64,000 nt of DNA from Cirrosporium novae-zelandiae (taxonomy: Eukaryota), in contig JAPETS010000010.1 of assembly GCA_026023565.1 (NCBI GenBank), positions 372,001 through 436,000 on the forward strand, in the 5' to 3' direction. This document shows positions 1 to 64,000 of the stretch, piece after piece. Both the position numbers and the translations under genes were made by a program. A model generated the notes under the pieces. That model did not search any database, had not been told where the DNA came from, and worked only from the letters and a program-made list of their open reading frames with translations. Numbering within the stretch: the stretch's first letter is position 1; the number at the start of each line of letters is the position of its first letter.

Positions 1-1182
1 CACATTTAGAGCACATCAAGTGTCTCACCAACACCGATACGCCTTTTGACATTGCACTCATTGGCGCGCCTTTTGATACTGCAGTATCGTATCGACCAGG
101 TGCCAGATTCGGACCCAAGGCTATCCGTGCAGCCAGCGCAAGGTGAATAGAGACCATACCTATTTTTAGAGAGAGTATGCTCATAGCATAACAGACAAAC
201 ATCTTTCCGTGGATTTAATGCCCGTGCCGGCCTGAATCCATACACCTCATGGGCAAAAATCATTGACTGTGGAGATATACCCATAACTCCCTTTGATAAT
301 GAACTAGCTCTTCGCCAAATGAGTGAAGCATATATTGAACTGGGAGCCCACCCTTCCACCAATAAAGTCGGAAAGCCGAAGCTTATTACTCTTGGGGGTG
401 ACCATAGCATTGCTCTGCCTGCGCTGAGGGCCCTGCAGAATATATACGGGCAATCAGTTGCGGTGCTGCACTTTGATTCTCATCTTGGTATTTGGTTACC
501 ATAGTCTCACACGAAAATAAACCTAACTGACTATGGGCTCCAGATACATGGCATCCTGCAAAGTATCCTTCGGTATGGGAATCTCGTCAATCGGATTTCA
601 ACCATGGAAGGTACTCGATCCACTCATTTCATGGCAACAACTATTTTGGCTGACCCATTTAGTATGTTCTGGATAGCCTCCAATGAGGGTCTTATCCTTA
701 ATGGATCATCTGTTCATGCTGGCCTCCGTACTCGTTTATCCGGTGATGGCTGGGACGACTATGAGGACGATGATCGTCAAGGATTCCTTCGAATCTCTGC
801 AGATGACATCGACGATCTCGGAACGGCTGGAATAATATCCTCTATACTTGAGCGTATTGGAACAGAAGTTCCTGTCTATCTCAGTATTGATATTGATGTT
901 ATTGACCCAGGATTGGCACCGGGAACCGGCACACCAGAACCAGGTGGGTGGACAACCAGAGAACTTATCAAAATTCTGAGAGGTATCGATAAATTGAACG
1001 TTGTTGGGGCGGACATAGTGGAAGTAGCACCTAGCTATGATGGACCAGGCGAGGTCACTGCCCTTGCCGGTGCTCAACTCGGCTTTGAGCTTATAACAAG
1101 CATTGTCAAACGTGGCATCATTGATGGTGCATTAGATGGGCTCCTGAAGCCAGAGGCTGAACCTGGGAAGGATGAGTTGTAA
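1..1182 (+). CDS. Agmatinase/guanidinobutyrase-like ureohydrolase (arginase family), 5' end outside window
   Basis: Spliced model with introns 143-194, 488-543 and 611-662. Contains [21 protein letters not shown] (DxHxD), [22 protein letters not shown] and DIVEVAP metal-site motifs. Ends ...PGKDEL*. Confidence 0.92.
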
Positions 1183-1619
1183 GGACAAAAATCCTGACAT
1201 GGAGGAAACAAACATATTTTTAGTGAAATATCCTACATATTAGCAGCCAAAAATAGGAGTTCCAAGGGTAGCAAAAGATGAGAGATTGGTCAAGACCTTT
1301 AGCCACATGGGTATGGCACTTCATTGGAAATTCTCGCTACCAAACGCGCCGGGTACTATAGAAAAAAAAATCTGTGCCCGCTAACCCCAGCACCCGACAA
1401 GAAGTTCCTTCTCCGGAACGCCTCTTAAAACCTGCCGAGCCAGATTGACAGACTGGTTCTTATCATTTAGAAATTCAAATCAAGTATCATGACCTCGATT
1501 CTCATGAGGGCAGAAGCTAACAGATAGGGTATGTGCATTGTGGAAGGTTCATTGTGGTAACCAACCACTAAGTAAACGTATCTGCATCCACTTGACACCG
1601 AGTCACGGAACGCAGATGA

Positions 1620-2532
<913 letters not shown>

Positions 2533-3977
2533 TTTGTTGTCTCCTTGAGGAGCTTTGGAAGTCATGGGGGTTACAACAGATGATGTCTGCAAGTAAGGAA
2601 GTAATGCGGATGTTTCGAAGGGAGTTCGGAAATAGTTTGCGTTGCTCGAAGGGGCGTAGATAGGTGCAATCAGCGGTGAAGTTAGGTTAGATCGAAGGCC
2701 TGAGTAAAGAAAGGCCTCTGCGTTAGGAAAGCAAAGCACGAGGCTGCTCTTGGCTTTTGGTGGTTATTCTGAATCTCTCGGAGGGGTGTTCAAGTGAAGA
2801 GAGCACTGTACTGCACGAACCTGCATACGAAACTTCAGGTCAGGGAAATGTAACTGAGAAATGCATGAAAGTGCAGTTCTTACGGAACGCGATGAAACAG
2901 TCCGACGTGTAGAACTTAGGCTGCCAAAGCAATGGAAGCTCGCCGGTAGGCTTTGTGCCTGCCAACAGCGCTCTACTTCAAATGTTGCAGACTTGAATTT
3001 GCTAAGAAGAACGAAAGCTGGAGATTGGGTGGTTTTGGAGAGCAATGGAGTAGAAAGCGAGATGGGCGCCAGAAGAGAATGAGTTAAGGTTGGTTACTTC
3101 CCTTGGAGTTGTCCGAGTTGTCTAGTAACCTAGCCTTCAGGTAATCTTCCAATCTAAAGTAGCAATCTTACATCTAATAAGTCCTTCACCCCTTTATTTT
3201 GACAAAACAAGAACATCAGAATTCACTTGGTTCCTTTATTTCACTACTACACAACCTATTCACGCGTTTCTATATATTTGATAGGTAGAGTGACATCAAC
3301 TTGCTATCTGCCTATCTATAAATTCATTTAATTGACAGCCCACTCTTTCCAGCGCTTCGCCTCTTGACTCCGTTGATACCCCCACTTCCGTCTTTACATG
3401 CCATGCCATCACAATTACCAACTATTATTTTCTATCATGTATTATTATTGGAAGAATTTCTTTTCCTTTCTGTGATTGTCATTTTGATGTAACTCTAGTG
3501 TGAGAAATCTCTTCCAGTTGCTTTCATTATCACAAACAACATTTCAGTTGCAGAGAGATAGAGAGTTATGACATGTCAGAACTAGGAACTAATATCAAAT
3601 ATACCATGCTGAGTGGCTTGTAAACAGGATTGACAGAAATTAGATGTTGCCTATAGAAATGCTAGGCTTAGGACTATATTCGCAAGTAAGAATGAACTCA
3701 TGTCAGGGTCTGCCTTTCAAAGAAACAGTCTAACAAGTTCTTGGGCCAACAAAAAGATGTCTCCTTAAACTATCTAATATACTTTACTTGCATTAGCCCT
3801 TCTAATTATCACACTAGCTACAAGCTTCTAGAGCCTCTTAATATAATGTTCAAAAAATTACCTTATTCTTTATAACGGTCTATTAGCACAGGCTGTGTCT
3901 TCAAAAGTCTCATTGTGTTTACTCTATACCTTTTAAAACGTTGCGTTCACACTCAGACAGAGTTTGAGGATACCAAG

Positions 3978-4592
3978 TCACGTCAAAGTCTCTGCTCCTC
4001 GAGTTTCAATGTGAAAGTCGTCAAACCTAACTTCAAGAGTTCCTGGATCCTTTGAAGGGCGGGCAGCGTAGACTCCGATCCAACATTCTTCGTTCTGAGA
4101 GGCCTCATCTTCAAATACCCAAGTCACCTCTCGGATGGGCAAGCGCTGATGACCATCAATTAGATAGACCCAAAGACTTACACCTTCTTTCACCATCTCC
4201 ATTGTTGCGGAAGCGCTCTGGTTTTGATCGTCTTGCATTGGAGGCCTCAAACTCCAATCTGCCCAACGGTCTGTGGCAACTGTGCTAATATGGGGCTTGC
4301 CCTCCACGAACTCAATGCCAGATTTGACCCACTTCTTAGAACCATCCGATTTCAAAACTGCAAGAAGAAGCCCCCCTTGATCATAAAGACGAACCCAATC
4401 AGCAATAACTGTTACCCTTGCTTTGACGAATGTATTGAGAGGTATAATTCTATGGCGAATGGGTGCGTTGAAAACATCTAGCGAAGGTGGTTTTCGCCAG
4501 ATATCTGTGTCCGGGGATGTCTGTATTGCAAATGACCGAGGTATTTCTTCAGTAACCGGTCCAACGTGGTTTGCAAACATTAGGTCGGGCAT
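3978..4592 (-). CDS. DUF1349 family protein (REE1-like, concanavalin-like fold)
   Basis: Single-exon ORF from ATG 4592 with TDIWRKPP, YDQGGL, KWVKSGIEF, DRWADWS and PIREVTW motifs typical of DUF1349. Confidence 0.82.
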   Translation of the reverse strand: MPDLMFANHVGPVTEEIPRSFAIQTSPDTDIWRKPPSLDVFNAPIRHRIIPLNTFVKARVTVIADWVRLYDQGGLLLAVLKSDGSKKWVKSGIEFVEGKPHISTVATDRWADWSLRPPMQDDQNQSASATMEMVKEGVSLWVYLIDGHQRLPIREVTWVFEDEASQNEECWIGVYAARPSKDPGTLEVRFDDFHIETRGAETLT

Positions 4593-5268
4593 GATGAAAC
4601 GATTAAGAGCTCTGAGGTTGACGGTATGGGGTCTAGGATTATATTTCAAAGGGTCAGCGCCCTATCATTGACGGTAATTTTGCCTACTGAACAAGATAAA
4701 ACATTATAGCTGTAAAATGGCACGATACAAAGCTGAGAACATATTTTCATCGACCCAATTTCTCCGGGATTAGATATGTATAGTAAATGGTAGCAATTCA
4801 AACGATTAGATAAGGCTTGAAATATAGATAATATACCTCCAACTCTGGTAGCCTTATATTCCCTATGCAATAAAAAAGGTATTCTGTAAATAATTATCGT
4901 TATTCTGAAGGTTGACTTTGAAGTTGTTAAGATGAATCACTCAAATTGAGAGTTTTATAATTACCTAAGTATTTATGGTACCTGACTTTATTCGCGATGT
5001 TATAATGCCGAGTGCACGGACCTTCCGTTGGATCTACTTACTATTGTGGGCTCAAACCTGCAAACGAACTACTACTCGGCAGTTAGTTACACTCAGCTTG
5101 GGTAGCAAGAACTGATCATAGTTTGATGGACTTTCTCAATATTGCCTTATATTTTATAAGTTAGAATACGAGATAGAGAAATCTCTTAGTTCTGGTTGTG
5201 ACCTCCAAGATTCCTGGAGGAGCATTACCATCAACTTTGCCCCCATCTATCAAACACAAGCAAATACA

Positions 5269-6716
5269 ATGACGACAGCGGGGAACAATAAAAAGAGTTG
5301 GTTTCCCCTAAAGGTCTTTGGTTATTTCATATATTGATGCTTAACTGACTTTTATAATATCTAGGCAAGCCAACTTCGTCGTTGGAGATGGAACGAGAAG
5401 AGACAGGCTTTGTCCAAGCCTCCGGCTTTCAGCACAGTCCAGAAGATCTACGACCTATTGTGAAGTTCAAGATTAAGGACATCAGTATGTATTTACTCGG
5501 AGGAGTTTGGGATAATCTCTCAGACAACCTTACACAAAACTAGTATTAACTTCTCTGGTATTTAGAAACAAAAGGAGACTCCGATATCGATGATTCCGAC
5601 TCCAGTTCCGATATTATTAATGGCCTCGATGATGAAACCCTTGCTGCATATCCAACTGGTAGACCTTTGTTCGATAAAGTCCAATACATAGAGTGCAAAC
5701 ATTGCAAAAGAACGTTAGTCAAGGAGACCGCTGGGCCTCACATCAAAGGATGCGTGAAAGCCAAACAGGAGAAGGCCAGAAAGAAGAAAGAGGCAAAAGA
5801 AGCTCGTGAAGCTGCTCGGGCAAAAGAAAAGGCTGCTGAGGGCGACGACGATGATGGGGATAATGTCAAATTATCAGGTGAATCATTTCCTAGGGTTGGG
5901 GGAGCCGCAAAGAAAAGCGCAGCTAAAAGTGCTTCTGATAATGGCCCGAAAAAGAGTAAAAAAAGGAAAGCTGATGGAGAAGGTGATAAAGAACCGAAGA
6001 AGAAGAAAACAAAGAAGGAGGAACCAAAGGCCAAGGTCGCCAAACCGAAAGGACCTGTGGATGTTGAAAAGCAATGCGGTGTTCTTCTCCCAAATGGCGC
6101 TATGTGTGCGCGGTCATTGACCTGCAAAAGTCATTCTATGGGGGCAAAGAGGGCGGTTCCGGGACGATCGTTACCTTACGATATGTTACTTCAAGCTTAC
6201 CAGAAGAAGAACCAGGCTCGCCAACAAAGTAAGCTCATATGCTGTTTAAATATTCAACATCAATTGCTAATAATTGCTATAGAGGCTGCTATAGATGCAA
6301 ATGCACCACTGCAGGATGACTTCGAAAACTCTGGTCCTATTGATTCTGACGAAGAAACCGATGCGATAATGGCAGCGATTGCTCATGTCAAGTCTCGGCC
6401 TTTAGAGCAAGCTAGAATGATCCCTTGCCGACGGAAATACCAATATGTCCGCATGAAGGAGATGCTCTCTAGTGCTCTTTCAGGATATCGAGGTGATGGA
6501 CTCTTTTCGGCCGCAAATCAAGACCACCAAGGTTATGGCTACACTAACAACATTATGGGGTCTCCAATTGGGAACGCAAACACTGAAGTGAACGGGATAT
6601 CTGCTGGAGAGCACAATCGAAAGTCATCACTAGCACAACAAGCAATGGGACGGGCCATGCATTCAGCGCAGGCATCAATGTCACGAAAAGCCTCTACAGC
6701 AGGAGCTACTGGATGA
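5269..6716 (+). CDS. SGF73: SAGA deubiquitinase-module subunit Sgf73 (ataxin-7/SCA7 domain)
   Basis: N-terminal CKHCKR...HIKGC zinc finger and SCA7 motif GPVDVEKQCGVLLPNGAMCARSLTCKSHSMGAKRAVPGRS. Introns ~5297-5364, ~5485-5565, 6229-6282. Confidence 0.93.
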
Positions 6717-7477
6717 TTCATCCCCCTAGATGATGCTTGCTCAATCTTGGGCGACCTATGAAAACTTGGGGGGCTTTACGGGAATGGTCACTACCGCCGT
6801 TACAGTTACGGAGTCAGTCATGTTAATAATGCTATGATTTATGGAGTTCAAGGGAAATGGGTTGTAAGATACTGGGAGGGCTTTTTATGCGACTGTCTTT
6901 TGCTCCCATTATGAGGAGCATGTGATACCCAGTTACGCTGGCAGCCAGCAATGAGACATGACCTAGGCGGTTGGGGATTTTTCTTCATTTTGCTGCTAAA
7001 CATCGCTCAGCTATTATCAATGCAGATAAGTACTATGCGGTGATCAATAAGAACTTTTACTCTGTTCGAAAGCGATAATGCTACCAAGACTAGCTTTCTT
7101 TCTATCGCAAGATCAGTATTCGTTTAATATTAAATATATGCTATCGTAAAAAAGATGTTGTGCTATAGTAAGTAACCTATAGGTCTGGATCCAGTCGCTA
7201 TCATCTGGGCCGTTAGTCATTAGTATAATGTACTGTTTCTAAAAAGTACTTGCATCCCGACCGTCGGTTCACTCTATCATAGTGTCATTAGTTCCTGGCT
7301 TGGACTTTACCTACACACGTGCTACAGTAGCTCGGTTCTATCCAGAGCCGATACTATATCTCTAGCCGAACCAATTACCATGGTCTTCCTATGCGGCTCT
7401 TGCTGAAGCTTGAAGCTCTCCAAAAATCATCAGCGTTCTCTTGATATTTTGCTGTCAAGTCCACCAAATATATCAAA

Positions 7478-8632
7478 ATGCCTGGCAAAACTCCCGAGAT
7501 ACCTGGCGTAAAGGCTGAGCGAAGTCTTGCTGAAGAATTTCGCAGAGAAGTTGCAAATCTTCTAGGCCGTTCACAGCTTACCTTTCCAGGAGCTCAGCCA
7601 GTCAGTTTTGCACGCAGACATATTCAAGACGAACTCCTTCAGCGTGATTACTATGTTTGCGAAAAATCGGATGGCATTCGATGCCTACTTTTTTGCACCT
7701 CCGACGGCCCAGGTAACGAGATACACTATCTGATCGATCGAAAAAACGACTACTACTATGTTCAGAACCTACACTTTCCTTTACCTGAAGATCGCGTGGA
7801 ATTCCACGAACGTACTCTTTTTGATGGAGAACTTGTTATGGACAAAACCCAGAATGGAGGATATCAACTAAAATATCTCGTCTTTGATTGTATGCTGTAT
7901 AGAGGGGACAGTCTGATGCAGCGGCCACTTGACAAACGGCTGGCTTACTTCAAAGAGTATGTCTTGAAACCTTACCATAAACTCTATAGAGAATTTCCGG
8001 ACGAAATCCAGTTCCTTCCTTTTATCATTGAGGACAAGAAAGTACATTTCAGCTATGGTATTGAAGACATGTTTCGACTCGTACTTCCAAACCTTCCGCA
8101 TGGCAACGATGGCCTAATATTTACCTGCCGAGAGACTGCATACAAATTCGGCACTGACGAGCATATCCTGAAATGGAAACCTCAAAACGAGAACTCCATC
8201 GACTTCCTCCTGAGTCTTGAGTTCCCCGAGATCCAGCCAGACTCAGAAGATGAAGCGAATGGCATTACGGAACCGTATTCTGACTACACTGCTATGCCAA
8301 ATTTCGGACTATATGTCATGCATGAAAAAAATGATTTCAGGCGATATTCGGAAATGTTTATGGAGGATGCGGAATGGGAAGCTATGAAGGCTAAAAATGA
8401 GCCACTTGACGAAGCCATCGTTGAATGCTATATGGACAATAAGAATAGGTGGAGATTTCTTCGGATTAGGACAGACAAAGACTTTCCAAACTTCATCTCT
8501 ACTGTTCAGAGTGTTATAGAAAGCATACAGGACAAGGTCTCAGAAGGAGAACTAGTTCATGCCTCTAGAGACATCAGGGCTAGCTGGAAGCAGCGGCAAA
8601 CGAAAAGAGAACAAAGTCAGAGGAAACAGTAA
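7478..8632 (+). CDS. CEG1: mRNA capping enzyme alpha subunit (guanylyltransferase)
   Basis: Intronless 384-aa ORF with FPGAQPVSF, active-site CEKSDGIR (KxDG), FDGELV, YLVFD, DGLIF and LKWKP nucleotidyltransferase motifs. Confidence 0.96.
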   Translation: MPGKTPEIPGVKAERSLAEEFRREVANLLGRSQLTFPGAQPVSFARRHIQDELLQRDYYVCEKSDGIRCLLFCTSDGPGNEIHYLIDRKNDYYYVQNLHFPLPEDRVEFHERTLFDGELVMDKTQNGGYQLKYLVFDCMLYRGDSLMQRPLDKRLAYFKEYVLKPYHKLYREFPDEIQFLPFIIEDKKVHFSYGIEDMFRLVLPNLPHGNDGLIFTCRETAYKFGTDEHILKWKPQNENSIDFLLSLEFPEIQPDSEDEANGITEPYSDYTAMPNFGLYVMHEKNDFRRYSEMFMEDAEWEAMKAKNEPLDEAIVECYMDNKNRWRFLRIRTDKDFPNFISTVQSVIESIQDKVSEGELVHASRDIRASWKQRQTKREQSQRKQ

Positions 8633-8894
8633 TATTATCGCAATGATGGGAGTTTGGTAATAGGAATCTTGAAGGATAGGCTTTTGGGTTGGTGTTAAAG
8701 TGATTCGTCTCATAACTTGGGGTTAGAAGATATTTATTGGAATGGTCTAAAGGCCAACGTTCACGAGAATTTATTAATTTAATGATTATGATGATACCAT
8801 AATAAGGTATAACGATTATCAACTAAAAAAGTAAATGCATTTATGGCCAAGTTCCATAGAGTATTTCTGGTCTCTCAAGGTTCTATCTAGGTAA

Positions 8895-8960
8895 TCGCGT
8901 AATCCTACAGCTAATTTACACGGGGTACGCGAAGCATGAAGCATCGCGTCATTGACGCGG
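8895..8960. promoter_or_regulatory. Cluster of four MCB-like CGCG elements upstream of DNA ligase I
   Basis: TCGCGT 8895, ACGCGA 8927, TCGCGT 8944 and ACGCGG 8955 lie within 66 bp. MCB elements drive G1/S expression of replication genes such as CDC9 in yeasts. Confidence 0.55.
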
Positions 8961-9102
8961 CTCTCAAGAGAAATCAAGGTTACTATTACTTGGTAGCGGC
9001 ATACACCAACACAGCTGCTATTGTCAGCTCTAGCTTCGATTAGGAGCATTTTAGAGCCTCACTTGCTGCTTTCTACTTGGTGAAATCTCATTATATCAAG
9101 GC

Positions 9103-12100
9103 ATGAATACAAGGCTCCAACAGCTTCAAGCACTACTAATATGTCACAAAAAAACTATCACTCTAACCTTTAATCAGTTCCGGAGAGTTACAGCAAAGGA
9201 ATACATATATTGTGAAGCTCATCTACAGGTTCGTACAGTTTTCACAAGCGCCAGTTTGTCCGACAGGAATAGAAACGATATGCCTCCAAAACAGGCAACA
9301 TTGGGGTATGTTAAATCCTCTCAACAAACCTTAGGGTGCGAAGCGATTTTGTCATTTAATATTTAGACATCTCAATACTAAGAACCTTTAATCTAGCAAA
9401 TTCTTCGGAAAGCCCAATAGTACCAAAGCTCAACCACGACAAACTACATTGACGTTTAACAAACCCAAGAGGAACAAAAATATACAAAATGATGAATGTC
9501 AACCCGAAGAGGAGGTCAACGAGTCGGCAACCAGACCCTCGAAGCCCGAGGACACTCCTATGTCGAACGGTGTTGATAGTAAGCTAAATCCAATACTCCC
9601 GTCAATTTCGCTGTGGTTTTAGGCCATTGTCGCATCACTGTCACTGGCTTGGAATCTACATGACTGATTCATACTAAAGACATGAAATCGGAACCTTCAT
9701 CGCCGCAGTCGGAATTATCGGATGGTGGGAAGAGACGTAAGAGAGACGTAAAGGAGGAGCCATCGAGCGAAGAGGATTCGGAACCTGTGATTAAAAGACG
9801 ACGAAGGAATGACAAAGCCTCACCAAAAGGCAAAGCTAAGACCAAAGTAGTTGCACAGCAAGAGGAGGAAACGGGTACTATTAAGAAGAGCAAAGATGGA
9901 AAGGCTACGAACGCTTTAGCGGATAAAGCGAGCAAGTCCAAGAAAAAGAAGAGCCCAGAGCCGGAGCAGGCAAAATCCCCATCTCCAGCTGCCGTAGCAA
10001 GTAAACAAGGTGTTTCAGGGCAGAGTGCTGAAGAATCTGTCTCTGAGCCGGATGACGAAGCTGAATCGGAGGCTGAGGAAAAGCCCGAAGTGGTTGCAAA
10101 GACTCGAAAGAAGGTCCAGTCTGTACTTAAGGGAAGTAAGAGTGACCCGTATCCGGATTGGAAAGCTAGCGATCCAGTTCCTTATGCAGCTCTCTGCGCC
10201 ACGTTCTCACTCATTGAGATGACATCGAAACGACTTGAAATAAGCGCCCTTTGTGCAGCTTTTTTGCGTCAAGTTTTACGTTTGACACCCGAGGATCTCC
10301 TACTAACGGTCCAGCTCATGATTAACAAATTAGCTGCGGATTACGCTGGGATCGAATTAGGCATTGGGGAATCATTGATCATGAAGGCTATTGGTGAATC
10401 AACTGGGCGAAGTCTTCAAGTAATCAAGGCAGATCAACATCAAATAGGAGATTTGGGATTAGTAGCTGCAAAAAGCAGATCGAATCAACCAACGATGTTC
10501 AAGCCTAAACCCTTGACAGTTCGGGGTGTTCACGAAGGACTAATGGGCATTGCAACCACTCAGGGCGAAGGAGCTCAAGCCAGAAAGGTTGGAGGTATTA
10601 AGAAACTACTATCTGCGGCTGATGCTGGTTCTACAGGGAGAGTTGATATTAATAAGAACAAAGGTGGCCCGAGTGAAGCGAAGTACATTGTTCGTTTCCT
10701 TGAAGGCAAATTAAGACTAGGTCTTGCTGAAAAGACTGTTATCGTTGCCCTGGCACAAGCTATGGTTGCTCATGAGATTTCACAGAAGGGCGATAAGGTA
10801 CCTTCAACGGAACAGTTTGCCAAGGGTGAGACAATCCTCAAGCAGGTTCATAGGTTTGTCCTTCTCTATACTTAATAATTAAGACATGATACTAATATAA
10901 ACAGCGAGCTCCCAAGCTATGAGGTTATCATCCCAGCCATGCTTAAACATGGTATCTTCAACCTACCTAAGAATTGCAAGTTGCAACCTGGTGTGCCACT
11001 GAAGCCTATGCTGGCTAAGCCTACAAAATCCATCACCGAAGTCCTTGACCGATTTGAAGGCAAGGACTTCACTTGTGAGTACAAGTATGATGGAGAGCGT
11101 GCTCAGATCCATTATATCTCTTCAGATACATTAGATCAATACCCGATCAACAAGTCGACAATTGGAGTGACAAAGAACGGGCTTGCTGCTATCTTCTCCC
11201 GAAATTCCGAAGATCTCTCAAAAAAATACCCAGACATCCTCGCCAAACTTAGTGCGTGGATCAAGCCTGAAACGAAAAGCTTCGTCTTGGACTGTGAGAC
11301 GGTGGCCTGGGATGTTGAAGAGAAAAAGGTGCTCCCCTTCCAGCACTTGATGACGAGGAAGCGGAAAGATGTCAAGGTCGAGGATGTGAAAGTCAAAGTG
11401 TGTGTGTTTGCTTTCGATCTCTTATTCCTGAATGGCGAGGTAAGTTCTACACGACAATTAGAACATTATGCAGACAAAAATATACTAATAACACCATAGT
11501 CGATCGTAAAGAAAACGCTCCGTGAACGCAGAGAACTTCTACAGAGCTCATTCACACCCACAGAAGGCGAATTCTCATTCGCCTCGTTCGGCAACACCAA
11601 CAATCTAGATGAAATCCAGACGCTCCTAGACGAGAGTATCAAGGCCTCGTGCGAGGGTCTCATGGTCAAAATGCTCGACACCTGCGAGAGCGGCTACGAG
11701 CCCAGCAAGCGCAGCCGCAACTGGCTCAAAGTAAAAAAAGACTACCTCGCCGGCATCGGCGACTCCCTCGACCTCGTCGTCCTGGGAGCCTACTTCGGCC
11801 GCGGCAAGCGCACCTCCGTCTACGGCGCTTTCCTCCTCGCCTCGTACAACGAATCTACCCAAAACTACGAAACCGTCTGCAACATCGGCACCGGCTTCTC
11901 CGAGGCCATCCTCGAGCAGCTTTACTCCCAGCTCGCTGACTTCGTCATCGACAAGGCCAAACCCTTCTACGCCCATTCCGTCGTCACAAAGGATCAGCCG
12001 GACGTATGGTTCGAACCCAAATTCGTCTGGGAGGTCAAGACCGCCGATCTGACGCTGAGTCCGCGGTACAAGGCCGCCGCGGACTCCACCAAGGATGGAA

Positions 12101-12258
12101 AAGGTATCAGCTTGAGGTTTCCGAGATTTATCAAACAGAGGGATGACAAGAAACCAGATGAGGCTACGAGTAGCCGCCAGGTGCTAGAAATGTATCAGCA
12201 GCAAGAGGTCATGACGAAGAATCATGGACCCAGTGTGGATGATGATTTCGAGTATTGA
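9103..12258 (+). CDS. CDC9: DNA ligase I (ATP-dependent), in-frame starts at 9103 and 9280
   Basis: PIP-like QQTLGKFF across intron 1, GIELGIGE, active-site CEYKYDGERAQIH, CEGLMVK, WLKVKKDY, SLRFPRF. Introns 9336(or 9306)-9396, 9579-9679, 10854-10904, 11440-11499. Confidence 0.97.
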
Positions 12259-12281
12259 TTGAAAAGTCACTTACTTGCCTG

Positions 12282-12341
12282 GCGAGTTATCGAGTTATCG
12301 AGTTGAGCAAGAAGAGGTGTAGGTGTAGGTGTAGGTGTAGG
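12282..12341. repeat. Short tandem repeats (CGAGTTAT)x~3 and (GGTGTA)x4 in ligase 3' flank
   Basis: Direct reading: cgagttatcgagttatcgagtt and ggtgtaggtgtaggtgtaggtgtagg. Confidence 0.8.
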
Positions 12342-13069
12342 AGCGCGTATATATGAATTAGATATATCAATTGTTGACATGAAAAACAAGGAATTTGAGA
12401 CGAATATTCGTCTCCTCCTTCCTCCTGGCAAGAATAATTAGACTGGTGATGCTGCGAGCGTTTTGTTACGTACGGTCCATCTAACTACTAAAAGAAAAAT
12501 ATTTAGCATAAAGAAATAGTTCGTGAATACTCTAGGATCCTTGTAAGTCCGAATGATCGATCCATCATCCAACGTTTCTCTTTTTTTTTTTTTTTAACTT
12601 CTCTTAGAAACAACCAATAGACATATAATTTGAATCATAGCAACAGCAGTAGCAGCAGCAATAAAAGCAGCAACAACAAAACCCTTTTCAGTAGCGGTAG
12701 TAGTAGTAACCATTTCGATACGGTACATATACATACTTTTTTACTTCCAGAAACCTTATATAATAATCCTACAAAAGCCAAAAACAAAGCAAGAAAGTTC
12801 AAAAACCAACAAGAAAAAAAAAGACCCCCCCATCCCCTCCTTTCCCACTCTTTCCCTTCCCTTAATGCTTACCCATAATACCCGTTCCCTATTTCCCAAG
12901 AAGGCCTCGATATCCTCCCCCAATCCATGAAGAGCGGTATAACAAAATAGATATATATATATATACGTGCTGATTTGAAGCAAGGTTAGGGTGTAGGTTT
13001 GGTTTGGTTTGGTTTGTTAATACACCAATATCAATATCAGTGAGAGTAAAGAGTCCCTGGTTGTAATCA

Positions 13070-13948
13070 TCATTCAGGCTTGGCCCGACTTCTTGTCCTC
13101 GTCCCAACGGTGCCCTCAACCGGACCCTGGGGTTCTTTCTTTTCTTTCTTCTTTGGGGGGGCGCTGCTGGACCCCTCGGCCTTCTTAGGTCGTCCCCTTC
13201 CCTTTTTCTTCTCTTCGCTTCCATTCGACTCCGTAGCTGTAGCCGCAGCGGCCTTCTTGGGTGCTGCCTTCGCTTTTGGCGCGCCCGCTGTCTTCGCCTT
13301 AGGAGGCCTCCCCCTCTTCCCCTTGGTCTTCGCTACCGCCGTCTTCAACTTCTTATCCGCCGGCTCCGCCTCCTCTTCCCCCCCCTCTTCCTCCTCCTCC
13401 TCATCCTCTCTTTCATGTTTCTCCCCAACCGTACTCGATGCTTTGCCCTTACCTGCATTTTCGCTCCCGCTATACTCCTCCGTTTCATCCCCATCCCCAT
13501 CCTCATCGTTGTCATTGCCATTCTCCTCTTCTTCTTCGTCATCAGCTTCCAGCTCGCTTGCTGATTTCACGACATCATTTTCAGAGCGAGAAATATGTAC
13601 AGCTGGGTTATCAGGCTGCCCCTTTTTCTTGATGGTGTTTCCCTTTTTCGATTGGATAGCGAGGGTGCCGTGGGAGGAGGTTTCAGCGACTGTACCGCTG
13701 GGGGCGTTGGAGCCCCATTGCCAGGTGACTGGAGAAGGAGAATGGGATATTAGAAAAACAAATACATGACTGGGAAGGTTTTGGGGATTTCACGGTGGGG
13801 TATGGGTTGGGTTGGGAGAAATAAACGCATCAGGTAAAAATGCGCAAGTGAGTTGGAGGATTGGGGAGGATGGAGAATTGGATTTGAGGTTTGCGATGAT
13901 GTATGTACCTTTATCTCCCTTCTCGGGTTCGGCTTCCTTTCCAGACAT
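13070..13948 (-). CDS. DUF2945 (Hva1-like Tudor) domain protein with acidic tract and two AT-hooks
   Basis: Exon 13948-13909 (MSGKEAEPEKGDK), intron 13908-13729, exon 13728-13070 (VTWQWGSNAPSGTVAE...GNTIKKKGQPDNPAVHISRSENDVVKSASEL). Followed by D/E runs, KRGRPPK and GRGRPKK. Probable 5'UTR intron 14313-14012. Confidence 0.8.
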
Positions 13949-15077
13949 GATAACGGTGATAATATCAATATCAAATCACTCTTTTCTTCCCCTTTTCTTT
14001 CTTCCTTCAACCTGAAAAATCTAAAAAAATAAAGAAATTCGTAGTTGACTTCCCCGTAGACGTAAGCCGCTCGATGGATTTTATATCAATCTACCCAACA
14101 CACACACGACATATAAGCATAAGCAACTTCACGCAAAGCAAAAACTCTGCTTTCTTGTTTCCCTCTCTTTTTTTTTCCCTTTCGCGCTTCTTCCTTTCCC
14201 CCCTTTCCTTCAGCCAAGGCCAAGGAACAAAAAAATAAAAATAAACAATCAAGGGAAAGCAAAAGAGAAAAGAAAATTTCGTGACGTCAATCGCGTATCT
14301 CATACTCTCTTACCTCAGCAGCCACACCACACACATGCAAATTTTCCAAATTTTCAGAAAACCCCTTTAATCCAAGTTTCCCGCAAATTTTTAAATCGGG
14401 CAAGATCGGGGTAGGCGATTCTTTGGGAAATCTAGGGTCGCGGCGATGAGGCGACTGGTGTGGTTATGATTCCATTGATGAAAAGGGTAGAGATAGGATA
14501 GGTGAGTGAGGGAGGAAGTCAGAAGAGAAAATTGAAAGGGAGGGAAGGAAGGAAGGAAGGAGGTGAGTGAGTGAGAAGTGGACGACGGGAGCTCGTTCGT
14601 TTCGTTCGTTCGTCGTCTGGGGAACATTAATGATGCGATCGATAGTTAAGTTGGTTTGGTTTAGTTGGTTACTGTAATTACCTGGGACTTACATGGGACT
14701 GGACTGGGGGAGGACGAAGAAGGTACGAATTGAAATGAATTGAATGGATCGAATGGCTGTTCTGTTTTTTTTTCGCGCGATCGATCACGCTAGAGAGGGG
14801 GAGGGGGGGAAGAGGGGGGGGGGGGGCTTGGGGAATTGGACTTTGGGGAATGCAAAATGCGACTCGAATAGAAAAATGGGAAAATGGAAACACGCACGGG
14901 GCAAGGGGCTGATTGGTTGGTTGGAATAATTACACAAAGTACGAATGCGAGGGAAGCTGGAAAGTTACTGTGTATAGTTTGTTGTCATAGGTTGCAATGT
15001 CATCAGGTCCTTTACATCGTCTATCAGTCAATTGATTGATTAATGATATAGATATATCATTACTATTATTATTGTCC

Positions 15078-15078
15078 G

Positions 15079-15108
<30 letters not shown>
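15078..15108. repeat. (GTT)n microsatellite
   Basis: About 10 consecutive GTT units. Confidence 0.9.
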
Positions 15109-15109
<1 letters not shown>

Positions 15110-16310
15110 AGTTAGTTGCCTTTGTTATCTTTCTAATTATGTCTCTTTTTTTTTATTGCTGATGCATCTGGTGTCCTCCTGAGTCCTCACATATCCTCAG
15201 AGAGGTTATATTAATAGGTTTCAAAACATCCCAATCCAGAAATTCGTAACTATGGGGAGGAAAGGACCTTCAACCAAAAAAGAAAAAAAAATGGGGCACA
15301 TTGGTTAAATAAAAAACAAAATACCCTGGGATTAAATATCCTCCTACCCTTACACAAATGATTTCAGGAGGAAATTTGAATTTGGGTGAATACTGTTAGC
15401 CAGACAAACGTACGTAACAAAGCAAGCAAGCAACGATAACTAAACCTCCCCTCGATATATTTTCGTGTGGTATGTTCTTAGCATCGTTCAGAGCAATGCT
15501 GAAGAGTCATCCTGATCCAGATAGAGACACTAATTGCCATAGACTTTTCATCAATCTTTGTCATGGGAGAAAAGTAGCGAGTCAGGATCCAAAAAGCACC
15601 CGAATGATGTGTCCATGCTTAAAGAGATGTAACATCTATAATTCTGCTATGTTCTTTATGATAGAAAGTTGACAGATGAGAATGGTGTACATATATATAT
15701 GGCATGGAGAAGAAAATCCAATGGAAAACGATAGGATCTCAGAACCCAACTAACTCAGCACATTACACATACAAACATATATATTCTCTGCCCGAGGCAT
15801 GGAATGTCAGAAACAAAAACCCCAGTAGCTGACCAAACAATAATTTAAATACTAAATAAACCGAATAGAAATTCAAAAAACAAAAACAAAAGGCCACATA
15901 GACAATTATTTTAAAAGCTGGTTTTGTCACCCATTCTATCTAGCATTGGATTCCTAGTCGTAGCCCTACAAGGGTGGCAGAGGAGTGGGATGCTTGCTCA
16001 ATGGGAGAAAGAAAATAGACAACTACAGGTCATGTTCAACAGATCGTGTGTTTAGAATATTTGATTTGGGAGACCAAGTCCATCGTAGATGTACATAAAT
16101 TCATTCCCTATCCATTCGGTAATAGGGGCGCTGAGCAGTACAAGGTGTTTCCCTCTTGCTCTCGCCGTTGCAGTCGGCTATATTATAACACTATTCCACA
16201 TCTTCCCTGCTATATTTACCCAAGAGACCTTCCCTTAATCTTAATGAAAAACGCCAACCCATGACTTTCGTAGTCTCGTTCTTTGGCTTTGGAAAATGAA
16301 AATCGATTAA

Positions 16311-17685
16311 TTAAGGATTTCCACCCCGTTGATGAAACCTCTCACCCGTGGACGGAATCGGCTTTTCAGCTCGCAATATCCAGAATAAAAAATCTTCAAT
16401 TGGTAATAGCACAAAGAATATCTTATTGCATATAAACGATGCAATAACCACGAATACGGCGACAACTGCGTCAAGCCAATAATGATTGGCTGTTGCGATA
16501 ATGGCTGTGAGAACAAGGGTTGGATACGCGATGGCGAGGAGAAGGTAAAATATTTTCCACGGTAAACTCTTTCTTACTTCTCCCTTGACAAGCGTACGTC
16601 TGAAAAGACCACTATAATGAAGAATACTGCATCCAATGATGAACGACCACCCGAAGTGCATGCTTGGCATGGCAGCGAGAGAGTTGACATATTTGCCGCT
16701 CATCCAAATTGACTCAGCATTATCATGGCGGACGGAGTCTAGGAAGCCGTACTCCTTTGGGAGGAGACGTGGTGGCATGCATGGATAAAACGAAAAGGTT
16801 ATAAAGGCGAACCAACTGGTTAAGGTGAGGGTACGCCGTGCAACAGCGAAGACCGAATGGTTGGGCGCGACGTAATAGAACCAAGCAATGAAACTAAAGA
16901 GTAATCTATTAGAACGGCGACTCGGAGAACGGCAAGGTAGAGAGTTTGGAATGGACATACCTAACAGTACCGGGAATATGTACAAGAGCATAAGCCCTGT
17001 TAAGAAACGTTAAAGCATCTTGATGACCATTCATGAACCATTGCTGGACGGAAATCTCTTTCAGAGGAAAGAAAAATCTCAGCCAACTCTCATGCTCTAT
17101 CCATAGAAGTGTCAGACCATGCTGCTCCGACACTTGCCAGATCCCAATCCGCGCAAATATAATCTGGGATATAACTTTGGTGAGTCGATAGAAGAGGTAG
17201 GACATGACCCAATAAAACATCTCTATTAGAAAGGGAAACTTTTGTAGAAATCGGCTGTGTGTTTTGTTTGCGAAACGGGAAGTGTTTGGGGTGTAGAAAA
17301 TTGCCCCGCAACAGCTACGTCGTTTGGGGAATCGTTTAGCTGCAGCAATAGAATCTTGACCATCGTCCTCACTATCTGGATCATAGAGGAGGTTGTCCGA
17401 GGAATCATATGAATCTTCAGAGTCCAGAAAAGAATTATAGTACCCTTTTCCGTTATGGAATATCTTGTAACCTCTTCTCCGTGTTATGATTAAACCAGAA
17501 AGAAGGATGGATATAACAAGCTATAGGAAATCCAAAGTCAGCATTTCCTTGTAGTCACAGCATAATAGACAACTAACCAATGGCTCACCCCATGCCGGCA
17601 TCTGAAACATAGGATTGCTATTCCATTCTGGGTTCTTATTAATACTTATTGTAACATTCTCGTGTTCAGTTGAAAAGTTCGTCAT
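16311..17685 (-). CDS. Aur1/Ipt1-like PAP2-superfamily integral membrane protein
   Basis: Multi-exon. ATG 17685 (MTNFSTEH...WGEPL), hydrophobic helices, CMPPRLL, AAMPSMHFGW and ATANHYWLDAV motifs of the PAP2_3/inositolphosphotransferase family. Confidence 0.85.
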
Positions 17686-19277
17686 GACTGCGTCTAGGTA
17701 GGAGCAGGATATTAACAATTAATCTCTAGCTTTAGAGAGGTCGTCAAGTCCAAGAGCAACCGGAGTCCTTCTATAGCAATCATCCAACGATTGTAAGTGT
17801 CCAAGAAGATCTGTTCGACCAGCGAATCTCGGTTCTCGAAACAATTGGAAAGATGGAATGGAGATTCTTGGAGCTGAGGATCAGAGAGCACTTCTTAAGG
17901 CCGACTTTCAAGAAATATTGTTCAAGAGAGATTGTTACGGGCTGCGAATGGAGAAGTTGGAGAACGGAGACGGGAAAAGAAAGGAGCTGCTCCTGTAGAG
18001 ATAAATTCCGAGACCAAATCAAGTATAGCACAGAGATTGAGTTAAGGTTCCCTTGTAGATGCACAGATCAGTAACCGTTTTGTCTTGTACGGATGGTGCT
18101 GGTGGCACACGACACTTGTTTACGTACCTTGTTCCCGGTAGTAGTGGAAGTTGCGGAAGTCCTGATGGAGCACGTGGGAAGGCGAATGAAGAGCTATAAG
18201 AGCAGACACCGCTGAATGAAAAAGGAGGTGGAATGTACTGAAGGAAGCAAGAATCCAGAGTACAAGAGAAAGGAATTAATCGCTACTATTACTTTGTACG
18301 AAGGATCCAATAACAGATGGTGCCTAGAGGTCTTGGTCAATAACAACCTCGGAGAGAGGGATTCACAACCTCCGGTCGTATTCGCATTGTGTTGGTCATT
18401 GAGAAAAGCTTATGCAGAAATTATGCTTTCCACAAATGCTCGAATAGGTGAGTAGATGACAGGTTGAAAGGAGGTTTATGCAGACTCATGAAAATTTATG
18501 CAGAATGGTGTCATCTATGTTTGGTTAGCGTGGTGCATATTCGGTAAAAGGATCGACTTCAAATCCTTTACGCATTAGTGTCCACAGCCAGTTTTTTATT
18601 AGGAGTGCCATACACCGTTCGAGACTTTACTCTTTGTCCTTACTTGGTAGTAGAGCCATGGCACCTCGTCGTGCTTGTCAGCCTCGTTTCCCCCATCGCA
18701 ATGTATTTCACACGTGCAAATGCCCTCAATCCGACCTCCCTACTATGGTTTCCAATATCTCTCCCCTCTGATTTCAGGGGACATTTAGTTATAATGTCCA
18801 ATTCTGCTTTTCACCATGACATGTGCCACTAGCCTTATGCAAATTATGTCCTGGGAGATCGTCATCACCAATCATCTTGGCAAGAACTTAGCTAACGCTA
18901 TTTGTAAATCAAATCTTCTAGAAAGCTTAAATTAGTATCTTCAAGAAATCCTGCAATTTCGTCCTTATCTTCCGGTTAATTCTTGATCTGGTCTTGTTTG
19001 CTCTTCTTTCAGTCTCAATATAGACTTTAAAAGCTTCTTATAATCATTCTAGCTCGAGACCAAGCGTTTGGTTCATGCAATAGAGGTAAAGTTGCACTGC
19101 TTGTTTCCCATCAACTCTAGAGCCTCGCCCATATCAGCCTGTCTCTGATAAGGACAGTATTTCATCAATACCATTTTACTGTGGCATTAACGTGTTCAAT
19201 ATTGTTATGCAAATAGTGAAGAATACAAAGGAACACAAGTGAAGAGTGGCTATGGAGATGCTGACTCTAAATATTAG

Positions 19278-20158
19278 ATGGAGCCATTGCCTCCACAAGA
19301 ACCCAAGAAAGGTCAAATCCGAGCAGAACCATATAATTGGCCTCACGATGCTTCATTTTCTCTCGAAACAACTGCCCTGGTCATTGTAGACATGCAGCGA
19401 GACTGTTAGTGTATACTATTATAGATCATCTCATCTCAAGAGCTCAGGTTTAAGAGAAACTGGCTAGATGCTAACCGAAATGAAACAAGTCTGCTCTCCA
19501 GGAGGCTATCTAGATCTAAGAGGCATTGATATTTCTCCAGTGAGGGAACTGATCCCAAAACTAAAACGACTCCTTGAAGCTTTTCGGAAAACCGGGTTTC
19601 CCGTATATCATACTCGAGAAGGTATAAGGGAAATATGTTTTATCTTCATGACAAGCTTGTTTTCGCAGATCTGACAAGATTCCAGGACATCGTCCAGACT
19701 TGTCAACCTTGTCTAAGCGGGAATACTTCCGCTCTCACAACAATATATCCGGTACTGGTATTGGTTCTCCGGGTCCACTTGGTCGTTTGCTCGTTCGCGG
19801 CGAGGAAGGACACGATATCGTGCCTGAGCTGTATCCTATAGAGGGCGAGCCGGTCATTGATAAACCGGGTCGCGGTGCTTTTGCTCATACTGATTTTGAG
19901 TTACTGCTGAGAATCAAAGAGATCAAGAATCTGGTTATAGTAGGGTGTACCACCGATGTCTGTGTTTTTAGCACCATGAGGGAGGCTAATGATCGGGCAT
20001 TTGACTGTGTGTTGCTTCAGGATGGGACTGCGGCTGCCGATGAAAGTCTGCGTGCCTATACCTGCGAATCGATAAAGGGAGAGGGTGGCATTTTTGGAGC
20101 AACGGCAGATTTAGAAGATGCTATTCAGTTTGTGGAAAATTTTCGGCCAGGGAAATAG
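19278..20158 (+). CDS. Isochorismatase-like cysteine hydrolase, biuret/guanylurea hydrolase subgroup
   Basis: Introns 19405-19489 and 19622-19685. Contains AEPYNWPHD, TALVIVDMQRDFCSPGGY, HTREGHRPDLS, DKPGRGAF, TTDVCV (D-K-C triad), MREANDR, EGGIFG. Confidence 0.9.
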
Positions 20159-20229
20159 CGGCATGGTCCGAAGATTCATGGTACTTGGTGGACGTACATT
20201 CTCATCTATAGCCTTTTCAACACGATTTC

Positions 20230-21501
20230 TTAAGAGTTTGAACTTGGTACAGCATTCCCTAAGAATACCACCAACACTGCGGCATACGCTGCGGTTGCCC
20301 CGATCATCTCTTGTTCCTTGGCTGCAGTGAAAAGAGAAATAAGGGCAGCAAAGAAAACAACAGCGAGGGACACAAAAACGAGTTTCATCCCCGTCGATTC
20401 AATATACGTAAGCGCTATCGCAGGCACCACAAATAGTAAACCTCCAATTAGAGCCAAAGAAAAACGACCGGCACTCTTGAAATGGTTGAATAGCAGTGGT
20501 GCCGGCACTCTGTGGGATTCTTGGGTCAAACGCAGCACTATTATAGTATATATCAGCAGTTGTCTCCGATAACAGACTATAGTATAGTACAGAAAGTAAA
20601 GTAGACTGGTCTACCCTTAGACAAGCCTAAGAACTCCCCTGACTAACATAATTCAATTGATGGAGCTGTGTCTAAATCTCCGAATCGATTAATATTGACG
20701 CAAGGAAATGGAGCCTTACAGCGGATAGCACGCATAAGAGGAGTACTTTCAGCTTCGGGGTAAAGTAAGGACTCTACAGAGGTGTCGTGGCGATTCCTAA
20801 GATACCGCTATATAGAATCTACAGCTCCTTTGTGGCTGAGATCAACTCCGGTCAGAGAGTCCAACAGCGTTGTATAGTCTGCTTCTCTAGTTGACCGCAT
20901 GAGACGCAATGTTCTATCCATCATTACTCGCCCATTAGGTCGCGGTAGGTTGACTGTTGCATGCCAACGATGAAGAGTATCTTCTGGATGAATAGATACA
21001 GCGTTAGGGTTGCAAATCAATATATCTTTATGCAATAGAAGACATACGATAATCTCTTGTTAGATTACGAAGCTTAGGCAAATCCTCATCAACTAGGATA
21101 CCATCCATCTGATCAAGACGAGCCTGTAATTTGACAAGTTCATGTTGATAGAGAAACAGGTCATAGAGTATGAGCACCTCGAATCGTTTGAATTGATACT
21201 GCTCAGTCCAATACGTCTCCTGAGATATTTCGTAGAGCTCACGCTGCTCTTTCGCTTCAATGGTCTCAGTAGTGAAGCAGCTGGGACTTTTTTTGGCAGC
21301 TAATAAGCTCCACATCCTTTGCAGATTTTCAGGCATGGGTGATATTGGCAACTTGTTCAACTCTGACAAAATTCTTTCTCGTTCTGATGTTGCCTCATCG
21401 ATCTTGTCATTGGTCAAGGCAGAAGCAGCAATGCCATCCAAGTCATTGATTATGGAACGGCTTGGGCCTTCCTCTGTTCCTGGAGTTAAAGATGACAACA
21501 T
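20230..21501 (-). pseudogene. DUF6594-like membrane protein gene with one in-frame TAG (pseudogene or recoded gene)
   Basis: N-terminal FKRFEVLILYDLFLYQHELVKLQ and C-terminal RFSLALIGGLLFVVP...EMIGATAAYAAVLVVFLG match the DUF6594 pattern. Three phase-consistent introns. In-frame TAG at 20808-20810. Confidence 0.6.
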
Positions 21502-22529
21502 TATATGATGATAATTCTGATAATGACTATCAGTGTTTTGAGCTGGAAAGATAGCTATCAAAGGTAACCACCAAAGATGAACAAATAAATAGAATATCGA
21601 ATAATATTCTAAAAATAATTATAATGCCAAGCTTCGTCAAGGTATCCAGCCCTGCACATGCAGAGCAATTAGGCGGCTTCAAAGCATTCTTTCTCTTCAG
21701 CTGGTACAATAAACAAGTAGTTGGTAGCATTAGGCGCAGTAAATCCAATCACGTTGAAGTATATAGCTCCAATATTTGCTGACTTTAATTACTTACTCAG
21801 GCAGCTGTGACTGATTATTGTGTATATGCTGCTGCTCAAGTACTTGTAACCTGTTGAAGCTGAAAGGCAATGGTAATAATGAGAGTAGAAAGTACATGGG
21901 TTAAGTACCTAGATAGTTAGTATGTGCCCTTTGCTCCCTGAGGCAACTAATCCCGAAGTACTGTAATAATTACCTTACCTAGGTAATTGCTTGGCACTAG
22001 TCATGTTTTCTTTCAATTGTTGAGGAATACGGAATACATTCGTAATAAACCGGAGCCCCCGGTCAGCATACGTCTCGGTTAAAGGCTCCCGTGATTTCCC
22101 AAACAGCAGGCTTGGATTCACATGGTTATATGAGGAAGGCTTGAATTGAGAAAAGAAAAAGGGGTAAATGGCGGTGAATTAGAGAGAAGTAATGCTTATG
22201 GCAATATACTATGCTTGTGACAACACAAACCCAAGGAAAAGAAAGATGGTTCACCATGTCCACTTATCTGATTTGATTTGAGTTTTTTATCTGATTTTAT
22301 CTGATGATCTTGTGGAACCCCAGCAGTTTTCCCATCATAATCCATCTTCCCCAATCATGGTAATTGATAGTGCCGTATATGGAAACCGATGATCCGACCC
22401 CACTTTGATTATCTCCAATTAGATCAAAATCAGATAAAAAAAAAGGAAAAAAATAATCTATTAAATCCCTAATTAAGGACTTAGTTAAACTCTTCCGAAC
22501 CGGCATCTGGCAACGGCCACTCTTCCATC

Positions 22530-22562
22530 GACACCTGTAGACACCTGTAGACACCTGTAGAT
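22530..22562. repeat. Tandem 10-mer (GACACCTGTA)x3
   Basis: gacacctgta gacacctgta gacacctgta, then a degenerate gatacttgta. Confidence 0.8.
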
Positions 22563-23132
22563 ACTTGTACGATGTGATTATTTCTCTCAAATTTTCTCTC
22601 AGAATAGAAAAAAAAGAACGGAAAAATATAAGTGATGGAAAATTTAAAAGACTTTTTTACTATTTAATAATGTTTGGTTTCTTTTTTCTCCAAGGCCCCA
22701 ACGATCCCCGTAAAATACCGATATTCGGATAAGGTAAAGGTAAGCTTGCCCTTATGCCCTTTCCTACCCTTGTCGACTGTACCCTGTTCCATCGGCTACC
22801 CTTGTTCTGCCCTGATGTGATTCATCATTCTTCCGATTACCGATTACGATTCTTTCCTTGATTTCTACTTCATATTTCAACACTGTCGCATCATACTTCC
22901 TAACATTTTTTTTCTCTATCATTCCATATTCTCTCCACTCTTGACTCTCTACTCTAACATGTGTCTCAGTTACATTGATCAATGAAACATCAATGCTAAA
23001 TTTGCTTTTGTGTCATCATCACATTCAAATTCCACAGTGTTGTTCTATACTCTGCGCTTAGCTCCGTGGCGGGTGTTTGGACGTTTGTATCTGAGATCAT
23101 CGGCTCTACGACAAATCCCTACGTTTACTGTG

Positions 23133-25252
23133 ATGGGTAAGTATTTCAACCCTCTGATTTTCTCTATTCATAGCTGTAGCATTGTTCTATCTAAATTTCC
23201 AATCACTAACCATGTCTCTCCGCTCAGCCAACTCCACTCTTTCTAGTGCCGTTCAATCGGCTGCTCCCCCGAAAACCACTATTCCTCTCCCCTCCAGAAG
23301 AAAGTACAGCATCCCACACACCTCTACATCGCATCCAGATGATCCTATCCCTAAGGAACCTATAACCCTTCCTGATATCCAAATACCATCTTCCATGACA
23401 ACGAGGAGTTCACCGCCCGAATCTGAAGGCTCCGCTGTCTTTTCCGACGATGAAGATGAAGGCACCAGTGGCTCTGAACTTTCCTCCACCTCGCCCACCT
23501 CTACCAAGCTAGAGAAGACTCTTGATAAAATTCAGGATATAGCGAGTGAACCCAAGCCGGATCATCATGAACGTCGAGGCTCAACTGTTCTCATATCAAA
23601 GAACGCCGAGGATGTTAAAAGGATACTTGGAGCAAATAAACCCGGAATCCAGCAAATACAGAAAGTATGTTGCGGAGAGGGATGCTGCTTCTTGAATCCA
23701 CTTCCCGACAATTCTATGTCGGAATCCTTCCGTCCAGTGACAATACCAAACAACCAAGCATTTAATGCCCTAAAAGTTACAATTGGTCCTCTCAGTCTTG
23801 ACAGTCAACTTACAAGTGTGACGCCCCTACCAACACAAACGGCTACTTTTGTTAACACTGTTCCTGCCGGGTCTCCTGTGACCGGCTCTGGACAGCACCC
23901 TCCAAAATTTGTAATGCCTCATCCTCCATATGAAGTCTTTTCATCTAAGATTTGGCATACGCGGGAATTGACAAAGCCTGGTGCTGAGAAAAGAACTTAC
24001 CATTTCGAGCTTGATATTACAGATTACCCAGAAGAGAGTGGACAAGTCGATTTCGTAGTTGGAGGCGCCATTGGTTTCTGTCCTCGCAATTTAGAAGCGG
24101 TCGTAGATGAGATCTTTAACCTACTAGGTACACCAACATTCGTGAGGGACAAGCCAGTTTCGCTTAAGACTAGCACTGGACGCTGGCCGACGATCTGGGG
24201 TGACGATATGACTAGAGAATTAACGACTACACGCCGAGAACTCCTAGCTTGGTGCTCCGATGTGCAAAGCTACCCGCCCAACAAACCCCTACTCCGTCTC
24301 CTAGCCGAATATGCCTCTGATGAAAGCGAAAAGAAAATCCTAACCTTCCTCACCTCCGCTCAAGGTCAAACCGCCTTCTGTGACCTTCGAACAAACCAAC
24401 ATATCACTCTCCTCCAGCTTCTACATGCCTTCCCGTCATCGCGCCCCCCTCTAGATCACCTCCTTTCTGTCCTCAACCAGCTAATGCCTCGTTTCTACTC
24501 CCTCTCACAGGACCCGCAAATCTCGTGCGAGCGCTTGGGGAAGACTTGCCGCAGACTTATCGAGGTTGCAGTCACTGTCCACGAAACTGAGAACTACACT
24601 GGTGAGAAACGTACAGGTGTCAGTTCTGGCTATCTTGAAAGCCTAGCTAAACAGTTCATCGAATACGAAAAATCAGGCAAAGATCCCCACGAACTCGATC
24701 TTCGTGTCCCGATCTTCAGGGGTTTGATGTCTAATCCTCTAGCCCGCGAATTTGTTTCTGATGGCCCTATGCTCTTGATTGGTGCTGGTGTAGGCATTGC
24801 CCCATTCCGAGGCTTTGTCCAGCGCCGTCTCCGATCTGCGAACTGTGCAAATAAAGTGTGGGTCCTCCAAGGCATCCGTGACAGTCTTGTTGATGAGCTC
24901 TACGAAGGTGAGTGGGGCGTTCACGAGGATAAGGTCAAGAAAATTGTGCAGTCGAGGAGAGGGGAAAAAAGGTATGTGCAGGAGGAAGTCAGAGTACAGG
25001 CAGATTTAGTGTGGTTCATCATCAATGCATTGGATGGAAGAGTATTTGTGTGCGGAAGCAGTGCGGGGATGGGAGAGGGTGTCGAAGCCGCGTTAATCGA
25101 TGTAGCCATGGCTAAGGGAAATCTGAATCTCGAAGAGGCGACAAAGTTCTGGCAACAGAAGAAGGAAACAGGTCAATATATCGCAGTAAGTCTATTCCTC
25201 TGATTCTTGACATGGAAATTATTCTTAATACGTTATACAGGAGACATGGTGA
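23133..25252 (+). CDS. FAD/NADPH-binding FNR-type oxidoreductase (diflavin reductase/MTRR-like C-terminal module, no flavodoxin domain)
   Basis: ATG-G|GTAAGT exon at 23133, introns 23137-23227 and 25186-25240. Motifs LMPRFYSLS, GVSSGYL, LIGAGVGIAPFRGF, YVQ, VFVCG and terminal YIAETW*. Confidence 0.85.
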
Positions 25253-26079
25253 TTACCTTCACTGTCGAACCGGTGGCTTTGTGCGGATATCCCTAGCATT
25301 ATACCCCACCCAGAATCTGGATTTGGCATTTTTATGCTTATTCCATTCGATCACGCACGCAATTGAGCTTCCAACTATGAATTAACAGACCTTAAAAGTG
25401 GCTAGAGGAGGTATATATTTATTTCGCACGCCTCTAGCCAACGTTCCCACAGCCGCCATCAACAACATTAAATATATTCAAACTCTATTGTACCGCACGC
25501 AGTATAATTGGCTGCATGCTTTTCCTGGTCTTTTGTTTCTTTGCACAAAAAAGAGAGCCTTCTTGCCTATTTGCTTGGACTTTGACAAACGGCGAAAATT
25601 TGGAACAAACAATGTGGGGGGGGTGGGACAAAAGGGATAAACATACATGCCCATGAATGGGACTGGAATGGCAAAGGGCAAACAGAGCAGCTGAATATAC
25701 TTCATTCGTTCTGAGTTGTAAATAAAAGCATATGTCCTTTGCTTGCTTTATCCATGGGTTGGATTGGAGTTACTAGGTTTTTGTTTTCTGCAATGGCGAA
25801 TAGGGAAAGGGAGGTTTTTTCTTTCTTTCCTAAGATTCTCAAATTTAGCTACTTGATTGCGAATGATTCCACGTAGCAAGTTTTGCACTTGGCTTCTGAG
25901 ATGGTGAGAGAGGAGTAGGTCGAGATGGAGGTCGAAACTAGGAAGAGGATAGATGTTTATAACTGAGCTTTTATATCCAAATGGCCTAGTGTGTATGTGC
26001 ATACCTTTACCTACTACCCAGGCACTTAGCATATACATACCTACACACGCACAGACAGAAATCTACATCAACAGAAGCC

Positions 26080-26117
26080 AAAATCCAAAATCCAAAATCC
26101 AAAATCCAAAATCCAAA
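26080..26117. repeat. (AAAATCC)n heptamer tandem repeat
   Basis: About 5 copies of aaaatcc. Confidence 0.8.
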
Positions 26118-29100
26118 AACAAAGCCAAAACCACCCACTCACTTCCCTTTTGCTCCTCCGGATCTTTTTCGCTTTTTGTTCAGGGGTATTCTAAGTGATA
26201 GATATAGGGAGGAGATCCGACCCGATCCGATCCATGCTTCTTCCCCCATCAAAGCAAACAAGCGAAACAGGCTATAATTACGATTTTGTGGGGAAGTTTG
26301 ATGTTTTGGGAGATGGGGTGGATAGATGGAGTTTCGGGTTCTGGGTGTTGGGTTTTGTGGGTGGTCTGAGGGTTTTTGGGTGTGTCCGGGTGCCATAAAT
26401 AATTACCAGGTTAGGTTCGATTCCCAAGAGCGCTAATTAGTGATTTGGTCACACTTGGTCGTCAGTGTTCTTCTTTCTCTGGTGTGAGGAGGGGTTCCTA
26501 CAAACATGCATGTATGGGGGTTTGTGGTTGGTGGGATACGGCGGATAGTACTGTACATACATTCGTGAAAGGAAGGATCGCGTGTGGTAGGGGTTATTTC
26601 GTAGTCAAGGTCAGAGAGAGTCTAGGTCTCCACCTTAAAACTGCTGTTCATTTTTTTTCCTTTTTTTTTGTTGAGAGAAGTGGGGAACTAACTGGATGGA
26701 TGAATGGGTGAGTGGAGTGGATAGTCTCCATCATCATCATGCCATTATATTATGCAAGCGGTAGAATAGAGTAAGTAGTAGAAGGAATTGGTATAGATAT
26801 AGTATATTACTATTAGAGAGAGAAGAGAGAGAGGCAAGTCAACACTTTTTAGGCGACATGTGGAAAATAAAATGAATAATCATCAAGTTAACACTTTTAA
26901 CCTTTCTAAGCCGAGAGAGGACATGGGGTAACTATCCGCTTAAGTTAGTGGATATCCACTCGGTGCTTGGCTATATAACTTGGCTATGTTATAACATATA
27001 TACACATGGATTTGTTTTCTTTTTTTTCTTTTTTGGTTTAAACGAAACATGGGAGGGAGGGATGCGATAAGACAAGGGAAAAAGCAGCAAGCAATTATTA
27101 GCAAGGGTAAATTTTATTAATTATGTGGTTGTGAAAACTGGGGGGAGGGGAAAGGAGGGGAGGGAAGAGGAGAGGGGAGTGTGTTCCCAATTCCGAATTA
27201 TTAATTCATGAAGAAAAAGAAAATAACAACAACAACAAAGAAGGAGTTAATTAAGACCAGGTTAACAACTATTATAGCTATGCAAAATGGGGGTTTCTTG
27301 TTTGGTATTATGATATAGTTATAAAGGAAAGAAGAGGCAACAAGGAGTTCAATTAAGACAAGGATAAGCTTATGACTTATGAAAAATGAGGTTCTCATTC
27401 AATAAATAATTGATGAAGGAAGAAAGAAAGAATAGAAAGGAAGGAACAAAAAAAAAGACCGCCAGTGAAGCCCTTGTCGAAGTCCCATTGTAATTTTTGT
27501 GTATTGTATATTATAATGTATGGTGCACACTACGAGAAGGGTAGGAGAAGACCTCGGACCTCACGGGGATAAAACCGGACATGAACAAAAAACCCTACTC
27601 TTATTCTTAATCTTAATTCATGATTTTAAGGAAAAAGGCGATGATCTTTTAGGTTCTAAGCGTCTCGAAGCTTTTTCTAAAACTTTGACAGGGGATAAGA
27701 GGATGGTATGTGCCTGTTAATTGTAATTCTGTGAGAAAAGTAGGTTATGTATGTGTTTAAAGTGTAGTCTTCATAGAATAAATGAGGCGGAGAAGCAGGG
27801 GCCCAAGGCGTGTGTGTGCAGACCGATTTAAAATTGTTTGAAACGTTCATGATGACCGTTGAGGCTATTAGTCGATGTAAGCGCTATTTCAAAAATGAAT
27901 AAGGTGTGAATGGTATCAAAGACAGGATGCAAGGTCAGTGCCTCATTATACGGCTGAGTCGGATCCTACTAGGGATTGACATCCTAGCTCAGAATAGACT
28001 CAGTCGCAATTAGTGAGTGGCTCTGCTATTCAGGAATGTCTAGGGTATGAGGGGATTCTAGAGAGAGAAGGCACCTACTCTATGCATTGAATAGAACATG
28101 ATCAACCTGTCAAAGGCAAAGGTATAAGGTGACATTCCGTCACGCTTATGAGAATGAAATATACCCTCAGTGCATATGAACAAGGATTAAAATTAAGCAT
28201 ATACTATATACTAAGTTTATCAGCAAAAAGAAGTGAGTGAGGGTAGTGGTCGGGCATTGTTGAATAAGGACCATTCTCTAGAATAGCCATTTAGGCACAC
28301 ACACAGCGTGTTAAGTGACCAAGTAACATAGGGTTTAAGGCTTTAATCCTTAAGCAGGGTTGTAACCCTTCCCTCTGTTCGTCCATAGTATGCTGTAAAT
28401 CACTAGCCGAAAAAGCAAATAGAGGACGTCAAGGAAGGAATTTCCGCGAGTAGAACGCCAACTTGGCCGTTGAGGCGTTGATTACAAGAAGACTTGATCT
28501 ATCTGTCAGGGGGAATCAAAAAAAGCACACTGAAAGTGATTTGGCGCAGGGAAAGAAAAGAGTACATATTAAGGGTCAAATATGTGAACTCGGGACCCTC
28601 CATGAAGACAGTTGTCTGTTCAAGAAGAAAGATTTCGGCACAAACAGAGGCGCCTAGGTAACACATCGAAATTTAAGATACAAGCCATTTCCATATCATA
28701 GATTTCAAGATAGTCGAACCACTACAAAATTTAGGGTTCGAGTATGAAGCTTGTGTAAAAGCCCGATCAGAGAGTCAATGTCTATGTTTGGATAGGATTA
28801 GACTCCCTTTTCTCCGAATAGGTTTCACATGCCAGTATTCAACGTCCCAGAAAACGTCTGACTAGTCGACCTCTCGCTCCCCCCTGGCATCTAGAATTTG
28901 TACCTAGAAGATCGCCATACCATGACAAGTGAAATGCTGATGTTGAGGTTGTTTCCCTCGGAGGATCTTAACATATTGATAAAGGTTGGGGCAGGGCATT
29001 AATGATTTTGCTAATATTGACGAAGCACCAGATTTAGAAAGCTAATTCATTTATCATAAAGACCTGGCATAAAAGGATGGTCTGATTCTGAAACAAATGG

Positions 29101-32100
29101 ACCCAGAGGCATTGACAAGTTGATTGCTCCTCCATATGGTGGTTGATGGGACGGCTTGAACTAGATTCCGAGTGGCCTCCAATTCAAAGGCGGTTTTTTA
29201 TTTGATGTATCTCACTAAAAAGGTGCCAAATCAGCAAATGCGCCACTCCGTAGATGATATCAAATCTCCATAAAGTTCTCATCATAGTTAAGTCTGAAGT
29301 CTCACAAAGTTATTGTGGCCTAAGCCGTAATAGGACTACGTTGGGGAGATCTCATGAAGCACAGGTAACTTTGACAGTAGACTTCCTTGTTTGGGTATGA
29401 TAATCCGATTCTTTGCAGCTTGAGTCACAGCGGAGCTGGTAAATGCAAGAAGGTCGATTTCATATCAAATGAATATACTCTCACGTGGATATTGCATGCA
29501 CGGATCTTCGATACGTGTCCTGTCCTATAGTCAACGAACCGCCGTTGACTACAAAATAGTGCACGCGGATTTAAGACGATGACGGTGAAGAACCAAAAAA
29601 ATACTAAGCCTGGAGAGTAACAATGACGGCTTAAAAAACCATGGAAGAGCTCGGTGGCCGGATGAGATCTCATTTGCTGTAGATCTAGCTACCGGGTGTA
29701 ACAGAAATGCTGAATTTCACGAACCTTTTGCAGACGTTGAAAGCCGCTTCACTGGGCAGGTACGCGCGTCACAGAAGCGCTACACGAGACAGGTGAAAGC
29801 TAGAATGGTGCTGTGGTGCGAACAACACATGTCCAATGAACTACCGGTGTAGATGTTGTGATTATAACTGGAACAGGCAATAATACTAAACTCAATCACC
29901 ACGATTATTTGAGTGCCCTGCATCTAGAGGAACCGGGTTGACGGCCTTAAATCCCGAACGGCGAAGCCACTCGGTTGTTCTTGTTGAGTGTGACGTCTCA
30001 ATCCATTCCGGGGATGAAGATGTGGGAACTAGGAATGGAAATCGCAGATAGGCCAATCAGGTAGGGCTTCCTGCAAGACATAGCGATAGCGCCGTAGCGG
30101 GGAACAAATCTGCGAAATCGCATTCTGCAAGATACGATTTCGATGAATGCTTCATTTTTTCTCGCTCAGAAGATGCAGGCCAGGGTCAATCGAGTCTCGA
30201 GGAGTACAGATCATCGTAAGTTCCACAAAATCCAAGAGCCTCCATGTCAATTGAACAAGCCACCAGAACAAGTCCAATGCTGCCAAGGCTTAAAATACAC
30301 CAGAAAAGAGGGTACGTCTATTGCTTTTTGCAAGCGGCGTTCTTGTCAGGTGCCGTCGGTGTAATCGTCCATGACGTTTACAGATTCGATCGTGAGTGTT
30401 ATCACCTAGGTTGCACCGTTTCAAAACCATGGGGCTGCAAGGAGATCTAGGATTGTGACTTTAAATTCGGGAAGGTGAGATGGGAAAGAAGCCCGAAAAT
30501 CATAAGATGTAAGAATACCCATCAAAATCAGCCACAGGCGCTGAATAGTCTGGCCGTCAACTGCTGTACGCATATACCCCCAGAAGAAAAGGTGGTCTTC
30601 AATATCTTTCACGTTCTGGCGCAGGAACCAGTAGCAGCTGACACTGCTGGGCCAAAGGCCGTTTGACTGTACTCGCGTGGAAATGTTAGTTTCAGCAACG
30701 ACAGGCATTATCCTGAACTTATATGCAATTCCCCGCTATATTGGCATAGCATGTACCAACGGCAAGATACATGTGCAACTTGGAGTCCACTGGGATGAAG
30801 AAGAAGGGACATCCCGCAAGTCTGCAGTAATGATGAAATAAGAGAGTGCGAAGGAAACCAAGACGAGATGGCTCTTGCAGTTTCTAGGTGTGAAGCATTG
30901 AATACGAGAAGCATGGATGGACTAGCCCAAGAACTTATGAAGGCGAGTATAGCTATATCAAGTGTCAATTAGACGGGTATCAGATAGAAAGAAGCCATTT
31001 TACCAGACGCGGTTCTTTTCGTCTTCCTTAAAGAGTAATTCTGTCCTCCGTTATGTCTCGCATATGCTCGGCAACACGGCTGGAAGGTCAGTGAATGGTG
31101 AATTACAGCGAGCCAAAAGGAAACAGGATTAGGAGACGGGAGTAACGAATATTGGAATAGATATGTCAGAAAGATGTCGAGGATCCCAGATTGTTGGGTA
31201 TTTTCATATTAGGAAGACATCCGTCTTGGCAGGCTTTGTTCGTCCTTGAGTATGTACCAGCCTTAGTGTGTCAAACTTGTGGGTTGCTGGAGAGGAATCA
31301 AAAAGGATTTTGTGTGGTTCATCGTCATCTAGCCTTGATAGCGCTTAGTGGCTCGATAGCGTCAGTGTTTTTTTTTTTTTGACCGAGTAGTGAGCTCAAA
31401 CAGTAGCCAAGCTGTCAAATGGAATCAAAGAGTCAGCGATGATCAATTTTTAGCCACAAGTTCAAAGATAGTAGATTGGCTGTCACCTAATGAACGACGA
31501 TTGGAGGATAATCCAGGTAGGACAATGCAGAAGCAATTAAACATGGTGGCAGTAGGGATGTTGCCTGAAAGTTGATGCGGAATGTTCGTGAATGGCACAT
31601 TTGAAAGTGTGATTGAGGGCTTGAAAGTGATGGGTGATGGGTGATGATCAAATGGTACACCTTGGGGATGAATGGGGCGAATGGGAATGGGGAATAGGAA
31701 ACGGGGAATGGATTATGATTCCTATGGGACGGGAGCTAAACAAAACTAGAATTTTGTAAGAAGCTAAACAATAGATAATAGGTTAACACTTACCGAGTAA
31801 TTATGCACTTGCATTGTACTGAGTATAATTGTATTGTATTTGTATGTATTGTCTTATAGAACTAAACCATATAACATTGTCTAGCAAATGGTTATGACAT
31901 CCAAGACAATTGATTATCTAAATTGTTATGAAAAGGTGATTGAAGTAATTGAATCTAAGTGTTTGTATATGTGTGTTTTTGTGTAACTGCCTCAGATCTG
32001 GATTCTTCTTCGGTCCTTTTAAGGTACTCAACAGGGGTTTCAATAGTCAATTGCCAATCTGTGAGTAACGTTTGCTGCCAACGAAAATATCATTCAATGG

Positions 32101-33666
32101 ATTATAATAACCAAGTCAATTAATATCCCCCCCCTCCTCCTCAAATCTGGCTACCGGTAATGCAACTGCCATCTGGAATCTGAAGGAACATCAATAGCCT
32201 TGGAGAAAAAACTTAAGGAATCCGTCGTCGATCTTTGGTATGGAAATTCCACTGCAGTCATATCATAACATAGCCCCTGATATTCCTCAGGAAACAAGGA
32301 AGACCGATGCAATAAGCTCCTCAATGACACGCTGACAGGCCTCATGCAACACAAAGCGATTCCAGACCTCATACTTGGAGCCTTTGCTCAGGAGGAAGTA
32401 ACTGGGAACTGGGTCAAAAGATAGTGGATGACTTTATGGGTTTGTGTTCATCAGCTTATCTGCAAGTAGCCTAGCATGCCGTCTCTGAGAACACCTAGAA
32501 AATTGGGAAAAGCCCTTTGTGCGACGATGACTGTTAACACCGAGGTTACCATGAAGGAACCTCCCTGAACTAAAGTCCCATGGAGCCCTGCTATCTTTCA
32601 AGCCTCCATCTTTCGGCCTATCTTTAACAATGATTAGCTAACCGCTTGATGTCAACATTTTCCGGATCATGCTCACCATTATTATAATCGCCATGGCCAT
32701 CCGACCATCCAGTCACTGTATCATGGATGTGCTGGTTAGAGTCTACTAGACTAGACTACTATAGCTCTCTGGATATGAATCATGATGCTTGAATCTCGTG
32801 CGTCTTGAACGGATGGTCTACTATGGTGAATGCCAAGTCTTGTTGAAACTGAGTTTGACGGACCAGTATCTAAAGACGCGGTTGAAGTTTCTGTTTTTGA
32901 AGATCAGCTTGGTGGACTCTTACAAAGTTTTACAGATATTTCCGAGGTAATGAGGGCAATTACATTGAAATACAGAGGATTTACAGTCCAAGCAAGTCAA
33001 TTCAATTTGACACAGTCTCATTTCATGAATCCCTGTTTTTATTTTATTTATTTTTTCTTGATCTGCAATAGCTTACCGGCTGAACATCCCCCACAGAATG
33101 GTTCTTCCTGGCATCAAAAAGATTTAGTGATAATTGATGATAGGTGACTGGTCGATTGAGGATAAGTTTGTCGGGGAAAAGACTTTCAGCTCTCCGGGGA
33201 GTGTGGAAAGAGGGGGGAGAAGTGTTTGCTTGTCAGGCGTCAAGGCGTGTGCGTGAGTGGGCATTTTGAGGGAGTGAGAGAAGTTTTACGGTTCGCATTT
33301 TTGAGGCATCAAAATGGAAGCCTCAGAGAGGATAAGTCCATGTAGGGCAACTGCAGCCCCCAAAAAAACCATCTAACCAGAAATGTGCCAAGAGATTTAT
33401 AGGAGACGATGATGGCTTAACGGGGTCCAAATATGTCCAAGTATGCATAGATGCAATCTTACATTGCCAAGCAGAACGAGTTTGCCAATCTTTGACAGGA
33501 ATTATTTTCTCAAATTATCCACTGGCGACCACTTTTGTTGGGTTCAACCTTGATGATATTTAGGTCATGGGTACGACGCCGCCTTGCTTTGGAAGCCATG
33601 GTTAGCCCTCCCTCTCTGCTTTCTATCCTCTGTTCTCTGGCTTTCTGCTACCTCGACAACAATCAG

Positions 33667-33795
33667 GTAAAAATAAAAAACAATAAAAAATAAAAAGAAA
33701 TAAAAAATATATTGAATAAAAAATAAAAAAATAAAAAAATAAAAAAATAAAAAAATAAAAAAATAAAAAAATAAAAAAAATAAAAAATAAAAAAA
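33667..33795. repeat. A-rich (AAAAAAAT)n tandem repeat
   Basis: More than 10 imperfect A6-8T units. Confidence 0.85.
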
Positions 33796-34379
33796 GTGAA
33801 ATCTAATTGGTAGGGAATGAATGGTAAGAATTGGTGGGAATTACCATATCCCATATGCTTTTTATCCCTACTTTCCTACTTTTAGACCTAGTGAGTATAT
33901 ATATTGTGGCTGGTCATGGCTACCTCTGTCATCCACGATCTATTCTGCACTGTAAGCGCGGATGGCACCCGGATGGTAACCCGACCTTTTCAAGCCTTGC
34001 AAGCCTTTAATTTTTTCCTGCAACTGCCGGACACGCGAGGAGCTGTCATTGCTCAGGTGCCTCAACTGCCGTCATCAAAGTTTTTGGATTTTGGGTAGAG
34101 ATGGATCTGTTAATATTACTCTTATGTTATGATTTTATTACTTACTAATTCGATACTGGTCGATGATCTCCCGTGGATGTTCGACAATTGGGTCAATATA
34201 TTGTATCTAGGTACAGTATCTTGGTATTTGAAAGCTGAGCTATACGTGGAAATAATTACCCAGTACTTACGACTATATGAATGGATGGATGGATGGATGA
34301 ATAAATATATGAATGTAATAATAACAATAATAATAATAATAATGAATAATGACCTCGTCACCTTTTCACCCCCTCTTTC

Positions 34380-34430
34380 TCTTCCCCTTCCCTTTCCCTT
34401 TCCCTTTCCCTTTCCCTTTCCCCTTCCCCT
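34380..34430. repeat. (CCCTTT/CCCCTT)n polypyrimidine hexamer repeat
   Basis: cttccccttccctttccctttccctttccctttccctttcccc. Confidence 0.85.
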
Positions 34431-34706
34431 TCTCTCGGGATGATTCGGCGTTCTAGTAGCTCATCCCTCTTTGTCTTCCCAAGATTTTCTCTTTTCCTAT
34501 CAGGAGTGGTCTGTGCATCCTACACAAGATCTGACGTTTCTCCCCTAAAGTTCACTTGTGGTCATCGGCTTTCGATCTAACTACCATTTAGCTAATACAG
34601 AAAATAGTGAACTAAATAATTTAATGTATTCATCTTGCCCCACAGATCAGAGATTTCCCGGTTAGCCGAATCTGTTGAATTTTGACAGGTTCTGTCTCTC
34701 TTTGGC

Positions 34707-34759
34707 GACCTTCTGGCGACCTTTTGGTGACCTTTTGGTGACCTTTTGATGACCCTTTG
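34707..34759. repeat. Imperfect 11-mer tandem repeat (GACCTTTTGGT-like) x~5
   Basis: gaccttctggc gaccttttggt gaccttttggt gaccttttgat gaccctttg. Confidence 0.75.
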
Positions 34760-36507
34760 AACAAACCCTCGCGGACCTTGTTGTATTGCTTATTCCCCCA
34801 TTGGTTATCAATGCGCCTGACTCTGTAATTCAGAGTTCGCGCCTGTTCCCTGTCAATTAGTGAGACGCCATTCCGATCTTGCTTCTCCAAGACCTTCAAG
34901 GATCCCCCCTACCTTCTAACCAGGACCCAGGTGAGCTTCCATCGGTTCGTAAGCCATCCTCCCTGCAGATCACGTTGATTAATATTATCAGGCTATCAAT
35001 AATACTTCAACACTTTAAACGCCCCTGATGCAGGCCTTGGACATTGCGGCATCCTAGGCCTCCTAGGCCTTCCAACTTCAATTTAATCCTTATGGGCATA
35101 ACTATAAGATGATTATAGAAGAATTGTTTCCCAGGGAAGCCCTGAAGCCCTGAAAAGCCCTTGCTCTGTTCCTATCCGATCCGACCCAAATGACGAACAA
35201 GTAGGTCGATCGGCTGACATGATGGAAGTCCATGTCTAACATGCTGAAAATACAAGTTCGTCTGATCTGGATTGCTACTTGCTACTTAATTATTTTTTTA
35301 TTTTTTTAAAAAAAAACTGGAAGAAAGGACAAGTGGAACTGTCTGCGCCGTTCCGGTTTGGTGCACGATAGGGTTGTGTTTTACAGTTTCCGGATCCTCG
35401 AGTTTAATTGGAGCAAGTGCAACGCCGGACGTCCTTGCCTGAACTTAACTACGGTTAGATATGATACTATGGTACATTGATACTATGATACCTTGGGCTG
35501 GGTAGTCCGTAGCTCCTTGGGCTTGACTCCAACAAGATTCTTTTCTCCATTTGACCTCATTATTTGCTTTCTGTGCCTTCCTCCTCCCTTCGGTGTCTTC
35601 TGTACCTTCTGTACCTTCCATCCACTCCCTTTAATTGGTCCCTCCACGCTGTCAAAAACTATTGCAGAATTTGCAAAAAAAAATAAAAAATTGCAGAATT
35701 GGTGGGTCAGCGAGTAGACAATAGTCCCCCCTCCCTCCCCCCCAGAGATAGACATTTCCCATATTCTGGCTTGTGGAATTCGGGGTCCTTCCCGTCGTCA
35801 CCTCACAGCTTTGTCGGCCTCTTGCATCAAGTGTGCCTTCCCTTGCCCAGAAATGAGGAAACAAGGTGGTACTGTAGATGCATTATTGGATTCAGCAGGA
35901 GCAGCCTCACTCTATCTAATTGTGAATGACCTACTCTAAACCAGATCTTTTTCGTCAGAGTCTACACCTGCGGGGAACTTATTTTTTTTCGCTTGGTTCA
36001 ACGGTCACAGTCTATCTTCCTACAAAAGCTGTGACCAAGGACTTAGAAATAGGTAGTGATCAAGTCCTGATCCTGATCTACGCTATCAAGACAAAAATAT
36101 GTAAGTTAATGTTATCTACTTTCAAACTACCTTCCATTTCTCCAGACGTTTAGTTATCCACACTTGGACTTCTTAATGGTTGAGCACTTTTAATTGCTTT
36201 GCACGGTCTTTGATGAACCATCCATTTTACGCCATTAGCTTATTCTCTACCCCCCAAACTTAAGTTCAACTGGTACATCGAACTGTCAAAGCATAATTTC
36301 CTCTCATCATTTAGAATACTTAGCAGGAGGCGCACCTCTTATTAGACACACGTCTTTATCTATCATCAGATTATTTCTACACTCTCTGACCTTCTTACAG
36401 TATACTTCTCCATTTTTTTCTGAATGAAGGCCCCTTCAAGTCTCACTACTCATATATACCCTCCAACTCATACATCTACCAAATATAACACCGTCCACCT
36501 GATAGCC

Positions 36508-37628
36508 ATGCACAGGACTCAGCACTCCCAAGCTCGTCTGGGAGAGGAATCCGTGCGATTGCCACCCATTCAGCATGTACGTGGGACTGATTGGTTTTTA
36601 TTCTGCCTTGCTAATACAATAGACTAGTTACTTCATATGCCAGATTCCGCCAACCAACCAATAAAGCAAACTAGTCATTATCCCCCGTCGCCAACTGAAT
36701 TAAACCTGCCTTCTGGGGCGAGATCGTTTGCGCCATCACCTCCTATGGGCTCTTGTTCAAATAGACCACTTGAAAACTATCGTTTTGACGAAAGAAGCTC
36801 TAAGAATGATCAATATCAATTACCCTCACCTTCAACATCATCTCCCCGAGCCCAGCAGTTACCACCACTCTCAAACCCCTCATCTAGGCATATGAGTTAT
36901 GATTCTCGATCTTCGCTATCTGATCGGGCCCCAAATACTTATATTCCTCCCATGCGGACAGACTGGTCTCCGGAATCTCCTCATACTATTGGCTTACCTC
37001 CAATCCAGTCTATGGATATTGACGGTGGATCCACATACCCAATACCCAGAAATGTGCAATTCCCTCCACGACAATCAATTGATGGACCACTTCGTGAGAT
37101 CAATCCAGGTTCCTCCTCATTAAATGGCCCCCATGATCAGTACCCAACAACAGCCCCAACCATGAGCCATTACCCTCCACATCCAAACGAGCAAAGTCGT
37201 TACCTTCAAAGACATTCCTCCTATCCTGCAATGCAGCAATCACCAATGGATCGATCACCCTTCGGAAGTAACGGCAATAGTCCTGTGACATTTGAAGCAA
37301 TTACTGAACGCCCCGACTATCGAAATCGGAAGAGGCGTGGCAATCTCCCCAAATGGGTGACAGATATCCTCAAAGATTGGCTTCAGCGAAATCTTGACCA
37401 CCCATATCCCACCGAGGATCAAAAATTTGACCTAATGAACCAAACAAACATGGATATGCAACAGGTAAAATTTAACAGCCCACTTTTTACTTATTACATT
37501 AGGCTAATATTATTTGCTCATAGTTGAGCAACTGGTTTATTAATGCTCGACGTAGGAAAGTGAAACCTATGAAAACCAAAAGGGACCGGGGGGAATGGAC
37601 CGGCACAGAGGATGATTTCGATAAATAA
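36508..37628 (+). CDS. TALE-class homeodomain transcription factor (Cup9/Tos8/TGIF-like, Homeobox_KN)
   Basis: Introns 36577-36627 and 37465-37523. RKRRGNLPK...WLQRNLDHPYPTEDQK...LSNWFINARRR (PYP loop, WFIN). Alternative in-frame ATG at 36424. Probable 5'UTR intron 36101-36400. Confidence 0.93.
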
Positions 37629-40600
37629 TTTTTTTTACCAATACATTACGCGGTGGCTGTTTGCAATATTATTCTGGTTGGACTACATTTTCAATTATAA
37701 TGCATTGGGGTCTCTTTATACGGATTTTAAACCTGGATTTTGCAATTGAAAGCGACAAGAAAAATCTAAATAGCATTGGGTGGTATTCTTGGTTTAAAGG
37801 ATAGGATTTGGGATATATACAAAGAACAAAGAGCGTTTGTGTACTTTTCTATCAGTGACCCTAACGCGAAGGGCTACCGGCAAAGGATAGCGGGCCGGAG
37901 CTTGGATTGGCGGCAGGATAACAGGACTGAGGCACTAGAGTCCTCGCGGTATTATAGCATAGAGGGAGGAGCATGGAGGGATGTCGACCAACCAACTATG
38001 GCTGTCTACTTGTTTCTTTGGTTATTCTTGTCTAATGAATTTTGTCTAAGTCTACAAAAGTTTGACCTGGTGGAGGATCAGAGTCCTCAGTCTTCAGGTG
38101 TCTACAAATTGGTCTGGACCCTTCAATTCCAAACTCGGGTCTTCACGTCTGCAGAACTGCAAGGACCCCTGCCACCAGCCTCACATTTTTTTCCCATTGA
38201 CCTGTATCGGTATCGGAATTGTGACAAGCTGACAACCTTCCCTTGAACCCGGTTGTCGGGGAATGGTAGGGAAAGGGGCAAGGAGCTACACTTTTGAAAA
38301 GGAATGTTCACCAGAAATTAGATTAAGTTGCATAGGTATGATCAAAATTTGTGTCGGGAGCCGCTCCCGTGGCACAAGGTAGCGGGTATTTACATTACTG
38401 TCGAGTATCTACCTAGGTAGTCTCATGGTCTCGGTGACCGCTAAATTCCCCCAGGACCAAGATAAATGAACCTGACAGAGTACCACCTTCCTGGTCTAAT
38501 AGTAAGCATTATCCCATAGCTCAGCAAGTAGGTATAATGATTTAGCATATCAATGTATAAACATTCTAGACTACACTCATAGAACAGGCAATGCCGAAGC
38601 TGAAAGGCAGAGAGGGAAAACACAAGGCAGTGGATAATACACGATATCATGCGGAATTGTTAGGCCTGGTTATCGGAAAGATTATCATTATAATTTCCCA
38701 AATGGGTACACTACCCATGACTACAAACGTCTTAATGTGTTTCAGTATCAAGATTCAAGCCTGAATGAATCATTGGTGTTGGTTTTGCCTTAGAGACGGT
38801 GTAGAGTTGGGGGATGGAATTTTCTGAGGGAGGTGCTCGGTGCTCAAGGTTTTCAATGAACAATGAGAATTTGGGCTGGCGCTGACTGAGCGCAAAAACT
38901 GCAGAGGGATATATTTTTAAAATGGAGTGGAGGGGGGATTAAAATTTAAGAATTTGAGGGGAAACTACCGGAAACCAGCAGGGCAGACAGGGCAGGCAGG
39001 GTCATCATTACCTGGTCCCTCTCCAGATTCCCTGAGTTGATCTTGTCCATAATTACCTAGGTACAGTACCTAGGTAACCATGGAACATCTATAATTGTCC
39101 AAGTGTCGGTAGATAATCCTTGTCGTCAATCATTTGAGAATTTAGTGCTTATTTCATACCCCAGACGTTTTTACTGTACATGTACCATACACACAGTAAT
39201 TACTGTAACTTGTTGAAGCCAAGTAAGTTAAGTAAAAGGTAAAAGGCAACCTCCGACAACCTCCATCCACATCCACTTCCACATTTACATCCACATTCAC
39301 CTTCACATTCACACTCTCTTTATCCCTCAGTAACTAGGCCATGCAAATCAAACTGGCTAATCATCTAATTCCACTACTAGAGTGAGTTAATAGCCCAGGG
39401 TTCCTTCCCGCAAATTCAAAAGAAGATGGTGAACAGTCTTTGGAGGCTCCAGACGGCGTATCAATAGCCAGAGACTATTTTGGATTCTCCCAAGACCCCC
39501 GGGAAAGCATACAACTGGCAAAGTGCTGCCAGAAACGTGTTTTACTGGCTTGTGGAATCCTCCTTTCAGTTTTTCCAAGATGATCCCTACATGACACGTC
39601 GGAGACTCCCGCTTAGTTTACTTCGCCATCTAACTTTGAACCGTTTTTTATAGAGTTGTGACTATTTTGTCAATTTGTAGTTTCCGCTGCTTCGAGACTT
39701 AGAGCTACAGATTTGACCTGCCAACCATTCGGCCACTATATGTAGTGGCAGGAACCTACCACCATCACTAATCTTGAATTTCCCGCCTGTGATTGGATTC
39801 TCAACAAATGTACGTGTACATCCTAAAGTCACTCCAAAGTCATTCTGCTAAAGTTAGGGGTCATGGACTCGTGGTGACTACCAGGAATCCATGATCCAGA
39901 CTTTAACCTTGGGGTACCTTCATAGCTCGTGGCTTGAATCAGCCATTGACGACCCAGTGGCCCATGCCACAACAAGACATATTTCAATTGTTGGCATATG
40001 ATATTGGAAATGGGCTAGATATCAATTGGATGATGAAGAGAATGTGTTTACGAGCAAAAGAAGAAGAAAACAGATACTAGAGATGCATCTCCAAAAGTGA
40101 ATTTCAATTTTTCTTTAGGAAAACTTCAACGGAAGAATTTTCTCGAAGCTTTCTGCATCCTGTCAAGGCTCTGATCACTTCCCCTTCTCATCAAGCCCGC
40201 CATACGTAGCCACTCGTACCTTTTTGCCCTTCCGTGAGTGTGTCTTTTTCCAATCAACAATTCGGCTAATCTTTTATTCTTTGCGGACTACCAGGATGCT
40301 GGGACTTGCTTCAAATTCAAACCTTCAACTGGATAGTGTCATTACCTTCATAATTGCTCCTTTGGGCAATCCATCACCCCAAACCTCCAGGCTAAAGTAA
40401 TGAAAGGCTATAGGATTCTACTCGCTTTATCCAATTCCCCTGCCTTGTGCAAAATACTCGAGATAGACACTTGCTTGATGAGGCAGCCAGCCAGCCTCAC
40501 CAAGTGCTCGATATGCTGACGAGACATGCCTAACCCTTTGAAAGATTTGACAGGTCTCTTGGTTCCTGGAAAATCTCAATACAGGCCCAAGAAGCGGCTG

Positions 40601-43600
40601 TAATATTTCTACAAAGGGTTAGGTGTCTCCCTTGGATAAACATGACAGAATACCTCGGGACATATTTACTAATATTGAGGGGCTCATTATGTTGCATCTA
40701 CACCGAACCTAGATTATAGCGTCCTTGAAAGTACAGAAGAAAATCTAAGCCGTTACTTTGTTATGTGTTTTCTTGGATTTGCTAATTTGCGCTTGGAGGA
40801 AAATCAGATGTCAGCTCAAGGATCTACATAGGCCTACACCTTTTCTTCTTCAAAGAGGAGTGAGTGGGTATATTAGCATGGGCCACGCAATGATTACCGT
40901 GGACCTCCGCTGTAATCTATGTAAGCGTAGCCAGAACTATAGGGGCCGGTTTTACAAGTTGTACAAGTACAACACTCTTGAGTTCCTATTCCTTCGAGGT
41001 GGCTTGCATGGGAAGTGACGCACCCTGAAACTTACTCAATCTGCAATCCCGTGATTCTACTTTGGAGGTCTAAGTGTGATTTACCTAGGTACATTCATCC
41101 TTCAGTGTCTCCCAATAGATTATGTCACTTAACTCGCTTTATATTTCCATATGTAATTTTTCATAACAGAATTGCTCCATGAGCCGAGTTCAACACGCAC
41201 CTCGCACTCTGGTAACAGATATCAACTGTTGGTCCTTTTCTTTCTGGTGGAAATGAGTGACTATATTTTCATGATTCGTGTAAGATAACGTATATTTTGG
41301 AAATTGGCACCATTGGTCCAAGGACCACCTTGCTATGGCGCATGAGAAGTCAAGGCAAATGAAGCCAATGGACCTGGACAGCTGTAGCGCAGCTCTCCCT
41401 ATCACCCGGAAGTATGTCTATACATCCGTTGAACTTAACAGCCACAATAGATTCATCTGATTTGACAAAGGCTACAAAAATAAGAGCCCGCAAACTCGAT
41501 AATGTTGCCACAGAGGAAGTACCAATTCTAATATCCTCCACACCGTCTTTCCGACATCCCGATTTCTCTCTCCATTGGACAATCAGCATTCTGATCTACT
41601 AACGGTTAATTCCGTCCCGGGACCTGGTGCTACTCGTTGTTTATGCGGAGCTAGAGTTTTGGAAGTATATACGTCTTCTGAGACTTGATGTTAGCATTAA
41701 GAAGCCGCCCCAGTCATGAGCGTTATCCACAGCAGGACAGCGGACAACAGTGGGTCTGGATTTCCATTTAGTGGTTGAGAAGTTTTCTCAAAGTCAGTTC
41801 AAACTTGAATCAAGGAATCATAGACCAAGCCAGGTGACAAATTTTCAAGAGGCCAGAGTGTGCCCAAGCAATCGTTAGGGAGTGCCCTCTAGCATCGGTT
41901 CCCCTTAATTAGAATTTCCGATCGATTTGGTTTGGTTTGAGTGCTTGCTTGCTTGATTTTGCCCCTCCCCTCTCCTCCCCCTGGATTCCGTGGAGAAGAT
42001 GATCTTCAATGCACCCTGGGTCGGATCGATCGTCTCGGGCATGGCGTTTTTCTGATTTTTGATATTTTAAAAGCATGATCTTCCAGTCTTAATTAGGTCG
42101 GAAAAAGCACGTACCTACCTGTAAGGAGTAGTATATGCAATCCACAGTGACCTCAACGCTCACGCAGATGACAACGCGTGTCACGGTGACACCATGTGTT
42201 GACCATTGTACAAAGGCACACACACATTTCTTATCTTCCGTCCTTTGCAACTTTCTGGCCACACTTATCTCGAAAAGCCAAAGCCAGGTGTCCAACTTGT
42301 TTCCTGGTTTCAAAAAATTTCTCCCTACACCATGACTGAAAGTAAGATAGAGACAAGAAGAAGCACATACTTCTGGCAATTAACCAACAAAAAAAACCAG
42401 ATCTTTATCTTGGTCCTTTTGGTTAAGCGCCTGAACTGACTGGTTCCGATCATTAGTTATACGATATATCTCTCTCAGGCTTGAGGTCCGTATACCGAAC
42501 TAGTATCGTGACTACCTAGTCACAACCAACCAACCAAAACCAGCTCTTGGCTCTCTCTCTAAGAAAACTTATCTATTCAATTCAATTCAACTAGAGCAAA
42601 AAAAAAATACCAAGATATCTAATGACTATTGTTCACACAAATTCCAGTTTTCAATCTCATCATCATCACCAACAACTAACTCTCTCTCTCTTTTCACCAC
42701 CCGCCAAGCTTAAAACTTGGGGGTATTTATCATTTTAAACAAATGCCAATGCTAATGCAAATATCTCTTCACACTTGTTTGTTTTTACCCATAAGCAAAA
42801 AAAAGGGGGGGGAGGAAACAATTTTTATTACTAGTTAGTTAATGATGATGATGATGGTATTCATTCCCATTCCCTCATCTCGAAACCAACCCCCCCCCCC
42901 CCCGATCATAGAGAAAGATAAAAAAGCTTACTTACGTTTTAAAATGCGCTGACTGCTGCTGCATGACTTTGCAAAAATGAAGTGTTACACTCACTTGTTT
43001 GACTTATTCGTATTATTTAAATCTGTTTTGTTTTGGAGAAACAAAGAAGAAGACATAGATAGGACACAAACATAAACGAAATATCTCGAATCTTCGAAAC
43101 CAGAGCTAAAACTAAGCACTAGCAATCTTCACTTGAGAGATATATATATACCAACCTGCCTACCTACCTCAGAAAAAACCTCTTCTGAAAAAAGTTTTTT
43201 TATATATAGTAATATATATATCTTTGAAAGCAACATGAATATTGAAGTTCCTTGTTCCCGATTTTTCATGCCCTTATTCTTTCTTTCTACAAGCTTGCGT
43301 TATGTGTATGTTGTCGTTGTTGCAGGACCGTGTGAATGTATCGCTTCCGGGATCGCTCCAGGAAAATAAATAAATAATAGGTCGAAGGTCGCCGCGGCGG
43401 TTCTAACAAACAAAACACGCCTAATCAATCAATAAAATCGATAAAGGAAGGAGGTTTTTCCAACATAAAGGTCCTCTCAAGCATCATCAATTTAAAAAAC
43501 AAAGTTATATCACACACACCCACACCCACGAAAACTTGGATTTTTGTGTTTATATCCACCTTTCCTTTCCTTTTAAGTAATTTAATTAATTAATTAATTA

Positions 43601-44706
43601 GCCTTTGTTGTTTAAGTAGGTCTTGCTGATTGATATTGTATGTGTACATGTACATGTATAAAACATGAGGTCCGGGGGGATGGAAGAATTCAACTTCGAG
43701 ATCTTATCTATCTAGGTGCTGGGTTGGAAATAATGTGAAGATGTCTTGTTGAGGTTATATAATTTGAGGAGACTGTGAAGGTGAAGGTGCCAATGGGAAA
43801 GTGTAATTTATAGGTACCCTTCATACAGTACGGCAGCTTCAATTACAATCACCCTTACAATGTTTCAACCTGATTCGGTTTTCGGATCCTCCCCTTTCTT
43901 TCTTCTTGGTGGAACGTATAGATGCAAATTATAATTAGCTCTATATAATAATCTTCCATGTCTTTCATCCATCCATGCAAATTCATGAAGCGGAGACCTA
44001 TGAGTGATTACAGTTTTTCCAGTTTAAATGATCTCAATCAGTCAAGTAAATGCATCCAATCCTTCCTTTCTATACTTGAAATTTCCTGAGCCATTGCGAA
44101 AGAAATGTATTCCTCCACAGGTATGATCGTTCGGCCGCCTTCCATTTGTTTGTTGGTGTGGAACGCCCGCTTGCGACTGTCTGTGTGTTCCCTCGGGCGA
44201 TCCCTTCTCCTTTAAACGTGACTCGTATTGCCCGTCGCATTTTGATCTCCCTTCTTAGTCGAATTAAGATATCCATTTGTTAGTGCAGAGGGGTTGTTTT
44301 TTCGTACCAGTCGGGATTAGGTAGGTATCAAACTGCTGGCCAGCTCAACGAAGTATTGGGATCCTCCAGGTTATAATAGCAGAGCTTGGTGTGCTGACAT
44401 TGTTATCGGTTTGCTATTCGATTATCCTAGGAGGCTCTTTCCTTGACCTGGTTTGGGCGGTATGACATGTGGGACCAGATATCGTTGTTAACGCATCTTC
44501 GCTATGACATCATAGTGGTTCAACAGTTTAAAAGTCGTAAGTTGGGCAAGCACGGTTTTAGTGCAGCTGAGCTATCACATGTAGGTACGATTTAAGCATA
44601 CGGCTGGTGAAAGCCGCTATGGGAACCGACATTAGTGTTGAAACCAATGCAGGTATTCATGTTAAGTCTCAGGTACGAGAGCATGCTTGTTATTTTCTTT
44701 CTTTTC

Positions 44707-45866
44707 TTATCGTCTCTTTGACCGTGTCCATAACTCGACAAAGCCAAGCTTCTCCTTGACACCAAGCCCGACTCTCTTCACGCGGCCAAGTCGAGCTAGT
44801 GCTTCTGCAACCTTATCAAGGGTCTTGCGCTCATCCGATGTCAGGCCTTCGTCATCTTCTGTAGCAAGCGTGCTCTCGCTGGCTGTGTCATCCTGAAGGA
44901 TATCGGTGGAAGTGGTTGCCGAAGGGGGCTTGTAAGACATGGACCTGGTGGAATTGTAGACCGGTTCGGCGATACGAACGCGAATGCAATGGGTCGACTT
45001 GCTTAGCAGGTTCCACAAAAAAGTGAAATAGGTCCTAGGAACAGGTGTGGTTATATCCGGCGACGTGTATCGGATACTAACAGGAAAGATTTTACATGTT
45101 GGAGAAGCAGAGAGGAGGGAGGGACTGAATGCCAGTATGCCACGCCCATTGGTGGTGGTACATTCAGGAAAAACGGCAATTGCACGAGTCGGGTTTTCAC
45201 GGGTTAGGGTGGAAAGATCGACGAGTGTGGCTTTTGGTGGAGGCTCAAGTTTCGGATAAGAAAGAGGGCGAATAATGGATTTCCAGGTTGATATGCGCTG
45301 GACTTTTCGAGTGTTGGGATATGAGACGGTGAAAATAGGATCAAAGACAGTTGCAAGATATAGCGAATCAATTGGAGAGGTGTAGGAGCAGGCAATAATG
45401 GAAGAGGGTTGAGGTAAGCGTGTTTGGTGATACTTGGCAAGGGACCTGTGGGTGTGGAGTGAATGAAGGTTAGCCCATGAGGAAACAACTCCGTTGAAAA
45501 AAGAGAAACGAGAAACGTTTTTGGGAACAAACCCTCGCCTTACGCCATCGATCTGCAGGTCAATCCACCATATTCCTGGGGTACCCTGAATCAACCATAA
45601 CATGGCTTTTCTCCCCAACGACCCTATTGGGAGCCATTGTAACACAAAGAAATAGCTTAGAGCCAAGGTGATGAGAATTGGAAGGCGGATGAGGAATAAT
45701 GAAATATGGAATGGTAGCATCAGGCCAGACCGTTGGGTGGGTACAGGAAAGAACGGAGCGATTCCAGATCCTGGTTGATATTAGCATACCGATAGAATGG
45801 GGAGTGGGAAGGAGTGGGCTTGAAGGTAGAAGTACCTTTATCCCGGTATTGGGAGTATTTCTCCAT
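44707..45866 (-). CDS. LOA1: Lysophosphatidic acid:oleoyl-CoA acyltransferase Loa1/Vps66-like
   Basis: MEKYSQYRDKG|SGIAPFFP N-terminus, TSPIDSLYL and AVFPECTTTNGRGIL acyltransferase motifs. Introns 45835-45771 and 45532-45446. Confidence 0.85.
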
Positions 45867-46702
45867 GGTACCAGAGAAATAAGAGTAGATATAGATATTA
45901 AATAAGGGGATTAACTACGCGATAGATGAAGGGGATAGAATAGATCCAGGTAAATAGAAGAATGCGACGAGGGATAGTTAACTTGCGCTGGTCGTTCATG
46001 AAATAGAGGTTCACAACTTTTTTATTGTAGAATAAATGTTGAGAAAAATAGCCAAGTATTTTTTTTTGTAGAGTGATCCAGGTGGTCCAGGTGACTGACT
46101 GAGTTAGTTTTTGTCGGCTGTTCATATAAAAAAAGTGGTAAGTATTGGATTTGCATGCCACAGGTACCATGTAGTTGAAGTACTACCTATGCTATGTATC
46201 TTTTTTTCACATGAAAATTTCTCCCTTAGCATCTGACTTTGGCTTGACTTGACGTGGAATCTCTTGACCCTGCGTGCCCTGAAGTGCCTGACATTCTGAC
46301 TGATACTAAACTAATCACGCACGTGTCACGCTACTTAGTCGGCATTATTTTCCCCGAGAATCATCGAGTCTGTACCTTATTGCCTGATCAATGAGGCAAC
46401 AATGAAAATGTTTACCTCTGTCCTTTTTAGGTTTAGCTCTGTTGTCACTATTTCCTCCGAGCTAAAGGTGGAAACCCCCAATTTGATCAATTCTATCAGG
46501 CTTGTTGTAAAGTCGTCGTCGCCAGAAAATAATAGTAAATACGAAGCATTGATCATTGTACCGTACCATCCCTTTTCAGAACCTACACAGCCATTTCATT
46601 AATAGCTCCTCCTTCCTAGGGAGCTGTTATCCTTCCGATCGACGAATGCTTTCATACTACTCGTTGCGATAGCCATAAACAGAAGTACCTTTCGCAAACA
46701 CC

Positions 46703-49700
46703 ATGGAAACCGGGGAAAACTTGGTATGGATATGGATCTGGATAGAGATCTGAGCTTGAATTTGTATACTAATAGCCAGCGCAGAACATATCTCACCTTC
46801 GGCCCCCCAGCAAGATTCCTTCGAGTCAAGTCCTGTTCGAAGCCTCTGCCTCTAGAGAGAATGCTCGGTCTGGGCTTGCTATGGCTCCTCCGAGTATTAT
46901 TCCCATGAAGCATAAAAATCTATCGCGTAAGTTAGCTACGTTGAAACTCTTCAATGCCCCAACTTATAAGATAATAGGCCCAGAGTCACCTCCCCCCAAG
47001 CGCCAAACCTTGATCGCAAGGGGTGGCATTACTACTCGATCAAACGATTCTCAATCTAATATTTCAAAACCCACCAGTCTGAAGACACTAAATGGCCCGC
47101 TCAAAGGGCAATCTCTAATAACAGCTCGAAATACATCATACGCCTCCTCGTCAAGTGTATCGTCTCGAAATCCTACGGTCACCTCGCGCAATACATCTGG
47201 GTCCTCGTTTACTACGACCGGAGGTCCAAGCCATCGATATGGCCTACATCGCTCCCAAACGTCGATGGGCCATAATAAAACGCCCGCGCAATCTTCAAAT
47301 CACAGATCTGCATCATCTATGGAGAATCATAACAGTGATGGTCGCAAAACGAAACGAAATGGTATGCCTCCAATTTCGATATCTACAAATCGTCGTTCCC
47401 CTAGCCGTGGATTAAATCAATTGAACCCGAGGAAGCTGAGAGGAAGCTATGACAACCAGATGAACTACGTTTCACACTGGTCGAGCTCCATTGCATCTCA
47501 ATCTCTTCAATCATCACGAGAAACATCCCTGTCTAAAGCAATGGACCATCTCTGCATAACCCCCCAAAATGATGAACCCCAAACTCCCCAATCTATGATC
47601 CCCGTACTTTCCCCTAAGAGAACCCACCCCCTACAGAACGCATTCGATACACCCTTAAAGTCCCCCCAACGTTACCCCACTCCAATCAGACCTTTTCTAA
47701 CTCGTGATTCAAACCTTCAAGCATGGGATCTCAATGGTCGATTAGACGACGTCGAAAGCGGATACGGCACGATGGCGAAGATGATAAAAGATAGCATAGC
47801 GGAAGCTTCAAACTTGAAGGAAATAATTGCGATGCATAAATCACGAAGTATGTCTATCCCCACAATGCGTTCTGAGATTCGATATCTTCTATCTGTTCTA
47901 TCTCCTGGGAACCCAATGAAGACTTGAAGTTGATATCTCTTTTTGTTTCTATAGTAAATGAACTTGAACAAATAAAAAAGGAGCTTACCGAAACGAATAC
48001 AACTCTAAGAGTTGAACTTGATTCCACCAAAACACGACTACTCACAGCAGATACTACTTTGGATAGCCTAAAGCGGACATCTACCATAGAGCTAGACGAC
48101 ACCAAGCGAGAACACAAATTCGAAGTCGACCGACTCTTACAAGCGCACAAAAGCGAGTTACATGAGTTGCAACGAAAATACGAGAATGAGCTGGACAAGG
48201 CTAGACAAGCGAACCGAGAGGAGTTGGATCGGTTATCAGAGAGTCACAGGAATGAATTAAACAAGATAGCCTCTGCTAGTGCCTTGGAAAAACAACGAAC
48301 GGAGCTTGAGGTTGAAAGTAAAAGTAGACAATCTCAAACTATTCAGAGCGAACTAAACAAGGTGAACAGTGATCTTGAAATGGAAAGAAATCTTAACAGA
48401 GACCTTCGGCAAAAACTCTCTGAATCCGCAGCAAGTAACCTTACGCTTGAGGGTTCGCTACGGGCTATGAGAGCGAAGATCGAGTTCCTTGAGTCTGATA
48501 GCCAGTCTCAATCCAAGGCGTTTGTAACTTTGGATCAACAGCTCCAAGATGCACTTGCAGCAGCCGAAGAAGCAAAGGAGAAGCTGAGAGCGGAAGAGAC
48601 ATTAAGACGAAAGCTTCACAACCAAGTTCAAGAGCTCAAGGGAAATATCCGTGTTTTCTGTCGTGTTCGGCCTCCTCTGGCGATAGATGGCGAAGCTGCT
48701 AAAATCAAATTTCCGGATACGGAGCAAGATTCGAAAGAAATTGAAATCATGGGCCCAGAAGAAAGGAGTAGTTTGGGGACCATTACAAAAAAGACAAATG
48801 CATTCTCTTTCGACCGAGTCTTTGGACCACAGTCTCAAAATGAGAATATCTTCGACGAGATTAGTCAACTTGTGCAGAGTGCTCTGGATGGATACAATGT
48901 TTGTATATTTTGTTACGGGCAGACTGGTTCTGGAAAGACATTCACCATGTCCTCCCGGGACGGCATGATTCCACGAGCAACCCGTCAAATTTACGACACT
49001 GCAAAATCACTAGAGGAGAAAGGATGGAAATATTCTATGGAGGGCTCTTTCGTCGAGGTGTATAATGAGAATCTCAATGACCTGCTTGGGAAAGCAGAGG
49101 AATTCGACAGGAAAAAGCATGAGATCCGTCACGATATGCAGAAAAAGATGACAACTATCACTGATATCACAACAGTTGATCTTGATTCCCCCGAAAAGGT
49201 TGAGACTATCCTCCAGCGAGCCAGTTCAAATCGTTCAGTAGCTGCCACCAAAGCCAATGAACGGTCATCGAGATCCCATTCAGTTTTCATATTGAAGCTG
49301 ATTGGGGAAAATCGCATGACTGGAGAGAAGAGCGAGGGCACATTGAACCTGGTGGATCTTGCTGGAAGTGAACGGCTTAGTCAGAGTCAAGCCACAGGGG
49401 AGAGATTGAAGGAAACACAGAATATCAACCGAAGTCTGAGCTGCTTGGGAGATGTTATCGGTGCTCTCGGTCAAGGCAAGGAGGGTGGTCATGTGCCTTA
49501 TCGGAACAGCAAGGTATGTCTTAGAGCTTTCGGGAGTCGGAGGTAGAACGGGAATAGAATATAAAAATTGAGACTAACTATTTATAGTTGACCTACCTTT
49601 TGCAATTTTCGCTCGGCGGAAATTCCAAGACCCTGATGTTCGTCATGGTTAGTCCGCTCCAGGCCCATTTGAGCGAGACCCTGACAAGTCTCAAGTTTGC

Positions 49701-49825
49701 GACTAAGGTCAGTATTCTTATTACAATCTCTTGCTATGTTGAAAAGGAAATTAAAACTAATTGAACTATAGGTTCACAACACCCACATTGGGACAGCTAG
49801 AAAGCAGACCAAGACCAAAGGATAG
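46703..49825 (+). CDS. KAR3: Kinesin-14 minus-end motor (Kar3/KlpA)
   Basis: Basic S/P-rich tail, long coiled coil, C-terminal motor with [49 protein letters not shown]. Multiple introns. N-terminal exon structure less certain. Confidence 0.93.
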
Positions 49826-50894
49826 AAATGGAAAAGTTTCAGGAGATGGATATAGGGAGGAATTGTTTTTGGCGTTTGGAACGGCCAAAGGATAGCGTCT
49901 GCTTATTGCAATGATCGATCTAGGGAAAATACGATCATGGGGCGTATAGGAGTTGAACTTGGCCAACTTCAGGATGGAGTTAAAATGTAGTTTTTCAGGT
50001 AGAAGGATTTTGATACATGAACGACAAGCCAGGGAGACTCAAGGAAGGCTATAGGGTGGTTTGGCATAACTCCTTGCATGGCCAGCAGCTGAGCTGTGAT
50101 GATTCTTGGTGTATATATTACTCAGTACTCTTTGGTGATGTTTTGATTATCTGTTAACATAAATCATGCTCAATCAGCTAGAAGGAAATTGATGGGTCGG
50201 GGAAATGAAGAATATTGGGAAACTAATCTTGTTAGGGCCATGTTTATTGTATTTAAGAAGCCTAGGGCTGCATAAGGCAACTGGCAACTGAGGGGGACTT
50301 TGGCGAAACAGGTGGGGAAGTGGGAAGTTAGAAACTATCTAGAGTTTTATAACTTTGGTACATACAGTATAAATTACAATGTTATTTTTTCTCGTTTTAT
50401 TCTTTTCATTCTTTCACTTGAGTTGGTGAGAATGACCCAAAAAAATGGTTAATGGTATAATTGAGATTGTGAAGAAACCTGATGGAAGGCTTGTGAAGAA
50501 GAAGGTTGTTCCTGTTCGTTAGGTACCTAGGTACTGTACTTACTGTAACTAACCCTCTTCCTTGGTACCTCGTCTGGTTCCCAACCTTGAAAAAAAAAGG
50601 CCAAGGAACTATACTACGCAAGCATTGACAAATTGACAGCCTAGATAGGCCGGACAATCCAGACTGCCAACTACTGCCTACGACTACCTACAGGTACTAA
50701 GTTACTTTAGGAAAATCATTCCAATTATTCCTTCCTCCCCCCCTCGGTCCCCTCCAAGTGCAATCCACGTCCTCTCCCGTCTTCTTAACTTCTTAACCTC
50801 TTAACCTTGATGGCATCAACCTGTCAAAACAGCTTCCACATACCTTGTCACTCCCCAAAAAACTAAGAAAACATTCAACACCCCCTCATCGAGC

Positions 50895-53097
<2,203 letters not shown>

Positions 53098-53867
53098 GAA
53101 TGATCCTCGTGGTATTTGAGTACCCGTGAGATCTCCCTTTTCATCGCCATTTTTTTCGTCCGCCATTCTTGCGACTAACGGCCGTCCTCTTGCGTCATTT
53201 CACTCATATCCTATTGTAACAATTTCTTTTCTTGAATCGTTGTTATTATACCCCCACCGGTCGCTTTTTCTCCGTCATTGACTTCGGACTGGATTGGATG
53301 GAAACACTTTGATGATACCTTCGAAAAGAAGAGGAGGGAAAAAAAGTATGGGCTTTGGATTTGGATCTTTTTTTTTATGAGATAGATGATGGATGAAAAT
53401 TGCACGGCTTGGATGATTTTTTTAGAAGGCATTGGTTTCGTTTATATACATATCTATATGCATATGTTACGCTCATAGTATATTGTAATTCGAGAATAGT
53501 GGTTAGAAAAATATAATATTGTATAAAAGTAGTATTTTCTATGTTTTCTGGACAAAATCTGGGTATGACTTTATAAGGAAGATACGGGGCCGGATAAGAA
53601 TTTTGGGGACCGTCTCATTTCCCATACCACATAAATCAGCACCATAGATGTGTGAATTAAGTCTATTTAAGGTCTATCATTCTATCGTTGTGTAATTGCT
53701 TTGGTGAAGGATATATATAAATATATATATACTTATTTTTCTCAAGTCAATATTACAGCAGTCTAACCCCAAGCTATATATATGCCTACCTAATTGAGCT
53801 TGAGCCTTTCCTCTCAATTGGCCACCACTGACTTGGTCACACATCTCTTCCAATTGAAATCGCATTC

Positions 53868-55001
53868 TTATGCGAAAATTCTCAGAGGTTTCGAGAGTGT
53901 GTATCCGGGATCATTGAATCTTAACCCACGATCCATATTTGTGATTTCGTTGATTTCATCCGATGTCAGGTCGAAATGGTTAACTTCTAGGTTCTGCTTC
54001 AGACGGTCTGGGCTGTTGGATTTGGGGATCACGGCTACGCCCCTGCATTATATGGACACACATATGATATGATTAGTTGTTGCTAGCTTATGAAGGTGAA
54101 GGAAATGGATGGGGGGGGTTGTTTATTTATTTACCTCTGGGTAGCCCATCTCAAGAGGACTTGGGCGGGCGTGACACCATGCTTGTTTGCAATTTTTTGA
54201 ATCGTCATTGTTTCGAACAGTGGAGCGATTCCTTTGGCCCGCTCGGAAAATTGGCCTGGAAGTTCTAGGAAACTCTGGGGGCCGAAACTCGAGTAGGCGG
54301 TTACGGCGATCCCATTCTCCTGGGCCATGGATATCAAGGTTGGTTGCACGAGGTATGGGTGATGTTCAATCTGGAGGGCGGAGACCGGGTGCTTGCAGTA
54401 TGATTGGAGATCGTAGAGGGACTGGGCTTGGAAGTTGGATACCCCAATGGATTTGACAAGGCCGTCGTCCACCAGCGATTCAAGGACCTCCCAGGTCTCA
54501 CGGATAGGGACACGGTCGAGTTCGATGTTGCCTTTCTCATCCGAGGTGAAGCCGGGGTAGGGGACCACTTTTGGGTCGATATATTTCAATGCGACGGGAA
54601 AGTGAATCAGAAATAGGTCGATGTACCCAAGGCCCCAGGCGTCGATTTGCGCCCTCGTCATCTTAGTCGCATGTTCCTTGCGCTTGTAGTTGCACCACAG
54701 CTTGGTGGTTACGAATATGTCTTCGCGCTTCACCAGTCCTTCATCGATAGCCCGTTTGATGCCTTGGCCGGCCTCGGCTTCGTTCTGGTAGTCGTAGGCG
54801 CCGTCGAATAGTCGGTAGCCGACTTTAATAGCCTAAGGGGCATCAGAATGAATCCTCTTTTGATGATGAGTAGGTTGAGGTGAGGGCGGCATATACATTG
54901 TAAACTGTATCAGCGGCGCTCTCTTTGAGTACTTTCCAGAGCCCAAAGCCAACGAGGGGCATCTCCATGCCAGAAGCTAGCTTAATAGTTTCAGAAGCCA
55001 T
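53868..55001 (-). CDS. Aldo-keto reductase, xylose/aldose reductase (AKR2B-like)
   Basis: [66 protein letters not shown]. Introns 54896-54833 and 54134-54043. Confidence 0.93.
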
Positions 55002-55855
55002 TGTGTTCAGTTTTGTGGGGCTAAAGTTGGTATTTTGGTAGGCACTATATAAAATTAGGATGCTGAAGAGAGGAGATTTATCTTAGAGTGGAGAGTTTTT
55101 GTGATTGAAAGACACAACATAAGATAGAAAATAGAAGAGAGGAGAAGTTATAGAAAGCAGCAGAAACTGTAGGTTTCAATTCATAGCTGGGACCCCACAA
55201 AATACTTGTTAACCTGCATATTTATGGGTCGATGAGCGAATCAGCATGTTGCAGGGTAATAGGAGATGAAATACCCCGCTGGGACTTTGCTACAAAATGG
55301 ATAAATTAATCCTTGATAAATAATGATTGGGGAACCATCGGGTTAAATGGGAATCTGGTGGGGAAGACCTTTGGTGCCCTGGAAAATTCCTCTTGACCAC
55401 AAAACAGGTAATTTTAAGCGCTGTTCCTCTCTTGTAAGGAAAGAAAGTATTTTAGTAATTACATGTACATGTAATTAAAGAAAATAAATTTCTTAATCTT
55501 CAGTCTCGAGACTCATCTCTTTTCAGCTCTTTCAGCATCTTTTGTTATTCATCATTGGGGTCTCGGCCTATTATTCTACCTTGTCCATTTTGGGTTATCC
55601 GGAGACTTTGTCCAGAATTTCCTCAAGAGGCAGCCATAACCACCTTCCTTTGTCTCCCAAACGACCCAATTTGACAACAATTGCCCTTGTCATACATGAC
55701 CTTCAACAGCTCAGCAATCATGATTTCTCGTGGCATAAGAGAGCCACTCTCTCGCCCTGGCGTTTCTTTTTTCTTCCAATCGTCAAGAATATATTCGGAG
55801 AAATTGAGGTCTTCCTAGGTCAACTAGAAGAGCAAGAGATATAGGATATAGAACC

Positions 55856-58136
55856 ATGACTCCCTCGGCAGTCGTCGAAGATCATACGGCATACGGAAAC
55901 AATGCTGTTAAAGAGATATTGAGTAACGGTGTCACGAAACCGGTGGAGGAAACATCGAATACCGAAGACCATCACATTGTTCTCAAGACCTTCAGATTAT
56001 TGATTGCAGATTTATGTCAACAATTTAATGGAGGACATCCGGGGTAAGTAGCTCTTTTTGAGAGAACTGCGCAAAATGCTGATTGAATGTCCAGTGGGGC
56101 CATTGGTATGGCTGCCATAGGAGTCGCATTATGGAAATATGTAATGAGATATGCTCCACATACTCCCGGGTTCTTCAATAGAGATCGGTTTGTACTCTCC
56201 AATGGTAATCATCTAACCCACTTACAGAATTATGAAACCCAGGCTGACTTAATTAGGCCATACATGTCTCTTCCAGTATACATTCCTCCATCTCACAGGC
56301 TACAAAGCCATGACCTTCGACCAATTGAAATCATACCATTCAGCTCGTGAAGATGCGCTCTGCCCCGGCCATCCTGAAATTGAACACGAAGGTATCGAGG
56401 TCACAACTGGTCCCCTCGGTCAGGGAGTTGCGAATGCAGTCGGTTTGGCTATGGCCACAAAGAACCTTGCGGCTACATACAATCGTGATGGCTACAATGT
56501 AGTCTCTAACCACACATGGTGTATGGTTGGAGATGCTTGTCTGCAAGAAGGTGTAGGGTTAGAGGCAATATCACTTGCTGGACACTGGAAACTCGACAAC
56601 CTGACGATCATTTACGACAACAATCAGGTCACCTGTGACGGATCTGTCGATCTTACGAATACCGAAGACATAAATGCGAAAATGACTGCATGCGGTTTTG
56701 AAGTTATTGATGTGATGGATGGTTGCTATGATATTGAAGAACTGGTCAGCGTTCTTGCTCGATCTCGTTCACCTGGTCGATCGAAACCAACTTTTATTAA
56801 TGTCCGCACAATCATTGGGCTTGGAAGTGCTGTGGCTGGAGATGCTATTGCCCACGGTGCTGCCTTCGGTAAAGGAGATGTCGCGAAAATGAAGAAGGCA
56901 TATGGCTTCAATCCAGAAGAGCATTTTGTGATTGGAGACAAGGTCCGAAGATTCTTTGAGGGGCTCCCAGCTCGCGGCGAAAAACTTGTCTCGGAATGGA
57001 ATGACCTGGTTTCAGCGTACAGTAAAGCCAATCCAGAACTTGCCTCTGGATTCAAGATGCGGGTGGAAGGACGTCTCCCTGAGAACTGGGAAGATCTAAT
57101 TCCCAAGACCTTTCCCACCACATCCACCCCTTCTCGTAAATCCAACGGTCTCGTCTTCAACCCTATTGCCGCAAAAATCCCAACTTTCATGGTCGGAACT
57201 GCGGATCTTTCCCCTTCTGTCAATATGATCTACCCCAATAAAGTAGATTTCCAACACCCCGCTCTAAAAACCACATGTGGTATTACCGGTAACTATTCCG
57301 GTCGTTACATCCACTATGGCGTCCGCGAACATGTTATGGCCGCTGTCTCAAATGGACTTGCAGCTTTCAACCCTGGCACATTCATCCCGACTACCTCATC
57401 CTTCTTTATGTTCTATCTCTATGCTGCTCCGGCAGTCCGTATGGGCGCTCTCCAACACCTCCAGGTCATTCACGCTGCTACACATGACTCCATTGGCATG
57501 GGCGAAGATGGGCCTACACATCAGCCTATCGAACTCGCAACCCTTTACCGCGCAATGCCAAATTTATTCTACATCCGTCCGGCGGATAGTGAAGAAGCAG
57601 CCGGTGCATGGAAAGTTGCAATTAAAGCGAAGTCAACGCCCTCCATTATCTCCACCTCCCGACACAGCCTCCCTCAAACTGGTCTCACAAACCGCGACGG
57701 TGTAGCTAAAGGAGCATACGTCATCCGTGAAGCACCCGAAGGCGAAAAGGCAGATATCACCCTCCTCGGTGTGGGCGCCGAGTTCTGTATCGTAGCCGAT
57801 GTCGCCGATGTGCTCACCAAAAAGGGACTTAATGTCCGTCTCGTCAGTTTTCCCAGCTGGAAGTTGTTTGAGACACAGGATCGAGCATATAGGAGAAGTA
57901 TATTAAGGAGGAATGAGGGTATACCTGCAGTTGTGGTCGAACCGTATAGTAGTACGGGGTGGGAGAGATATGCGGATGCAGCTTTATGCATGAAGTCATT
58001 CGGAAAGTCCCTGCCCGGAAAGCTTGCATATGAATATTTCGGGTTTGGGAAGGATTCTATTGTGGAAAAGATAGAGAAGTATATGGAAAGTCTAAAGAAA
58101 GAGGAGAACGTCATGGGTGAGTTTGTTGAGCTATAA
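55856..58136 (+). CDS. Transketolase-family enzyme, dihydroxyacetone-synthase-like subgroup
   Basis: GGHPG|GAIGMAAIG, NRDRFVLSNGH, GHPE, TTGPLGQG, GDACLQEG...DNN (TPP motif), YGVREH, THDSIGMGEDGPTHQP. Introns 56044-56094 and 56205-56256. Confidence 0.93.
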
Positions 58137-58643
58137 GGGTGGCATGTATACTGTTTTGGATCGCCCAACTCTATTCTATTTATAGATAGGTGTTGTATAT
58201 ATTATAAATTTTGATATCTACATAGTGTTGTAGAATATAGATGTATTTGCATTTAAATGGGTTGGGAATTTTAAGGGATATATTCTTTGGGTTTCAATTT
58301 TAGGAAGGTCCGAGATGCTAGATAATGGGAGAGACCCTTACTGAAGTATAAGGGCCGCCTAGCTCTCATCTATGAATCATAGCCGAGTAAACTGCTAGCC
58401 TTTTAGCAATTTGAAAAATAGTTTTGTCTTATTTCATCTAAAGTAGATGCATGTCATGACTATTCCAAACTACATAAGGTATACTAATGGCCACTCTTTT
58501 TTTCTCTTCATACTTTTTATTTGCACATGATGCTCACCCATTTCATATTTCATCCTATCTCGTCAAGAATAAACAAATAATAATAAGAAATTCTTCGCAT
58601 CTCGTCTCCTATTTTTATCATCCAAACACATCCGAGACCCATC

Positions 58644-60408
58644 TTACTCAGGCTTCTTCTGTTGCTCCTCATGAGCTAGGTCCAGCCCCACGCTCACACT
58701 CTCCTGATGCGTCGTCGCAGCCACTTTCTCCGTATCCTCTGGGTCGATATTCTCACCCGAGATGACGGAGGACCGGCGCCGTTCCTGCTCCACCACAGCC
58801 TGGGCCTCCCTCACGTTCGTTTTAGTAGTAAATAGATAGTCAACTTCCTCGAGTGTGAGCTTGGTGGTCTCGGGATAATAGAAGTAGACCAGTGGCACAA
58901 AGGCGAGATTAGTGCACATGAATATGAGGTAGGCTTTCCATTCCAGTTTGTTGATGAGTGTGGGTGTTAGCATGACGATGACAAAGTTCCACAGCCAGTT
59001 TGAGGATATTCCGATTGCGGTTCCCTTTGCGCGGGCGTGCAAGGGGAGGATTTCAGGCACATAGACCCAGGGGATGCAGTTTACGCTTGCGCCGAAGAAG
59101 AGCATGTAGAGGAAGAAGAAGGCGACAGCGGCAGAGCTGGCGGGTTGGGTGGATAGGGAGAGCAGGATTGAAATCATCATCATGCAGATGGAGAGGAGCA
59201 GGCTGCCAATCATCATTGGTTTGCGCCGGCCGATTTGGTCGAGGAAGAGTGAGGGGACTAGCGAGCCTGTGGGAAACATGATCTGGATGACACCGCCGAT
59301 CAGGAGTGACATATTGCGTGTGAGGCCTACATTGTATTGGAGAACCGAGGGAACGTAATACACCACTAGGTTGATGCCACCTACTTGGTTCATGAATTGC
59401 ATGCCGTAGGCGAGGAGGACTCGTTTTCCAGTCTGCACGTCGTCACGCTTGAGGATCTGGCTCCACTTGTACTCGCCATGGAGATGCTCTAGCGTAATGG
59501 CTTCTTGAATGTCATTATATTCCTTTTGGATTTTCGGGTCCTCGGGTTCGCGATCATAGACCTCACTCAGGACCTTGATCGCCTCCGCGTTGCGGCGTTT
59601 TTGGCACAGCCAGCGAGGGCTTTCAGGAAGTCCGAATACTAGCACGATGACGACGAATGCGAAGATGACCTGGCAGGCAATGGGGACACGCCAGGAGATG
59701 GCCCCGTCGCTGCGCTGATTCATGCCGTAGTCGAACCAGTAAGCGATGACGATTCCAACGCCTACGAAGAGGGCTTCCGAGGAGACCAGCCGGCCCCGTT
59801 TGTGCGCTTCGCAGAGCTCGGATTGGTACATGGGCACTGTGGAGGTTTCGATGCCCGTGCCGAAGCCTGTGACAAAGCGCGCTACGAGGAGTTGGGCGCG
59901 AGAATAGGAGGTTGATTGGAGCGTGGCACCGATCTAGTTGGGGGGGGGATGTTTGTTAGATGATAGTTTTCTTTTCTCTCTCATTTTTGTTTATGTGGTT
60001 GTTGTCAATAATATAAGGAGTGAAATGGGGTGCATACAAGGATCCAACACATTGCGAACCACATGGCTTTCCTTCGACCAAGCTTATCGGCACAGAAGAA
60101 GGAAAAGATGGTACCAGTGAAACAGCCTAGGTTGTATATGCTAACGATGATACCTAGAACTCCATCGCCGGGGTGTTGAACGACATTTAAAAAGTTTCCA
60201 TTCCCAACTATTCCAGAAAATACTCCTTGGTCGTAGCCTAGGGGTAAATGATCAGTATTAAGGAGCTTGATAGAGGGGGATGAGAGAGATGTAGGTGTAC
60301 GAGGAGACAAGAAAATGTCATACCGAATAATATGAAAGCCATCTCGCAAGCAGTTGTAATAGCCAAGCGCAACGGCCGGCCACGACCAAACATCTTGACT
60401 TGCACCAT
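58644..60408 (-). CDS. MFS sugar porter (STL1-like sugar/polyol:H+ symporter)
   Basis: MVQVKMFGRGR...FILFGYDQG, DKLGRR, PMYQSE, WRVP, PESPRWL, QFMNQVGGIN, DQIGRRK, PWVYVPEI, YPET. Two introns near 60238-60323 and 59934-60037. Confidence 0.94.
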
Positions 60409-61551
60409 GATGAGAGTGATAGGTATGGAGTATCAAAACACACAAAAATGGATCCTTTTCTACAAAACAACAACAAGCAGGTCAAAAATCTTTCAATCAG
60501 CGCACAGATAGATGAATAAGAATTTATTTTCCGGGAAATTTGTCCTTTTCTATTTAATATGCGTGGTGGGGAGCTGTAGATATGAATTTTTTGATGGACA
60601 AGATGACAGAAAACATCACATCCTCGGCATTGATTCCTATGATCCTGAAGTAGAAATTATTACCCCCTTTAGAGTGCTTGCAAATTCCTCTTTGCACCCA
60701 TCATCAACCCCCCCCCCCTCCCCAGGTTTTCTCCATCTCTCCATGCGCGGAAATGGTGAGGCATGCAGGGGATTTTACCCGGTTGAGACTCGGTTACTGT
60801 AGGATGTCAGGATGATCAGACAAGGCCGTGGATGAACAAATTCGGGAGCTCGGTGCATTTGCCATGATCAATTGACGAATGATATACCTAGATACCGCCA
60901 AGTTTTTGGATGATCTCTGTTGGTCCGTGATTGTAAAAGCCGTTCAAATTCAAACGTTGGGATTTATAGGGTTTGTGGCTGATGATATCATTAAGATCTA
61001 AGGGGATCAGTAGAACGGTTGGGTAAATGGAGACGTAAGAGGGCGAAGGAATAGAAAGATATAAGCGTTTTATAGGGTGAAAGTTGGAAGTCTAGTTGGG
61101 CTATTATTGATAACAGTTCTCAATCCCTCAGTCCGGGGTATATGGGGGAAAATGCGGAGAGATTGGTCGTTATAGCGTGGTGAAGATCAATTGGAACAAC
61201 ACCTTACCCAGGTATCCAGACGCTCGGATTATTTATCACCGAGCGTGTAAAATTTCCTCTTTGGGATCGAGGGGCAATACGAGTACCTTTTCGGCCTTCA
61301 CTGCCCGAATCACCCCCTCCATTCGCCGAAATACCGAGACAACCCCTTGAACTAAGAAGTATTGAGCTTGTGGGGTAATTATAACCCAATTGCCTACCTG
61401 CACCTGTTCATCTATCCATCGCTTTTCACGTCAACTACTTTAGCACTCACTGAGGTATTTCATTTCAGGTAATCCGCTCACTCCTTTAATACCCTCGAAT
61501 CACAAAAGATATCCCCTTTGTTGTTCTTTCCCAACCTCGGAGACCGGCAAA

Positions 61552-62850
61552 ATGGGTGTCAACATTGTCAATAGCAGTCCTTCGACAGGAACCATCAGGA
61601 ATGAACTTCCCACCGGTACTTTCCATCCACCAAAATCAAATCCAGCCCTCTATACAACGGAGGACCACCGGATTTATCTCGCTGAATCGACACCATTGAA
61701 TCCAGGACCAGAAGATTGTGTTGTTCACGTTAAAGCCAATGGAATTTGTGGGTACGTCCAATCCTAAACCAGTGAAAATTGATCCCGAGAGCATTCTAAC
61801 TTTCACGCAGGTCAGATCTTCATTTCTGGAAAAAGGGTGAGATTGGTTATCTCCATGTTGAATCAGATTATATTTTAGGTCATGAAGGAGCCGGTGTAAT
61901 TTTATGGGTTGGAGACGCTGTGAAAACCCTTCGAGTTGGCGATCGAGTAGCCATTGAACCTGGCATACCTTGCGGTAATTGCTATCAATGCAGTACTGGC
62001 AAATATAATCTCTGTGCAAATGTGAGATTTACTGGCGCACCACCACACAATGGATCAATAAGACGATATCACGTCCATCCCGCCAAATATCTCCACAAGA
62101 TTCCTGCAAATTTGTCCTTTTCTGACGGAGCTCTCCTCGAGCCACTGAGCGTTGTTCTTCATGGATTTGAACGTAGCCCTACCCGGGCTGGCCAGTCTGT
62201 TCTAATCTGTGGTGCAGGTCCCATTGGCTTAATTGCATTGGCAGTTGCAAAATCCAGTGGAGCCTTTCCAATTATTATAACCGACCTGGACACAGGGAGG
62301 CTGGAGTTTGCAAAGAAGTTCGTGCCAGGATGTATCACATTTAAGATTTCGCCAAAAGATATTCCTGAGTCAACCGGAACTAAGATTCAAGAAGTGTTCA
62401 TGAAGATGGGTGCCGCTCCACCAGCTGTCGTATATGAATGTACAGGCGTGGAAAGTAGTATTGTGACTGCTGCGTTTTCGACACGTAGAGGCGGCGAAGT
62501 AATGGTGATAGGAGTTGGCCGACCAGTTGTGAATAACATCCCCTTTATGCATATTTCAATGGCAGAGGTATCTAGTTGTCCCTACAATCCCCGCACATAG
62601 GACTTTCATGACTTATTATATTCTCCAGATTGACCTCAAATTCATAAATCGATATCATCATTCCTGGCCTTACGCAATTCGTTTCGTTCAATCCGGATAT
62701 ATCAATTTGAAACCACTAGTCACGCATACTTTTCGGTTAGAAGAAGCTGAAGCGGCAATGGAAACTGCTGCAGATCGTTCTAAGGGCTCCGTCAAGATCC
62801 ATATTATCGATTCGGATGAAGATCGTCCACAAGAACTATCTCACTTGTGA
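61552..62850 (+). CDS. Zn-dependent polyol dehydrogenase (L-arabinitol 4-dehydrogenase/sorbitol dehydrogenase-like)
   Basis: GICG|SDLHFW, LGHEGAG, CGNCYQCSTGKYNLC structural Zn site, EPLSV, GAGPIG, acidic TDLD (NAD+ preference). Introns 61752-61810 and ~62568-62628. Confidence 0.93.
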
Positions 62851-63547
62851 AGTAGTTGGTACTTATGTTGTTCAAGAGCAGCTTTGTCAGTCCAAAGCAC
62901 CTTTTCCCATCGTGCTATAAGAACGTAACAGCCTTTGTAGTCTAGTTGTATGTTGATCTGCATGATAATTCCTCATAACCTCCCTGGGAAGCAGTTGATA
63001 AAACCCAATGTCCTGTGACAACAGGATTGCATACCAACCGCGTATAAATCCAGTATTTGTAAAATCAAAGCAGATATTATACCTCCTAGAAAAGCTAGAA
63101 GAGGGTAGGAGATAGTATTTCTCCCTAATCGCTTATTACTGTTTATATAGGAATTGTTAGGCGCCTTATAAAAAATTTGAGTTCTTGCACAAATGAATGG
63201 TTTTACTAGGTTTGGTTACAATACCTAGGTACCTGGTTTCATTAATAAGATGTATGATCCTGCCGGCAGTAGCTACCCGAGAAAACCCGGATACAGTCTT
63301 CCCGGAATTCTTCTATTCACCTAGGCAGTCAGACAATTTAGGGCCTTTCTTTTCTTTTTGAGAATTTAGAATTAAATACTGACTATCGTTCAAGGAACTA
63401 GGCATTTCTCTTGTTGCAGGAACTCGACTGAACTTTTGATTAATACCGGCCAGCTTTGTGATATGAGATATCACCCCTTTCGGTTCCTATAACTCATTGC
63501 CTTGCCGAGCTTTTTACTTCCTTAGCTACCCTTGCGATTCTATCAAC

Positions 63548-64000
63548 ATGAGTTCCAAAAGGAAGGCAGACGATTCCAATGATGAGAAATTCCTAGACCT
63601 TCAAACCCGAGTCTCCGAGCTACAGAAGCAGATGCTTGAAATGAGACAAGAGATGCAAGATTTCAAGCAAGACACATCTCAGCGATTAGCCGAGATTGAG
63701 CGGAACGTGAATGCCACTCAACAAACCCATGATTTAGAACTACAACTTCAAAGATCAATGAGCAAGAATGTTTATGAGCTTCGGGATATGATGAATTCGC
63801 TTGTCAGTGGTAGTTGGGTTTCAACGTTCAAGCGCCAGCGAGTTGAGGACGATGAGCCAGCTGCAAGTTTAACTACATCATCTGGCACGATCCGCAATCG
63901 ACAGTCATTCGGGCGAAGATCTCCCCCTCCTAACCCTCCCCCGGCTACTCGGTCTCAGCCCCCTGTTCCTGGCAGTAGTATAGTTTCCCGGCGGAATTCC
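63548..64000 (+). CDS. Hypothetical protein (N-terminal coiled coil then P/S-rich), runs off window
   Basis: ATG 63548 opens a stop-free frame to the window end: MSSKRKADDSNDEKFLDLQTRVSELQKQMLEMRQEMQDF...PPPNPPPATRSQPP. Missing from the supplied ORF track because it has no stop in the window. Confidence 0.6.
   Translation, partial: MSSKRKADDSNDEKFLDLQTRVSELQKQMLEMRQEMQDFKQDTSQRLAEIERNVNATQQTHDLELQLQRSMSKNVYELRDMMNSLVSGSWVSTFKRQRVEDDEPAASLTTSSGTIRNRQSFGRRSPPPNPPPATRSQPPVPGSSIVSRRNS

What the first reader, a model, noticed from the sequence alone, without database searches (positions are those of the whole stretch)
53868..62850. Four-gene fungal sugar/polyol cluster: aldose reductase, DHAS-like transketolase, sugar porter and polyol dehydrogenase, with no kinase
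Seen: four adjacent, intact genes arranged as two divergent pairs (AKR<- ->TKL; porter<- ->dehydrogenase), with nothing unrelated between them. Known: fungal pentose catabolism runs aldose -> polyol (AKR) -> ketose (MDR dehydrogenase) -> kinase, and those genes are usually unlinked. Bacterial D-apiose catabolism passes through apulose and a transketolase step that releases a dihydroxyacetone unit. Inference: uptake, reduction and re-oxidation here would give a ketose that the dedicated transketolase could cleave directly. One candidate is D-apiose -> apiitol -> apulose -> dihydroxyacetone + C2 transfer. Another is erythrose/threose -> tetritol -> erythrulose as a transketolase donor. Either would be an uncharacterised fungal route for a rare or branched sugar. 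The substrate cannot be read from sequence.
Basis: partly seen in the sequence, partly recalled or inferred. Interest (0 to 1): 0.8.

Follow-up and report, generated by a model that had tools for sequence, protein, structure and literature searches.

The report
Fungal rare-sugar cluster, candidate apiose pathway
Three fungal sugar enzymes of unknown job sit together with a transporter here and recur as neighbours in many other fungi, which points to an undescribed route for eating an uncommon sugar, possibly the branched plant sugar apiose.

Summary
The four genes are real, intact and adjacent. Each enzyme is an 'orphan' paralogue already named in the literature: the reductase is in the PRD1 clade, the dehydrogenase in the LadC family, and the transketolase is TktC (AN8551). 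The genome has its canonical xylose reductase, LadA and TktA elsewhere. tktC and ladC are neighbours in A. nidulans, A. niger, P. subrubescens and T. reesei. Two or three of the enzymes lie within 1-7 accessions in 9 of 9 genomes pre-selected for a shared contig. A LadC-type gene flanks TktC in 17 of 50 metagenome loci. Elsewhere the cluster often adds two Zn2Cys6 factors and a different porter, and once a dihydroxyacetone kinase; the reductase is often unlinked. Published A. niger mutants rule out a pentose role, and eight common sugars do not induce tktC. Best reading: uptake, reduction, re-oxidation and transketolase cleavage of a rare aldose. D-apiose (to apiitol, apulose, then dihydroxyacetone plus xylulose-5-P) is the leading candidate (~0.45), inferred and not shown. 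A 2026 preprint reports a fungus consuming apiose without the known bacterial enzymes; its unseen proteomics tables test this directly. My searches found no paper describing the cluster.

The parts
53868..55001 (-). Aldo-keto reductase of the PRD1 clade (XyrA paralogue); exons 55001-54897, 54832-54135, 54042-53868; 325 aa
   Evidence: model; PF00248. 66% to LIPSTDRAFT_76630 (P0321), which is listed in the PRD1 clade in the text of PMC8601170 Fig. S1. Groups with it, apart from the genome's other XR (93 SH-aLRT, quick tree). Catalytic D/Y/K/H, IPKS and N310 equivalents kept.
55002..55855 (.). Shared divergent upstream region of AKR and TKL (854 bp)
   Evidence: Read from the sequence. Consensus CreA-like sites are present (motif recalled, not tested against chance).
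55856..58136 (+). TktC / DHAS-like transketolase; exons 55856-56043, 56095-56204, 56257-58136; 725 aa
   Evidence: PF00456/02779/22613. 72% to A. nidulans AN8551 (P0024), 39-53% to the genome's canonical TktA. All catalytic and phosphate-binding residues kept; yeast I191 is Cys in the window and in 119 of 119 relatives.
58644..60408 (-). MFS sugar porter; exons 60408-60324, 60237-60038, 59933-58644; 524 aa; not orthologous to the porter of other clusters
   Evidence: TIGR00879 above cut-off. 22-31% to porters in related loci. The genome's best match to the other clusters' porter is 37%.
60409..61551 (.). Shared divergent upstream region of porter and dehydrogenase (1143 bp)
   Evidence: Read from the sequence.
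61552..62850 (+). Zn-dependent polyol dehydrogenase of the LadC family; exons 61552-61751, 61811-62567, 62629-62850; 392 aa
   Evidence: best PDB hit N. crassa LAD 3m6i. The genome's true LadA is elsewhere (C57, 516 bits over 311 aa against 347 bits over 351 aa for this protein). Family pocket signature G120, T121->A/V/I, F297->N.

Best explanation
A dedicated catabolic module for an uncommon aldose, most likely D-apiose. Proposed steps: the porter imports the sugar; the NADPH reductase (PRD1 type) makes apiitol; the NAD+ LadC-type dehydrogenase oxidises C2 to apulose; TktC cleaves apulose, releasing dihydroxyacetone and moving the C2 unit to glyceraldehyde-3-P to give xylulose-5-P; an unlinked DHA kinase makes DHAP. 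A variant has a DAK-type kinase phosphorylating apulose first, as in bacteria. SHOWN here: intact genes, paralogue status, conserved linkage, conserved altered pockets. SHOWN in papers: no pentose role for LadC in A. niger; a fungus consumes apiose. INFERRED: every reaction and the substrate. That the module is a functional unit for some non-canonical sugar or polyol I put at ~0.9; that it is apiose, ~0.45.
For: Linkage: 9 of 9 genomes looked up have two or three of the enzymes within 1-7 accessions (pairs were pre-selected for a shared contig length, so this is not a random sample). Also Verruconis and A. melleus locus tags, and tktC/ladC consecutive in 4 model fungi (PMC9781776 Table S2). 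MDR is within the locus in 17 of 50 metagenome loci, or 10 of 33 after collapsing at 90% DNA identity. Co-presence in 22 genomes: all 13 with TktC have LadC, and all 6 lacking LadC lack TktC (PMC6231085 suppl.; species are not independent). Not common sugars: A. niger tktC reads 20-36 on all 8 sugars; deleting NRRL3_0896 in lxrA or lxrA lxrB mutants changed nothing on pentoses, and ladA xdhA sdhA or xkiA mutants cannot grow though ladC and tktC were not deleted (PMC8601170); PRD1 kcat/Km is 0.46-0.68 against 8-178 for xylose reductases (PMC8020424 Table 2). Distinct conserved pockets: LadC G120 in 119 of 119, T121 lost in 119 of 119, F297->N in 82 of the 89 rows that cover it (position 297 affects specificity, PMC2731777); TktC I191->C in 119 of 119. 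A DHA kinase is head-to-head with TktC in 1 of 50 loci (L046). F. oxysporum depletes D-apiose with no known bacterial apiose enzyme identified (bioRxiv 10.64898/2026.03.13.711244). Bacteria have a transketolase route for apiose (PMC13753588). Stereochemistry (own knowledge): D-apiitol has the C2 configuration that LAD/SDH enzymes oxidise, and apulose keeps the C3-OH that transketolase cleavage needs.
Against: No enzyme assay, knockout or induction on apiose was seen. On sugar beet pulp, which holds RG-II, A. niger tktC stays at 7-11 and ladC at 45-90 FPKM with no late rise (PMC8961234 suppl.); apiose is a minor component there. No GH140 apiosidase was found in this genome (incomplete genomes caveat) or among 144 neighbour ORFs scanned from 22 loci. 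The reductase is unlinked in 5 of 5 genomes where allowed a comparison, and is present in only 3 of 50 loci. C. pulveracea TKL and MDR tags are 44 apart. Of 17 non-redundant loci with at least 2.5 kb upstream, 10 lack the MDR. A. niger ladC varies 7-fold across sugars while tktC is flat, which is weak co-regulation. Cys at 191 may be a general DHAS-family trait (recalled). The window's reductase differs from its relatives at otherwise near-invariant positions (N84->C, H87->K, W132->F). The window's MDR sits in a sister subclade to the TktC-adjacent LadC proteins.
Confidence: 0.45

Rival explanations
1. Same four-step logic, but for another rare aldose or polyol whose ketose fits transketolase (for example L-idose/L-iditol to L-sorbose, or an unrecognised branched or modified sugar).
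For: All the linkage, paralogy, pocket and non-induction evidence supports a rare substrate without naming it. Porters differ between clusters.
Against: No second kinase, isomerase or aldehyde-handling gene recurs among the neighbours. Straight-chain ketoses would more simply be phosphorylated (inference).
Confidence: 0.22
2. Tetritol route: L-threose/L-threitol (or erythritol) to erythrulose, which TktC uses as a free donor, releasing glycolaldehyde.
For: L-erythrulose is a known transketolase donor (recalled). A. niger tktC and ladC levels correlate negatively with intracellular threitol and erythritol (r -0.81 to -0.88).
Against: The same genes also correlate negatively with mannitol, so this looks like a carbon-status effect. 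By the family's stereo rule erythritol gives D-erythrulose, which is not a transketolase donor (own reasoning). No glycolaldehyde-handling gene recurs. The genome has a separate DAK + Zn2Cys6 pair that could serve erythritol (function inferred).
Confidence: 0.14
3. TktC is a true formaldehyde-fixing dihydroxyacetone synthase, as annotated, and the neighbours serve a methylated substrate or are loosely associated.
For: Database names and EC 2.2.1.3 assignment. Phosphate site intact. DAK neighbour in L046. A TktC subclade lacks the MDR neighbour.
Against: No alcohol oxidase or demethylase recurs among the scanned neighbours. It does not explain the conserved linkage and co-loss with LadC. In the text I read the EC assignment comes with no assay.
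Confidence: 0.1
4. An auxiliary or kinase-bypass route for D-xylose or L-arabinose.
For: PRD1 is reported to take part in pentose catabolism in P. oryzae and reduces both pentoses. A. niger ladC is 4-fold higher on L-arabinose than on glucose.
Against: xkiA and ladA xdhA sdhA mutants of A. niger cannot grow on pentoses, and ladC deletion added no phenotype. tktC and ladC show no marked change in the single XlnR or AraR deletion strains. PRD1 efficiency on xylose is about 20-400 fold below that of xylose reductases.
Confidence: 0.06

Closest known systems
Fungal oxidoreductive pentose catabolic pathway (XyrA/LarA, LadA, LxrA, XdhA, XkiA)
   Same: AKR reduction then MDR oxidation by homologous enzymes.
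   Different: All three enzymes are paralogues with altered pockets, the genes are clustered, and a transketolase stands where the kinase would be. A. niger mutants show LadC and TktC do not substitute in this pathway.
tktC-ladC pair: A. nidulans AN8551/AN8552, A. niger NRRL3_00895/00896, T. reesei TrD0970W/TrD0969C
   Same: Orthologous transketolase (72% to AN8551) and same-family dehydrogenase, adjacent.
   Different: Function unassigned in the papers read. The window adds the PRD1-type reductase and its own porter, and lacks the two Zn2Cys6 genes. Its MDR falls in a sister subclade.
PRD1 pentose reductase of Pyricularia oryzae (MGG_01404)
   Same: Same clade, via Lipst1|76630.
   Different: Described as a pentose reductase with low efficiency. 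I did not see its clustering reported, and I did not check its neighbours in P. oryzae.
Bacterial D-apiose transketolase route (Carter et al. 2018; seen only as cited in PMC13753588, details recalled)
   Same: Proposed apulose intermediate and transketolase release of a triose.
   Different: Bacteria use an isomerase, an apulose kinase and a split transketolase on apulose-4-P (recalled). Here a reductase/dehydrogenase pair and a single-chain DHAS-like enzyme would do it, possibly without prior phosphorylation.
Methylotrophic-yeast dihydroxyacetone synthase (EC 2.2.1.3)
   Same: Same subfamily by database naming.
   Different: No methanol-pathway neighbours.

Membership tests
TktC / DHAS-like transketolase | Closer to AN8551-type proteins than to canonical TktA | tested here: met
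   72% against 39-53%; long branch to TktA in a quick tree
TktC / DHAS-like transketolase | ThDP, catalytic and phosphate-binding residues (yeast H30, H69, H103, D157, N187, H263, R359, S386, E418, H469, D477, H481, R528; roles recalled) | tested here: met
Dihydroxyacetone synthase EC 2.2.1.3 | Uses formaldehyde as acceptor | not testable with these tools
   Annotation only
LadA L-arabitol 4-dehydrogenase | M70 and Y318 pocket residues; being the genome's best LAD match | tested here: not met
   Leu and Asn at these sites; the true LadA is on C57
XdhA/SdhA xylitol or sorbitol dehydrogenase | F59 and F297 | tested here: not met
   an XDH-type gene with both Phe lies on C57 (L012)
LadC | Shares signature and clade with TktC-adjacent LadA paralogues | tested here: inconclusive
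   Signature shared, 57% to A. melleus TKL-adjacent P0223, but in a sister subclade with LadA unresolved; AN8552 itself was not in hand
PRD1 clade of aldose reductases | Groups with a published PRD1-clade member, apart from XyrA | tested here: met
   (93 SH-aLRT, quick tree); MGG_01404 itself not compared
Canonical XyrA | Sole or best XR orthologue in the genome | tested here: not met
   A second XR lies on C76 (49% to this one)
Bacterial apiose transketolase route | Apiose isomerase and apulose kinase in the cluster (recalled) | tested here: not met
   Neither is in the block or its flanks
Apiose catabolic pathway (any) | Activity on, or induction by, apiose, apiitol or apulose | not testable with these tools
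   No such data seen; the preprint's supplements were not seen

The most novel reading that the evidence does not exclude
PRD1, LadC and TktC form the missing eukaryotic D-apiose pathway: an oxidoreductive conversion of apiose to apulose, then kinase-free cleavage of a free branched ketose by a DHAS-like transketolase. It would be widespread in filamentous ascomycetes, with the reductase-dehydrogenase pair also adjacent in a Lipomycetaceae yeast, and the ancestral role of the DHAS subfamily would then be branched-sugar cleavage rather than formaldehyde fixation.
Probability: 0.35. Interest if true: 0.88.

Novelty: new variant of a known kind. Interest (0 to 1): 0.7.

Why it matters
It ties three long-standing orphan enzymes (LadC, described as of unknown function in 2009; PRD1; TktC, assigned formaldehyde fixation in metabolic models of fungi not known as methylotrophs) into one testable unit. 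It also supplies a concrete candidate for how fungi consume apiose, which a 2026 preprint leaves open. If right, it adds a branched-sugar pathway to fungal metabolic models, a transketolase that handles a ketone leaving group, and a cue for two uncharacterised Zn2Cys6 factors. Orthologues exist in A. nidulans, A. niger and T. reesei, so the test is cheap.

Tried and rejected
Ten literature searches found no paper in the held library describing this cluster or a fungal apiose pathway; two searches were swamped by unrelated uses of the terms, and most subscription papers are not held. Carter 2018 and Klaubauf 2013 are not held; one supplement search timed out. No RNA holder was listed for the window, which is no evidence either way. 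No earlier scan findings came up by sequence or words. The cluster-type Zn2Cys6 factor has a 43% match on C76, beside an amidohydrolase, so orthology is unclear. Two fused database models (P0368, P0412) revealed no new pathway partner. One-off neighbours (SDR in L019, UDP-glucose epimerase in L056, Sde182-like in L060) did not point to a substrate. The Atlas gave only generic porter names. A presence pattern shared with SDR NRRL3_09880 (21 of 22 genomes) was noted but not pursued, as chance matches are likely among some 270 rows. All trees are quick trees without bootstrap. I rejected 'sole canonical copies' and 'pentose bypass' for the reasons given. No structure or complex prediction was run, as neither could name the substrate.
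Full report
Observation. The block holds four intact genes with GT-AG introns: an aldo-keto reductase (minus, 55001-53868, 325 aa), a transketolase (plus, 55856-58136, 725 aa), a sugar porter (minus, 60408-58644, 524 aa) and a Zn-MDR dehydrogenase (plus, 61552-62850, 392 aa). Pfam and NCBIfam agree. The flanks are a Ser/Thr protein kinase and a GCR1_C ORF; there is no sugar kinase.

None is the housekeeping copy. The genome carries a canonical transketolase on C56 (39-53% to this one), another xylose reductase on C76 (49%), a true LadA on C57 (516 bits to N. crassa LAD) and an XDH-type gene. Two DAK-family kinase genes lie on C52 and C1.

Each enzyme is a named orphan. The transketolase is 72% identical to A. 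nidulans AN8551, listed with A. niger tktC in PMC9781776 Table S2. AN8552 is ladC (table passage in PMC4021826). PMC2731777 (passages) says LadC has no reported function and probably differs from LadA. The reductase is 66% identical to LIPSTDRAFT_76630, which the text of Fig. S1 of PMC8601170 lists in the PRD1 clade, and a quick tree groups the two apart from the genome's other XR. The window's dehydrogenase shares the LadC pocket signature but falls in a sister subclade to the TktC-adjacent proteins, so I call it LadC family rather than a strict orthologue.

Linkage elsewhere. I looked up accession numbers for pairs that shared a contig length in the hit lists, which is a biased sample. In 9 of 9 such genomes two or three of the enzymes lie within 1-7 accessions: for example Coniochaeta ligniaria AKR OIW31509, MDR OIW31513, TKL OIW31514; Pleomassaria MDR KAF2711833, TKL ...834, AKR ...838; the yeast Dipodascopsis AKR KAK9452535, MDR ...536. 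Verruconis PV09_04425/04426 and A. melleus N8T08_007753/007754 add two more. tktC and ladC are consecutive in A. nidulans, A. niger, P. subrubescens and T. reesei. An unselected scan of metagenome contigs with a TktC motif gave 50 loci: MDR in 17, AKR in 3, a conserved Zn2Cys6-type regulator in 12, an orthologous porter unlike the window's in 9, and a DHA kinase in 1. Collapsed at 90% DNA identity there are 33 groups, 10 with MDR; of 17 groups with at least 2.5 kb upstream, 7 have it and 10 do not. Against tight linkage: the reductase is unlinked in A. carbonarius, P. subrubescens, P. herquei, T. verruculosus and Coniosporium apollinis, and C. pulveracea TKL and MDR tags are 44 apart. In 22 genomes tabulated by PMC6231085 (supplement), all 13 with TktC have LadC and all 6 without LadC lack TktC; 3 have LadC only. 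So the core is TktC + LadC, often with regulators; reductase and porter are exchangeable. The window is the most compact form I saw.

What the substrate is not. In A. niger, tktC reads 20-36 on all eight sugars tested and ladC 63-442, highest on galacturonate, rhamnose and arabinose (PMC9781776 Table S4). Deleting NRRL3_0896 in lxrA or lxrA lxrB mutants changed nothing on pentoses, while xkiA and ladA xdhA sdhA mutants cannot grow on them (PMC8601170 passages). On sugar beet pulp neither gene is induced or changes markedly in single XlnR, AraR, ClrB, GaaR or RhaR deletions (PMC8961234 Data S2, two rows). PRD1 has kcat/Km 0.46 and 0.68 on xylose and arabinose against 8-178 for xylose reductases (PMC8020424 section 3.3).

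Pockets. Against human SDH numbering, 119 relatives of the dehydrogenase have G120 (119), V/A/I for T121 (119) and N for F297 (82 of 89 covered; 30 rows did not reach it), whereas the genome's LadA has S/T/Y and its XDH A/T/F. Position 297 affects specificity. The transketolase keeps all catalytic and phosphate residues, and has Cys for yeast I191 in 119 of 119 relatives. These changes show a conserved, different substrate; reading them as room for a hydroxymethyl branch is my inference. The window's reductase departs from its relatives at three near-invariant positions, which I cannot explain.

Mechanism. Reduction then oxidation at C2 gives a ketose, and a linked transketolase implies that ketose is its donor. 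By my own stereochemical reasoning, LAD/SDH-type enzymes oxidise the C2 configuration found in D-apiitol, xylitol and L-threitol, and erythritol would give D-erythrulose, which transketolase does not use. Xylose is excluded by the mutants. L-threose is scarce and would release glycolaldehyde, with no partner gene for it. Apiose is a widely distributed plant sugar, would release dihydroxyacetone for an ordinary DAK, and has a bacterial transketolase route (PMC13753588 passages; Carter 2018 not held, details recalled). A 2026 preprint (10.64898/2026.03.13.711244; section 14 and passages read) reports that F. oxysporum depletes D-apiose and that none of the known bacterial enzymes appear in its proteome. 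Fusarium species carry the PRD1-type reductase; I did not check TktC there. Its supplementary proteomic tables, unseen, bear directly on this claim. Against apiose: no induction on beet pulp, no GH140 found in this genome, and no direct assay. Whether a kinase acts before cleavage is open.

Comparison and verdict. It works like the fungal oxidoreductive pentose pathway in its first half and, on my reading, like the bacterial apiose transketolase route in its second, and fails membership of both as defined. Ten searches found no description of the cluster in the held library; subscription papers were mostly outside it. Real conserved module about 0.9; apiose about 0.45; another rare sugar 0.22; tetritol 0.14; formaldehyde fixation 0.10; pentose bypass 0.06. 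New variant of a known kind; interest 0.7.

Noticed in passing
window 56257-56298 against P0001: The 99%-identical database model P0001 lacks 14 residues at the start of exon 3, including the catalytic His69 equivalent; the splice model keeps them, so the database model looks mis-spliced.
   Followed up: partly
G000:C1:935100-940600 (L079, L080): A second DAK-family kinase head-to-head with a Zn2Cys6 factor, without RpiB or TPI seen nearby; possibly a reduced erythritol or triose module.
   Followed up: partly
window 63467-64000 and L072:968-1900: GCR1_C-domain ORF right of the cluster, followed by Hsp90-like ORFs; link to the cluster not tested.
   Followed up: partly
L017, L020, L037, L052, L060, L063: A conserved pair of related Zn2Cys6/Fungal_trans_2 genes accompanies the cluster in other fungi and is absent from the window; candidate regulators.
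   Followed up: partly
L019/L043: In one TktC subclade an SDR, a regulator and two porters flank the transketolase instead of LadC; possible replacement or a different substrate.
   Followed up: partly
G000 C35 and C47: Identical hits at identical or 2-base-offset coordinates on two contigs suggest a duplicated contig in the assembly.
   Followed up: no
window 1-53100: The rest of the window reads as ordinary fungal genes: arginase family, DUF1349, PAP2, isochorismatase, FAD/NAD reductase, homeobox, acyltransferase, kinesin and protein kinase, plus capping-enzyme-like and DNA-ligase-like ORFs recognised by eye.
   Followed up: no
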